Origin: a virus
Taxonomy: Duplodnaviria; Caudoviricetes
Length of the DNA: 64,000 nucleotides
IMG/VR virus record: IMGVR_UViG_3300015608_003951
Location: 32,001 to 96,000 of that record
Direction: 5' to 3' (one strand)
Part shown: positions 1-64,000 of the stretch, piece after piece
Position numbering within the stretch: the first letter of the stretch is position 1
How the letters are laid out: every line of letters begins with the position of its first letter
Made by a program: the position numbers and the translations under genes
The notes under the pieces: model-generated
Seen by the model: only the letters and a program-made list of their open reading frames with translations
Told to the model about the DNA's origin: nothing
The model's database searches: none

Positions 1-258
1 GGGGGCATCATCATCCCGGACACCTGCGATGAAGCAGAGCGCTTCCGAAGGGGAACCGTGCTCCGAATGGGGCACCTTACCTGCGATAGCGGCGTGAAGG
101 AGGGGGACCTCGTCGTCCTGGCCGCGCAGTCCGTGCAGTACGGGTCGCAGAAGTCCGCGCACGACGGGGCTACAAAGAACATGGGCGGGGAGGAGCACCA
201 CCTGATCAAGTGGTTCGACATCCTCTTCGTGTGTGACCCTGAGGTCGAGGTCACCTTA
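1..258 (+). CDS. groES: GroES/Cpn10-like co-chaperonin (5' truncated by window; ends at TTA)
   Basis: Frame 1 reads GGIIIPDT...G.V..GDLVV...HLIKWFDILFV, typical of Cpn10. The domain ends just before TTA 256-258, which overlaps the next ATG (TTATG). Confidence 0.8.
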
Positions 259-509
259 TGCACCTGTTCTTCGAGGCCGAGCCCGGGGTGTTGGAAGTCA
301 GGTACACCTGGCTGCCCTCCTTCATCGGCCTGAACACGCAGCTGTTGAACGAGCTGGCGGTGGAGGCTGGAAAGGTGGCCGTGGGTAGGCCTCTGGACGA
401 GGCCTTGTTCCACGAGCTTGACACTCTGGCGGTTGGGATCATCACGAAGAGGCTGGCGCACGGGGCTCTTCCGGCGCTGTTCGAGGCCTTGTTGGCCCTG
501 GAGGTCTTA
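258..509 (+). CDS. hypothetical protein (ends at TTA)
   Basis: ATG is coupled to the upstream TTA. In-frame TTA 507-509 overlaps ATG 509, and the standard-code extension is low quality. Confidence 0.65.
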
Positions 510-1066
510 TGTTCAGTCAGAAAGAGGAGAAGGCCCAGTTGCCCCGAGGCATGGGCCCCAAGATTTGCGGTGCAGCCATCGCTGACATCCTCCAGCACCG
601 AAGGGTCCTAGGCCTGGGGGTTAACGCCACGGGGGAGATCCGCTACTCCATCTACCTGCGGGAGGGAGAGGCTGTGCAACCCCTGGAAGACCTGCCTCCC
701 GGGCTGGAGTCTACGGACTTCCTGCGAAGGATTCCCCGCATGGAGGAGATCTCTGCGCTGGAGCAGAGGGCTGTCTTCAACGCGTGCAGGCTGTACGCGC
801 ACGCTGCGCAGAACTGGCTGGTTCCGTTGGCTTGGGTCGCTGTGCGGGCCCCCAAGCAGGCTAGCCCGGCGAGGCCTCATCCGCTCGAAAGGGCGGACTT
901 CGACTTCCTCGGGTACCCCGGGTACCTCGGGGACGTGAACGCGGGATCCTTGTTTCTTTTGTGCGGGACGGAGCGTGGCGAAGGTGCCATGTCCGCCACG
1001 GCGTGTTTCAAGATGCAGCTTCCGAAAAACCAGGAGGAAGAGCTGTGGCCGACCTCAGTGGAGTGA
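509..1066 (+). CDS. hypothetical protein
   Basis: 185 aa ORF in a coupled operon. Confidence 0.65.
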   Translation: MFSQKEEKAQLPRGMGPKICGAAIADILQHRRVLGLGVNATGEIRYSIYLREGEAVQPLEDLPPGLESTDFLRRIPRMEEISALEQRAVFNACRLYAHAAQNWLVPLAWVAVRAPKQASPARPHPLERADFDFLGYPGYLGDVNAGSLFLLCGTERGEGAMSATACFKMQLPKNQEEELWPTSVE

Positions 1067-1548
1067 TCACCCAGTTGAGTGAGGAGTTTTCGACCAAGGC
1101 CAACCTGGCCTTTCTTCGGGCGGAGCGTCCCTTCGCAAACGAGATCGATCTCATCTTTCGCTACAAGAACATCAACGATAGGTCCAACTGGACCGTGGCC
1201 GCGCACAACATCCTCACGTCGATGCGCAGCGCGGGCCTGAGCGGGTTCAACATCCGGGCGATCCAGGGGGAATACCGCCTCAAGGAGGATGGCACGGTCG
1301 GCGTGGGGGCGGTCCTGATGGTCCAGGGTCCTGCGGAGCACCTGCCCGCCATCTTGCAGCAGATCGCCGTCTGGGTCCGCGCTACGCCTCAGGTCAAGCG
1401 GCAGCCTGCCCGATTTGTCCAGATCACGGACGACATGAGCATCTTTCGGGTGAAGCCCAACGGAGCCGGCATCGCCCCTGGGGCTGGCCACAACCCCGTA
1501 GCGGCCATCGACCGCTACAACTACAACAAAGCGCAAGGCCTGATCTGA
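1045..1548 (+). CDS. hypothetical protein
   Basis: GTG 1045 follows AGGAGG. TGATG overlap with the next gene. Confidence 0.7.
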   Translation: MADLSGVITQLSEEFSTKANLAFLRAERPFANEIDLIFRYKNINDRSNWTVAAHNILTSMRSAGLSGFNIRAIQGEYRLKEDGTVGVGAVLMVQGPAEHLPAILQQIAVWVRATPQVKRQPARFVQITDDMSIFRVKPNGAGIAPGAGHNPVAAIDRYNYNKAQGLI

Positions 1549-2243
1549 TGACTATCCGAGACGCGATCCGACAGCGGCTTGGGACGACGGAGGTGCGTGC
1601 CTCAACCGTCAGTAAGCCCGTGGATGAGAGCAAGATCCCGGAGCGTGATAAGGAGCTCCTCGCAAAACACGCGACTGATCTTGAGAAGATGTTCGAGGTG
1701 AAGGACCGCGCCAAGTATGAGATTGAGCTCATCCTGAGCGGCACGCTCATGAAGGGGGCTCCTATCCACGGCATGGTTACGGTCTGGCAGCGGCCTAGGC
1801 ACGCCAGCGAGGGGAACCTGTCCAACCTCTACTGGTGCCCCGGGGCGTTGTCCAACAAGTCCAACTGCATGGAGCTAATCCCGGACTTCGGGAACGATAG
1901 CGTGGCTCACGTGTGTCCCAAGTGCGGGTGTGTTTGGGATGCCCGGAGCACGGTGAGCGGGCTTCAGCGGGAGCTGACCGGCGTGAAGTGGGCTCACCTC
2001 CTTGACCAGGTCTTCAACAAGGCCGGGCGATGCGCAGACCTGACGGTGAAGGTCTACCCCCGCCAGCTCCGGGCCACGGTTGCGCAGGAGATGAACAAGA
2101 ACTTCAACGGAGAGCTGCTCTCGAAGCTTGATGAGCGGATGATCAAGGCCGTCTATCGTTTCACGGACATCTTGAAGGACATGGGCAACGGCAGCTCCTT
2201 TGAGCGAAACGCGCTGTCCATGCTCAAGGCTCTGGGCGCATGA
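1548..2243 (+). CDS. hypothetical protein with Cys cluster / putative zinc ribbon
   Basis: WCPG...NCMEL...CPKCGC motif. ATGA overlap downstream. Confidence 0.65.
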   Translation: MTIRDAIRQRLGTTEVRASTVSKPVDESKIPERDKELLAKHATDLEKMFEVKDRAKYEIELILSGTLMKGAPIHGMVTVWQRPRHASEGNLSNLYWCPGALSNKSNCMELIPDFGNDSVAHVCPKCGCVWDARSTVSGLQRELTGVKWAHLLDQVFNKAGRCADLTVKVYPRQLRATVAQEMNKNFNGELLSKLDERMIKAVYRFTDILKDMGNGSSFERNALSMLKALGA

Positions 2244-2482
2244 ACCTCCCGGAAGACTACCTGGTGATGAGCTACCGCAAGGCTATCCTCACCTACGTCC
2301 AGGAGCACCTTCGAAGCTTGGAGCCTGGGTCCTTGAAGCCCGTGGATGCGATCCAAGCAGAGAACTTGCCGGCCACCATTGCCGGCCTACCCGTAAGCCA
2401 TCTGCGCAGCTACGTCGCTGAGCTTGAGCAGGAAATCATCAGCCTGGAGACCGGGCTGGAGGAGTACAAGGTAACCCGATGA
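2240..2482 (+). CDS. hypothetical protein (C-terminal coiled coil)
   Basis: ATGA overlaps at both ends. Confidence 0.65.
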   Translation: MNLPEDYLVMSYRKAILTYVQEHLRSLEPGSLKPVDAIQAENLPATIAGLPVSHLRSYVAELEQEIISLETGLEEYKVTR

Positions 2483-2766
2483 GCGAACCGGCAACCAAGC
2501 AAGACCTGACGGACGTGGCGGACATGATCATATCCGCAGTCGGCGGCGACCTCGATCTGGTCCGACAGGTGGTGCAGAATATCGACGTTAGGAACGTCGT
2601 GCTTTACAACGTGTTCCGAGACGTGTGCATGGGGTCCATAGAGATCCCCCTTACGGCGGAGCAGTTCGAGGAGATCGTGGTTCGGTACGCGAAGAAGGCC
2701 TCTGAACCCCTCAACCCCGTCCCCGAGCCCCGGATCGTTAGCCCTCACGAGGATAACGATGAGTGA
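2479..2766 (+). CDS. hypothetical protein
   Basis: ATGA overlap and coding-like composition. Confidence 0.65.
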   Translation: MSEPATKQDLTDVADMIISAVGGDLDLVRQVVQNIDVRNVVLYNVFRDVCMGSIEIPLTAEQFEEIVVRYAKKASEPLNPVPEPRIVSPHEDNDE

Positions 2767-2938
2767 AGAGCGCAAGGCCCGGATCGGGGCACTCGTGGAT
2801 GCCTTCGAGCAGTACCTTATGCGCAGCAACCTGGGGGGTAAGCTGTCGAGCTACGAGCGCAGTATGTTGAACACGTTCTGCATCTGGCTCGAAGATTCCA
2901 GGGCTAAACGAAGCGCCCCCCCGAAGGACCCCCGCTTA
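2759..2938 (+). CDS. small hypothetical protein (ends at TTA)
   Basis: GAGGA SD upstream. The first ~55 aa are protein-like. The first in-frame TTA (2936-2938) falls exactly where the convergent gene ends. Confidence 0.55.
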
Positions 2939-4576
2939 CTTGCTGGCCACCTTCTTCAGCGACTCCTCCAGCTGGGCGTTGTCCAGCGAGGCGTACAGGT
3001 CGGGGCCCGTGGGCTGGGCCTGGGGGAGTTGAGCGGGCGCCTCCGCGGTGGGGGCGGGGGCGTTCGCCATGTCCTGGATGTAGAAGGCCATGACCGCCCG
3101 CAGCGGTCCCATCAACAGGTCCAGGGTCTCGTCCGCCAGGCCTGCCATCGATTTGACCCGCAGCTCGCGGGCCATTGCCTCGATGGCGTCCCTGTTGGGG
3201 ACGCCGTTGGGGACCGTGAGCATCGCGATGCTCAACAAGCCCGCCAAGAGCGCGGTCCCCGTTTCCGTACGCAAGAAGTCGGAGACCTTCTTGCGAGTCG
3301 ACTCGTCGTCCTCCCCGAGGTGCCGGGCGATGGCCGCGGCCAAGGGGTCGCGCACCAGCTTTGTGAGCTGGTTTGCCGCCGTCCTGATGGCGGCCTCCTT
3401 GGCGTCGTTCTTGGCCACCTCCTTGAACGAAGGCAGCGTGGGCGGGGTATCCTTTTGCATGGTCTCCTCCTTGATCACAGTTGTCTTATCCCAGAGAACG
3501 TTGATCTTTTTCTCGGCCAGCGCCTTCAACTTCCCGACGAAGGCCTCTTTGGTGGCCGTCCCGAACACCTTGCTGAACTGCACTGACCCGGTCATTGTGT
3601 CGAGCTTGTGGCCCGGCTGCCCCTCCCAGACGATCTCCTCGCAGCCGCGGGCCGTGGCCGTCCCCAGCAGGGTGTGCAACCACACATAGGAGGGGTCGTT
3701 CAGGCTGAGCCAGAGGCCGTCCGTCTCCAGCGGCAGGTACTTGTCGTAGTCGGGGGTCGACGCAACAGGGCCTGTGAGCTCGAACAGCCTTGCGATCGTA
3801 GATCCCGAGGCCTGACCTCCGACTGGGTATACGACCGCCTCGCCGGCGTTCAGCCCCATGGCCAGGACGAGGTCCTCCTTTGGGCCGAGCAGCACCAGCG
3901 CCCAGTGAAACTCCTCGACCTGCAAACGGATGTTGGCGCTTTGGATAGCCCTGCCGGGGCGCAGGACGTTCATGCTCCGCAGATGGCGCATAACCATCTT
4001 GAAGAGATTCTCGTGGAACCAGTCCTTCCCGTCGGCCAGCTCGATGCGGGCGTCTGCGAGCTGGATGAGCGGGATGAACAGATCGCCGTCCACCGCACGA
4101 TTCTTATCGTCGACAGCCAGCCTGCATCTGCCGTAGCCCCCCTGATTGTCCGCGTACTCCAGCCAGCGGGAGCCGTTCTTCTCGGTGTAGAGCCGAAGCC
4201 CTCCGAACGTCCCCACCTTAAGCAGAACCGAGGAGTACTCGGTGTACAGGTTCAGCTGCGCCAGGACGCACTCGCCGGCGTGCTCGTACGCCTTGTGCTT
4301 GATGCAGTCGCCGAACTCGGCCATCAGGCGGCTCTTGGCCACCGGATTATCTAGCGTGTCGTCCTGGTCCCAGGAGAGCACCTCCATCTTGTCCATGTCG
4401 ATCTTGGCCGTCAGAAGAGGATCGCTCTCCTGCCCCCTCGCCAGCACGATGATGTTCAGCAGGTTGTGGTCCGTGGTGGCCACGATAGTCCGGGCTGTGC
4501 CGAGGTGGAGCAGAGACAGCCTCCGCTTCGCAAAGAACCGCAGCTCCGTTTCAAAGCTGGAAAATGCTTCGATCAT
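2936..4576 (-). CDS. hypothetical protein, possibly with an internal start at 3460 (MQKD...)
   Basis: 546 aa ORF with an AGGAGG SD. A second AAGGAGGAG SD and an ATAA motif precede ATG 3460. Confidence 0.7.
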   Translation of the reverse strand: MIEAFSSFETELRFFAKRRLSLLHLGTARTIVATTDHNLLNIIVLARGQESDPLLTAKIDMDKMEVLSWDQDDTLDNPVAKSRLMAEFGDCIKHKAYEHAGECVLAQLNLYTEYSSVLLKVGTFGGLRLYTEKNGSRWLEYADNQGGYGRCRLAVDDKNRAVDGDLFIPLIQLADARIELADGKDWFHENLFKMVMRHLRSMNVLRPGRAIQSANIRLQVEEFHWALVLLGPKEDLVLAMGLNAGEAVVYPVGGQASGSTIARLFELTGPVASTPDYDKYLPLETDGLWLSLNDPSYVWLHTLLGTATARGCEEIVWEGQPGHKLDTMTGSVQFSKVFGTATKEAFVGKLKALAEKKINVLWDKTTVIKEETMQKDTPPTLPSFKEVAKNDAKEAAIRTAANQLTKLVRDPLAAAIARHLGEDDESTRKKVSDFLRTETGTALLAGLLSIAMLTVPNGVPNRDAIEAMARELRVKSMAGLADETLDLLMGPLRAVMAFYIQDMANAPAPTAEAPAQLPQAQPTGPDLYASLDNAQLEESLKKVASK

Positions 4577-4651
4577 GATTCCTCCTTCGCCCCCCTTATT
4601 CCGTGTTTCACCAGTCTTCTCCGGTAGGCGAGCTTGAGCGGGCTACGGAAG

Positions 4652-4671
4652 CCCCGGCCTGAAGGCCGGGG
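4652..4671. terminator. GC-rich hairpin (terminator or IS200/IS605-like end)
   Basis: CCCCGGCCT-GA-AGGCCGGGG perfect inverted repeat in an intergenic gap. Confidence 0.5.
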
Positions 4672-4676
4672 ATCGT

Positions 4677-4910
4677 TTACACCGATTGTAGGAGGCTGTC
4701 GAACAAGGCGCGCAGCCTGCCCTCTGCCCATGTGATTGCCCTGCGCTTGTCCGACTCTAGCAAGTGCTTGCTCACGAAGGTGACGTTGAGCCGATGTGCG
4801 TGCAGCATCCAGTTTCCGTGGATAAAAGCGAGCTCCACGGAGACAGTGTTACCGGGCACCCGGAACTTACGCACCCAGACGCGGGCAGCCGTGGAGTACC
4901 GCCAGCGCAT
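4677..4910 (-). CDS. hypothetical protein
   Basis: ATG overlaps the TTA of the upstream gene (TTATG on the minus strand). Confidence 0.6.
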   Translation of the reverse strand: MRWRYSTAARVWVRKFRVPGNTVSVELAFIHGNWMLHAHRLNVTFVSKHLLESDKRRAITWAEGRLRALFDSLLQSV

Positions 4911-5989
4911 AAGCCAAGCACCTTCTTGAGGATCTCTTCGGCCGTGAGGAAGCCCGAAGCCAGCAGGGCTCGGATGTGCTCCTTGTCCGCCGAGGAGATG
5001 GGCGACTTGGGCTGGTTGTCTGCCTGGGCAACGGCCTGCTTCAGCGAGGCGATCTCCTCCCCGCGGGCGTCTAGCGCCCTCTTCGCAGCGGCGTAATCAG
5101 TCTTGAGCTCCTGGAGCTCTTTTATGACCTTCTCCAGGGAGAGCCGGGCCGACGAGAGATCCGCTTGAGTCTTCGTGAGCTTCGAGCTGTTTGCCTCCGA
5201 GTCCGCGAGCATTGCGAGAATGGTCCGGTCGCAGCGCTCCTTCTCCGCTGTCAGGGTGTTGATCTGCGACTGTAGCGCGGTGTTGATCTGCTCCGCTTCC
5301 CTGTAGAGGGTAGCGAACCCTTCATCCACCTGGGCGAGTGCGGCCTTCCCCTCTTCGCTGACCCGAGGGGGGACCGCGGGGGCCGCGGAGGGCTTCGGCT
5401 TGCGATCCTCCCACCAGGACCTGATGATCTGTGGGCAGCGCTCCGGGACGTTGACCCTCCGCTCGATAGTCTCCTCCAGGGTAGCGCCGTCGTGGATCGT
5501 GGAGGGAAGGAGTGGGTTCGCCTTCAAGGCCTCGTAGACGTCGTCCCAATCTGAGAAGGACTGATCCAGTCCGATGATGGTGCCGGCCATCGCCGTGAGC
5601 CAGTCCCCCGCCTCGGGCTCCGCCTTACCCGACTTCTCACCCCTCTCGGCGCTTTGTGCCTGCAAGAAGCTGAGCCGGTACTTGTCCTGCACCGTCTTGA
5701 GTAGGTTCCCCCAGTTTGCCGTGGTGGGCGGCAGGCCGCGGCAGTAGATATTGTGGCTTTTCATGGCCATGGTCGGCGCGATGGTCGCCGAGCTCACCTG
5801 GAGGTTAGTGATCCACACGCCGGCCACGATGTTGTACTTCTTCAGGTAGTTCGTGTCCGGCGAGAACTCCAGGGTGTGCACCTGCACTTGAAACCCGATC
5901 TCCTCCAGGGCCCGTGCCTTGACGAGGACATCCTTCCGATCGGGGTGGGGCACGAACAGCAAAATACCGGGCTTCGGCATGTTTTCCAT
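4910..5989 (-). CDS. coiled-coil hypothetical protein (ends at TTA)
   Basis: ATG 5989 follows GGAGA. Long heptad region. Ends ...EILKKVLG-TTA (4912-4910). Confidence 0.7.
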
Positions 5990-6046
5990 AGGGTGTATCT
6001 CCACAGGCGTTATCCCGTCCTTGCGCCTATTCTTGCCCAGAAGCAC

Positions 6047-6081
6047 AAAAGGCCCGATACCCCGGAGGGGTCGGACCTTTT
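6047..6081. terminator. intrinsic (probably bidirectional) terminator
   Basis: AAAAGGCCCGA...TCGGACCTTTT hairpin flanked by A and T runs. Confidence 0.65.
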
Positions 6082-6102
6082 GGGTTAGGCGAGGGGTAGG
6101 TG

Positions 6103-6261
6103 TCAGGCCGCCTGCATCAGCAGCTGCTGAAGCTTCAGCCTATCCTCGGGGGGGAGGGTCTTGTCCTTCAGGAGATCCGTGGCGCGCTTCCGGTCCGAGG
6201 GGTCGGGGACCGGACTATCGGAAAGCCGGAGCGCGAGTTCGCGCAGGAGTTCGTGGGCCAT
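6103..6261 (-). CDS. small hypothetical protein
   Basis: ATG 6261 follows AAGGA. 52 aa helical ORF. Confidence 0.55.
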   Translation of the reverse strand: MAHELLRELALRLSDSPVPDPSDRKRATDLLKDKTLPPEDRLKLQQLLMQAA

Positions 6262-6334
6262 GGGTGTAGTCCTTGTATGACACTGATTTACGTGTCCGTC
6301 AAGGACGACACCCGAGATCTGCCCCTGACAGGAC

Positions 6335-7381
6335 CTACTTGCTCTGAAGGCAGGCCCACGTTTTGGGGCCAACAATGCCGTCCACCTGGAGCTTATTCAT
6401 GGTCTGGAACGCCCTGACAGCCTTGACCGTGGCGGGGCTGAGCACCCCGTCCGCTCCGTTTACGCCTAGGTTGTACCCGAGCTCAATCAGCTTATCCTGA
6501 ATCTCCTTCACCGTGGGCGGGCTGTCGGTATAGGGGATATGCTCGCTCCAGGAGGCCAGATCTTCCGCAAAGTCCGGCATGTCGACCCCGTACAGCCGCT
6601 CGATGACAGGACGGATGGCGTTGTACCTGGCGGGGTAGATCGCGATCTTCGGCCCAAAGGTAAGTGCGCGCAGAAGCGGAATGGCCTGCTCCTTCGTAGC
6701 GGGAAGGGCCTGACCCATCTCAGGGAGGGCTGCCTTGTACTGGTTGGCCGCCACGAGCGGCAGATTCGCGGAGAAGGAGAGGAACGCCGCCTGAACTGCG
6801 CCCACCCAGCCGGAAGATGTGGTTAGACCCGACGGGTAGATCTGAGGCCTAACGTCCGGCATGACGAACGTCAAAAGCTTGTTCAACACGTGTTTGCGCT
6901 GGACCTCCACGGGAGTGGGCAAGGCCAGGAGGTTACACATCGCGGAGGCCGTCTGCTTGGCTTGCGCCTTCGAGGCGTCCGTCCAAGAACCGTCTCGCCC
7001 GTCGCAGCCATAGAGGAGCTGGGCCATGTTCGAGGAGTCGAGCGGCCTACCGTCGTGCAGGAGCTTACCGGCGCTCAGCTGCACACCCCTGGACGCCAGG
7101 AGGTCGAGCAGCTCCTTCGATTCGCCAGGGCAAACCTTGACGATATCGCTGAGGAGAGCAGAGGCCGCGTGGGTGGCGCCCGCCAGCTGGATGTAGCCCA
7201 GGCTGTAGACCGCCCTGTCATACCCGTTAAAGGCGTCCGCGCGACCACCCTCTGTGGCCGTGATCACAGCCATCACTTTCAACCCAGACGAGGAGGAGGC
7301 GTTGGCGTCAAGAGCCCCCGCTGTACCCCTGAACATCCACCCAGCGTACCCGCCATACTTGCCCCACGTAAAATCTTGCAT
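6335..7381 (-). CDS. endolysin with lysozyme-like N-terminal domain and C-terminal peptidoglycan-binding domain
   Basis: C-terminal LGY...ADGVL.PAT.KAVRAFQ...L.VDGIVGPKTW matches PG_binding_1. N-terminal TEG...SLGYIQ resembles a lysozyme-superfamily motif. Confidence 0.85.
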   Translation of the reverse strand: MQDFTWGKYGGYAGWMFRGTAGALDANASSSSGLKVMAVITATEGGRADAFNGYDRAVYSLGYIQLAGATHAASALLSDIVKVCPGESKELLDLLASRGVQLSAGKLLHDGRPLDSSNMAQLLYGCDGRDGSWTDASKAQAKQTASAMCNLLALPTPVEVQRKHVLNKLLTFVMPDVRPQIYPSGLTTSSGWVGAVQAAFLSFSANLPLVAANQYKAALPEMGQALPATKEQAIPLLRALTFGPKIAIYPARYNAIRPVIERLYGVDMPDFAEDLASWSEHIPYTDSPPTVKEIQDKLIELGYNLGVNGADGVLSPATVKAVRAFQTMNKLQVDGIVGPKTWACLQSK

Positions 7382-7397
7382 GGGGCTAAGTCTAGGT

Positions 7398-8051
7398 TCA
7401 AAGGGCCACGGAGGCCAGAAAGCTCTTCCCTGTCTGGCTCGTGAGCGAGATCTCCAGGAGGAGCGTACCTAGCTGCGGTTGTACGGCACAGCGCTCCACG
7501 GTGGCGCGCATGAGCCGCTCCTCCCTGCGGAGCCTCGTATTCGTAGCCTGAAGCGAGATCAGCTGCTCCGATGCACGGCGCACGGCCAGCACCGCAGCAG
7601 AGCGCAGGTCCATCCCGTTGCCTGGCCTGAAGGCAGATCTAGCCACGGAAAGGAGGCCACCGCCGAGCAACGGGTACCTGAGGTTTGTGCCCGGGGTCAT
7701 CATCAGCAATCGAACAAAGGTTTGCACCAGCCGAGGCAAGCCCTGGACACGACGGGTCTGCTTGCCTGCCCTGAAACGGAGGAGCACCTTGTCGGAGAAC
7801 GGCGTGTTCGACGAGGTCACAGAGGCCCTGAGCTCATGCCCCGCCAGACCTTGAGGCACCTGGGCGACGATCGTGAACTTATCTTGGACGTAAAAAGACG
7901 GGGATGGGGTGTCGTTCAGCCGAACCTCATCCACGCCCACGAAGGGGCCCCCCTGGATGCGCACGCTCGTGGGCACCAGGTTAGGTACATAGTCGAGCCT
8001 GCTCACGTCGAGGAGGCTCTGCACCTCGACCACCTGCAAATCGTAGGTCAT
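7398..8051 (-). CDS. putative baseplate wedge (gp25-like) protein with N-terminal Ig-like region
   Basis: LVQTFVRLLMMTPGT..RYP.LGGGL resembles gp25-like proteins. Own ATG at 8051 just after TTA, with TAGAGT -10 box. Confidence 0.55.
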   Translation of the reverse strand: MTYDLQVVEVQSLLDVSRLDYVPNLVPTSVRIQGGPFVGVDEVRLNDTPSPSFYVQDKFTIVAQVPQGLAGHELRASVTSSNTPFSDKVLLRFRAGKQTRRVQGLPRLVQTFVRLLMMTPGTNLRYPLLGGGLLSVARSAFRPGNGMDLRSAAVLAVRRASEQLISLQATNTRLRREERLMRATVERCAVQPQLGTLLLEISLTSQTGKSFLASVAL

Positions 8052-8054
8052 GGC

Positions 8055-8813
8055 TAACTCTAGCCTGAACCGGTGGGTCGTGTCGCGGATCCAGCCCGCG
8101 GGGGCGGGCCCCCTGAAGTACATGCCCGTGAGATCGCAGTCCTCGAAGGTTACCCCGAGCTCTGCGTTAGCAAACACGGCCTTCCTGAGATTGCAACGAC
8201 GGAACACCAGAGCGCCCTCATGCTTGAAGCGCACGTCGGTAAGTGACATGCCGTGCAGGTCGCACTCCTCGACGACACACGGCGTACACACCGACCAGGT
8301 GTGGGCTCGTGCGAAGGACAGGTCGCACTGCCTCAAGTCCACAGAGTTGTTTATTTCCCAGATGCAGGCGTGGCTCATGCTCGTTCTGCTTATGCGTAGG
8401 TCAGAGGTGTTCCGCACGTTAGCCGACCTGAAGATCGCGCCATCCATGGCGAAGGTATCCACCCCCACGACGGACCCGTGCAAGAAGTTCACCCCTTCGA
8501 GGACCAGGGAGCCGCCTGCTTGAAACCGAGCTGCCGCCAGAGTTACGCCCCGGAGCTCCAGGTCTTCGAAGTCCTCGAAGACCTCTCCGGCAAGATCGAA
8601 GTAAGGGAGCACGCCCAGGCTGAGCGTCTTGCGCACTGCTGCATTGCCTGACGTTAGCGCATGGAGCAGGTCCTTCCTGGTCCACGAAAAGATGAGCTGT
8701 GCGGTCGTACTCTTGAAGTGGATGTCCCTCGACTGTAGGTAGGCCTTGAGTGCGCGGAACTGGGTGTCGGTTAGCACCTTCTTCAGGCGCATGACATCGG
8801 CTTGAACTAGCAT
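8055..8813 (-). CDS. pentapeptide-repeat protein (ends at TTA)
   Basis: VDLRQCDLSFA, CDLHGMSLTDVRF, CNLRKAVFANAEL and CDLTGM repeats. TTA 8057-8055 separates it from the baseplate gene. Confidence 0.75.
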
Positions 8814-8886
8814 CGGGTCTGTTATGCCCGGAACGCGTGAGGTCCTGTAAGTTGACCTGCCTGTGCTGCCGGGCGAAAATCAAGAA

Positions 8887-9315
8887 ATGCCCGAGAAAGC
8901 CAAGCAGAGGTTCCTGTCGCTGGTGGACCACGCCAAACCCGAGGACAAGGAGGCCGTCATCGTCTCAGAGATGGCTCTCTTGGTGGAGGCCGCGGCCAAG
9001 ACTAACCTGGAGCTGGAAGCGTTGCGAGCGACCATGATCAAGGAGTTCGAAGCCGTGCATCAAGAAATACAGCAGATCGAGGTCAGCGAAGATGAGCTTG
9101 TCGCTCGCATCGTCCTCGCCTTTAGCCAGCAGGCCAAGGCTGATAAAGAGCAGAACGCCAAGCTCACGGAGCTCAGCCGTAAGGTCACGGGCAGGGAGGT
9201 CGCCCTGGGCTCGGCCAAGATCTTTGGGGCTGTCGTGGCTCTTCTCGGGGGACAGGATCTTCTTCAGTGGGTCGCAGGTCTTATCAAGGCTTCGATCCGG
9301 TTGATGATATCCTTA
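8887..9315 (+). CDS. coiled-coil protein with C-terminal hydrophobic segment (possible holin/antiholin; ends at TTA)
   Basis: Coiled coil followed by IFGAVVALLGG. TTA 9313-9315 lies 4 nt before the next ATG. Confidence 0.55.
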
Positions 9316-9319
9316 GGTC

Positions 9320-9628
9320 ATGGAACCCTCTGTCACCCAAGAACAGCAAGAGATCGCTCAGCTGCTGCTGTCGGCAGCCATTCCGTGGCTAAAAACGCAC
9401 CCCTGGGCGATCTGGGTGTGCGCTGGAGGCCTGCTGCTCCTGGCCACATCCTTCGTGGCTGGAGTGTCTAGCGACATGATCGACTACACCAAGCTCACCA
9501 CGACCAGGAGCCGTGCCGCCTACCGGATCGCCAGGAGGTGCGGCATCTTCTTCAAGGGCTTCTCCCGCGATGTCTACGAGCTCTGTACAGGGAAGAGCTC
9601 AGGGGGCGCTCCGGACTCCGAGCCCTGA
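9320..9628 (+). CDS. small membrane protein (possible holin)
   Basis: TM segment WAIWVCAGGLLLLATSFVAGV and a basic C-terminus. Leaderless -10 box. Lies near lysis genes. Confidence 0.55.
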   Translation: MEPSVTQEQQEIAQLLLSAAIPWLKTHPWAIWVCAGGLLLLATSFVAGVSSDMIDYTKLTTTRSRAAYRIARRCGIFFKGFSRDVYELCTGKSSGGAPDSEP

Positions 9629-10237
9629 ACCCTGCGCCTCAGGCAGGGCCAGCTGCCGCTTGAGTTGCCGGTTGAAGAAGAGCAGCCGCTGGTTGCTCAC
9701 CTCGTGCCCCTTGTCGCAGGAGCCTGACGCGTAGCTGCTCAGCCGGTACGCAAAGGCCTGGCCAGAGCAAGCCGTGAAGCTCCTCCTGAGCATACGCAGG
9801 CCGGCGCGGAAGCACTTCTTCCGGTCTGCCACCAGGTCTCGCCCGCGCCAGCTGCCTACCGTGGGGTCTGCGTCTGGCACCTTGCCTTCGCCGAGGTGGA
9901 TCTGCATGAGGCACCAGGACTGCCCCCCATCACCTCGGGACAGCCGCCCTATCCCCCGATCGATATCCCGTCGGAACCCGCTTTCAAAGTACGCCACACT
10001 CAGCATCAGGAGCGCGGTCCACGCCCTGCCCTTCTCTTCATCCTTCAGCTTGAACACGGGGTCTTCCTCGGGCATGAACGCCACCTCCACGGCGTCCTCC
10101 GCGATGGACAGATACCTGGCCTGCGCCTGCTCCTTGGACTCCCGGGCTTCGAGGAGGAGACTCTCGCTCCTTCGCTCAGGGGGGTACCATAGGGTGAGCA
10201 GCGTGTAGAGCCAGAACGTAACGATAGCTTTCATCAT
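9599..10237 (-). CDS. secreted lytic transglycosylase-like protein
   Basis: N-terminal hydrophobic anchor. AYFESGF (catalytic Glu) ... CLMQI ... SYASG match SLT-like motifs. Confidence 0.7.
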   Translation of the reverse strand: MMKAIVTFWLYTLLTLWYPPERRSESLLLEARESKEQAQARYLSIAEDAVEVAFMPEEDPVFKLKDEEKGRAWTALLMLSVAYFESGFRRDIDRGIGRLSRGDGGQSWCLMQIHLGEGKVPDADPTVGSWRGRDLVADRKKCFRAGLRMLRRSFTACSGQAFAYRLSSYASGSCDKGHEVSNQRLLFFNRQLKRQLALPEAQGSGLGVRSAP

Positions 10238-10299
10238 GTACCTTATGCTGTGGGTTTCTCAAGGAAGAGTTTGTCTCTAAGCCAAGCCAGGCCCCTCGT

Positions 10300-10746
10300 C
10301 TAGCTGAGTCGGGCGTATAGCTCTTCGGCCCTCGTCTTGGGGTCGTCCTCGGAGATGACCCCGCGATAGACGCAGAAGACACTGCCGGCGCAGTCCCCCC
10401 ACGCCGGCCCGAAGGAGGCGTACCCCGCGATGACCGGCTGCTTGAGCTCCGCCATGATGGTTATCAGGGCGAGACACGCCATACCGACGCGCTCCGTGCC
10501 TTCGCTCGCGTCGACAGCGGTCAAGTAGAGACCTCCGTCGGTACCCGAGTTAAACCCGTAGTTCAGCTCCCAGCGGAGGTTGTTCTGCGTAATCTCGGCG
10601 ACGAGCTGGTGGAACCGGTCCGTGTCCCGGTCCTGGATCGTGAGAGAAGGCATCTCCTTGCCTACGATCACATGATCGAGCCAGAGGATGATCTTTGAAG
10701 CGACGTTGTCGTCCATGTCGAGCACCCACCTGAAAGTAATGCTCAT
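10300..10746 (-). CDS. hypothetical protein
   Basis: ATG 10746 follows AAGGAGG. Confidence 0.7.
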   Translation of the reverse strand: MSITFRWVLDMDDNVASKIILWLDHVIVGKEMPSLTIQDRDTDRFHQLVAEITQNNLRWELNYGFNSGTDGGLYLTAVDASEGTERVGMACLALITIMAELKQPVIAGYASFGPAWGDCAGSVFCVYRGVISEDDPKTRAEELYARLS

Positions 10747-10819
10747 GCTGTACCTCCTTACCTTTTCGTTATTACGCCTTTGGGTGCTAAACGAACCCCT
10801 CCTCCCGGCGTACGCCCGT

Positions 10820-11308
10820 TCAGGGCACGAGAGGGAAGGGCTCCAGGCACTCAATGTGCCCCAAAGCCTCCCTGGCGGTGTCCATCGCGAGGTCCATCTC
10901 CTTGTGGAAGTCGGGGTCAGGGTTGAGGGCGTCCTCAACGTCCACAAAGAGGCCGCGGATGGGCCCGAGAACAGACCCGAGCAGCTCGACGGTCGACTCG
11001 TCTAGCTCGTTAAGGATCCGGAGCACAGCCCAGATCCGGTCCTCGTCGGTCTTATCCTCCGCAGCGCTAGAAGGCTTAGCGTAAGGATCAATCAAGGTGA
11101 GGATGTCCGCCGGGGGCACCCTGTCGATCTCGTCGATCTGCCACAGGATAGCCCCCAAGTCAGCCGTGGTCGTCTTCTCCACCCAGCGGATGGTGCTGGA
11201 GAAGAGGACACGGTTCCACCGGGTGACGGTCTCACGTACACGCTCGTCAGTGACGAGCGTGGTTTCATCCCCGGCGTGCCACCTCAAACGAATGGTCCGA
11301 TCGTTCAT
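10820..11308 (-). CDS. hypothetical acidic protein
   Basis: AGGAGG SD and a 162 aa ORF. Confidence 0.7.
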   Translation of the reverse strand: MNDRTIRLRWHAGDETTLVTDERVRETVTRWNRVLFSSTIRWVEKTTTADLGAILWQIDEIDRVPPADILTLIDPYAKPSSAAEDKTDEDRIWAVLRILNELDESTVELLGSVLGPIRGLFVDVEDALNPDPDFHKEMDLAMDTAREALGHIECLEPFPLVP

Positions 11309-11796
11309 GCTGTAGGTCTCCTCCTACAGGACCTTTATGGCTAAAAATGCTTATTTTTTGCGGGGCTAGAAAAGAGGGTGGCTGCTCTTTAAAGTGCGAA
11401 CACTTCAGCAGCAGCCACCCCGTCTTCATACTCGCCCTCAGGTGTTCAACAGACACATGTCCGCTGCACCTTATAGGCTGGTCTCCTCACCCCTCGCCGG
11501 GTGAAGCCTCCGTACCGCTTTCAGCGCGATACGGCCTGAAACCTTCTGCTCGTGCACGCTTTACCTTCGCGTGCAGGCAGTTGCCTACCTCTGGCGGACG
11601 TTTGGCCGTCCCACAGCAGAGGTAGTAGGTTCCCCACACTTCTATTATTCCAGTATTTTGCCACCCCTTGCTTGACACCCCCCAGGCCTGTGTTACACAT
11701 CCCCCTGTCACTTCGTGCTCCCGTAGACCCCTACACGCAACCAACTCCACGTTAAACGGAAAAACCCAGGGTTTACAACTCGTGCGAACTGACTAC

Positions 11797-11871
11797 CGCG
11801 GGGTAGAGCAGTGGTAGCTCGCTAGCCTCATAAGCTAGAGGACGGAGGTTCAAATCCTCCCGCCGCGCCCA
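11797..11871 (+). tRNA. tRNA with CAT anticodon (Met, or possibly Ile2)
   Basis: Full cloverleaf: D stem GAGC/GCTC, anticodon arm CTAGC-CTCATAA-GCTAG, T arm GGAGG-TTCAAAT-CCTCC, encoded CCA. Confidence 0.9.
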
Positions 11872-11874
11872 GAG

Positions 11875-11915
11875 TAGGCCGGATTCTCGTAAGAGGGTTC
11901 GGCCTAGCTCGTTTT
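11875..11915 (+). terminator. terminator hairpin after the tRNA
   Basis: TAGGCCGGATTCTC-GTAA-GAGGGTTCGGCCTA followed by a T run. Confidence 0.6.
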
Positions 11916-11955
11916 GAGGGTGGCTAACGTTGGGCTCAGGGCCGATACTGGGGGC

Positions 11956-13071
11956 ATGAGTTCCAAGAAGAGGCGGCAGGCAGAGATGGCCGCGAAAGAC
12001 GTGACGCCCGAAGAGCCCTCTGTCGCAGAGGCCGCTGACCCTGTCGAGGAGACCGACCCCTCTCCTGCTGCCGAAACTCGGCTCCTACCGGATGGTGTGG
12101 AGGTGCCGGTGATCACCGCGGAAATCACGGCCCCTCCCCAAGAGGAGGTGCTGGCCCCGGCCCCCATGATCGAGCCTGCGGGGGAAGATGTAACCGAGTT
12201 CCAGCCTAAGGAGGCCGTGACCCTGAACGAGTCCCCTCCAAGGTACGTCGACCCCGACGTACCGGAGAGCTTTACGCTGCGGGATAGCCTCCGGGAGGGG
12301 TGGCGCGACAGGGACTTCCTGTTCAGCCCCTCGGGCACGCTCGGGCCCCGGGAAAAGCTCCACACCTTCGATCTGGCCAGGGATCTCATCATCGCCCTTG
12401 CTGAGCGGGCAGGGGCCATCAAGAAGGTGGGGGAGGCGTCGAACGGTAGCTTCTTCTGGACCGTGAAGGACGAGCTCCACACCTTGATCGCCATGGTGGA
12501 CCACACCCTGTGGTCCAAGGCTTCGCGCCTGTGTTGCGTGCTCAAGAATGAGTCCGATGACCCGAGCAACCCTGCGCTAGCTGCCTTTATCGTGAACCCC
12601 GACACGTACGAGATCCCGGGTCATCTTCGGGTGTACCCCTCCTTTACCCCGGCGGACCTGAAGGTCTACGGTGACATCCCGGCCTACGTGGCCCTGTACA
12701 ACATCCATCGGGGGGCCTGGGAGGAGGCTATGCGCAGGTTTGAGATATCCGTAGACAGCAAGCCCAGCACGCACCGTATCCGCGGCACGGAGGGTAAGAA
12801 GATCGACAACCCCTTCATCCCGGGAACCTCCCTCCATACTGCCACCCTTGCGATGTTCAAGGCAGAGCGTGCAGAGTGCCCCCACTCGATCACGGATGCT
12901 CACAGCATCTCCTTTGGGGGGACCGTCCTGCCTCGGTTCCTGTTCGATGCAACCACCCCTCCCCCGAAGGAGTTCATCATCATGAAGAGGCACGACATCA
13001 TCCAGATCTTCGGAGACGGCCACCGGATCTTCTCTTGCTCGGAGAAGATGCTTCTGGCCTATGGGGGCTAA
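11956..13071 (+). CDS. hypothetical protein with acidic, Pro-rich disordered N-terminus
   Basis: Long ORF. ATG 11956 lies 6 nt after GATACT. Confidence 0.7.
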   Translation: MSSKKRRQAEMAAKDVTPEEPSVAEAADPVEETDPSPAAETRLLPDGVEVPVITAEITAPPQEEVLAPAPMIEPAGEDVTEFQPKEAVTLNESPPRYVDPDVPESFTLRDSLREGWRDRDFLFSPSGTLGPREKLHTFDLARDLIIALAERAGAIKKVGEASNGSFFWTVKDELHTLIAMVDHTLWSKASRLCCVLKNESDDPSNPALAAFIVNPDTYEIPGHLRVYPSFTPADLKVYGDIPAYVALYNIHRGAWEEAMRRFEISVDSKPSTHRIRGTEGKKIDNPFIPGTSLHTATLAMFKAERAECPHSITDAHSISFGGTVLPRFLFDATTPPPKEFIIMKRHDIIQIFGDGHRIFSCSEKMLLAYGG

Positions 13072-13175
13072 AGAACACATGGCTCGCCCCGGAAGGAGGA
13101 GGGTGGGCTGCACGTGTTCCCGATCGGACCAACCTCGCGCGGAGACTCCGCGAGGTTGGTCCGATCTGTTTAGGC

Positions 13176-13595
13176 TTAGGGCGCCCCCGCGGGGGCACCC
13201 TTCACGAGGCGGGCGATGTAGCGCCCCGCCTCGACCACCACGACGACACTGACGGTGACGGCGGCGATTCCCGCCGCCACCGTCACTGCCGTAGCTCCGG
13301 CCCGGGCGATCTTCTCGCCCCAGCCCGCCTTTTGCCAGACCTGCGCGGGGATCTCGATCCCCACGCAGGCCCCAAGCTTCTGCTCGTCCGACAGATCCTG
13401 TCGGGCGAGGATCCCGACGACGTGGGCCCTCTCGCCCACGTCGAGGGAAGCCCACGCCCTGGGGGGCGTGGGCGGCGTCTCTTTCTTCTCTTCTTTCTTC
13501 TCTTCCTTCTTCTCTTCCTTCTTTTCTTCTTTGGCTCCCGCGTCGCTCATCTGCTCCTCCAGGGCGGCCTGGAGGATAGCTTCTAGCCATTCCAC
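13176..13595 (-). CDS. membrane-anchored protein with KEEK repeats
   Basis: Four tandem KEEK units and a C-terminal hydrophobic helix. Confidence 0.65.
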   Translation of the reverse strand: MEWLEAILQAALEEQMSDAGAKEEKKEEKKEEKKEEKKETPPTPPRAWASLDVGERAHVVGILARQDLSDEQKLGACVGIEIPAQVWQKAGWGEKIARAGATAVTVAAGIAAVTVSVVVVVEAGRYIARLVKGAPAGAP

Positions 13596-13901
13596 TCAGG
13601 CCTCCATCAGGCGGCCTACCCCTCGCAGGTAGGCCGCCACGTTTTCCGAAATGAATGGCGCGCCAGGGACCTCCCCTGACGCGTCGGACTCTACGCCCAT
13701 CACCTTGTTCTCGTGATGGGCGTAGACCGCCGCCGCAGCTGCTAGCTGCGACGGGTGAAGCCTGAGTTCACCCCCGAGTAGGGTGCCCCAGGCTTCAGGG
13801 TGACGCCTCTCAAGCGCCATCCCGGTCTCGACGACCAGGAGTCGCTTGGAGGCCTTCCCCCCCACCCAAAGGGTGAGGGCGGCTCCAAGGGCTCCTAGCA
13901 T
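13596..13901 (-). CDS. hypothetical protein
   Basis: AAGGAGG SD with an ATAA-type motif upstream. Confidence 0.65.
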   Translation of the reverse strand: MLGALGAALTLWVGGKASKRLLVVETGMALERRHPEAWGTLLGGELRLHPSQLAAAAAVYAHHENKVMGVESDASGEVPGAPFISENVAAYLRGVGRLMEA

Positions 13902-13922
13902 CAGAGCCTCCTTTCATATCTA

Positions 13923-13950
13923 TTATGCCCGTTTTTAGGCCGTTTTTGCC
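13923..13950 (-). promoter_or_regulatory. ATAA-type promoter motif (representative of a recurring class)
   Basis: GGCAAAAA-N16-ATAA. Related motifs occur before about 12 transcription units. Confidence 0.5.
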
Positions 13951-14071
13951 CTGTGCTTAGGGCATCTGTCCTCCCCTGGTTCGACCGGTTCCAGGCAGGG
14001 GGGACCGTCCTCGGTCTCCTCACCGCACAGCTTTTGGGTTGGCTCCGCCGGGGGAGGGGGTAGTAGGGTGC

Positions 14072-14341
14072 TAAATCGACGATACGGCAGGTCTTCGAGC
14101 ACTGGATGTTCAGCCTGTAGACCACACCTCTGTGGTCCAGATAGCTAACGATAGCGATGTCCTGGCTGAACCACCGGACATCTACAGGCTTTAGCCCGAT
14201 GTGCTGGAGGTAAACATCCAGGGCGACGGCCCTGAGGGCCGGCGCTGGCTCGGGCTCCGTCTGGCAGTCCTGGCTGAGGACCAGGAACAGGGCGCACGTG
14301 ATAACCAGAACCGCCAGCCAGAGGGGTGCGTTCTTCATCAT
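14072..14341 (-). CDS. small exported/membrane protein (ends at TTA)
   Basis: ATGA overlap with the upstream gene and an N-terminal TM. Ends ...QCSKTCRIVD-TTA, similar in size and terminal Cys pair to its neighbour. Confidence 0.6.
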
Positions 14342-14643
14342 TTGCCAGCCACAGGGATGCAGCCCTGGCCGAGCTTGCACCGAGCGAAGAGGGTCCTGGC
14401 CCACCCGTCCCGGTATTGCATGAAGGAGCAGACCCCGTGCTTGTCGCACGTGATACTGACGTTGCGCACCTCTTCGAAGCCGGGACGGTTGATCCACCGC
14501 CCGGCCTCCTCGACCATCGCCTGGTCGCGGTTGAAGTCCACGGGGGGGTTCAGGGCGTCCTCCGCAAACTTGGTTTCCATGGCGACAGTCGCACAGACGG
14601 CCACGCAAGCAAGGACCACGTAGGACCACGTAGAGTTAGTCAT
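14338..14643 (-). CDS. small exported Cys-containing protein
   Basis: Signal-like N-terminus, 4 Cys in the mature part, ATGA overlaps. Confidence 0.65.
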   Translation of the reverse strand: MTNSTWSYVVLACVAVCATVAMETKFAEDALNPPVDFNRDQAMVEEAGRWINRPGFEEVRNVSITCDKHGVCSFMQYRDGWARTLFARCKLGQGCIPVAGK

Positions 14644-15047
14644 GACAGACCTTTCACTTTCTGCCCCAGTGCTGCTTGGGGCCCCAGCGCGCCCTTCACT
14701 GCGACGTTCTGTGCAGCCTCGGACAGCTGGGATGTTTCTGTCTCCAGCATCTCCTTGAAGGAAGACACAGGGAGCTCCCCTTTGAACACCTGGAGCACAT
14801 TCCTCAGGGCGTTCGAGGTTGCCACACAGGCCTTCAGGGGGGTGGCTCCGTTAAGGATAAGGTTAACGGAAAGCACGCGCCGGGTTTGTTCGGCGAGTAT
14901 GAGCGCTGCGGTGTAGGGGTTCACACCCCCGTGGATCATGCGTTCGAACGCCAGGCCCACGGCGGCCATGGCGTCCGAGAACTCAGTGGACCCTACGGCC
15001 TCTCGGATCTTGCCCATCTCTTCACCTTCTGTGTTGTCACTGGGCAC
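14640..15047 (-). CDS. hypothetical protein
   Basis: GAGGAG SD and an ATAA motif upstream. Confidence 0.6.
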   Translation of the reverse strand: MPSDNTEGEEMGKIREAVGSTEFSDAMAAVGLAFERMIHGGVNPYTAALILAEQTRRVLSVNLILNGATPLKACVATSNALRNVLQVFKGELPVSSFKEMLETETSQLSEAAQNVAVKGALGPQAALGQKVKGLS

Positions 15048-15088
15048 GTGCGTGCTCCTCTCTTGTTATTCCAGGTTTTACGGTGTGG

Positions 15089-15100
15089 TAAGCTCAGCCC
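15089..15100 (+). promoter_or_regulatory. leaderless-type promoter, -10 TAAGCT 6 nt before the ATG (representative of a recurring class)
   Basis: Same TANNNT-N6-start geometry at 9308, 29233, 35186, 37938, 40242, 44625 and 54051. Confidence 0.7.
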
Positions 15101-18100
15101 ATGCCTCTTATGAGCTCCGAGATCGCTGGCCAGATTGGCATGTTCCAGCAACAGACTGCTGCCTTTCAGCAGCAGAGCAGCTTCCTCTCGGATGCCCTTC
15201 AGAAGAGCGTGGATCCTCAAATGGGGGCTCCTTGGCTGGCGGGCAGGGCGATGAACATGGCGGGGGCCGTAGGTGTACCTGCCATGGGACTTGGCCTAGG
15301 TCTAGCGGGACTTGATCCCATGAGCCTCGGCATGCGTGCTGCGGGCGCCTTTGGGTGGGCTCGCCCGGGCATGGCAGCCGCTGCCGGCCTGGGCACTTTC
15401 GGCCTGGCCAGTGCGGGCATGTCTGGAGCTAGCTGGGCGGCAGGCCAGGTGTGGCAGGGAGCTCAGCAGCAGCAGGCCTTTGGTCAGCAGATGCGGAGCA
15501 GCTACAACTTCCTGACCCCCTCAGGCCAGGGCTTCAACAACCAGCAGCTGGGCGTCATTGGTCAGCAGATGCGCAGCTTCTCCCAGCAGGTGGGCCCCTC
15601 GGGGGAAATGGCCAGCATGGGGGAGCTCTCTGCGCTGGCCTCGAACATGGGTCGGATGGGCATGGCGAACGGGGTTCGCGACGTCCAGGACTTCTCCAGG
15701 AAGTTCAAGGAGATGTTCGAGACGGCCAAGACGATGGCGCGGGAGATGAGCACCACGCTGGAGGGGGCTCAGCAGCAGATGAGCCAGATGCGCAACTCAG
15801 GCGTGTTCCGCACGTCAGACCAGCTCCGTATGTCGGGGGAGATGCGGGCCTACTCCCTTGGGGGCAACCTGGCCATGAGCGAGCTGTCTGGTGCCGCCAG
15901 CATAGGCTCCCAGATCAGCCGTGCTGTGGGGGGTAGGGGCCGTGCAGGCGCCTTCGGAGGCATGCGCACCCTGGGGCAGATCGGCCTATCGTTGGAGTCC
16001 GGTGTCCTCAACGAGGAAGACATCTACAACGCTACGGGCATGTGGGGGGCTGAGGGCAGGCAAGCCTTCGCCGCCAGCCAGATGCAGAACTCTGCGGCCT
16101 GGTTGAGGAACGGTAAGGGTAGGCGCTTTCTGGCCTCCATCGCGGGGGCGGACGGCAAGCTTGACGCCAACTCGGTCAGCGCCTGGATGTCCGGTGATAT
16201 GGGCACGGGCGACACCATGCAGAACGCCTACAGCAACCTGAACAAGGTTGGTCGAGCCGACTTCATCCGGAACGAGGGCCGTCTTCGTGGTGCTGCCCTC
16301 GAACAGTTCGGTGGGAACATCCCTGCCATGGCCCTGATGCAGTGGGCCGGCAAGCGGGGCATCGACGTGAACACCATGAACGACCGCGAGATGCTGTTTG
16401 CGCAGCGGCACACTGGCCTCGGCATGGATGAGCTGGAGAACGCGGTGAAGATGCTGCGGGACATGCCGCGTATCCAGGACCAGTCAAACCGTACGCAGAT
16501 GACTGATGCGTACCGCCAGGAGATGGCGACCTACCGCAAGACCTCTGGTGTGGAGGGGGTCAAGCGGAGCATGGAGCACACTCGGGAGGTGGTCACGGGC
16601 AAGCTCCAGGCAGTGGGTCAGCAGATGTACACCGATCTCACGGGGTTCATCGAGGACTGGCTCACCAAGCAGGGGGGCATGATCATCCAGGAGGCGTCCA
16701 GGGACATCGACAAGACCTACCAGCAGGTCTTGCACGGGGACAAGAAAGCCATGGCGGCGCTTGGAGCGGGAGGCCCCGGGATCTCCGCTGCTGCCAAGTC
16801 CTTGGGCGCCGTCTCCTCCTCCAACACGGGTGGGGGCATGACGTACGACACCTTCACGAAGAAGATGAGCTTCATGGGCGCGGGCTTCGGCCAGTCCATC
16901 CAGGATAAGGTGGCGGCAGGGGGCTTCGGCAGCTTCTTCACCGGCGCTGACAGCGATGCAGGTGTGCAGCGAGGCGTTGAGCGCGCGATGGCGGCCTCTC
17001 GGGGTATGAGCAACTTCGGCAACAAGGAGGCCAGCGCCCTCGGGGCCAAGCTCTCCGGCATGCTCAACGCCAACTACGCCGCGGGGACGGTCAACATGAA
17101 GGGGGACGCCCGGATGAACGCTGTTCGGGAGCTCCTGGCCAAGGAGTCCGTGGGGAACCAGGATGCCGCTGCCCTGTTCAAGATGCTGAACAGCGGAGAC
17201 ACCGAGCAGGCCTACGCTGCCCTGGCAGCCGCTGAGAAGGGGATGGGCCTTGCCGACGCCACCAAGATCGGGTCAGTGTCTCAGCTTCCCGCTGGGCTCG
17301 GGTTGATGGGCAGCAGTGGCATGACGGAGCGTGAGCGCGTCGAGAGCTACGGCAAGGCGGCCCTAGGGGAGCGAGGCAGTAGAGACTACGTGGCCAAGGG
17401 TGGCGCCATCGGAGAGATGCTGTTCGGAGGCATCGGTACCGTGATCCAGCAGAAAGTGGGCAGCCACCTGGGCAAGTACGGGAACATGGCCCTGGAAGCC
17501 AGCCCCATGGGCCTCCTGGGGAAGGTCGGTAAGGCGATCGGCATGAGCCAGGGCTATCTGGCCAACATGGCCATGGGGGCTTTGGGCTACGCGGCATCCC
17601 CTGGAGAGGGTGCGGCTATCGGCACCTTTCTGAAGTCCAAGGAAGGTATGAGCCTGAGCCAGCGCATGTTCTCGGGGGAAGATATATCCTCTGACTTGCA
17701 GCAGCGTATCAACGGCATGTCCGGTGACAACGAGAGCGTTAAACGCCAGCAAGCCATGCTGCGCAGCATGATGGCAGCCAATGCCGCCATCCGCGAACGG
17801 GGCAAGACCGGAAAGGACCTCACCGAGGACCAGATCCGGGCGATCGAGAAGGAGCATGGGGCGGGGGCCGGCACAGCTCGCGGCATGATCCAGGACGCTA
17901 GCAGGGCTCTGGTGGAGCAACAGGCCATCGACCGGCGTGAATCTCTTCGCATGTACGGGAGAGGTGCCCTTGCGCAGCAGCAGCGGATGCAGGGCGTGGG
18001 GTTCATGGACAGCAGTGGCGGCATCGATCAGGCCTCCCTGGACAGGATAAAGGCCTCTGCGGGCGCAGGCGGCGCCGATGTCCTGTCGAAGATGGCCGGA

Positions 18101-18835
18101 TTGGTGAGCCTACAGGCCAGCGGGATGTCGCCTGGCCTGACGGATAAGGAAACCGCTGCCAAGATCCAGGAGATCGGAGCCGCGGGTGGGGATCTTGAGA
18201 GTGCGATGTGGAACATGAGCATCGCTGACCAGCGGAAACTCTCCTCCGCAGCTCGTGCCGAGGGGGCCTTCGGCTTTGCCGACCAGCTAGGTCAGATGGC
18301 CGGGTTCCGCTCCAGGACGGAGCGTACCCTACAGAGGAAGGGGGACATCGGCGTAGCCAATCTGTTCGGGTTGAAGGTCGGCAAACAGGACGCTCAAGCC
18401 CTCATGAAGGGTGGCAAGATCGCCTCCTACCTGAGCGAGCAGTTTGGCCTAGGGGATGCCGCAGCAGGGATCCAGAAGGAGATCGACGAGATCACCGAGA
18501 AGGGGCCGCCCACCCCGGCTGACTCCGAGAAGCTGGACGCGCTCCAGTCTCGCCTGAAGACCGCCACCGCGGGCGATGCTGAGCTGATGGCCAAGTTCAA
18601 GGGTATCCAGGACGAGAAGGACGTCAGCAAGCGTACCAAGCTGATCAGCGATGCCCTGCGAGACCCGGAGCTCCAGAAGAAGCAGGAGGAGCGCCAGAAG
18701 AAGAACGAGATGAACGACCCCCAACTCAAGTACCTCAACGATATCGCGAGCAACATGAAGACGGCCGTGGGCCACCTCGCCACCATGGCCAGCAAGTCCA
18801 CTCCCGGTGGAGCCCCGAGGCCTGGAGGGCAGTTA
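15101..18835 (+). CDS. putative tail tape measure protein (ends at TTA)
   Basis: About 1244 aa, rich in Ala/Gly/Met/Gln and helical, upstream of tail and baseplate genes. Its only in-frame TTA lies 1 nt before the next ATG. Confidence 0.75.
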
Positions 18836-18836
18836 G

Positions 18837-19154
18837 ATGAGTAACCCGTTCGTGCCCGATGGGGCCCTGATCGACCCCTACCTCTTCGAACAAGACCCCC
18901 AGACCCAAACGCTCTACCCCGCGGACTTCGTGGCCGAGGGGTGTGGCCCGGGCAGGAGGACAAAGAGCATCTCGTTCAAAAAGAACGGGCAGCTTTACAC
19001 GCTGATCGCTTACGATAAGCGTGTGCCCGAAGACCTCGTTCTTAGCCATGTCCGAGCCACGGCCATGTCCTGGCGCAGGGAAGAGTCCTTCCGGGGCGTC
19101 CCCCCGGGCAGGGCGGATCTTGACCCCCTGATCAAGAGGAACCTGGAGATCTGA
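18837..19154 (+). CDS. hypothetical protein
   Basis: 105 aa ORF in the tail operon. Confidence 0.6.
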   Translation: MSNPFVPDGALIDPYLFEQDPQTQTLYPADFVAEGCGPGRRTKSISFKKNGQLYTLIAYDKRVPEDLVLSHVRATAMSWRREESFRGVPPGRADLDPLIKRNLEI

Positions 19155-19158
19155 CCCT

Positions 19159-21027
19159 ATGGCCGTCTACTTCGAGCTGGTGACCGAGGACCTTGATCAG
19201 CGCTTCCGCAAGAGCCTGGATAACCGCAGCCGGGCGGGGGTGAAGAACGTCAGGCGTCCTGACCGGGGGATCGAGGTGAAGGAGGACACTTACGCTGTCT
19301 TCCGGGTCGTTCGGGCGGATGGCTCGGAGATCAAACTGGTGGACTCCTCCTGGGCCGAGGGCGAGGGCCGGGGGTACGCCAATTTCCTCCTCCAGAGCGT
19401 TCAGGACGCTCGGATGGAGCGGCAGCAGATCATCGAAACCTTCTCCTCCCCCCTCGTCTTCTTCTTTGGGGAGTCCCCCCGGTTCATCGACGTCTCTGCC
19501 TTGCTCCTCAACACCAACGACTTCAACTGGGAGGCGGAGTGGTGGGAGAACTACAACAAGTACCTCCGCGGCACCCAGCTCGTGGAGTCGGGGGCCCGAG
19601 CATACCTGCACTACGATGACACCATCATCGAGGGGTACCCGCTCAACGCCACGGCCGTTAAGAGCGCGGACACCCCCTACATCGTGCAGCTACAGTTCCG
19701 TATGTTCGTGACCAACTACGCGAACGTGTCCGCCATCGGGGATCCTTACTTCCCTATCCATGAAAGCGCGGTACTGCCTGCGAACCTGAACGAGCGCGAC
19801 GATCGGACCTTTGCTTTCGAGGTTCAGGGGGGCCCCCAGGTGGCAGCCCAGACCCTCTTCATCAGGTACTTGAAGCAGCTGGGGGCTGTGCAAATCCAGG
19901 AAGAGATCGCCAAGGTGCAGTCCATCGAGGAGGCACAGAGGCTTCAGAAGCAGTACGCGCTGGACCAGCTCGGCGTAGGCATGGAGGGGCAGAACCTGAT
20001 CCCCCTCGCCAAGAGCTTTTTCCAGGGTGCTGTGGGCGCTGTCCGTGGCGATAACGAGACCGTGGACCAGGCCAATCAACGCTTCCGGGAGGAGGCCAAG
20101 AAGGCCCTGCACCTGTCACAGCAGGGCGACCCCATTGGTGCCGCCAAGCTCCTTGCCTCGGGGCACCCTATCGACGCTCTGAACGCTGTGTCCAACCGAG
20201 GCGGCGGTGTAGACCCCCCCTCGCTTACGGACGCTCTGCGCAATGCGATCCTCTACAGCACCCCCTACGTGGGCCAGGACCTTTCCACCTTCGTGGAGAG
20301 CGCGCAGAAGATTGTGTTTCCCGGAGGCGCCAGGCAGATCCTGGAGCCCAAGCGCACCTTCCCGCTGAGGAGTCGGATCGTAGACAACTACGATGAGTAC
20401 CGGGGGACCTTGCCGGAGCAGGCGGCTGCTATCTTCGAGGAGAGGACAGGGGTTCGAGTCGGGGGTGAGGTGGACGACCTGCCCTCTACCGTGGCCAATG
20501 CGATGGAGAGCCTGGGCGTGGAGCCCACCGCAGAGAACATGTACAAGACAGGTCTCGTCTCCTGGAGACCTGGCGAGGGGGTTCGTGTGAATAAGTCGGA
20601 CCCCTTCGGCAGGGATCCTCTGACAGATCCCAGCGTGCCTGGAGCTGGCTCTCGATACACCTACAGCAAGCAATGGGGCACCACCCCCCAGGCAGGCGGA
20701 TCTTCAGGCGGAGCTCTCGGGGGCGGGTTCGGTCCAGGGTACGGAGGGAAGGCCCAAGACCAGGGAGACTTGTTCGGGACGCAAGGCGTCTCCCCCTACG
20801 GGTCCCCCTTTGGAGGCCAGGAAAGCACGTCGCCCTACAGCGTGACCGGCGGCAAGGGGCCGGATGGGGAGCCGCTTTACAAGTTCAAGTACACGTACGG
20901 GCCTACGCCAGGCGGCAGCTTCTTCAGCGGTTCGGGGTCCGTAGGCGCGCTTAACGCGCAAGATGACACTGTGCAGGGAAAGGGGGCCTTCGGTGTGCAT
21001 ACCGCTGCGGGCACCCTGAAGGAGTGA
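19159..21027 (+). CDS. putative tail/baseplate structural protein
   Basis: Follows the tape measure gene. N-terminal beta-rich domain (NFLLQSVQ...FFFGESPRF) and a Gly-rich tail. Confidence 0.55.
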   Translation: MAVYFELVTEDLDQRFRKSLDNRSRAGVKNVRRPDRGIEVKEDTYAVFRVVRADGSEIKLVDSSWAEGEGRGYANFLLQSVQDARMERQQIIETFSSPLVFFFGESPRFIDVSALLLNTNDFNWEAEWWENYNKYLRGTQLVESGARAYLHYDDTIIEGYPLNATAVKSADTPYIVQLQFRMFVTNYANVSAIGDPYFPIHESAVLPANLNERDDRTFAFEVQGGPQVAAQTLFIRYLKQLGAVQIQEEIAKVQSIEEAQRLQKQYALDQLGVGMEGQNLIPLAKSFFQGAVGAVRGDNETVDQANQRFREEAKKALHLSQQGDPIGAAKLLASGHPIDALNAVSNRGGGVDPPSLTDALRNAILYSTPYVGQDLSTFVESAQKIVFPGGARQILEPKRTFPLRSRIVDNYDEYRGTLPEQAAAIFEERTGVRVGGEVDDLPSTVANAMESLGVEPTAENMYKTGLVSWRPGEGVRVNKSDPFGRDPLTDPSVPGAGSRYTYSKQWGTTPQAGGSSGGALGGGFGPGYGGKAQDQGDLFGTQGVSPYGSPFGGQESTSPYSVTGGKGPDGEPLYKFKYTYGPTPGGSFFSGSGSVGALNAQDDTVQGKGAFGVHTAAGTLKE

Positions 21028-21028
21028 C

Positions 21029-24000
21029 ATGTCTGTAGGCGTAGGGCGTCCAGCAAGGATCCGGCTCTTCCTGGAGGGCATCGAGGTGCCGGTTATCTCC
21101 GCGGAGATAACGGCGCAGCCCAATGCGCCGGCACAATGCACGCTACAGATGCCGGCATCGGCCCTGGGCGCCAAGCTACTGCCCAGGACGCTGGTTCACC
21201 TCTTCTTTCTCGACCACAACGAGCCCGCCAGCAAACTTCGACAGTATCGGGGCAAGGACTCTCAGAACCCGAAGCCTGAGAACCCTACGGTGTATGAGCA
21301 GGCCAGGGAGAGGCGAGCCGCGGAAGACGAGTTCGACTCCGGCAACGATGCGGCCTTCTCGAAGGACGTGAGAAACAGCAGATACAAGCTTCTATTCGCC
21401 GGCGAGATCATCGGACGCCAGTACGTCAAACAGCCCACGACGAGGAGCTTGGTCCTCCAGTGCCTCGATCTATCGAACTACTGGGACTATGCGTACCAGT
21501 TCAACAACACCGACCTCTTCGGGCCTAGCTTGAAGGCGGTCTTCTCCGGAGGCAGCACCAACCTGCTCACGGACTTCCTGAGCAGCCCAGGCGAGATCGT
21601 AACGTCCTTGCTGCACCTGCCCAGCGCCAACTACCCTGCCCTGAAGGGGATGCTCGGCGGCCTCATCCGTATGATCGAGGCCATCGGCGGGTGCTACGTC
21701 CAGGACGACAAGTTTCAGGGCCAGAACATCTTCTACAGCCTGGCTGAGCTCCGGCTGCACATCAGCCAGATGCTCACCGCCTGGCCCAAGGATCGCACGG
21801 TAAGTCGACTGCTGGGCGGCGGGTACGACGACATGTTCGGGCGCACCCTGGGCAATCTGGGAGATCAGGTATCCATCCGGACGGTCCTCAACGCCCTGAT
21901 GGCGATCATCTTTCACCAGACCAGCTCTATCCCAAGCCCCTACTTCTCCCCTGGAACAAAGGGGGACACGCTGGGGCGAGAGCGTAAGCCGTTGTCGGCC
22001 ATACCTCGATTCAACAAGATCTACACGTTGGCGATCGAGGGGCAGAAGATGTGCGAGGAGGTCCACGCGAAAGCAGAGCCCTCCAACCTGGAGGAGAGCT
22101 TCGCCTCCGTGCCTGCGGCCGCAGGGAAGGCCGCTGCCGATAGGTTGAGCAAGTACCTCACCACGCTCCAGACGGTCAGGAACCTGTCCAGGCAGGACCC
22201 TGTACTCAAGAGGAACAAGGTGGTGGACCAGACCATGGTCAGCGCCATTGGCTTCCTCCGTACGGCCGTACAGCAGATCCGCAAGATGGGCGGAAGGTGG
22301 GCTGTGAAGTCCCCCGACAGGGACAAGCTTGTCGTCGCGCTCAACAAGGCCCGCGTGCTCCTGAAGAAGCTGGAGAGCGTGGAGGTGGACGTCTCGGACC
22401 CCAAGACGCGAACCCCCTCCAGACTCAACTCGCACATCTTTCACCCGGACATCTGGTTTGCGGCGCCGCCCAGGTGCAACGTTATCTTCCCCAACATGTA
22501 CGACAGCTTGCAGACGCAGCGCGTCGACATGCAGGAGCCTACCCGGCTACTCCTCAAGCTGCACGATGAGTTCTTCGGGGAAGACGAGCTCTTCGACACC
22601 TTCTTCTTCGCCCCCCGGGCCCGTACCCAGAAGGGGAAGAGGAGCACGCTTCAGGCCCTCTTTGAGCGTGACATCATGGAGCACGAGCTCTACACGGGGA
22701 TCTTGCCTGTGTTCACCAAGATGGGTGAGCTCAACATCTTCGCCCTCCGGGACGGCAAGGTTAACGGCAAACAACCTAAGATCGGCCTGGCCCAGCGCTC
22801 GGCGAACTACCTCTACTTCAAGCAGAAGTTTGCGGCCCGGCAGTTGTCCGTGAACTGCTTCTTTAACCCCTACCTGGCGCCCGGATTCCCGGGACTGATC
22901 CTCGACACCTATGTCGACATGGAGAAGGCCGAGGCGTACCAGCAGAGGCAGCGGGACAAGGGCGCTACCCCTACGGAGATCGCCAAGCTTCTGGGTACCC
23001 ACTACCTGGGAAGCTTTACGCAGGTCACCCACAGCCTGAGCTTCCAGGAGGCTCGGACCAGCGTGGGCGTGCAGTACGCCCGCGAGTATGACGAGTCCAC
23101 GGAGTTCTTTGGACCTGCCATCTCCGATGACCAGACCATCCTCAAGCGCTTGGGCGGGGATGCCCATCGCAACACGTACGTCGCTGCGGACGTCAAGCCC
23201 AAGGTGGGGGCCCTGGGCCCGGCTTACGGCATCATTACCCGGGTTGTCGACGTGACGGACGAACCCGGGGTAACGGGGGGTACCTTTCCGATCTACACGG
23301 GGCCTCGACGCAAGGGCGACCCCTCCCTTGACGGGGAAGCCCGCGTAGGTGTGCCTGAGAGGCTAGGTGCTGTGAGCCCTAAGCTTGCTATCGACCGCGG
23401 CGCCAACAAGATGGTCGTCTTCCGGGGCTACCTCATCTTCGAAGATATCCCTCGGTACCGCAGGGATACCGTAGACCTGCCGGCAGAGGAGTATATCCGC
23501 CCGGGTTGGGTGGACGACTGCTGGCACCCGGCCAGCATCGGAGAGGTATATCAGCACTACTTCCGGACGGGCGCGATCACGGACAAGGCTCAGGTCGGAG
23601 ATCCGGATGGGGTCAGCGTTGGGTCTGCCGGGCAGCTGGCCCGGGACCAGTTCATTGTCAACGCAACTGGGAACAAGGAGGGTGACCAGCGGGAGGGTAT
23701 CTCCCCCGCTGTGCTAAGCCTCGACATCAACTCCAGCGTTGAACAGGCGGTCAGGTACTGGCTCCTGGTCTACTCCTACATCATCCAGGGGGGCCTATCT
23801 CAGTCGGCCTTCACCGACGCATTCACCTACAGGCCTATCGCATCCCTGCCAGACATGTTCGGCACCAGCGACCTTGAGCTTGATGTGCGCGGCATCAAGG
23901 CGCTGCGCGGCATCGAGGGGTTCCACTCCAGGGCCTTCGGGCCTTATGACGACGCCTTTGGCCTGGTCACACCCGAGATTACCGAAGTCCTGGGCGCCAC

Positions 24001-24106
24001 GAAGTCTGACGACATCATCCGCAAAAAGTATGATGTTAGGGGTCGTAGGTTCCAGGCCGTGCGAGATTACGTTGACGCGCTGACATTTGTCGCCACCCGA
24101 GGGTTA
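21029..24106 (+). CDS. putative baseplate hub/tail protein (ends at TTA)
   Basis: RLFLEGIEVPV...LLFAGEI...LVLQCLD resembles a hub-type N-terminus. TTA 24104-24106 is followed by ATG 24108. Confidence 0.6.
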
Positions 24107-24107
24107 C

Positions 24108-25400
24108 ATGCCTCCTGAAGTGTTCAACAAGGCCTCTCTTATCCTGGCGCCCACGCGTCGTAGCGGGCGTAGGCCCATCCGAGTGGAGAACCTCATCAAC
24201 AAGGCAGAGCTCTACAAGCGTCCAAGCGGGCTCAAGCTGGCGCACAACTGGTTGGCCAGCCAGGCCGCTGAGCACATGACCGACCTGGCTGGCCTGTCCG
24301 CCATGGCCCTCAGCAGCGCAGATAAGCTGAAGGCGAGCATGAGTCCAGAGGACAACCCTACCAGCGCGGTGGGAGGTCAGCTGGGCAGGGACGCCCTCGA
24401 CCTCGGCGGTCTCGCTGTCATGGCCGCCCCTAGCGTGGCGGCCTACAGAAAGACGCTACAGGGGCAGGGCGGCCCACACCTGGCCGGGGGCGGAAGCAAG
24501 ATCCTCAACGGTATCAACCTGGCCGGCTTGAGTGCGCTGGCGGTCCCCGTGGCCGATCGTATTCAGGCACACCTGCGAGGTGGGGAGGACAAGCAGATCC
24601 TGAGCGACCGGACCCACCACCTGCTCGACGTCGGCGGCCTTGCTACGTTGGCGGGAGGCGTCGCCCGAGAACACCTTGGAGGTCGCAGCGACCCCAGCAC
24701 GACCCGCCGGCTGCTGGGCGGGTACAGCATCCTGGCAGCGCCTGCCGCTGCTGACCTCATCTCCCATCCAGACCCGAACGAGGAGGCGAAGCCCAATCGG
24801 CTCCGTCCGCTGAGCGAGCTTGCAGGCTTGGCGATGCTCGCCTCTCCAACCCTCGGACACTTGGGACACACCAAGGCAGCAGCCGACAAGTCTGATCTGG
24901 AGAAGTCCCTCGGGCGTCTACAGAAGATGGAGGAAGACCCTCCTGAGGCTAAGCAGCTCGGCCGCTATGCCATGGTAGGGGCCGCAGTCGTTCCTGTTGC
25001 GAGCCTGATCGGCGATGCGATCGAGGGGTCCCCCCTGTTGAAGTACACCCCCAACAACAAGGTGGATCTGTTCGCCACGGGGCGTAGGCTGGCTGGCAAG
25101 TCCATCACGGGCGCCATCACCAGCGGGTTTGTCCCCGTGCTCCGCCATCAGCTGGACCGGAGTGCCGAGATCCAGCAGCTACGCGCAGCCCTGGCCAAGG
25201 CCGAAGCACCCGCTCCTGCCGAGACGGCAGCCAAGATAGCTACGGCCCTCATCCCTAGCGGACACACCCCCGCAGCCCGCCTGGCCAGCAGCCGCAGGAT
25301 CGGGGAGCCGAGGATGACCAACCTCGAAGGCCCCTCCCTAGCGCAGCAGTCTCGTACGTTTGGTAAAGTACAACCTGGAACCTCGAAAGGCAGCATCTGA
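24108..25400 (+). CDS. putative virion/ejection protein with repeated hydrophobic helices
   Basis: Six [DNE]L[AG]GL.[AT][ML]A-like repeats and K-x-A motifs. Confidence 0.55.
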   Translation: MPPEVFNKASLILAPTRRSGRRPIRVENLINKAELYKRPSGLKLAHNWLASQAAEHMTDLAGLSAMALSSADKLKASMSPEDNPTSAVGGQLGRDALDLGGLAVMAAPSVAAYRKTLQGQGGPHLAGGGSKILNGINLAGLSALAVPVADRIQAHLRGGEDKQILSDRTHHLLDVGGLATLAGGVAREHLGGRSDPSTTRRLLGGYSILAAPAAADLISHPDPNEEAKPNRLRPLSELAGLAMLASPTLGHLGHTKAAADKSDLEKSLGRLQKMEEDPPEAKQLGRYAMVGAAVVPVASLIGDAIEGSPLLKYTPNNKVDLFATGRRLAGKSITGAITSGFVPVLRHQLDRSAEIQQLRAALAKAEAPAPAETAAKIATALIPSGHTPAARLASSRRIGEPRMTNLEGPSLAQQSRTFGKVQPGTSKGSI

Positions 25401-25795
25401 TGAGCCTGAACCCCCTTACCGACGCCATCCGCGGCCTTGCCGCAGGGGCGGAGTCTCCGAAACAGCCCCCTTCCCAGGAGTCGCTCGACAAGGCCAGGGC
25501 CCTCCTGGCCCGGATCGACCGCAAGGATCGCCCGAAGGAGGAGCACAAGCACGCTGATGCGCCCGAGGATGATACCCCGGGAGCCACCAACAACCGCCCT
25601 CCCAACGAAGCCATGTCGGACGCTGCGGAGCGTACCTTGGCCGACACCCTACACGAGCTGGAGACGCTGTTCCCGAAGGCCCACGCTACGGCCTCCTCGG
25701 AGCGGGACAACGTCCGCAGCCTCCTCCCGGGCAGCAACCCGGACACGATGGTCACGCGCACGGCTTCCCTGCTCAGCCGGGTCCGCTCCCTCTTA
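25400..25795 (+). CDS. hypothetical protein (ends at TTA)
   Basis: TGATG overlap at the start. In-frame TTA 25793-25795. Confidence 0.6.
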
Positions 25796-25837
25796 AGAAG
25801 AGGCGAAAGTCGGTAACAAGGAGGGCGGAGTAAGGCC

Positions 25838-26581
25838 ATGGGTTCCAAAGATGCCAACATTGACGCTGTGGTCGCCAAGCTCGCTGAGGATAGGGGGGAT
25901 TACCACAAACGTTTGCACGCAGAGTGGCTGTCGTCGGGCAAGGACCCCGAGAAGCTTCAGCCCCTGATCAACGAGTTTCGTCCCCTGCTGGAGCGTAAGC
26001 GTGGGGACTACTCGGGGGGCGCCAGGATGCTCATGCCCCAGGCGATAGACGCCAGCCTGATGATTCATTTCGTGAACGCGCTGCACAGCTACGACCCGAC
26101 CAAGGCCGGGCTGAACACTCACGTCCAGAACCGGCTACAGAGTACGCTGCGTGATGTGATCCGCTCGCAAAACGTGGCGCGGATCCCGGAGGACGTGGCG
26201 GCTAACATCGGCAAGGTCCAGCGAGCCCAGGCATCCCTTCAGGACGAGCTTGGCCGCAAGCCTACCGACTCGGAGATCGCTACTCGGGCGGGACTTACCC
26301 CCAAGGGCGTCCAGGGGGTGCTCAGGCGTCTCGTGGCCGACATCCCCTCAGGGTCCTTCGAGAGTGACGCTGTTCACGGGCGCATCTCCCGGGACTCCGA
26401 GGTGTTGCCTCTGCTTCGGGAGCACCTCAAGCCAGAGACCCAACGGGTGTTCGACACCCTCTTCCACCCGACAAACCCTGTGCTGGGCACGGGGGACATC
26501 GCCCGTAGGCTCGGCATGGACGAGCCCACGGTCAGCAAACACCGGACCGCCATCGTGGAGGCGTACAACAAGTTCAAGTTA
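25838..26581 (+). CDS. phage RNA polymerase sigma factor (sigma-70 family, FliA/SigF-like; ends at TTA)
   Basis: Region 2 (ALHSYDPTK.GLNTHV), region 3 (LQDELGRKPTDSEIA), region 4 HTH (DIARRLGMDEPTVSK). TTA follows the final helix. Confidence 0.85.
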
Positions 26582-26609
26582 CCTCGCCCTCGACCCAGCC
26601 CCTAGGACA

Positions 26610-26639
26610 AACCCGGTCAGCCCCACGGCTGATCGGGTT
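26610..26639. terminator. hairpin/terminator after the sigma factor gene
   Basis: AACCCGGTCAGCC...GGCTGATCGGGTT inverted repeat. Confidence 0.55.
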
Positions 26640-26659
26640 GTTACGTTTCAGGAGACACC

Positions 26660-27832
26660 ATGGACAAGATCGTTTTTAAGTACGAGCCCAACGACATGCC
26701 GATCGAGATCGACGGAGACTTCGTCGATCTCACGGCGATGTGGCGGGCAGCGGGTAGCATGGCCAACAAGCGCCCCGCGGACTGGTTCCGCGTCAACGGG
26801 ACGACGGAGTTCATCCGCCACCTGGCCACGCTGGACAACATCCCGGAAGAGCGGGCCATCGATCACTACTGGCGCGTCAGCCGGAACACGGCGACCTACA
26901 CCCTGGCGCACTGGCACCTGGCCATGGCCTACGGCCGGTACCTGTCCCCGGCCTTCCACGTGTGGTGCAATAACACCCTCCGCGCGCACTTCGAGGCCAA
27001 AAAGAAGGCTAGTGAGGGGCTAGTGGCCGCTGCCCACCACCCCACCCAGAGGGTCGACACCTTCAACGAGCGCGCGGCGCTGCCTGACCTCTTCCCCCAC
27101 CACGTCGACTTCCTCACCATGCTGAAGGAGCACCTCACCCGGCTCCTGGAGACCGGGGAGCTGAGCTGGGCCGAGGCCAGGAACGCCTTCACCGTCGCCA
27201 TCAACCAGTACAGCGGCCTCAAGATCCCCCTCTTGCCGCCCCACGCAAGGCCCCACTCGAAGGGGAGGGCCGCTCCCCTCCAGATGGAGCTCCCCCTCAG
27301 CCAGCCTGAGCCGGCGGTGGAGGACAGCGGGGTGTCCGTGGACCCCAGCAGAATCTCCGTGGGAGAAGGGCAGATCGCGGCTCCTGTGGCCTTGAAGGGC
27401 GCGGACTGGTTCACGGCCAACGAGCTCGCGGACCAGATCGACAAGCTGACCCAGACCCAGGACACTCCCGGAGTCCTGGTCCGTCTTTTCGGAAACCGGA
27501 CCCGGGAGTATCGCGGTGGCAAGGTGGCGGACATGCTGCGCCATATGAAGCTCCACCCTCTGCCCACCAAGACGTACATGCCCCCTATCGGCCTGGACAG
27601 CTCCAAGTACGCGGAGGTGCGGGAGACGACCCTGCTGACCAAGGACTCGGGGGACGGTCGCAGGGACAACGTTATCCGCAGGATGGCCTTCTTCAACAAG
27701 TTCGCTGCGGAGACCCTCGCGGCGGCGTTCGATACTCAGTACCAGATCAGGGGGTTCGACAGCAAAAGCGCGATCGCGAGCAAGACCGAGCCCCATGCAG
27801 ACGTGCCCCCTGTGTCAGGCACCGCACCCTGA
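26660..27832 (+). CDS. KilA-N domain DNA-binding protein
   Basis: DFVDLTAMWRAAG...KRPADWFR...T.EFI...TLAHWHLAMAYGRYLSPAFHVWCN is a KilA-N signature. AGGAG SD. Confidence 0.85.
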   Translation: MDKIVFKYEPNDMPIEIDGDFVDLTAMWRAAGSMANKRPADWFRVNGTTEFIRHLATLDNIPEERAIDHYWRVSRNTATYTLAHWHLAMAYGRYLSPAFHVWCNNTLRAHFEAKKKASEGLVAAAHHPTQRVDTFNERAALPDLFPHHVDFLTMLKEHLTRLLETGELSWAEARNAFTVAINQYSGLKIPLLPPHARPHSKGRAAPLQMELPLSQPEPAVEDSGVSVDPSRISVGEGQIAAPVALKGADWFTANELADQIDKLTQTQDTPGVLVRLFGNRTREYRGGKVADMLRHMKLHPLPTKTYMPPIGLDSSKYAEVRETTLLTKDSGDGRRDNVIRRMAFFNKFAAETLAAAFDTQYQIRGFDSKSAIASKTEPHADVPPVSGTAP

Positions 27833-28124
27833 AAATGCCAGCTGCGTACTCGAAGCGGGCCACCCCTTCTATGCCTGGGGGTATACGGCCTGTGCACGCT
27901 TCGAGTACGCGCTGGTTGTCCCCTGCGCTGCTAAGTGGGAGGCCGAGGCAGTTAAGGAGTTCTTCTGGGTGGAGTACGAGCTGCTGTGCGCGGGCAGCGC
28001 GGACACACTGCCTTCCTACCCCCGCGCATTTCGCCTGTTTTCTGGAACAAGGCCGTTGATTTACAGGTGGTGCCCGCATCTGCTTTCAGATGCCTTGGCC
28101 TACACCTTTATGGGAAATAGATGA
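27795..28124 (+). CDS. hypothetical Cys-rich protein
   Basis: CPLC at the N-terminus. ATGA overlap downstream. Confidence 0.45.
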   Translation: MQTCPLCQAPHPENASCVLEAGHPFYAWGYTACARFEYALVVPCAAKWEAEAVKEFFWVEYELLCAGSADTLPSYPRAFRLFSGTRPLIYRWCPHLLSDALAYTFMGNR

Positions 28125-28813
28125 ATCGAGGAGACCGAGAGACACGCCATTCCTTCCACAACGTGGCCGCGTACGTACGCTGCACCAAGCGGACGCACGG
28201 ATACAAACACGCCGTCCTCTTCAAGGAGAATGGGACGATAAAGTTTATGAGCCACGGGGCTTCCGAGACCGCTGCCGCCCTCGTCCACGAAGGTCGGATA
28301 GGTCTGGCTTCCGCACGCGAGGATGCTGAGGCGAGATACAACACGGATAGGGGCTGCTTCGGGTACGCGCTCTACTACGTGCATCTCGTCATGCCGACGA
28401 AGTTCCAGGAGTACCTGCGCCAGGTGCCCACCCTCGAAAGCCTGCTGGAGCGCACGGAACCGGGGACTCGGGACGCTGTTGCTTCGTGGTTCAAGGTGAT
28501 CACGCGTCTGCAATCCGAGCGAGCGGCGCGAAAGCCTGTGGCTGAAGTGCTTTGCAAGGATATGAGCGTCCAAGCCCGATGGCGGGCGGTGCAGGCAGGG
28601 CGATGGCAGATCGCCAGTGAACGGGAGCTGCGAGTCTTGCAAAGGATCGGCAAGGGGCTCTCCAAAAACCCGCCCGTGGATCCGGATGCTGCTCGAAGGC
28701 TCGCCCTCCCGAGCGGGTTGCGCATCCACCCCCGTCTGGCAGAGTTCCTGGGCAATGCCCGTGATAACAGCGAGTTCCTCGCTCTCCCCTACGACTGGGA
28801 CGCCTACGAGTGA
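28121..28813 (+). CDS. hypothetical protein
   Basis: 230 aa ORF. Confidence 0.6.
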   Translation: MNRGDRETRHSFHNVAAYVRCTKRTHGYKHAVLFKENGTIKFMSHGASETAAALVHEGRIGLASAREDAEARYNTDRGCFGYALYYVHLVMPTKFQEYLRQVPTLESLLERTEPGTRDAVASWFKVITRLQSERAARKPVAEVLCKDMSVQARWRAVQAGRWQIASERELRVLQRIGKGLSKNPPVDPDAARRLALPSGLRIHPRLAEFLGNARDNSEFLALPYDWDAYE

Positions 28814-28997
28814 CCTCGATGCGCTCCTAACGACCAGTAAGGAGTGGCTGGACAAGATCGAACAGAGGGAGGACGAGAGGGTGGCCGAGATCAAGCGAAT
28901 CCTCACCGGTCGCGGGGTCTCGGCTAACTCGGACGCCCTGGTGAGCAACGCGGTATCCTCGGCCAAGGAGGACCTGGCCGAGATTCTGGGAGGCTAA
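28806..28997 (+). CDS. small hypothetical protein, start uncertain (ACG 28806 or GTG 28881)
   Basis: Protein-like helical sequence fills the gap between two genes. Confidence 0.4.
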   Translation, partial: TSDLDALLTTSKEWLDKIEQREDERVAEIKRILTGRGVSANSDALVSNAVSSAKEDLAEILGG

Positions 28998-28999
28998 AC

Positions 29000-29212
29000 G
29001 TGAAAGTGTACCTGGTGCACCAAGAGGGGGAGGACACGTACGTCTTCCTTACTCAGGCGCTGGCCAAGTCTTTCGTTGAGCGGCACATCCGAGAAGACCT
29101 GGGGCCAGGCCCGGATCCTGCTGAAGACCTGATGTCCTGGTGGAATGCCTGTGTGCGGACAAAAAAATGGCACATCGAGGAGAAAGACGTGCTTGAGGCA
29201 CTCCCTCGTTGA
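29000..29212 (+). CDS. hypothetical protein
   Basis: GGAGG SD and a MKVYLV start typical of small phage proteins. Confidence 0.65.
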   Translation: MKVYLVHQEGEDTYVFLTQALAKSFVERHIREDLGPGPDPAEDLMSWWNACVRTKKWHIEEKDVLEALPR

Positions 29213-29244
29213 GGAGTGCCTGGGGAAGGGGCTACCCTGACAGC

Positions 29245-30189
29245 ATGGCTGTCAGGCGCACTGTCTCTTTTCTAGTCCCGATCGAGGGTCGGGGGGCGTT
29301 TGATCGGGTGGCCGTTTTCAGGACCGCGCCCGACTTCCAAACCCTGCTATCGAGTCCATCACCTAGCCCTGCCTGTATCCCCTTCCAAGCGCCCATTCCG
29401 ACGGTCGCTGAGACAGGCCCACAAGTGGCTGTGCCAGGCCTGGCGCTGGATCTGGTGGTCGATGGGGCGGCCGTTAGCGTGACGTTCTCGGCCGGGCCGC
29501 GACCTACCCTCCGACAGGCCCTCGATCAGATCAAGGCCAGCAGCCCCTGGGTGGATGGTTTCGTCTTCGGGGGTCAGCTCTTCTTGCAGACGAGGATGGT
29601 GGGCTCTGGTGCAAGCATCTCTGCGATGAACTCCACCGCAGCTTCCATCCTGGGTATCGCGGGCTCCGCCTCCAGGGGCCGTGATGGACATATGGCCCTG
29701 TCCCCCTTGCAGGAGAGGTACACCTTTGACGATCCGGACTACCTGGATCGTCGCAGGTACCTCTATGCGCTCTACAACAGCGCTACCGGGGAATACAGCG
29801 ATAGCGTAGGGCCCTTTGCAAGCACCGACCTCCCCTCCGCTACGGTGGAAGGGTACCTGGACATCGTGGATAGCGGTGGTAGGCCCATCGCAAACAGGGC
29901 TGTCTTGCTTATGCTGGCGGATGGTCAAGCCGGTGGTCTGTCCTCCGTTTTTGTGGGCAACGATGTGGACAGGCAACTTACGGATAGCGGGGGCAGGGCC
30001 AGGTTCAGGTGTAAGCGCGGTTGCAAGTACCAGGTGGTGGTCAGCGGGAGTAAGAGGGTGTTGGCCGTCAGCATCCCCCAGGAGTCCCCCGACCGGATTA
30101 ACTTTTCAGACCTCGCTTACGCTTCCGAGGAGGACGCGTTTCAAGTCCAAGCCGCCCCCGAAGGTCTTTACACCAAGAGGTCCTTGTTA
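29245..30189 (+). CDS. putative virion structural protein (ends at TTA)
   Basis: Leaderless ATG 29245. Beta-rich. TTATG junction at 30187-30191 removes a ~610 nt overlap. Confidence 0.65.
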
Positions 30190-31055
30190 TGTCCACCCAG
30201 CCCATCACGTTCCTGGTGGAGGATCAGAACGAAGCCCCCGTGGTTGGGGCCGCCCTGGCGGTCTTCGACACCTCGCTCCACACGGTGTATTGTCGGGGTG
30301 TCACTGATAGCCAGGGCAAGGTGTACACCTTGCTCCCGGGGGGTGTGGATGTGGATATTCGAGTGCAGCACCCCTATGCTCGAACTCGCCCCCTCACCAT
30401 CATCTCCTTGGACGATGCGCCGACGCAGTACACGCTTCCTGTCGTCCTTTGGACCCCGCCTACAGCGCTGGATCCACGGAGATGCATGGTGTGGCTTCGT
30501 GTCGCGAAGCCTGACGGCCAGGCTTGGGCGGATTGTACGGTTACGTTTCGCCCCGGATCTGATGCCGGAGTGGCTGGCAAGGAGCCCGTCATCGGGGCTA
30601 GCGCTTACTACGTTACAGACGACAACGGCTACATGCAGGCTCCGCTGCTCAAGAACTCCAAGGTGCGCGTGGAGATGGGCCCCACCTCAGACAGCAGTAA
30701 AACGGTGCGCATCCCCGAGGTCGACAACATCAACCTGCTGGACCTGCTCTACCCCTACGTTAAATCGTTCACGTACACCCCACCCGGCCCCCTGGCCGTA
30801 GGGTCCACCACGGCTTTCGACCTGAACCCGTCCTGGAGTGACTACGTGGACAGGATCGACGACGATACGGAGTTCGTGGAATGGTCGTCCTCGGACCAAA
30901 ATCTGGTGACAGTTACCGGCAGTACTCGGCGCCTGGAGCTGTACGCCAAAGCACCGGGCACCGTCACCATCACAGCTACCAGGGTAAGGTCTTCGACCTA
31001 CCGTAGCCCTAGCCCTGAACTTACGAACTCAAGCTTCTCCGTGAGCGTGGTCTTA
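30189..31055 (+). CDS. Ig-like domain virion protein (ends at TTA)
   Basis: VEWSSSDQNLVTV...AKAPGTVTITAT resembles Big_2. The domain ends FSVSVV-TTA with a TTATG junction. Confidence 0.7.
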
Positions 31056-31444
31056 TGGAGATCCCCAAGGCGCAGCTAGACCTGATTCTGTCGGAGAGCA
31101 TCGTCCCAGCGGGCTCCATGGAAGATGAGGCCTGGCGCGCCCTGTTCATCGCCATCTTTTGGAGGGCTGTGCGGGACTGGGTCACCTACCGGACCGCAGG
31201 ATCCTTGGCCCGAAGAAAAGTAGCGGCAGAGGCCTATATGTGGATCTTCATGGAGCAGCCCGGGCACTGGACCTGGAAAATACGCCAAAGCGAGGGTAGG
31301 GGAGCCTTTGCGTTCACGACCATGTGTGACGCCCTCAACCTGGACGCAGGGAAGCTGCGTAGGTGGGCCGAGTCCATGACGGCGGAAAAGGTGAAGAACC
31401 TGGGCAGGCAGGCGGACTCCAGGAAGGTGCCCAAGGATGTCTAA
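31055..31444 (+). CDS. hypothetical protein
   Basis: Coupled start, 129 aa. Confidence 0.65.
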   Translation: MEIPKAQLDLILSESIVPAGSMEDEAWRALFIAIFWRAVRDWVTYRTAGSLARRKVAAEAYMWIFMEQPGHWTWKIRQSEGRGAFAFTTMCDALNLDAGKLRRWAESMTAEKVKNLGRQADSRKVPKDV

Positions 31445-34400
31445 CTGGTTCACGGACGACGAGCTACAGGCCAGGATCTCCACACTCCTTACGTCCACGG
31501 CAGTGCCGCGCGACAACCTTGGTGTGGTGCAGACGGATCGGAAGTCTGAGGCCGTTCGCAGGGCAGCGGTCAACGCCTTTCTCGCTGATCCAGGCCTGAT
31601 CTACAGCGCCGCAGCTACGGCTGTCGGGCTGCTGAGCGCCGAGCTTGTTGGTTGTACGGAGACGGTCGCCTCGATCCGCGCGCTTGTGCGCGCCACGATG
31701 AAGATCGTGGCCCCTGTTACGGACCTGGCACCCCTCTCAGCGGCAACTAGCGCGATCACCGCGTTGGACACCGTCGGTACACAGCACCGGGCTCTACACG
31801 AGTCTGATGCCTACAGGCAGTTCAACACCCAGAGCGCCACGCACCTGCGGCGACACTTGTCCTCCTTGACGAACAACGGGACCGTGTCCCCAGCACCCCT
31901 TGAATCAAAGAGGCAGATAGCCGAGCTTTGGTTCAGCCTGCAAGCCAAGGTGCTCGATGTCTACTCCAGGGCTGGGAAGCTCTCCTTGGCCAGCGAGAGC
32001 CTGTCAGCGGCTAGCCTACCCTCGGCGGCCAGCTCCCTGACCGTGGCCGCGGTCAGGCGATCCTTGGCCTCACTGCAAGCTAAACTTCTGGACCAGACTC
32101 CCACCGAGCGTCTCGGGACCCTGCGGGAGGACTGCCTCGCTTTGGTGGCCGCACGAGCGGCTCTCCGGGCGGTTGCCAGCCTGCCGGAGGCTACCTCCGT
32201 CCTCTCCTCAGGTGCCGCAGCCACAGTCATCGATTCGGAGCACTCTGGCGAGCGGGCACAGGCCGATGGCCTCCCAGGCCCTTACGAGGTTAACGCTCTC
32301 CTCCCCCTCACCACACAGCTGGGCACTGGGCCTGAACGATCCATCTACCTGCCTACCAGCTCAGCGCCCCTCTTCACGGGTACCAGGTTCGAGATCTACG
32401 GGGCGTCGAGCACCATCAACACCGGGAACGGGCCGTTCACGATCGCTAGCGGCACGAGAGAGCTACAGATTTACCTTAAGAAGGTGGACGGTGGCGTGGT
32501 GGACGGAGGGCTGCTCCTAACCACGGGATCGCGCACAGCCGCCCAGGTGGCCGCTGAAGTGCAGAGCTATTGGGACGACCTAGGGGTCGGAGCTACCTTT
32601 ACCGCGACAGTGTCCGGCCTTGCTGTCCACTTCGCGGCCGCAGGGGGGGCTACGCTCCTGATGGGCTCTGGCACGGCCAACACTCCGCTCGGCCTCACCC
32701 CTGCGGGGGGTTTCGTCGTTCAGGATAAACAGCCGGCCGTGATCTTGGGCAGCGTCGCTGGCCCCTTTACGATCACGCTGGATACCAATGACCTGCTCCT
32801 GTTCTTCCTGCGGGATCAATCTGGTCAGCTGCTGCAAGTGCAGGTGAAGCTCGCAGCGGGTTCTCGAACTACTCACAGCATCCTCACCGAGGTGCAGGAT
32901 GCGATTGATGCTCTGGGGCAAGGCGCTCCGCGGTACGGCCTCTTCAGTGACTCCGGCAGGGTGAAGATCGCCTCCTCGGAGGGGTCTGGTTACGAACTTC
33001 GCATGGGTAGCGGGACGGCCAATGCGGTGCTCGGGTTCACCACCGGGACAACTTCGGTGGGTGTCGACAGCAATCTGGAGCTGGACGTGACCCTGAACGG
33101 GTCGCCACTGCCGACGGTTACCCTGCCCGCCGGTGTGTATAGCGGGAGCACCCTCGCTTCCATGCTCGCAACCTCTCTGGGGTCTGGGTGGGCCGTCACG
33201 TCGGCCGGTGCGGCGGGGTCCAAGTACCTGGTGCTCCGGTACGTCGCAGCGGGATCCAGCTCTGCTACCGTGAAGCTCCCCGCCTCCGGGCTGGCGTCGT
33301 ACTTCGGGTGGTTGATCGACACCGAGTCGTCAGGGAGGGGCCTCTCGGCGGCGGACATGACAACCAAGCTCAAAGAGCTCCTGGTAGATGCCGTGCCTTC
33401 CTGTGTGTTCAGTGGATCCACGGTCACCAGGTCTGTACAAGGCCGCGCGGGTTCGACACTCGTCTTTTACACGGAGACTGGCGAGGCAGCTCTGACTGCT
33501 CCGGCCGCCCACACCATCAGGCTAGGGGTTGCGACGACCCTGTCCGTGGGTGACAAGGTCCTTCTCGAAGACGGCTCGCTCTGGACGATAAGCTCCAAGA
33601 GCTCGGGCTACTTCGAAGCCACCAGCGGCGTTAGTCGGGACCCTGCACCCTCTATCCGGTACTGGGGCGGGGCAGATCCTGGCCTTCTTGTGGGCAGCAG
33701 AGCCCGTGTTACGGGGGCCTTGTTTGGGGCCTACACGGTGGACGCGATAACAAGCTTGCTGGAGGCAAGGGTGTCTCCGCCGCCGGCTGCGGGCCTGACG
33801 GGAGAAGCCACCCTCGGCGCTGAGGCTGTCAGGCTTACAGCAGGCGCGGATAAGACCTTGACCCTGGGCGGTGCTGGGGCAGTCCTGCTGTTCGGCGCAG
33901 AGCTTGAGCTGGCGCAAAAGACAACCTGGATCCAGGCCCCGACTGTTCGGCGTCCGGAGCCGGGAGACCTGTTCGATATCTACGCCACCAGTTACTCAAC
34001 CCCCAGCAGCCAGCTGGTGGTGAGACAAGTCGTGGATACGTACCTACGACTGGATGCGCCGCTCGCGCACCCCCAGAGCTGGCCTTCCTCGGGCAGCCCC
34101 CCTTTCGCCAGGGTCCGTAGCTACAAGGCGGCGCTTCTGGAGGATCTGGAGCAGGGGCTAGGTGCCGCGCTTTCCGCGCAGCTCGATCTGCGGGCCATCG
34201 ATGAGGTGCTCCAAAGGCTCATGGCTCACCAGGGGCCTACCCCTCCGGCCCTGGTTCTCACGGTTCTAGGGCAGCTAGACACACTGAGCGCCTGGCTAGC
34301 AACGGTGGCCTCTACGCTGTCCGTGTATCGGGTCAAGGCCACTCCGGCATGGGACAAGCTGACCCGACTCCTGCGACAGCAAGGCGCTGATAAGGGATTG

Positions 34401-34658
34401 GACTCGCTGGAGCAGTGCGACTTCACCGCCTTCTTTCAGGACCCTTGCCGGAGCTATAGCGGTCACCTCTCCGATAGCCTTTCCCAGGCCATCCGCACGC
34501 AGACTCCTGTGGACAACAGGACGCAGAGGGGCCGATCGGAGGTGCGTCACCAGGCTTTCGGAGATGACCCAGAAAACAGCTTCGAGGATGTGGAGCACCC
34601 CCAGACCCCAAGCGGATCTGGTGCCGTCGGGGCTACCCCGAAGACTTCCCTGGGATAA
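31437..34658 (+). CDS. large virion structural protein with repeated beta-rich modules
   Basis: 1073 aa. Repeats GPFTI...L..GSRTA..V..E.Q and LxMGSGTAN..LG. Confidence 0.65.
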   Translation: MSNWFTDDELQARISTLLTSTAVPRDNLGVVQTDRKSEAVRRAAVNAFLADPGLIYSAAATAVGLLSAELVGCTETVASIRALVRATMKIVAPVTDLAPLSAATSAITALDTVGTQHRALHESDAYRQFNTQSATHLRRHLSSLTNNGTVSPAPLESKRQIAELWFSLQAKVLDVYSRAGKLSLASESLSAASLPSAASSLTVAAVRRSLASLQAKLLDQTPTERLGTLREDCLALVAARAALRAVASLPEATSVLSSGAAATVIDSEHSGERAQADGLPGPYEVNALLPLTTQLGTGPERSIYLPTSSAPLFTGTRFEIYGASSTINTGNGPFTIASGTRELQIYLKKVDGGVVDGGLLLTTGSRTAAQVAAEVQSYWDDLGVGATFTATVSGLAVHFAAAGGATLLMGSGTANTPLGLTPAGGFVVQDKQPAVILGSVAGPFTITLDTNDLLLFFLRDQSGQLLQVQVKLAAGSRTTHSILTEVQDAIDALGQGAPRYGLFSDSGRVKIASSEGSGYELRMGSGTANAVLGFTTGTTSVGVDSNLELDVTLNGSPLPTVTLPAGVYSGSTLASMLATSLGSGWAVTSAGAAGSKYLVLRYVAAGSSSATVKLPASGLASYFGWLIDTESSGRGLSAADMTTKLKELLVDAVPSCVFSGSTVTRSVQGRAGSTLVFYTETGEAALTAPAAHTIRLGVATTLSVGDKVLLEDGSLWTISSKSSGYFEATSGVSRDPAPSIRYWGGADPGLLVGSRARVTGALFGAYTVDAITSLLEARVSPPPAAGLTGEATLGAEAVRLTAGADKTLTLGGAGAVLLFGAELELAQKTTWIQAPTVRRPEPGDLFDIYATSYSTPSSQLVVRQVVDTYLRLDAPLAHPQSWPSSGSPPFARVRSYKAALLEDLEQGLGAALSAQLDLRAIDEVLQRLMAHQGPTPPALVLTVLGQLDTLSAWLATVASTLSVYRVKATPAWDKLTRLLRQQGADKGLDSLEQCDFTAFFQDPCRSYSGHLSDSLSQAIRTQTPVDNRTQRGRSEVRHQAFGDDPENSFEDVEHPQTPSGSGAVGATPKTSLG

Positions 34659-34665
34659 GTGGGGT

Positions 34666-34956
34666 ATGAACGTACCAAGCATAGATGGTGATGTTGCGTC
34701 CCGTACACCTGAGGAGGTCAAATGGCTGGCGGCCAACCTCATCAAGAACAACGGGGATCTTCGGGCCATGGTTCGATCCCATCGGGCTATGTACTACCTA
34801 GTCCGCGCCGTTCTGGAGGAGTCGCGGCGCCTTGAGCAAGCCAAGACCTCTGACGAGCTCCTCCTGGAGCTACCTCGCTTTGCCAACACCCTGAACCAGC
34901 TTCGAGCGGTGGAAGCGATCCTGCTTGCTGCCGCCTGGCTGGAGGAGGAGCTGTAG
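34666..34956 (+). CDS. hypothetical protein
   Basis: ATG 34666 lies 7 nt after GGGATAA. Confidence 0.6.
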   Translation: MNVPSIDGDVASRTPEEVKWLAANLIKNNGDLRAMVRSHRAMYYLVRAVLEESRRLEQAKTSDELLLELPRFANTLNQLRAVEAILLAAAWLEEEL

Positions 34957-35187
34957 ATGTCAGACGACGCCCTCATGGAGGCACAGAAGGCGGTCCTGGA
35001 GCTCTCCCGGCTCCTCACCGCGTCGAACGCTGCACGCGAAGCGCTGCGCGCAGAGCTTCGGTCGGTGCTGGGCGCTTACCGTGCCGCGAAAGCCTTGATC
35101 CTCGTGCTGGAAGCCGGCGCAGACCCTGCTGTGGCCCGCAAGGCCCTGGCTCAGGCGGAGCTTGCCTTGCAGACAAACCGGGTGTTA
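34957..35187 (+). CDS. hypothetical helical protein (ends at TTA)
   Basis: GGAGGAG SD. TTA 35185-35187 removes a false 385 aa fusion. Confidence 0.6.
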
Positions 35188-35197
35188 GGTTTTTGCC

Positions 35198-35452
35198 ATG
35201 GCGGACCAACGGGACGAGGCGCGGGGTGTTCTTACCTCCGTGCTATCCCAGATCAGCCGTGCAAAGCGCGTCCGAGGGGCGGAGGCGCTCACTTTCGAGG
35301 ATCGCCTTCAGGCCGCCATCGCTCAATCGACGGAGGCGAAGGACGCCGCAAGTGCAGCGCACAACAAACTACAGGTGATGGTGGGTGCGATCAAGGCAGA
35401 CCCCAGCACACCTTACGTGGACGACTCCGACACCGTCTTCTCCAGCGTATTA
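35198..35452 (+). CDS. hypothetical protein (ends at TTA)
   Basis: Leaderless start. TTA 35450-35452 is followed by an AT-richer spacer. Confidence 0.55.
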
Positions 35453-35497
35453 CAAGAAGTACTTGCAGTACTTCGTCGTTCAAGTCATACGGGTGTA

Positions 35498-35689
35498 ATG
35501 CCCTCGCGCCCGTTGTCGTTCCGGCTCAACCCAGAGCTTGTCCAGCGCATCCACGCAGTGCTGCATGCCCTGCAAGCGCAGTCCAGGTTGCCGGAGCCCC
35601 CTTCGCTAGCCTCCTTTGTGCGAGCCGCTTTGCTGGCTCGCTTGGAGGCGGACGAGAAGCGCCTTGGGCTCTGGAAAGGGAGCGTGTGA
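35498..35689 (+). CDS. ribbon-helix-helix DNA-binding protein
   Basis: PLSFRLNPELVQRI...SLASFVRAALLARL follows the RHH pattern. Separated from the upstream ORF by TTA. Confidence 0.7.
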   Translation: MPSRPLSFRLNPELVQRIHAVLHALQAQSRLPEPPSLASFVRAALLARLEADEKRLGLWKGSV

Positions 35690-36114
35690 TGTCGGACATC
35701 CTCATCGATCAGCGTTGGGTAGCCGCCTGGCTTTGCAAGAAGGAGCTCGACCTCTACCTGGAGCAGGTCGGGGACTGGTGGCTGGGTCTCTCGCCGGAAG
35801 TTCAGGCTGTGGTGGAGCGCTTCCCGCCCAACTGTCTCGTCAGGATCAGCTGTCCAGACGATTACGTCCGCCTCTACGGGGACTTTCTCTTCACCAACCA
35901 GGTGGTCGCCATCGTGTGCGGGTACACCAGCGGGACCCTCTCGGTGAAGCAGAGCCCCGATGGTGAGACCTTCGACCTGCCCGCCGCGGACGTCGAGCCC
36001 GTCGGCTACTACTCGGGGCTGACCCCCGACTTTCTGCGCGCCTACCGCGTGCTCACGAGGAAACATGGATCTGTCAAAACTGTACGGGGAGGTGCGAGGA
36101 GCTTCTTCCGTTAA
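35689..36114 (+). CDS. hypothetical protein
   Basis: TGATG overlap and a GGGAG SD. Confidence 0.65.
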   Translation: MSDILIDQRWVAAWLCKKELDLYLEQVGDWWLGLSPEVQAVVERFPPNCLVRISCPDDYVRLYGDFLFTNQVVAIVCGYTSGTLSVKQSPDGETFDLPAADVEPVGYYSGLTPDFLRAYRVLTRKHGSVKTVRGGARSFFR

Positions 36115-36679
36115 CAAGCAGCGGCTTCTGGAGGCCTACCTACTCCAGATGTTCCGCAACAAACCTCTCATCGTGTCCGTGCACGGTGTCTACATAGACA
36201 CCCAGAACGCTCTGGCACACATCGCCCACCTGTTCAGGGAGAACCTGCACCACAACGTTGTGACGCCCCTCGCGCGGTATGAACCTGTGGTGCTTTGCGA
36301 CGGGCCCTTTACGCTGCCCTTTTACGGGTTCAGCGCGCACTTGCCGCTAAGGGGTCGGAAGATCGTTCTTACCCGGGGCGAGGTGACGAAGGAGATCATC
36401 CTTGATACGTTTCACACCGTAGACGTGGACGTCTTGGATATGCCCAAAGCTGCGAAGCGCCCCTCTACGCGCCGCGCGCAGCTCTACCACCAAAACAACC
36501 CCCGCTGGGACCTCCCCCATCAGCCGCCACATCTCGCCAGGTTTTTGCGCCGCAAGTACCTCCTGCACCAGCTAGCTGAACCTACGAACCAGACGATCCT
36601 GGTGCAGGGGGCCTTCTTCTGTACGGAAGAAGGCAGAGCCATGATGTCGGAGCTCGGCTTGACAGTGGAGGATTCATGA
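36065..36679 (+). CDS. hypothetical protein
   Basis: GAGGA SD, 204 aa. Confidence 0.6.
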   Translation: MDLSKLYGEVRGASSVNKQRLLEAYLLQMFRNKPLIVSVHGVYIDTQNALAHIAHLFRENLHHNVVTPLARYEPVVLCDGPFTLPFYGFSAHLPLRGRKIVLTRGEVTKEIILDTFHTVDVDVLDMPKAAKRPSTRRAQLYHQNNPRWDLPHQPPHLARFLRRKYLLHQLAEPTNQTILVQGAFFCTEEGRAMMSELGLTVEDS

Positions 36680-36772
36680 GCACCCTTACCCCCATGCTGT
36701 TAATCCACCTACCGCGAGGCCCCCCTCTGTAGCCCTGGTTCTGCACCCATCAACCAGCCAGGAGATCTACAG

Positions 36773-37078
36773 ATGACCGACAGCGACAAGAAACAGCTCA
36801 AAAAGGCGCTTCATAAGCGCTTGCAAGAAAAGCCCTTTGGGTTCTGCGCCCGTGCGCACCTTCTCTTCCTCGCCTTCCTCCACGGCAGGGCGCACGAGAC
36901 CATCGAGCGCAGGGTCCACGCCTCCACCTACTACGGCAGAACGCCACTTGCCGCCTACGTCAGGTTTACCCTTTGCAGCGATCCCCCTCTGCTCCCTGAA
37001 GAGGACTTCCCTCTCGAAGAGTTCTCCGCCTGGTGCTCCGGCCTGAAGGGGAGGATCAAGGGTGGCCCCGAAACTTTA
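36773..37078 (+). CDS. hypothetical protein upstream of the PTH2-like gene (ends at TTA)
   Basis: AGGAG SD and an ARAHLLFLAFLHGR motif. TTA 37076-37078 gives a short overlap. Confidence 0.6.
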
Positions 37079-37382
37079 CCAGGTTGTGAGGGGGGACCTC
37101 TCTCCAGGACAGCAGGCGGTGCAGAGCAGCCATGCCCTGGTCGAGATGTTTATCCACTACCCTGAGCTTATCCGCTCCTGGTACGAGAGCAGCAACACGC
37201 TGGCCTTGTTGTCCGTTGCGAGCGAGAAGCACCTCAAGGAGCTTCAGCTCGCTGCGCAGTTGCACAAGATCCCTTCTGTGCAGTTTCGGGAGCCTGACAG
37301 GAATAACGAGACTACAGCCTTGTGTCTGGGCCCGGAGGCGTTGCGTCTCGTACGCAAGCTCCCCCTGGCCCTGAGGCTGTGA
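37062..37382 (+). CDS. peptidyl-tRNA hydrolase PTH2-like protein
   Basis: LYQVVRGDLSPGQQAVQSSHA...W...FREPD...TALCLGP matches the PTH2-family signature. GGAGG SD. Confidence 0.85.
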   Translation: MAPKLYQVVRGDLSPGQQAVQSSHALVEMFIHYPELIRSWYESSNTLALLSVASEKHLKELQLAAQLHKIPSVQFREPDRNNETTALCLGPEALRLVRKLPLALRL

Positions 37383-37395
37383 TCACGGAGGTTTG

Positions 37396-37800
37396 ATGGC
37401 TGATAAGGAAGATGGGTACAACAGAGGCCCCCTCAGGGCCCGCACTGTGTTCCAGGTGTGGATCGTCCTGGACACTACTGAGCTAGATTTCGATCGTGCT
37501 CAGCAGGTTTTCTACACGTACCGAGATGCTCTCCTGGCGGTGAAAAACCGCCTGGAGTCCACGTATCCCGGGATCTACAGCAGGCTGTCCCCTGCGGACG
37601 CCTACGAGAAGGCGTACGACGCACACAGGCGCTGGTGCGTGCGGGAGGTTGATGTCCACACCTTCAAGGCCTTGCACAACGCCAACTCGGGCGCACGGAC
37701 CAAAATGCTGTCTCTGCTGCTCCGCACTCTTACGGAGGAACAGAAGCAGATGCTACACAAGGAGGGCCTTCTCGAAGACGAGGATCTCGGCACCGTGTTA
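37396..37800 (+). CDS. hypothetical protein (ends at TTA)
   Basis: GGAGG SD. TTA 37798-37800. Confidence 0.6.
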
Positions 37801-37855
37801 CAAGCAACGTGCAGCAGACTAGCGTACGACTAGCTTTGGGGCCTTAGGCCCCCCT

Positions 37856-37928
37856 GAGGGTGTAGTTCAATTGGCAGAACGACGGCCTTAATCCCCGTGC
37901 GTTGTGGGTTCGAGTCCCCCCACCCTCG
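37856..37928 (+). tRNA. atypical tRNA with TAA anticodon (reads UUA), short variable loop and Trp-like body
   Basis: Acceptor stem GAGGGTG/CACCCTC, D arm GTTC-AATTGGCA-GAAC, anticodon loop CT-TAA-TC, T loop TTCGAGT, G73, no encoded CCA. C31.C39 and U50.C64 mismatches. Confidence 0.75.
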
Positions 37929-37949
37929 CAGATCTGGTAGGTTTGACGC

Positions 37950-40238
37950 ATGAAAGAAGCAGGGCACCCCGAGGACCGCGTTCGGGAGCGTTCCACCCTG
38001 GACCCGGACACGCTGCTAGCGGCTGCTCGCCCTAAGCTGAAGTCCATCCCGGAAGATGGCGCTGAAAAGTACCACTGGCGTGTGGAGGAGGGGGGTAAGC
38101 TCCACGGGTACCTTGCGATCAAGCGCGTCGGAAAGAAGAGGCGGCCGGTGGTCGCCACTTTTCTAGCCCCGCATATGACCCCCTCGGGGGAAGATGTATC
38201 TGGGCACCTCGGCCCCCTCCTCAAGGCGGCTGAGCTTAGGACCGAACTGCTGCCCCACCAGCAGCGCGTCGTGGATAGGATGAAGGACCCCAACCAGACG
38301 GGACTGGTCGTGGTCCATGGACTTGGTTCAGGCAAGACTCTCTCGGCCATCGCCACCCAGGACGCCCTCAAGTCTCCTGCGACCGTCGTGGTCCCCGCGG
38401 CCCTCCAGGAGAACTACGCCAAGGAGCAGCGCAAGCACATCAAGGGGACTCCCCCCAAAACCACGCTACAGACCGTGCAGCGCGTTGCCTTGGATGGCTC
38501 CCCTGCTTCAAACCCCCTTCTCGTCGTGGACGAGGCACATAGGCTTAGGGACCACACCAGTGCGTCCTTCCAGGCCATGAAAACCACAGACGCAGAGAAG
38601 CGTCTGCTGCTCACGGGATCTCCCTTTTACAACCACCCTGCGGACATCGCCCCGCTCGTGAACCTGGCGGCCAAGCAGAAGATCCTGCCTATGGACCGTC
38701 CTGAGTTCGAGGGTAAATACATCGGCATCAAGAAGGTGAGTCCTGGCTTCATCCAGGAGCACCTCATGGGGGTGGCTCCTGGAGAAGTTCCCGTCCTGAA
38801 CGAGAGGAACGCGCCTGAGCTGCGTGAGATCCTGTCGAAGTACGTGGACTACCATCCGGGCAGCAAGGACCACTTCCCCGACGTGACCCGCGAGGACGTG
38901 GTCGTGCCCATGTCTCCGCAGCAGAAGGACGTCTACGACACCCTCATGGGGCAGGCCCCTAGCTGGGTGTCGGCCAAGGTCCGTCGAGGTTTGCCGCCTA
39001 ACAAGAAGGAGCTGGCACAGATGGGCAGCTTCCTTACCGCGCCAAGGCAGGTCGCCAACACGACGGCCCCCTACTCGGAGGAGCTGAACCACTCCCCAAA
39101 GATTGACGAGGCCTTCAAGCGGCTGAAGAGCAGGATCGACAAGGACCCCAACGCCAAGGCAGTCATCTACTCCAACTTCTTGGACGCCGGCATCAACCCC
39201 TACAAGGCCAAGCTCCAGGAGGCTGGCATCCCCTTCGGGGAGTTCACGGGCGAGATGAAGAAGAAGGACCGCGACCAGATGGTGCGGGACTACAACGAAA
39301 ACAAGCTCAAAGCCCTCTTGCTCAGCAGTGCGGGTGGAGAGGGCCTTGACCTGAAGGGGACCAAGCTTGTGCAGCTACTCGACCCCCACTGGAATGCTGA
39401 AAAGCTGAAGCAGGTGGAGGGCCGTGCTGCCCGCTTCAAGTCTCACGACGACCTGCCGGAGGGCGAGCGCAACGTACACGTGGAACAATACCTCTCGGGC
39501 ATCAAGCCGGGGCTGGTTGACCGTGCGGGGCAGTTTCTCTTCAACCGGAAGCCCGATGAGACGGTCGATCAGTACCTGAACATGATGAGCAAGCAGAAGG
39601 AGGCGCTCAACAAGCAGTTCCGCGACCTGCTCCCCAACCACGAGAAGAAGGCCGACGCCGAGTACGAAGAGCCCTCTGAGCTGCGTACGAAGACCCTCGC
39701 CACCCTCGGATACGCTCTGCCCACACAGGCCACAGCTTCTGCGGGCTGGCTGCCTCACACCGGAAGGTCTTCTTTCTTCCCAAACCTACTGGGCACGCAG
39801 GTTGTCGCGGCCCCAGTCAGCTATATCCTGGCTAACCAGAACATCAAGCGGCAGGACGCTTACCCGAAGAACCTGGCTAAAGCGATAGCGAAAAAGCCTT
39901 CCAGGGAGTCAGAGGTGCGTGACCAGGCCGAGCTCTCTGGGTTGGGGCTGGTGGCGCAGTCCCTGAAGTCAGCCCTGAAGGGGCAGGCTCTGGGGTCGGC
40001 CTTGGCGATTATCGAGTCGCGAAAGCCAAAGCACGCCCTGCCTCTGATGGCTGTCCAAGCACCGTTTCATCTTGCAGGCGGCATCGCTCGCACGCTGATG
40101 GAGCGGGACACCGCTCGGATGGCGCTCAACAGGCTCGAAAGCGCCAAGGGCACCGCTGAGAAAGATGATGAACGGCGGCTGCACCGGCTGAAAAAGGAGG
40201 TGGCCCGCATCGAGAGTAGGCGGAGCACGGAGCTCTTA
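37950..40238 (+). CDS. SNF2-family helicase/ATPase with extra N- and C-terminal modules (ends at TTA)
   Basis: LLPHQ, HGLGSGKT, VVDEAHRLR, LLLTGSP, AGGEGLDL and QVEGRAAR motifs. Confidence 0.9.
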
Positions 40239-40253
40239 TGCTAGGCTCCCAAC

Positions 40254-43200
40254 ATGTCATCCGCCGGCAAGCCCATCACCTTTGCAGGTGTGCGAGTACG
40301 CGTTGATCGCCCTGTAGGCTACGTGCAGGAGGGTAGGGGTAAGGACGGGAAGCCCTGGAAGCGAGTCTACAAGAACGACTACGGGTACATTCCCGGCACG
40401 CAGGGAGGGGATGGGGAAGGGCTTGATGTGTTCCTTGGCCCGGATCCCGAGTCCAAGGAGGCCTTCATGGCCGTCCAGAAGAAGGGCGACAAATCCTTCG
40501 ACGAGTTCAAGCTCTTCCTCGGGTTCCCCGACAAGGCCGCGGCCACCAGGTGCTACACCGACCACATCCCGAAGAGGTTCTTGGACGCCATGTTCTCGAT
40601 TCCCCTGGGCATCATTCAGGGTCTCACGGGCAAGCCCCCCGAGGTCAAGCTTGCTTCGGGTGAGGACGACGACAACCCCCTTGCTAAGTTGATGGACATC
40701 CCGGGCATCGCCGCGATGCTGAAGCGTCAGGGTGTCGCTCCCGGAGCCTTGGCCCCCTCTTCCAAAGCCTTGGATTTCCTCGAAGCTTACAAGCAGTCCA
40801 ACCCAGAGCCCGACGCGTGGGATCAGACGGAGGCTTATCACGCCTGGCAGAAGGCTAGGAGTGAGGCCGCCAGGAAGCAGATCATGGAGTATGCGCAGGA
40901 CCACCCTCTGATGGGCCCTGAGCAGATGAAGGCTCTGGAGGCCAAGTTGCAGGACCCCAACGGCGACGACCCGGCCTACGCCGTGGATCGCTACAAGAAG
41001 TGGTACGCCCAGCCCGAACGCTTTGCTGAGCCGGCGCCCAATACGCTACTGCATGCACAGCAATCTGCCGAAAAGGCTATCGCCGAAAAGAAGGGCCTCA
41101 GGCCGGCACAGCAGGCTGCCTACAATCGTCTGGTTACGCCCAACCCCGTGGAGCGAGATTCGGGGCTTGATGCGTGGTCCGCGGGGCAGGCCGTGGGTAA
41201 CCCTCGCAGCATAGGGGGCTTGAGGCACCTCACGGACGAGGAGCAGTCGGCGCTCACCCAAGGGCTCCCGCTGTCGGAGTTGGAGCAGAAGTACCGCAAC
41301 AACACCAAATCACCTCTGGATGTTCACGGGGTGAGACGGGGGGAGCTCACGTACCCAGATGGGATCACCCCCAGGTTCATCCACAGGGATGCAGCCAGGC
41401 CCTCCGAAGCGGCGGATGCGATCGAGCTGCTGAAGAAGCCGGACCTCCTCTCTGCGATCGAGGAGCGGATGGGTGGGCTCTCCAAGGAGTACACCCCCGC
41501 CCAGATTGAAGCGGCCAAGAAGGAGTTCGCCGAGAAGCGAAAAACGGCTCTCCACGGCATGGCCATGCGCGCGGGCGCTAACGTCTACCTACCCAACTTC
41601 GCAAAGAACTTGCTGGGCACGCCCGAGGAGTTGACTGCGGCCCACGGGGCGGAAAAGGCCACTGGGCTCAAGCGCCTCGGCCAGCTGATCCACGGGACAC
41701 GCCTGACGGCCCTGCGTGACCAGCTAGAGAGCATGGACTTGCGTGACCCTCGGCGTGTGCCCTTGCTCCAGGAGCTGGGTGCGGAGAGCGAGCCTGTCTA
41801 TAAGGGCCAGAACGCTCTTACGGCAGCCTCCTTGGCCATGCCGACGATCGCCAAGTACACCCCCGTTGCCCTTGCCGGTGCGATTGGGGGTAAGGCCGCT
41901 CTACGCCGTAAGATGCTGGACAGCATGGGTAGCCCCCTCCTGAGCAAGGAGGAGCGTGCCCTGCCCGAGGAGGATCGAGACAAGCTGATCATGGAGCGCA
42001 GCTCGATGGCTCGCATGTTGTTCGGCGAGTCGAAGGAGACTCCGGATTTCACGGCAGCGGATGCGCGCAACCTGGCGGTGGGCGGTGCAGTCATCGGGCA
42101 TGGGTTGCAGGCCACGGCGCCTGAAACGCTGGAGAAGCTGGTGGGGGCTCGGCGCTTCTGGCACGGCACGACCATGGATGCTGCTAAGAGCATCCTCGGG
42201 GACGGCACGAACCCCGGCACGGGCATCGATCCGGGCCTTGGCGGCCGTGTAGGCGGCGCTGCCTGGAGAAACACGCAGAAGCAGCATCTGACGGACACCA
42301 TGGCGGCCCTGGCTAATGTGGTGATCCCGGAGAACATGAAAGCCCAGGTGCAGGCACTCCTGGAGCAGAAGGCCATGGATTCCGGGCTGGACCCTGCGCT
42401 CATCAAGACGGATACGCATTGGGGTCTAGCGTCCGGGGCCAAGTCCACCCAGCCTGGCGTGAACGTGCCGGGCCTCAAGGCCCTGGGTGCGGCTCGTCTG
42501 GGCGGGGGTGCTCTGGACATCTTGTCCGCCGGCATAGGTGATGGTAAGGATGGGCTGATCGACCTGGAGAAAATGCCCGGCGGGCCCGTTGCAGAGTTTA
42601 TCAAGGCCACGCAGGCGACGGCAGCGGGCAGGCCCGACGTGGACGTGGATGCTTCTGGCTTTGTGGAGCGTGCCAAGCGCACCCCCTTCATCGCCACCGC
42701 TCCTGGTGCAGCACAGCAGTACGCGCTGATGCAGAACCCCGAGATGGCTGCGGGCCGAGTTCAGCGTGCGCAGCAGCACCTCAGCAAGGGCCAGCTGATC
42801 AAGGCCATCAAGGCCTTTGTGACGGGCATGCCTCAAGAGGGGGCCAGCCCTGTGATCGGGGGTGCCATGCCCGAAAACGTGTTCCGGCGCGACTGGACTC
42901 GCGACCCTGACGACACGGAACAGGCGGGCAAGGCCTTCAAGCTCAACGAGGCAGCGCGCTCCAAGGTGCCCGAGTATGAGCCTGGCTTCTGGCCCACCAA
43001 GGCGGCCCCTCACGCTATCCAGCCCGAGCAGCTGGCCGCCAACGACGTCTCGCTCAAGCAGATCATTCAGAACCGGGCACAGAACATGGGTGAGTACATC
43101 CGTGGAACCAACGTGCCGGATGACGAGCGCCTTCTCGGCCTGAACAAGCGGTTCCTCTCCGGCGTGGGCAGGCTCGGGGGTACGGCGCTCGGCACGGCTG

Positions 43201-43577
43201 CGGTCTATCACGGCTCCGGAGCCCACAACGCCGTGAAGAAGCTCGTGCGCAAGGGCAAGGAGAAGTACGAAGAGTACAAGAACCAGTCCCCAGCAGCCGC
43301 GGTGGAGGCCCCAGCTCCCCCCGCGGCTCCTCCTCCCTTGGAGGACAAGCAAGCTGCGGATCTCACGGCGGCATCCAGGGACAAGATCAAGGACAAGAAC
43401 TTTGCTCTGCCCGACAGGCGCTACCCCATCCACGACCTGTCTCATGCCAGGGCCGCCTTGAGCATGGTGGCCAGGCACGGCACCCCTGAGGAGAAAAGCA
43501 AGGTACATGCGGCTGTGGCAGCCAAATGGCCCGCTCTCGCCGCTCGCAGCGTGAGCCTGGCCAAGGATCCTGGCTAA
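40254..43577 (+). CDS. polyvalent protein: inorganic-pyrophosphatase-like domain, putative ADP-ribosyltransferase-like domain, C-terminal module
   Basis: DYGYIPGT.G.DGEGLDVFLGP...FDEFKLFLGF at the N-terminus. RFWHGTT...FIAT...AQQYA in the middle. NFALPDRRYPIHD.SHARAAL at the C-terminus. Confidence 0.7.
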   Translation: MSSAGKPITFAGVRVRVDRPVGYVQEGRGKDGKPWKRVYKNDYGYIPGTQGGDGEGLDVFLGPDPESKEAFMAVQKKGDKSFDEFKLFLGFPDKAAATRCYTDHIPKRFLDAMFSIPLGIIQGLTGKPPEVKLASGEDDDNPLAKLMDIPGIAAMLKRQGVAPGALAPSSKALDFLEAYKQSNPEPDAWDQTEAYHAWQKARSEAARKQIMEYAQDHPLMGPEQMKALEAKLQDPNGDDPAYAVDRYKKWYAQPERFAEPAPNTLLHAQQSAEKAIAEKKGLRPAQQAAYNRLVTPNPVERDSGLDAWSAGQAVGNPRSIGGLRHLTDEEQSALTQGLPLSELEQKYRNNTKSPLDVHGVRRGELTYPDGITPRFIHRDAARPSEAADAIELLKKPDLLSAIEERMGGLSKEYTPAQIEAAKKEFAEKRKTALHGMAMRAGANVYLPNFAKNLLGTPEELTAAHGAEKATGLKRLGQLIHGTRLTALRDQLESMDLRDPRRVPLLQELGAESEPVYKGQNALTAASLAMPTIAKYTPVALAGAIGGKAALRRKMLDSMGSPLLSKEERALPEEDRDKLIMERSSMARMLFGESKETPDFTAADARNLAVGGAVIGHGLQATAPETLEKLVGARRFWHGTTMDAAKSILGDGTNPGTGIDPGLGGRVGGAAWRNTQKQHLTDTMAALANVVIPENMKAQVQALLEQKAMDSGLDPALIKTDTHWGLASGAKSTQPGVNVPGLKALGAARLGGGALDILSAGIGDGKDGLIDLEKMPGGPVAEFIKATQATAAGRPDVDVDASGFVERAKRTPFIATAPGAAQQYALMQNPEMAAGRVQRAQQHLSKGQLIKAIKAFVTGMPQEGASPVIGGAMPENVFRRDWTRDPDDTEQAGKAFKLNEAARSKVPEYEPGFWPTKAAPHAIQPEQLAANDVSLKQIIQNRAQNMGEYIRGTNVPDDERLLGLNKRFLSGVGRLGGTALGTAAVYHGSGAHNAVKKLVRKGKEKYEEYKNQSPAAAVEAPAPPAAPPPLEDKQAADLTAASRDKIKDKNFALPDRRYPIHDLSHARAALSMVARHGTPEEKSKVHAAVAAKWPALAARSVSLAKDPG

Positions 43578-43596
43578 GCATGGGATAAGGGAGGGG

Positions 43597-44580
43597 ATGA
43601 AGCTACCTACCCCTGACCCGAAGAGCCCGTTCTACCCCTACCTCGTGAGCTCCAGCCTCACGCGTGCTCGCGTTTACGCGAGCGGTTACCTTGGACGCCA
43701 GAGCCAGAAGACGCTTCTGCGCCTGGACGAGGAGAAGGACCTGGAGCTCTATGCCCCCGCGCTGGCGGCGATGAACTCCTGCGGACTGGAGTTCTGTACG
43801 AGGAGCCCAGAGATTTACGACCTCCTCGCCAGCCTTGGCCACGCCTTCATGGTGGGGGGCATCGTTGAGTGCGCGCTCGACATGAAACATGTGCGTGCCG
43901 TGGCGTTCCGTACGAAGTCTCTTGCGGAGGCCGTCGAGGTGCCCAACAAGCTGAATGTGGGTATGAGCGCTTTCATAGAGATCGAGCTGCCACCCCCCGA
44001 CGAGTTCGCCAGTTTTTTGCTGTCCCGCGTCGACAACGGGATGAAGCGCCTGCTCAGTAAGTTTGTCAACGAGGGTGACTTCGACCTCCTGAGGTCTCGT
44101 ACGTTCATTACCATGGCACTCACGTGTGCCTTCAAGGCCCCCTGCAAGATACTGAGCAGCCTGCTCAGTCGAAACTGCCCCGACGACCAGCTAAACAGTG
44201 CTTCGACTCGGGACACCCGCGAGGGATCGCTTCGTTCGTTGATCTGCCCGAAGAACGCGCGAGACCCTATCGTGATGCACGAAGTAATGCACCTCGTTGT
44301 GCAACGTGTGCACCGAAAGGCGCTTTACACGCCCAAGGACCACGGCATCGCGTGTGCGGTCCTGGACGAGCGTATGCCCATGACGCACCGTTCAACCGAC
44401 CTCCGAGTTGACCTCCTGGAGGCCTGGACCCTGAACATGGATCCCGACGCGATAGAGTACCTACCGCTGCGCCTGGGGGGTACGCCTCCAGAGCTGGAGG
44501 ACGCCTATGCCGTCGCGGACACGTACCTCGGCTGCGTGTACATGGAGCTGGAGCGCGCCGGTCGTGAAATCAAACTCTTA
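43597..44580 (+). CDS. hypothetical protein with HExxH motif (possible metallopeptidase; ends at TTA)
   Basis: IVMHEVMHLV motif, GGAGG SD, TTA 44578-44580. Confidence 0.55.
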
Positions 44581-44636
44581 GACCACTCGCGGGGGAGGGT
44601 GGTTCTTTTTAGCCCAGAACGCGGTAGCCTTTGCAC

Positions 44637-45698
44637 ATGACCGAGGCTGAAGAGCTCGCGCACCTGCACACCCTTCGGGATGCGCTTTGGGGGGATTCCT
44701 GGTGGGGGACGACCAAGACGGCATCCCCTACGTCCAGCGTACCCCAGGGCAAGATACCGAAAGATGCGGCCAGCGCCCTCCGGGACAAGATCAAGGACGG
44801 GCACTGGACGGGTGGCACGAACTCGGATGGTTATCCGAAGGTCAAGATCGACGGGAAGTCGGAGCTCGCGGCGCACGTCTTGCTCAAACTGCGGGGCACG
44901 ACCCTGAAGCCGGGGCAGATTGTCATGCACCGGGATAACGACCCCCTGAACCTCAGGCCTGGTAATCTCGTGGTGGGTACACAACGTGATAACCTGCGGC
45001 AAATGCGGGACGAGGGTAGAGATCGTCCTCGCGGAGTACACCAGGAGCCCGACGTGAAGACCGCCTTCCTCCAAGAGCTGTTCGCCAAGCTGGCCGATTT
45101 CTCGATGCCGAGCATGGCCCAGAATGATGCGAATCTGGCGCTGCACGAGAACCGCATTGTCGAGAACACGCGCAGGCAGATGAGGTCCCTGCCTGGCTAT
45201 ACCCAGGCCCAGCTGAAGTACCTCTCCAGGGTCACGCCCATCGGTGCAGGCGCGCCGGACCCCATGACGGCCCTCACGTCCCTGATGTCTCTCGACAGCC
45301 AGGCGACGGGCAAGCCCCTTCTGCAAACGATCAACGACTACGCTTACGGCGCAGGCTTTAAGCCCCAGGGCTACATCTCCAAGGGCATGCTCCAGACCAA
45401 GGGCCTGCACGACCTGGAGCTTAGCCCAGCTGACTTTGCCCCCAAGCCGGCCCCCGCAGCCCAGGCTCCTGCCGCCCCCGCTCCCGCTTCACAGCCGCAA
45501 GCCCCGGTAAGGACGGTGAATGCTGTGCCCAGGCCTGTCCCCGGGGCGCAAGCCAAACAGCTGGGCGCGGCCGCGGCCTCTGCGGCCCCCCACGTTCCTG
45601 GACCCTTGCCGCCCCCTATCCGCGTAGCCCCCGCAGCACCCAGGCCCTCCGCGGTGTCCGGGTTGGCTCGTAAACTTCCGGCCATGCGTCTTGGTTTA
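44637..45698 (+). CDS. HNH endonuclease-domain protein with Pro/Ala-rich C-terminus (ends at TTA)
   Basis: WTGGTNSDGYPKV...AAHV...VMHRDNDPLN.RP.NL.VGTQRDN resembles HNH_3. Leaderless ATG 44637. Confidence 0.75.
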
Positions 45699-45715
45699 GA
45701 GTAAGCTGAGGTCCG

Positions 45716-48700
45716 ATGGCGCAGGCGGACCTCAAGCTTTTCATCCAGGAGCGGCTGCTCAAGCTCAACCCGTCGATGGACGTGGGCGATGGCTCCGAGG
45801 CAGACACGGCGGTCATCCAGCCGATCTTGAAGAGGATCGGTCCCGATCCCTTCTCGGTCGATGTCAGGGCCTTTTTGCTGGACCTGCTCAACCAGAACTT
45901 CCCCAACATGCCGACCTCCCCGGAGGACGCCATCACGGAGCTTGGCATCCTGCCGATGGAGCTCGTCGTCAGCGTGTTCACCCGCGAAGTGAAGCGGATG
46001 CTGCTGACCAAGTCTCTGCAAAACCCAGAGCTTCTCAACACCGAGGAGGCGGAGGCCCTGGGCGCCAACTGGTTTAAGGAGAGGGTGAAGGGCACCTTCT
46101 CCAAGGGGCGGGTCCGTCTCTACTTCACGCAGCCTCGCGATGCGAATGTCACCCCGGCCAACATTGCAAGCACGGCCAGCGGTTTGGGCTATGCCCCCAA
46201 CACCAAGCAGGGGATCTCTGCTGCGCAGATGCTGCTGAACCAGGAGAACGGGTACTACTACTTCGACATCAACGTAACCGCCGTGCAGGTCGGTGAGCAG
46301 TACGCGATAGGTCCCAACGAGATCGTTCAGATCGAGGGTGTCCCTGGTCTTGCCCGCATCACCAACAAGGGAAAGTTCTCCCCGGCGGTCTCGGAGGAGA
46401 CCCCGGAGGAGTACATCGCCGAGGTGCGCGCCAGCCTCGGTACGCAGTCGATGGTCACCGAGCCCGGCATCCTGGCGCAAACGCGCGACGCCTTCCCCGA
46501 GATGACTCGTATGGGCATCGTCGGCGCAGGTGACCCCCGCATGCAGCGAGACAAGCTCACCGGGTCGAGCCTCGGGCCTCCCCTTGCGGCAGGGTCAAGC
46601 GGCCACACGACGTCTGACAACGAGGGTCGCCTTACCTCCAGGCGCTTCCAGATCAGTACGCTGCTCGATCCCGGAATCGACTTCAGGTCGATTCCCGCCC
46701 CGAGCACCCTGGTACTCACGATCCAGGGGCCCGTCTTTACGGGACTCCCTGTGCGTGACGTGGAGGTGCGCAGCGTGGTTAGCGAAGACACGCTTGAGCT
46801 GGAAGACAGCATCCTACCGCTTGCAGCGGCGGACCTTGTCTGGTGCTTGCGTAGGCGGGAAATCCGACTCTCCTCCTTGCCGGGAGGTCCGCTGCTCCCG
46901 GATGCGGGGGGTCAGGCTGTTCTGCCCCCCGACACCGTCCACGTGGGGGGCATGTTTGACGCCTACGCCCGCGGTATCGGCCTCGACACAACGTCTCTCG
47001 TACTGGATCACATCGCGGATAACAAGCCCGTCCTGTCCGGGGTGGGTGCCGACGGAGTGGGCAGCACGATCACGCTTACGGACCTTCGTCTCAGCTTCGG
47101 GTACGAGATCCATGACGAGACCTGGCTAGCACTGGATACCGCAGTCCAGCTTCGCTACGCCATCCAGATCGTAGATGGGCCTGGCGCGGGGACCTACGAG
47201 CTTCTCCGCTGTGTTCAGACCCCTGGGAGCTCGCCGGTGTTCACGCTGTACGGTACGGTTCTGGCGTCGTTCACGGGGAGTCGGTGGAAGCTGCTCGACA
47301 GGCTGAACATCGAACTCACGGACCCACGAGAGACGCTCATCCGCGGGGCAGACCTGGAGACGGCGCAAGGCTCAGCGGAGATCACCACGACGGCTCTGTC
47401 CAACTTTAACGAGTACGGCGTAGCCGCGGGGCACCTGCTCCGCGTGATCTCTGGGCCCAACGAGGGGGACTACCTCGTGCTGGAGGTGATGACTGCCCCT
47501 GCTTACAGCAGGCTTCGCTTGGACCACCCGCTCCCCGCAAGCGCATCGAATCAAGCCTATGAGGTGTACCGGAGGAATGCGGCAGGTGCGATAGCTACCC
47601 CCCTCATCCGGCTTACGTCCGTCGAGCTGCTCGACAGCTCTGGGCAGCCTACGGGCACCAAGGTGCCCTACGGGGCTCCGCTCGGGGCCTACTCCCTCGG
47701 GCTTACGAACCCCGCACACGGCACCAAGCTCGAAGTGCCCAGTGCCCTGCTTGGGATCCTTAGCAACAAGCTCCCCACGGGCGCCAACGTCAACGGTCTC
47801 ACGCTAGAGGTGTCCGTGGCCGAGGCCGGAATCGTGTCCGTCACCTTCTCCGGCGTAAACCCCATCTCTGTGGCGGCGATGGTTAGCCAGATCAACGCTG
47901 CCGCGGGTTACGTCCTGGCCGGCAAGCTAGGAGATAGGCTCATCATCTACCCCATCAACGGGTACACCGAGATCGTCGGCAGCACGGACCCGGCCTCTGC
48001 GCTCACGGCTTTGTTCGGCGGCAGGTACTACCTGAACAGCCGGATGATCCGTAGCGCAGACTTCTCCTCGACCACCTTCACCAACCTCTCTCCCTCGCTT
48101 TCCATGGACTATGACGCCGTGGTCGTGTTGAGCGGCGGCCAGATCGGGTGCCGAGGTCTAGCTCGGGTGAACCCCTTCCCGCTGTCGGAGACGATCAGCT
48201 CCCCTTCCGTAGGCCTGGTGGTGCCTACGTGCATCGAGGTGCAAGGCGCCTCCTTCTACCCAGAACAGGATGTACGCCTTGTGCTTGGGGCCCGAAGCCT
48301 CGGGGTGCTCCGTGCATACTTCCTGGACCCGACCACGGTGGAGGTTGGCCCCGATACCCGTTTCACGTACACAAACGGAGGGGTGTCCTTCTCCTTCCTG
48401 CCGGACCCCTCGTTCGACGCCACCCTCTTCCCTGCCGCTCCTGCTGGAGCCAAGCCGAAGGACGGGTCTGCGACGGCGGGGAACGCGGTGCTCACGAGCG
48501 GCATGGACTTCATCCGTAAGAGGATCCGCGCTGGCGACGTCGTGGAGATTGACTACCTGCCTATCACAGGCACAGCGGTCCTGGCGGACCCTGTCGTTAA
48601 CCTGGCCTTCACCACCCTGGTGGTGTCCTTTGGCCAGGAGGCTGAGCGCAGGATCACGTTCGTCAACGACTCCGACTCCATCCCTGGAACCGACGTCACC

Positions 48701-49678
48701 CGACAGGGCGTGGCGGACCAGATCAACAATGCCCTGGGTGTCGTTGCGGCGACGATCAACGGCGCGGGACACCTTGAGCTGAACCCGGAGTTCTTGTTGG
48801 TGATCCGGCCTTCCGGTACTTCCAACGGCCTGCTGGGATTCGACACGTTCCTGGAGCAGGACAACAAGAGCGGGAACGCGGGCAGGTATGAGGTGCTCAC
48901 CCCTTCCACGACGGGGGCCACGCTTACGCGGGCACTCCCTGTCACGGAGTCGAACTTCCAGTTCAAGGTGCTGCGCCCCGGGTTCCAGCGGATCGGGGCC
49001 ACGCAGATGTCGCTACAGAAGGAGGCGCCCGGGTTTTATTACTTCGATGTGGAGGTCGTCAGCGACGGCGTTGGGGATCGCTTCAACCTGAGCGCGGGGG
49101 AGTACCTCGACGTCTCGGGGGATCGCTCCGACGGGTTCATCCTACGCACGCAGGACTCTAACCTCACCTTCTCGACGGAGGAGCAGGTCGAGATCGTTCT
49201 TAGCCGGACGATCAACGGCCTCGGGTCGAACGATGACCCGGCGGAGTCCGTGGCCCTGAGCGGCAGGACGCTGTCCCTTACGGGGGACGGTAGCGATCTG
49301 ATCTCAAGCCTCCACACCTATCTCCGCGCGGACACGCAGCGAGACATCTGTGCCAGCCCCCTGGCTCGCCACCTTACCCCTCACTTCGTGAGGCTGAGCC
49401 TGACCTACTCGGAGGGTCCCAAGGATTCCGACGCGCAGGCCTCCCTGGGCACCCTGATCCAGAGCCTCATGCCGAGCGACCAGCTGGAGACCGCTCAGAT
49501 CAACGCGAAGCTCTCTCAGCAGGGTGCCCGGGCGATCTCGAACCCGATCACCATCTACGGCGTGATCTACGGGCAAGATAGGTCGGTCTGGCTGGAGCGG
49601 AGCCAGAACGCCTTGAACGTGGATGGGCTTGCAGCTTTCTACCCGGACCTGCTGCAAGTCACTCGTCTTGCTCAGTGA
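45716..49678 (+). CDS. baseplate J-like wedge protein
   Basis: SKGRVRLYF...INVTAVQVGEQY.I..NEI...ITN...EET.EEY is a baseplate-J-like N-terminus. 1320 aa. Confidence 0.75.
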   Translation: MAQADLKLFIQERLLKLNPSMDVGDGSEADTAVIQPILKRIGPDPFSVDVRAFLLDLLNQNFPNMPTSPEDAITELGILPMELVVSVFTREVKRMLLTKSLQNPELLNTEEAEALGANWFKERVKGTFSKGRVRLYFTQPRDANVTPANIASTASGLGYAPNTKQGISAAQMLLNQENGYYYFDINVTAVQVGEQYAIGPNEIVQIEGVPGLARITNKGKFSPAVSEETPEEYIAEVRASLGTQSMVTEPGILAQTRDAFPEMTRMGIVGAGDPRMQRDKLTGSSLGPPLAAGSSGHTTSDNEGRLTSRRFQISTLLDPGIDFRSIPAPSTLVLTIQGPVFTGLPVRDVEVRSVVSEDTLELEDSILPLAAADLVWCLRRREIRLSSLPGGPLLPDAGGQAVLPPDTVHVGGMFDAYARGIGLDTTSLVLDHIADNKPVLSGVGADGVGSTITLTDLRLSFGYEIHDETWLALDTAVQLRYAIQIVDGPGAGTYELLRCVQTPGSSPVFTLYGTVLASFTGSRWKLLDRLNIELTDPRETLIRGADLETAQGSAEITTTALSNFNEYGVAAGHLLRVISGPNEGDYLVLEVMTAPAYSRLRLDHPLPASASNQAYEVYRRNAAGAIATPLIRLTSVELLDSSGQPTGTKVPYGAPLGAYSLGLTNPAHGTKLEVPSALLGILSNKLPTGANVNGLTLEVSVAEAGIVSVTFSGVNPISVAAMVSQINAAAGYVLAGKLGDRLIIYPINGYTEIVGSTDPASALTALFGGRYYLNSRMIRSADFSSTTFTNLSPSLSMDYDAVVVLSGGQIGCRGLARVNPFPLSETISSPSVGLVVPTCIEVQGASFYPEQDVRLVLGARSLGVLRAYFLDPTTVEVGPDTRFTYTNGGVSFSFLPDPSFDATLFPAAPAGAKPKDGSATAGNAVLTSGMDFIRKRIRAGDVVEIDYLPITGTAVLADPVVNLAFTTLVVSFGQEAERRITFVNDSDSIPGTDVTRQGVADQINNALGVVAATINGAGHLELNPEFLLVIRPSGTSNGLLGFDTFLEQDNKSGNAGRYEVLTPSTTGATLTRALPVTESNFQFKVLRPGFQRIGATQMSLQKEAPGFYYFDVEVVSDGVGDRFNLSAGEYLDVSGDRSDGFILRTQDSNLTFSTEEQVEIVLSRTINGLGSNDDPAESVALSGRTLSLTGDGSDLISSLHTYLRADTQRDICASPLARHLTPHFVRLSLTYSEGPKDSDAQASLGTLIQSLMPSDQLETAQINAKLSQQGARAISNPITIYGVIYGQDRSVWLERSQNALNVDGLAAFYPDLLQVTRLAQ

Positions 49679-49997
49679 TGGGGGGGCGCATGGCGTCCCG
49701 GGCTTTGTAGATGTTGCCCGTCTTGAGGACCAGATTTGTGTGGGGGTCGAACTCCCAACCGCACCTGGTGCACCTCAGGGCGTGCCTAGGCAGCAGGCCA
49801 TGTCCCCCGTAGGCGTGCCCCGGGTTAACGAACATCGGCTCTAGCTCGGGGTTCTTGCAGGTCAAACAGGAAAACTGCCGCAAGAAGGCCTGGTCCTTCT
49901 TGCTCTCGCGCTGAAGCAGGTCGTCTTCCTTGGCGTCTCGGAAGGGTTGAACTGCTTCTTCAATAAGGGCAGGATCCATCTCGATGTATACTGGCAT
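49659..49997 (-). CDS. small zinc-ribbon protein
   Basis: CLTC...CTRCG motif. TATAAT lies upstream on the minus strand. Confidence 0.65.
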   Translation of the reverse strand: MPVYIEMDPALIEEAVQPFRDAKEDDLLQRESKKDQAFLRQFSCLTCKNPELEPMFVNPGHAYGGHGLLPRHALRCTRCGWEFDPHTNLVLKTGNIYKARDAMRPPITEQDE

Positions 49998-50011
49998 GCA
50001 GGAGTCATTAT

Positions 50012-51889
50012 ATGGCGGCTAACTTCACGATCAATCAGGCAGGTGGCGCCGGTGCCGGCACACTCGGCACCGCTAGGCCGAGTGGCATCTGGCGTGACGT
50101 AGCCGTGCAGCTGGTCGCAGCGGGTGCAGGCCCCTACATCTGGTCCTTGGTGAGCGCACCTCCCGGATCTTCCGCAACCCTTACGGGAAGCACGTCTTCT
50201 ACCGCCTCGTTCACGCCGGACGTGGCGACGTACCCCTACAGGGTCCGTCTCGTCACGGGGACCGGATCTGCCGCTAGCGAAAAGATCCTTGTCGTCTGTG
50301 CCACCAAAGATAACTCCGGTGTGGATGTTAACCGGGGGTGGTCCTATCCTGCGGCCAGGGAGGCGTTTGGGGAGGACAACTCCAGCTCTCCTGGAGGCAG
50401 CGACAACAGGGGCTACGCCCCCCGCATGGAAAACATCCTGGACGATGTCCTGTCTGTGCTGGGCGGGGGTAGCGGCGGGCCGGGGGCTATCGTCTACAGG
50501 CCTGAAGCAGGCTCTCCTGCTACAGGCGAGTACCTGACCTTCGCCGACGCGCTCGCTGCCGCTCAGGCAGTGCCAGGTGAAGTGAACCTCTACATCGACA
50601 CCTCGGACGCCAGCCCAGCCAGCATCCCCGCTGGCACGTACAACCTCCAGCGAAGGATCCGCTTGGTGGGCCTGAGGACCTCCACCGGCCCTTCAGTGGT
50701 CACCCTGGCGGACGGGTGCCACTTCGTCAACGCATGCTTGGTGGAGAACTGCACCCTCGTTGCCACGGTCTCCTCTGCGGTCTTCACCTCCTCGGGCGGA
50801 GGCTTGGACCTTGTCTTCAAGGACTGCATCTACGGCGAGGACGGCAACTCGTCAGACTTTTTTAGCCTCGCAACCGGGTCCACGCATCACATCCACCTGA
50901 TCAACTCCACGCTGTCCGCCAACACGCGAGAGCTGGCCACGGTGTCCACGGACAAGACCCTTTATATCGTGGCGGAGCAGTCCACTGTCGTGGATGGTCT
51001 TGTGGCGGGCAGCGCGGGCGACCTGTGGCTCACGCAGGACGCTGGCAGCGATTGCCAGGACCAGTCAGGGTTCTCCGGAACGTCGCATCGAGCCGACCAG
51101 GTGCTCGATCAGCTCGGTGCCGCTACCCGAGACTTCAGCGTTAACGGGAAGGAGATCCTGAATGCTGCGACGCCTACCGCAGACTCCTCGGTAGCTACCA
51201 GGGGGTTCGTCAAGACGCAGTACCCGAACGGCTCACTCTCGAAGAGCATAGCCGCAGGAGGCACCATCACTCTGGGTGCGGGGGAGCACGAGGCCCATGT
51301 CCTGCGTCTCACGGGCGCTGCGGCATCGGATACCACTGTCGTGTTCCCAGCCACGGCAGGCCGGGAGTGGTTCGTCTGTAACGAAAGTACGGACAACAGC
51401 CGCATGGTCGTGCTCAAGGCCAGCGGCGGGTCCAAGACGATCTACCTGGGCCCCGGCTGTTCGCGACGTGTGACTGTGCGCAACGGGGAGCTGGACGACG
51501 ACGCAGGCGGTGTGGCCATCCTCATCAAGGTTCCGATCTCCCTGATCACGGTCGGTGCTGGACCCACGGACACGATACTTTGCAAGCTGCCTGCGGGGGT
51601 GAGTCTTCGCGGCACCACGGTTGCCGTGAGTGTCGCGGCGGTTGGCGGCACATCCACAGCCTCCATCGGGACCGCCCTTGCAGGGGTTGAGGTGCAACAG
51701 GCGGTTGTGCTGGGGGCTGCTGGCAGCTCCATCGGAGACGACTCCGGCACAGATTGGGGTACGGACATGTCTGCAACGGGGCGGCACACCTACGCCTCCG
51801 CCACGACGCTGTACTTCCGAAGCACCAGCAGTGCAGCGCTGTCTGACGGTGCGGTCGTGGTGACGGTCGAAGCGGTGGTGCTCCTGTGA
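50012..51889 (+). CDS. putative tail fibre/virion protein with PKD-like N-terminus
   Basis: YIWSLVSAPPGSSATL...SFTPDV..Y.VRL, then beta-helix-like and fibre-like regions. AGGAG SD. Confidence 0.6.
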   Translation: MAANFTINQAGGAGAGTLGTARPSGIWRDVAVQLVAAGAGPYIWSLVSAPPGSSATLTGSTSSTASFTPDVATYPYRVRLVTGTGSAASEKILVVCATKDNSGVDVNRGWSYPAAREAFGEDNSSSPGGSDNRGYAPRMENILDDVLSVLGGGSGGPGAIVYRPEAGSPATGEYLTFADALAAAQAVPGEVNLYIDTSDASPASIPAGTYNLQRRIRLVGLRTSTGPSVVTLADGCHFVNACLVENCTLVATVSSAVFTSSGGGLDLVFKDCIYGEDGNSSDFFSLATGSTHHIHLINSTLSANTRELATVSTDKTLYIVAEQSTVVDGLVAGSAGDLWLTQDAGSDCQDQSGFSGTSHRADQVLDQLGAATRDFSVNGKEILNAATPTADSSVATRGFVKTQYPNGSLSKSIAAGGTITLGAGEHEAHVLRLTGAAASDTTVVFPATAGREWFVCNESTDNSRMVVLKASGGSKTIYLGPGCSRRVTVRNGELDDDAGGVAILIKVPISLITVGAGPTDTILCKLPAGVSLRGTTVAVSVAAVGGTSTASIGTALAGVEVQQAVVLGAAGSSIGDDSGTDWGTDMSATGRHTYASATTLYFRSTSSAALSDGAVVVTVEAVVLL

Positions 51890-52731
51890 CCCCCCAACAG
51901 TACCCCGACCCCAGGCGCAAGCTTTGGCTCCCACCCCCCATGTTCGCGGCAGGAGCTGTGACATCAATCGTAGGTGGCGCCCACCGAAATGTGCTCGGTG
52001 GCCTGCCGCCCGGATACCAGGCCAGGTGGGTCCTCGGGGATCTATCCAAGATCTGGCAAGATAACGCGGGGACGACGCCTGTCGCCTCGAACAACGATCC
52101 TGTGAACAAGGTGGAGGATGTCAGCGGTAACGGCTTCCACCTCTACGGCTCGGGTGCCCCAGGTGGAATCGGGGCTACGTACAAGAACACCCTGGGCGAT
52201 AGTGGGACCTTGGGCGGCTGCTACCTGGACGCAAGCCTCGACCAGAGGTTGTACACCGCATCTCTGATCAACTCCTCCAACCAGACCACCTACTACATCT
52301 GGTTGAAGATCTTGGCCGGCGACGATGCCACGTTCCTGGCGCGCGCAGACTCCACCAGCGGATCCGCTCGCGAGTACATGTACTACGCGAGCCCCCCTGC
52401 GGGGGATGCGCTCGTTACCCGCGGCGGATTCTCGAGCGCGGGTGTCGTTGGCCAGTATCCCACGGCCGCGTACGGTCTTGTGTGCTTGACCATCGATCAC
52501 AACGAACGGCACACCTACCTCGATGACATGAGCACCCCTACGAAGAGCGCTACGAACGGGTTGGATATGTCCTTGGACAACTACCTTATGCTTAACGCCT
52601 ACTACATGAACGCCACCGCCTACGGGGGCACGATTTCCGTGTTGGAGGTGATCCTCTACGACACCGCGCACAGCTTCTCCTTGCGAAATCGCGTACGCGC
52701 TTATGGCACAGCTACTTACGGCACCCCGTGA
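51886..52731 (+). CDS. putative tail-associated lectin/LamG-like protein
   Basis: IWQDNAGTTPV..NNDPV..VEDVSGNGFH...ISVLEVILYD pattern. Confidence 0.55.
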   Translation: MTPQQYPDPRRKLWLPPPMFAAGAVTSIVGGAHRNVLGGLPPGYQARWVLGDLSKIWQDNAGTTPVASNNDPVNKVEDVSGNGFHLYGSGAPGGIGATYKNTLGDSGTLGGCYLDASLDQRLYTASLINSSNQTTYYIWLKILAGDDATFLARADSTSGSAREYMYYASPPAGDALVTRGGFSSAGVVGQYPTAAYGLVCLTIDHNERHTYLDDMSTPTKSATNGLDMSLDNYLMLNAYYMNATAYGGTISVLEVILYDTAHSFSLRNRVRAYGTATYGTP

Positions 52732-52739
52732 GGTTACAC

Positions 52740-54050
52740 ATGCATCTAGGTCTAAGTCTGGTGTCCGATGATGGAGAGAAGGGTTGGAGCCTGAAGGGCA
52801 TGGATCCCGCGGTCCTCGCCTGGGCTTACGAACTCAAGCCAAACACCGTTACCCCTGCCAGCGGCTCAGTCATGAATGACTGGGCTGAGGTGCGATCGGA
52901 TGTGGATCACCTCGTGGGCGGGGTGGGGACCTCACCGACGTACCAAGCTGCGCAGTTCGGGGGCAGGGCTCGACTCCTCTCCAAAGGGGTAGGGTACCTG
53001 CGTGGCACCGTCACCAAGGCGGCTACCCACATTTTCGCAGTGGGCTCCTACTACTATGGGGGCAGCCCTGTCGCATTCCCCTCGAACAACGGCCTTGTGA
53101 CGCTGAACAACAACGGGACCGGCATCATCCTGAGCGGGGAGCCCACCGGATTCTTCTCTAACTACCTGGGCAACGATGCGTACTACCTGGATGGAGTGTC
53201 GATATCCCCCGCGGCAGCCGTCCCTGGGCAAGAGGGCGTCGCCCATCTCTACGAGGTCGTCAAAGACGCCGGCATCAGCGGGGGCGCTGTCGTCGCGCTG
53301 ATGGACCGCCAGACGACCGATAGGTACTGGCCGGGAGCTATCCTCGCGACCATTGGGCTTTACAACCCGTCGCCCTCGGATGTGACTTCCGTGCGTGCTT
53401 ACCTGCAAAGCTACCTGTGCGGGTCTCTTGTTGTGGCCACGGGGGACTCCATCACCCAGGGTGTGAGGTCGGTAACGCCCAACTTGCGATGGTCCACCCT
53501 CGTGCGCGAGGCCTGGGGCAATACCGTCGATTTCGCCAACATCGCCCTCTCGGGCCAAGGTATCGGCACCTTCGCTGGACCCACGGCCACGTCTTCTATG
53601 CTGGATGGTGATCCTGCGAAGCTCGCCATCCCGGTGTTCAATGTGCGCAACAGGCGCAGGAAAGTTCTCGTTGTCTTTGCTGGAACGAACGACCTGGCAC
53701 TTGGGCGCACGGCCGCGCAGCTCAAGGCTGATATCGCTACCTACTGCACCGCACGCAAAGCAGAGGGCTGGAAGGTGGTGCTTGTCACCATCATCGATCG
53801 TCAGGACCTCGGCGGAGGGCAAGCTGCATTTGATGCAGACAGGGACGACCTGAACGACTTCATCATCAACGACACCTCGTCTTATGCGGATGCGGTGGTC
53901 GATCTAACGGTGGAGAGTGCTCTCAACGATGTGGGGGCTGCGTTGAACGCGACCAACTACCTGGACGACTTTGTGCACTTGAGCGCCACGGGCGAGTCCC
54001 TGGTCTCTGGCTACATCCGCACGGTGCTGGAGAACGTTCTGACAGCGTGA
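52740..54050 (+). CDS. tail-associated protein with C-terminal SGNH/GDSL hydrolase
   Basis: GDSIT, ALSG, AGTND and DFVH catalytic blocks. Start set at ATG 52740, downstream of an in-frame TTA at 52734. Confidence 0.8.
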   Translation: MHLGLSLVSDDGEKGWSLKGMDPAVLAWAYELKPNTVTPASGSVMNDWAEVRSDVDHLVGGVGTSPTYQAAQFGGRARLLSKGVGYLRGTVTKAATHIFAVGSYYYGGSPVAFPSNNGLVTLNNNGTGIILSGEPTGFFSNYLGNDAYYLDGVSISPAAAVPGQEGVAHLYEVVKDAGISGGAVVALMDRQTTDRYWPGAILATIGLYNPSPSDVTSVRAYLQSYLCGSLVVATGDSITQGVRSVTPNLRWSTLVREAWGNTVDFANIALSGQGIGTFAGPTATSSMLDGDPAKLAIPVFNVRNRRRKVLVVFAGTNDLALGRTAAQLKADIATYCTARKAEGWKVVLVTIIDRQDLGGGQAAFDADRDDLNDFIINDTSSYADAVVDLTVESALNDVGAALNATNYLDDFVHLSATGESLVSGYIRTVLENVLTA

Positions 54051-54062
54051 TAGGCTCTCCCC

Positions 54063-57000
54063 GTGGCACTGAACTGCTCGGGTACAGCGGTCTGGGGGTC
54101 CCTCTGGGGTTCAGGATGGGGCGGTTACCCTGCGTACACCCCGGGCGGAGTTGCGCCTACGTACGGCCCCTTCGATCTGTTCTGCTTTTGCGGCGATGCG
54201 ATCAAGGATCTGGCCACCTTCGAGGGTGTAGACCTTACGCCCGGCGACGTGTCTCACGGGGAGCCGTCGCCCCTAGGCTACTTGCTCACCTCTGCGGATG
54301 GCACGGCGTCGGAGGTGTTCGTAGATCGTGCGCTAGGCAGCGCCTGGACGCTTCAGGTCACGTTTGAGGTGGAGAGCGCTCCCCCCGATTTCAGCGCAGG
54401 CCACGCCTTGTTCTTTGGGGGTTACGACGACACGCTAGCCCCGGCGGGCATCTTTTTCAGTCAAGTGGGCCTGGCCTTCGGATCCACCTACGACGATTCG
54501 GCCTACGTGTTGCCCGACAGCGCGGGGCTGATCGTGAATGGTGAAACGTACGTCTTCAAGCTCGTGGTCGATGGGCCTGCTGAGACGGTCTACGTCTACT
54601 TGAGCACGCTGTCCGCATCGGAGGCCTCTGGTGGCCCCCTCTTGAGGTACGTGCTCCCCCTCGTGCGCCCCCTAGCCCTCCCCCTTCATCAGGAAGGGGC
54701 TTATGTCTACCTGGCAGGTAGCGGCCCGAGCCCTGCGCAGATCAACCTACTCACGTTCTGCATGGCCAACGCGGCCCTTATCGACAACTATCCTCCCGTT
54801 GCCGATGCCGGCAAGGATCAGGTGGTAGCCACGTGCTCTGTTATTCAGCTGGACGGCAGCAAGAGCGCGGACGTGGAGGGGGCCACGATCACTTACAAGT
54901 GGTATCTAACGGATGCCCCCCTGGGGAGTAAGTACGCTGATCTAGGGCAGGACGGCTCGGTGGTATCCACCCCCTTCAGCAACAAGCTGCACACGTCACA
55001 CGCACCAGCCGGAGCGGACCCCTTTGTTCAGCAGGCGGAGGACGTGCTGCTTTACAGGGGGTCCCCACACGTGATCTCAGGCGACGGTACGGACGGCGAT
55101 GGGGCTTACATTGAAGTGGCCTTGGAGGACCTTCCGGGAACCTACAGTGGTCAGGGGTTCAAAGTCGTTCGACAAGACGGCTTCCTGGTGCGGAATGCGG
55201 TAAAGCCGCAGTTCCTACCGGACGTACCGGGCTTCTATCGCTTCAGGCTTGTTGTCTCCGACGGCTCTCTCGACTCCAGCCCTTCGGACGTTTTGGTCAA
55301 CGTCATTGAGACGAATGCTCCACGGGGGGTAGTGCCCGACGGCTCGGTGTTCTGGGACTACATGAGCGACGTGGCGCGCCTTCTGGAGGACCAAGACCGT
55401 TTCGAGGTGCTATGGACCGGCCTCCTCCAGGTCATCGGCACGGAGCTCCTCTATGCGTGGCAGGTGGACTACAGCAAAGGCCTGAAGGACGTCCCCTCTA
55501 CGGTTTGCCGCAAGTGGCTGCACTACGAGCCTCTACTGCGCGAGCCCTTCCCCTACCTGTCCCGCTTCACCTCCTACTGGACCGGCCTCGACTCTGCGGC
55601 CCTGGCTGCTTCAGGCCTCAGCTACGACGGTACGGCGCTGGTGCTGTCCCTCCCCTACAGGAGCACACTCCTTCAGATCACCGTACCCAGCAAGCTCAGC
55701 ACCCCCGCCTTGCTGGCAGCCGGCATCCAGTCGCTCCTCCAGGACATTGACCCGAGGTTTACGGCAGCCGCTGTCCTCGATGGCGGGGACACCAAGGTCC
55801 GCATTTACGCGCCCTTCCCATTCTCCATCGTAGCCGGCACGACAGCCCCCTTCTCTGCGGGCAGTAACGCTTTGCTCCAAGGGAGCGCCGTGGACGTGCT
55901 GGGTCCGAAGAGCGTGCGTCTGGACCGCAGCCTCCAGGGCTTGGGCCTGAAGGCCGATGACCTCCTGTGCCTCAAGCTGATCGACGGGTCACTCTCGCTG
56001 TTCCGCCTTGCAGTGGTGCACGACAGCGAGAGTGACCCTGTACGCTTCTCCAGAGTACTGCTCAAGGACGAGCTCCCTGTCGGCGTGCCCTTGGACGGCG
56101 CTTGGGTGTTCCCCGGAGTCGTGGAGTCTCCCCAGCTAGACTTCTACAAGGGTCTGGTCGTGCAGGGGGATGCCGTGGTCTTGGAGCTCACGGACACGGA
56201 AGACGACACTGTGCACATCAACCAGCAGGCCATGGGCACGCACCCCTCCCTGCCGCAGAAGGTTGCGGTCTACCCGGACGCCCTGTACTTGGCTCAACTA
56301 GCGGCCCCCAGTCGTTTCACGCTGGCCCTGTGGGGTGTGTATCGCAAGGCGCATCTTCCCGTTGACGATGTAGTACAAGAAATCCCCTTCCTGCAACGAC
56401 TTATCCGCTCCACAGAAGATGAGATCCTCAGGGCCAATCTGGACTTCTTCCTCTCGGAGTTCCGGGGCCAGCGCTGCATCTCCTTCAACCAGGACATCTG
56501 GACCGGGTCTCCCGTTCCGCGGCTTTGGGCGGAGTACAGCTATCTGGACAATAGCAAGGTCATCGAGGCTAACTTCGGGGCGGCGGCTGGCCTCAAGGCC
56601 GAGGACTTGGCCGCCATCACGGACAATACGCCTTACCTGTCCGCGGTGCGTGGCCTGTGGTTTGCGTATGTGAAGGGCCCGCGCGTAGCAAACTTGCGTA
56701 TGGGCGCTCAGGTGCTCCTAGGCCTGCCCTTCGCTGAAGAGGCTGGTGAGGTTATCGATATCAACCCGCAGTACTCAAGCCGCCTCGGCAGGATCGTCTT
56801 GCGCGACACGACCAACGCCAAGATCGTGCGGACCTACACGTATCCAAGGGTCCTAGGCCTGGAGAAGAATCCGGCCACGGGGAAAGAGTACGGCGTGGGC
56901 GATAAGGTCCAGCAGTTTGCCCCTCTGGTCGAGGGCGTGGACGTTGTCGACTACATCAAGGACCCCACCTGGATCAAGCCGTTCCTGTCTCAGGGGGCGC

Positions 57001-57992
57001 TGATCGAGACGGATCGCTACCACCGCTTCGCGATTCGCATCGACATGGAGGCGTTTAACCTCCCCTCCCTTCAGTTCATCCGGGACTTTGTCAACAGGAT
57101 AAAACCGGCACGAACGGAGCCCCTGTTCCTGGTTCGTAGGTCAAGGCAGGCCTCCGACACCGTCGATGTGACGGACGACACCAGCTTCTTTGTGAAGCTT
57201 GCGCTCTACCTTTCGCCGCACACCCTCCCGCCCTGGGACCTGACTGCGACGGAACCCAACGAGGTCCTACGGGAGGGGTCTGCTGCGATGTTTGATCAGC
57301 CCTCTCCGAACCCTGTAGCTAGGGGCACCAGTTACGGGGCCATCGTGTCCTCCTTCGACCGGGATGGATCGCCTGACACGTCTGAACCTTCCCCAGGTGG
57401 CCCAGACGACACGATAGCCTGGGGCTTTGACCGTCAGTACATTCGCCCGGAGACCGGGCTGATCGCTACGCTTAGCCTGGATTATGACGGCGTGGCCTCC
57501 ATGACCCTTTTCCAGGATATCGCGGCCACGGATCAGCCCGTCCTGGCCAAGGACCCCCTGGTATTCTCTACCCAGTGGCTGGCTTCGGTCGTGAGGTCAG
57601 GTCAACAGATCCAGTACCCCCAACGCGCCAGCTCTGCGTTCACGGCTAACTACCTACAGGTGTACTTCCTGGGTACTCCGCCCACGGGTGGGTTCACTTA
57701 TACGCTGGCTGTGTACGTGAACGGCGTGCTGACCCTCAGCGTGGACTTGGCCCATGACTCCGGGGAGAACAGGTACGAGCTAGGCCCGTCGCCAGCACCT
57801 TCCCCGTTCCCCGTGACACCCTTTGCGCTAGGCACGATGGACGATGTGGTGGTTACGATCGCTCCGGCAGACAGCTCCCCCGCGCGCTACGGCCTGCATG
57901 GTGTAACCGTACTGCTGGGCGAAGGGGTAAGCTGGAGTCCTGGCGGCCCTGCGCTCTCTGCCGGCACCTACCTGACGAAGAGGACCCTGTGA
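54063..57992 (+). CDS. large baseplate/tail structural protein with PKD domain
   Basis: NYPPVADAGKDQ...IQLDGSKS.D...YKW...F.PDVPG.YRFRLVVSDG, and a wedge-like FVNRIKPART motif. Confidence 0.7.
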   Translation: MALNCSGTAVWGSLWGSGWGGYPAYTPGGVAPTYGPFDLFCFCGDAIKDLATFEGVDLTPGDVSHGEPSPLGYLLTSADGTASEVFVDRALGSAWTLQVTFEVESAPPDFSAGHALFFGGYDDTLAPAGIFFSQVGLAFGSTYDDSAYVLPDSAGLIVNGETYVFKLVVDGPAETVYVYLSTLSASEASGGPLLRYVLPLVRPLALPLHQEGAYVYLAGSGPSPAQINLLTFCMANAALIDNYPPVADAGKDQVVATCSVIQLDGSKSADVEGATITYKWYLTDAPLGSKYADLGQDGSVVSTPFSNKLHTSHAPAGADPFVQQAEDVLLYRGSPHVISGDGTDGDGAYIEVALEDLPGTYSGQGFKVVRQDGFLVRNAVKPQFLPDVPGFYRFRLVVSDGSLDSSPSDVLVNVIETNAPRGVVPDGSVFWDYMSDVARLLEDQDRFEVLWTGLLQVIGTELLYAWQVDYSKGLKDVPSTVCRKWLHYEPLLREPFPYLSRFTSYWTGLDSAALAASGLSYDGTALVLSLPYRSTLLQITVPSKLSTPALLAAGIQSLLQDIDPRFTAAAVLDGGDTKVRIYAPFPFSIVAGTTAPFSAGSNALLQGSAVDVLGPKSVRLDRSLQGLGLKADDLLCLKLIDGSLSLFRLAVVHDSESDPVRFSRVLLKDELPVGVPLDGAWVFPGVVESPQLDFYKGLVVQGDAVVLELTDTEDDTVHINQQAMGTHPSLPQKVAVYPDALYLAQLAAPSRFTLALWGVYRKAHLPVDDVVQEIPFLQRLIRSTEDEILRANLDFFLSEFRGQRCISFNQDIWTGSPVPRLWAEYSYLDNSKVIEANFGAAAGLKAEDLAAITDNTPYLSAVRGLWFAYVKGPRVANLRMGAQVLLGLPFAEEAGEVIDINPQYSSRLGRIVLRDTTNAKIVRTYTYPRVLGLEKNPATGKEYGVGDKVQQFAPLVEGVDVVDYIKDPTWIKPFLSQGALIETDRYHRFAIRIDMEAFNLPSLQFIRDFVNRIKPARTEPLFLVRRSRQASDTVDVTDDTSFFVKLALYLSPHTLPPWDLTATEPNEVLREGSAAMFDQPSPNPVARGTSYGAIVSSFDRDGSPDTSEPSPGGPDDTIAWGFDRQYIRPETGLIATLSLDYDGVASMTLFQDIAATDQPVLAKDPLVFSTQWLASVVRSGQQIQYPQRASSAFTANYLQVYFLGTPPTGGFTYTLAVYVNGVLTLSVDLAHDSGENRYELGPSPAPSPFPVTPFALGTMDDVVVTIAPADSSPARYGLHGVTVLLGEGVSWSPGGPALSAGTYLTKRTL

Positions 57993-58660
57993 AGAAACTC
58001 TACCGACCCATGGAAATCGAGGTGGTCAGCAACCTGACGCTCACCTCATTTGAGCGCGGCAAGCGCAAGCCAGGAGGGTCCCGCAGGCACACCCACAACA
58101 TCTTTCTTACGCTAGGTCGGGAGTGGCTTCCGGACGCCATCAGCTACTCCTCCTTGCCGGCAGGCAGCCCGCCGCCAGGCTTGCCTGTCACGAAGGCTGA
58201 TGACCGGGGGGTGCGCTTCATTGGCTTCGGGATTGGGGGGGCCCCTACGGGGGGCAACTCGGGGGCCAGTGCCGCGCCCTACGTCACGCACTACCCGGGC
58301 ACCAACGCCAACACGGACGACAACCCTGCCGTGCAGCGTTTGGAGCGTCCTGTTCGTGTCACGGGGGGCACCTCCCTCCCCCCTTACGACGCGGGGGACA
58401 TCTGGCTAGGTCAGGTGCAGGCCCCTGCCGTGAGGCCGACGACCACCTCTGTGAGGTTCACCAGGATCTTCCTGGAGACGGACATCAGCTACGGCCCGTA
58501 CACCTCTGTGCCGCTGTCGGAGATCCTCCTGGTGCTGCATTCCACCAGCGACAACTTCACGCATGTCCACAACAACACGGGGATCGCCTATGACGTGTTC
58601 CACGTCCTTCACAAGACCTCGGCCATTGTCCTCCAGGCCGACTGGGAGCTGAGGTTCTGA
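57989..58660 (+). CDS. putative baseplate/tail-fibre attachment protein
   Basis: HNIFLTLGREWL...FIGFGIGG...LSEI...KTS...DWELRF pattern. Confidence 0.6.
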   Translation: MKKLYRPMEIEVVSNLTLTSFERGKRKPGGSRRHTHNIFLTLGREWLPDAISYSSLPAGSPPPGLPVTKADDRGVRFIGFGIGGAPTGGNSGASAAPYVTHYPGTNANTDDNPAVQRLERPVRVTGGTSLPPYDAGDIWLGQVQAPAVRPTTTSVRFTRIFLETDISYGPYTSVPLSEILLVLHSTSDNFTHVHNNTGIAYDVFHVLHKTSAIVLQADWELRF

Positions 58661-60963
58661 TGTCTCACCCGGTCATTTTCCACCGACTGCGCGCTGGTAC
58701 CTGGATCGGTTGGCAGGCGCCACCCGACAACTCCAACAGCACGCAGGTCCAGATCAACGGTAAGAACTACAACTGGATCAACGTCCTGGCGGGGGGCGAG
58801 ACCGGCAACGCTGCTGTGGCGTCCTTGGCCAAGGCCGGCGGACCCAACCAGTACACCTACTTCCTCGGCTTCGGCGAGGACGCCGTCAGCTACTTCGTGA
58901 ACAGGGCGTTCTTCGCTCTGGCGGAGAACACGGACCTTCTGGATTCGGAGCTGAACCAGGACCAGCCCGTCCACTTCATGGGCTCCTTCACGCTGGCGGA
59001 CCCTGCTAACAACGTGGAGTTTGGGTACAGCGACATCTTCCTGGGCCCCGTGGGCACTGCGCTCAACTCGGCCACGCTTCCCAAGTACTTCCGGCTGCTC
59101 AACTCCGCGTATGACGAAGTGATCGACAGCGGCACCAACCAGACCGTGCAGGTTCAGGCGATCACGGGGGTGCCCACGTCTCCGGACCCGCCGTACATGG
59201 CGGACGTGCCCCTCGTCTTCAGCCACACCCTTCCCGCAGGCACGTACTACGTGGTCTGCGGCCAGCGAAGCGCGCTGTCCACATTGCACCGAGGGGACCT
59301 GCTGCCCCACAACATGGTCAGCGCTGCGCGCACCCCGGGCGTTATCCAGACCGTGTTGCGCGCCCTGCGCGGCGACTCGCTAGGGTACCTCAGCTCCTGG
59401 GACGCTACCGTCTATGCTCTGGCGCGTCGGGGCCTCAACGGCGCCTACAACAACACCTCTATCACCCCCGCTGTGCCCAGCGGCATGTCGGCCTACGGCT
59501 ACTCTACGGACAAGGATACCGCAGGGGCTGGAGGTGCCTTCCTGCGGGAAGGCCCCTCTGTGCAGGGTCTGAGTCGTCGGCACCTCGCCTCGAACAGTCC
59601 GTACACGGACCTTTTGGGAGCTCTCTACACCGCAACCCTGCAAGACGATGACATGGGTGACGGGGTAGGGGCTGGAGAGTTCGTGTCGGGCTCCCGGGGA
59701 TTCGTCTCCGTCGGTCAGCGCATCAGGTCGCTCAACAACGGCAGCACGGCCAGCACGCCGGCTCCGGGGCTACACCACTTCGCAGCGTTCACCGCGTTCC
59801 CAGACAAGAGGTCTACAACCACATCCACCCCTACGGTCCTGAATGTCCCTGTAGGGGTGACCCTCCAGAGGGTCTCTGGCGAGGATCGGGTGACCCTCAC
59901 GACCAGCGGTAACTGGTTCACCAAGACAATCAGCGCCGTCAACCGTACGTCGCTGGTGCTTGGGTGGAGCCTGTTGGAGATCGAGTGGGTAGACCCCTCC
60001 GACCCTCTGGCACCTAACACCACGGTTCGCAGGGTCTACCGTGTGATGTCCCTCCCCACGAGCACGCGAGCTCTGGTGTGTGCGGTGGACGGCTCGGCCT
60101 CCCCCCTTCCAGCGGTGGTGCGTGTCGGGACTCTGGTTCGCGTGCTTACCCCCACCTTCGGCGTCCTGGACGGGCTGGGCGAACTGCAAGACAAGCTGGC
60201 GCACCCCAGCGCCGCCTTGTTCGAGCACGGAAGTATGGTCTGCGTCTCCCTGCCCCAGAGCACGGATGACACCGCGGACCAGGTTCTTGCCGGAGATGGT
60301 GCCTACTTTGGCGCCTCCAACAACGCGGGCACTTACGCTGCCCTTCGCTGGGGCGGCTACAGGCTGGACTTGGGGGCCAGCGGCGGTAAGTACATCGTCC
60401 ACGCCAAGCTACTCGGCGACGGCAGCATCAACTGTCGCGACATTACCTGTCAGGCCATCACCGCGGCGGATGATTGCCACTTCGACCTGCTCTTCGCCAA
60501 CGCCATCAGCGTAGTGGGCGACGTGCAGTGCTCGGACATCGATGCGAACGACATCACCTGCCTCAACATCTATTGCAGCGGCACGATCAACGGGAGCGTT
60601 GCGGCTACGGCGATGAAGATGGTGACGGCTACGAAGGTGTGCAGCACACCCGGGTCGCAGATCCTTAATCTCACCTCGGACTTCGCTAGCGCTTCCCACG
60701 TCTACGTGCGCATGACGGCTAGCCCCGTCACCTTCAACAGCATCGGCCTGCCCACCTTTGCCTCCGGAACGGTCTTCCAGATCACCTTCTTCGAGGACGG
60801 CGGCGCTGGGCAGATCGAGAGCGGCGCCTGGAGCAGCGATGTGCTGTTCGAGAGCCCCGAAGACGGACTGTTGAGCGGGGTCACCGGGTCCATCGATACT
60901 TACAAGGGCCTTGTCCTACCTAGCGGCAAAATCCTCATGAGTGTGCAGAGGTACAGCACGTTA
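58660..60963 (+). CDS. putative tail fibre protein (ends at TTA, followed by TGA)
   Basis: Thr/Gly/Ser-rich with short beta repeats near the C-terminus. TTATGA junction. Confidence 0.6.

Positions 60964-64000: not shown

Follow-up and report, generated by a model that had tools for sequence, protein, structure and literature searches.

The 64,000-nt stretch of DNA analysed here (the window) comprises bases 32001-96000 of a 162,306-bp IMG/VR record (62% GC; completeness estimate 87%) that represents the source phage, G000. The locus lies on the plus strand and opens with a short leader open reading frame (ORF; 36676-36732), M-S-T-L-T-P-M-L-(TTA)-I-H-L-P-R-G-P-P-L-TAG, whose ATG shares bases with the TGA of the preceding gene and lies 5 nt after a GGAGG. 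An in-frame TTA in this leader (36700-36702), termed the gate below, precedes the codons of the peptide motif RGPP (36715-36726). Minimum free energy (MFE) folding with ViennaRNA predicts an anti-SD/SD hairpin at 36726-36773, with a 5′ arm (36726-36740) that begins at the last Pro codon and a 3′ arm (36756-36773) that contains both the Shine-Dalgarno (SD) sequence AGGAG (36760-36764) and the first base of the next start codon. That start codon belongs to p101 (36773-37078), a conserved protein outside any Pfam or PHROG family whose gene ends at TTA (37076-37078). It is followed by a gene for a PTH2-family peptidyl-tRNA hydrolase (37062-37382; PF01981, 39.2 bits, E = 9e-10, cut-off 23) with a GTG start and GGAGGA upstream, and by p135 (37393-37800), which was taken from the ORF list, yielded no Pfam or PHROG family and likewise ends at TTA (37798-37800). 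Between p135 and a gene for an SNF2-type helicase (37950-40238; Pfam SNF2-rel_dom and Helicase_C, with homologues), which served as synteny anchor and stops at TTA (40236-40238) two codons ahead of a TAG, lies a tRNA gene with the anticodon UAA, hereafter tRNA-UAA (37856-37928). A GGGGCC-TTA-GGCCCC hairpin (37839-37853; sequence and MFE fold of 37800-37960) ends 3 nt 5′ of the tRNA; it has no U-run after it, was not scored as a terminator, and may serve in processing or mark a boundary. Besides the tRNA, a permissive Rfam scan of 36500-38200 returned no ribozyme or other RNA.

A reading of this DNA from its letters alone (the sequence-only reading) had proposed a tRNA here, and two programs confirm it. 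ARAGORN predicts a tRNA spanning 37856-37929, its anticodon taa at position 34 (37889-37891), and Rfam RF00005 matches 37856-37928 over its full length (model 1-71) with 51.1 bits (E = 5e-8; gathering score 29), which is under the 65 bits of tRNA-Met (CAU), the only other tRNA gene in the 162,306-bp record. The structural particulars of that reading are likewise all present in the sequence. The acceptor stem (GAGGGUG/CACCCUC) has seven of seven Watson-Crick pairs and the D stem (GUUC/GAAC) is paired at four of four positions; the variable loop is the 5-nt GCGUU of a type I body, and the discriminator G73 is followed by CAG, so that CCA is not encoded. The anticodon loop is CUUAAUC (C32 U33 U34 A35 A36 U37 C38), and Rfam marks exactly two non-standard pairs, C31.C39 in the anticodon stem and U50.C64 in the T stem. 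The tertiary core is complete, with U8-A14, a 15-48 Levitt pair (A15-U48), G18G19, U33, U54U55C56, A58 and G53-C61. MFE folding of the RNA alone gives no cloverleaf and a 9-nt anticodon loop with a z-score of -1.2, MFE being uninformative here.

Judged by these features, tRNA-UAA fits no aminoacyl-tRNA synthetase identity set. Bacterial tRNA-Leu is type II, with a long variable arm and A73, which is important for LeuRS in E. coli identity studies, and canonical phage tRNA-Leu(UAA) genes in the phages L018 and L070 have variable arms of 13-14 nt, A73 and A37. The 5-nt variable loop and G73 of tRNA-UAA therefore disfavour Leu, in agreement with the sequence-only reading, although isotype predictors label it as tRNA-Leu. 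Bacterial tRNA-Trp combines the anticodon CCA with G73; tRNA-UAA has the G73, with the anticodon UAA and a G-C pair at 1-72. C35 is a major identity element of tRNA-Trp, and A35 disfavours Trp, Gln or Lys. The body had been described as Trp-like, which holds in part: in blastn against annotated phage tRNAs, 14 of 25 matches are tRNA-Trp, whereas the best partial match, at 84% identity, is a tRNA-Lys.

No deposited phage matched the locus in Megablast, and scans of IMG/VR by single protein and by tRNA pattern were likewise empty; relatives in IMG/VR were found by an alignment-based scan. The nearest of them, by identity to the G000 helicase, are L003 (64%), L002 (60%), G001 (60%) and G002 (58%), of which G001 is a complete genome of 177 kb with 46% GC. 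The other assemblies of the G000 phage are all identical, so that a signal of within-lineage conservation is absent, and a contig scan for the host gave just a distant Rhodoferax MAG match and a weak Planctomycetia match. Each of the four nearest relatives carries a canonical amber suppressor, tRNA-CUA. L003 has the gene order of G000 (p101-like gene, PTH2, two small genes, tRNA-CUA, helicase), and in L002 and G002 the tRNA-CUA adjoins PTH2 or the helicase, following PTH2 directly in G002; PTH2 orthologues stand beside a suppressor tRNA in L003, L002, G002 and L070. The p101 protein is 58% identical to the product of the L003 gene 5′ of PTH2 and matches that of the G001 post-leader gene with E = 1e-6; pairwise BLASTP with the G002 post-leader protein gave no alignment, and a short common motif is seen by eye. 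The conserved module consists of a short leader (an in-frame stop with R-[G/D]-P-P no more than about 8 codons after it), p101, PTH2 and a tRNA. The CUA tRNAs have canonical anticodon loops (UUCUAAA), and those of G001 and G002 are the nearest to tRNA-UAA among the tRNAs compared, with 62-65% overall identity and, for G002, a D arm identical at 15 of 16 positions. G001 encodes ten tRNAs, including Leu-CAA, Leu-UAG and one CUA; none has a UAA anticodon. Bulk recoding of TAG in the relatives with a tRNA-CUA was considered and not seen: apparent in-frame stops in tblastn were antisense-frame artefacts, and in G001 one of 18 TAG-ended coding segments precedes coding-like sequence, that one being a true gene end.

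Several features of the coding sequences indicate that TTA acts as a fourth stop codon in G000, as the sequence-only reading had suspected, and in related phages. Among standard-code ORFs of the whole G000 genome, 25 of 39 in-frame TTAs fall within the last 40 codons, against a baseline of 13% (binomial p = 1.4e-13), and no other codon exceeds 22% there. TTAs in the middle of ORFs resemble in-frame gene boundaries, with either an SD plus start codon or a terminator hairpin after them. TTA is ~8- to 18-fold rarer in frame than in the two other frames; the gene bodies of G001 contain 18 TTAs in frame and 806 and 373 in the other frames, with CTA, ATA and TTT each at ~900-1600 in frame. Under a four-stop model TTA terminates 38 of 169 modelled genes in G000 (22%), and it ends ~29% of genes in G001 and 19% in G002. 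Among the G000-G001 orthologues, 21 pairs have a TTA end; the median difference between their C-terminal tails is 2 aa under this model and 9 aa (mean 42) under the standard code, compared with 2.5 aa in control pairs, and in 17 of the 21 the TTA stands opposite TGA, TAA or TAG. A stop follows within 10 codons after 16 of 38 TTA ends (42%) and after 36 of 131 standard ends (27%) in G000, a difference that is suggestive only of enrichment for backup stops. TTA is an ordinary codon in the more distant relatives G003, G004, L004, L014 and L017, in the last two at 13-16 per 1000 codons. Searches for an RF-1 or PCRF domain in G000, the complete G001 and G002 found none. A practical consequence of the TTA ends is that gene callers over-extend about a fifth of the proteins of this clade.

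The leader links the tRNA to this fourth stop. Its counterparts in the relatives read M-H-H-(TAG)-L-H-R-S-R-G-P-P in L003, M-Y-H-(TAG)-L-H-L-G-R-G-P-P in G001 and M-R-H-M-H-S-(TAG)-L-H-A-A-R-D-P-P in G002, and a DNA-pattern scan found a TAG-gated leader also in two unrelated phages in which TTA is a sense codon (12-20 per 1000 codons), L067 (a 315-kb contig) and L070, both with PTH2 and CUA tRNAs 3′ of the leader on the same strand. PTH2 is thus located downstream of the leader in L003, G001, G002, L067 and L070, as it is in G000. Gate and anticodon match in all six phages, as TAG/CUA in five and as TTA/UAA in G000, the TTA/UAA side of this covariation being that one case. G003 and G004, in which TTA is sense and which have no suppressor tRNA, yielded no gated RGPP leader. 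Across the leaders the Arg codon of the motif varies (CGA, CGC, CGT, AGA, CGG), as do the Pro and Gly codons, while the H and RGPP (RDPP in G002) 3′ of the gate are retained through these synonymous changes. The synonymous variation shows that selection acts on the peptide 3′ of the gate, and hence that the gate is read through. In MFE predictions for all six leaders, the Pro-Pro codons or the next 3-15 nt pair with the SD of the following gene. A pattern scan of IMG/VR for a second TTA-gated leader returned six matches, two of them in incomplete records; there was no tRNA in these loci or in the four longer records that were searched whole, and the matches were treated as due to chance.

A second candidate target is the gene of a 455-aa protein that lies beyond the window in the same genome (109402-110769, equivalent to 77402-78769 in window numbering). 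It has an in-frame TTA at codon 180 of 456, which is the same in four other, independent assemblies of the phage and is the one TTA within conserved genes, compared with ~38 at gene ends. The G001 counterpart is a single unbroken ORF with CTT at the aligned site, and the 19 database homologues shown are all undivided (370-520 aa); 17 of the 19 align over 96-98% of the query and two over 24-29% only. The TTA falls in a variable inter-domain linker, right before an invariant Lys. A GGAGG lies 7 nt 5′ of a GTG located after the TTA, and the gene could alternatively be split, with re-initiation at that GTG.

Taking these observations together, we consider it likely that tRNA-UAA is a UUA-reading suppressor, redirected to the fourth stop of its clade and serving as the putative 'key' of a switch that senses readthrough. 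Readthrough is favoured over termination because the tRNA occupies the slot of the UAG-reading tRNA of the sister phages and because the leader gate has changed from TAG to TTA. The anticodon matches a gene-ending codon, in-frame TTA occurs in genes that would need readthrough, and in G000 a stop-gated leader lies 5′ of PTH2 with a gate that corresponds to the anticodon and with a predicted anti-SD/SD pairing. In the proposed switch the gate codon would stand a few codons past the leader start, followed by [L/I]-H-x-x-R-G-P-P. Without the tRNA, ribosomes would halt at the gate and the SD of p101 would remain paired with the Pro-Pro region; with the tRNA, they would pass the gate and arrest at RGPP, covering the anti-SD arm, so that p101 and PTH2 would be translated. 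The sister phages would use TAG with the anticodon CUA, and both partners would have been retargeted in G000, to TTA and UAA, possibly stepwise with one complementary change at a time (TAG/CUA to TAA/UUA to TTA/UAA). The same tRNA would permit low-level synthesis of the full-length 455-aa protein. We infer its expression and charging, the arrest at RGPP and the unmasking of the SD. That this is a natural suppressor for a codon reassigned from sense to stop, with tRNA and RGPP leader as a key-lock pair retargeted from UAG to UUA, seems to us somewhat better than an even proposition.

Certain features weigh against the suppressor. An efficient tRNA would not usually have a pyrimidine at position 37 or two mismatched stem pairs, and the Rfam score is lower than that of the tRNA-Met of this phage. 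TTA ends are not depleted in G000 (22%) in comparison with G001 and G002 (29% and 19%), which argues against an efficient suppressor, since such a tRNA should select against TTA. The covariation comprises a single TTA/UAA case, and the 455-aa gene could be split. On the other side, the tertiary core is intact and termination at TTA occurs without tRNA-UAA, as in G001. U37, C38 and C31.C39 may make tRNA-UAA a weak decoder, and weak decoding would fit a TTA that still terminates 22% of G000 genes.

The same anomalies could indicate a decaying or inactive relic of a suppressor or Trp-like tRNA, in which case the leader TTA would simply be one of four stops. C31.C39, U50.C64, a U at position 37 where a purine is near-universal, the lower covariance-model score, the MFE fold that is not a cloverleaf (with its z-score of -1.2) and the undepleted TTA ends are all compatible with decay. 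However, the acceptor and D stems are perfect and the tertiary core is retained, the changes are concentrated in the anticodon loop, where they produce the exact complement of the changed gate codon, and the in-frame TTA persists in a conserved gene; moreover, G000 retains an intact RGPP peptide and anti-SD hairpin, which would be pointless if the gate never opened. We therefore regard a relic as unlikely. Supply of a scarce decoder appears more doubtful again: the host would decode UUA poorly or late, as in the bldA system of Streptomyces, the phage would bring a UUA reader of its own by which TTA is translated as sense, and ribosomes would stall at TTA ends as at hungry codons instead of meeting a factor-read stop. 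In Streptomyces, limited decoding of UUA is documented, as is its exploitation by phages for regulation (PMC10732093); the best partial match of the tRNA comes from a Streptomyces phage, and the tRNAs of G001 (Ile-UAU, Arg-UCU, Lys-UUU, Leu-UAG and others) suit A-ending codons and omit a UUA reader. Yet there is next to nothing to supply, since a single conserved gene has an internal TTA and some 38 TTAs lie at gene ends, and tRNA-UAA lacks the long arm, A73 and A37 of the tRNA-Leu(UAA) genes of L018 and L070. Codon supply overlaps with the suppressor reading in that both have the tRNA decode UUA; they differ in what happens at UUA without it.

Two further explanations assign the RNA another codon or another activity. 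If the anticodon arm were mis-registered, a 9-nt loop, CCUUAAUCC, would present U33-U34-A35 as UUA and the tRNA would be an ochre suppressor reading UAA/UAG. This agrees with the presence of only four standard stem pairs, with the 9-nt loop of the MFE fold and with A36 then serving as the usual purine 37. It is nonetheless highly improbable, given that the in-frame leader gate is TTA and the TAA is out of frame, that a C would stand where U33 is needed for the U-turn, and that ARAGORN and Infernal both place the anticodon at UAA. The sequence-only reading had favoured a terminator, an uncharged RNA that would base-pair with UUA in the A site and bring about peptidyl-tRNA hydrolysis or drop-off; in such a scheme the neighbouring PTH2 would finish release. 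The anticodon of tRNA-UAA does pair with a codon at which 22% of genes end, Leu identity is missing, the anticodon arm is abnormal, the PTH2 gene lies 470 nt 5′ of the tRNA and no RF-1 or PCRF domain was found in the phage. Against this, 19-29% of the genes of G001 and G002 end in TTA although neither has a UAA-anticodon tRNA; in particular, G001 (~29%) has none, and G002, L002 and L003 carry CUA in this slot. Relatives with TTA-ended genes but no such RNA are an outcome that the sequence-only reading had itself named as refuting its proposal. The slot in the relatives holds ordinary amber suppressors, and a peptide conserved past the TTA gate means that TTA is read through and not only terminated. 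A role for PTH2 and p101 as TTA-specific release machinery was rejected, as PTH2 is found in G003-G005, where TTA is sense and of which G003 and G004 lack a suppressor tRNA, and was also ruled out by the presence of the whole module in L067 and L070, which likewise shows that PTH2 is not specific to TTA. An RNA that promotes termination thus has next to no probability in our view. The fallback offered by the sequence-only reading, a readthrough tRNA, fares better and draws support from the gate-anticodon covariation and from the in-frame TTA in a conserved gene.

The suppressor reading can be compared with several known systems. Phage suppressor tRNAs are known for amber (CUA), opal (UCA) and ochre (UUA) codons, both in phages that have recoded a stop codon and in phages with the standard code (10.1101/2021.08.26.457843; PMC9523058; PMC10879173). 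Like these, tRNA-UAA has an anticodon that pairs with a gene-ending codon and a body unlike that of the codon's usual amino acid; unlike them, it targets UUA, a standard Leu codon that is a stop only in this clade, its loop is non-canonical and G000 shows no bulk recoding. Our literature search found no published suppressor for a sense codon that has become a stop. UUA-dependent regulation by bldA tRNA-Leu(UAA) operates in Streptomyces and its phages (PMC10732093, PMC2000904), and here too a single UAA-anticodon tRNA would govern passage of rare UUAs, some of them in inter-domain linkers or short upstream ORFs. However, bldA has A73 and the type II body of a canonical tRNA-Leu, whereas tRNA-UAA is type I with G73, and bldA acts on UUA inside regulators whereas TTA ends genes in G000.

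Arrest peptides with RAPP or RGPP motifs include ApdA, ApdP and ApcA, together with SecM with RAGP (PMC12992588, PMC10951233, PMC7897499); RGPP was the most robust arrest core in experiments, with RDPP partly permissive (PMC12992588). The G000 leader resembles them as a short upstream ORF that ends in R-G-P-P, with the next SD in a predicted hairpin that would be opened by a stalled ribosome. The known RAPP/RGPP peptides monitor export or insertion, whereas the G000 motif can be reached only past an in-frame stop and thus only after readthrough, so that the input of the switch would be suppressor activity. We found no paper on stop-gated RGPP leaders in the literature. UUA stops occur in labyrinthulean mitochondria (NCBI table 23), peDinoflagellate plastids and Marsupiomonadales mitochondria (PMC12574857), where UUA likewise sits at coding-sequence ends but not within the sequences. 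These organelles have altered codon-reading motifs in RF2/RF1 and have kept no UUA-reading tRNA (PMC12574857); in G000, by contrast, a UUA-reading tRNA coexists with stop use, and no RF domain was found in G000 or in the complete G001.

The use of TTA as a gene end by a phage clade is already unusual, because reassignment of UUA, and sense-to-stop code changes in general, have been described only in organelles (PMC12574857). If the suppressor reading is correct, the meaning of UUA would be conditional within one infection, a stop by default and a sense codon when the tRNA is made, and the regulatory circuit of the phage would treat UUA as a genuine stop that it could override on demand. UUA would be interchangeable with a canonical stop in the same circuit, as UAG/CUA in the sister phages and UUA/UAA in G000, and a suppressor would have acquired a new target through matching changes of codon and anticodon. 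An orphan UAA tRNA without Leu identity would thereby gain a concrete target, and the leader, the tRNA and a reporter would make a small testable system for termination at UUA, the amino acid inserted and the tuning of readthrough.

A subclade of phages with genomes of roughly 160-180 kb, represented by the phage from which the window derives (G000) and its relatives G001 (loci L020-L028) and G002 (L055-L060), uses TTA as a fourth stop codon. In these genomes, whose GC content ranges from 46 to 67%, TTA terminates 19-29% of the genes, and in alignments of orthologues the TTA ends face TGA, TAA or TAG. More distant relatives (G003, G004, L014 and L017) use TTA normally as a sense codon. Across whole genomes, TAG gene ends are rarer in the TTA-stop phages G000, G001 and G002 (8-13% of genes) than in the TTA-sense relatives G003 and G004 (23-24%), and this under-use extends to G000, where a CUA tRNA is no longer present. 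TGA ends 19 of the 22 genes called in L002 and L003, two close relatives that carry the CUA tRNA, and the sole apparent TAG end among these genes is preceded by both a TTA and a terminator hairpin.

The tRNA cluster of the 46% GC relative G001 (G001 123406-126253; L008:17745-20592) includes tRNAs reading codons that end in A (Ile-UAU, Arg-UCU, Lys-UUU, Thr-UGU, Val-UAC and Leu-UAG) together with Leu-CAA, while Leu-UAA is absent from the set. CTA and ATA are heavily used in this genome, at 21 and 36 per 1000 codons, respectively. This pattern fits an AT-rich phage whose host bars UUA as a sense codon even when a tRNA is supplied. A genuine phage tRNA-Leu(UAA), a useful contrast to the UAA-anticodon tRNA of the window, is found in the unrelated TTA-sense phage L070 (L070:8804-9411, minus strand), where a TAG-gated leader, PTH2, two different CUA tRNAs and a canonical long-arm tRNA-Leu(UAA) with A37, A38, A73 and a 13-nt variable arm follow one another. 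The TAG-LH..R[G/D]PP leader pattern was also matched at L065:6989-7014, L066:9160-9185 and L069:3011-3036, with no ATG closely preceding the TAG and no tRNA within the sequence stretch around each match; the three loci may represent leader variants that start at a codon other than ATG, or the pattern may have matched by chance.

A recurring motif, TTTAGCCC(C), is followed about 10-15 nt further on by GGCTAG or GGTAGCC (window 44590-44635; L003:3015-3066; L002:8575-8615). The motif is located downstream of terminator-like hairpins and ahead of the next gene start, and may function as a phage promoter or as an element marking a transcription boundary.

An in-frame TTA occurs at codon 180 of the gene for a conserved 455-aa protein (genome 109402-110769; L029:503-1870; equivalent to window 77402-78769, outside the window), within an inter-domain linker. 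The database homologues listed are all single proteins. After the TTA come the codons ACC and GTG, and a GGAGG precedes this GTG by 7 nt; either the TTA is passed by readthrough or the gene is split. Next to the tRNA slot (window 37856-37928), the SNF2 helicase gene is an insertion hotspot, since its homologues in close relatives (P0003, P0004 and P0005) carry varying fusions to intein/LAGLIDADG or InPase domains. The genes on either side of PTH2 in the leader/PTH2/tRNA module, p101 (36773-37078) and p135 (37393-37800), both end in TTA, with the next standard stop 29 and 11 codons beyond, respectively. If the tRNA, a proposed UUA-reading suppressor, is active, both p101 and p135 would acquire C-terminal extensions.
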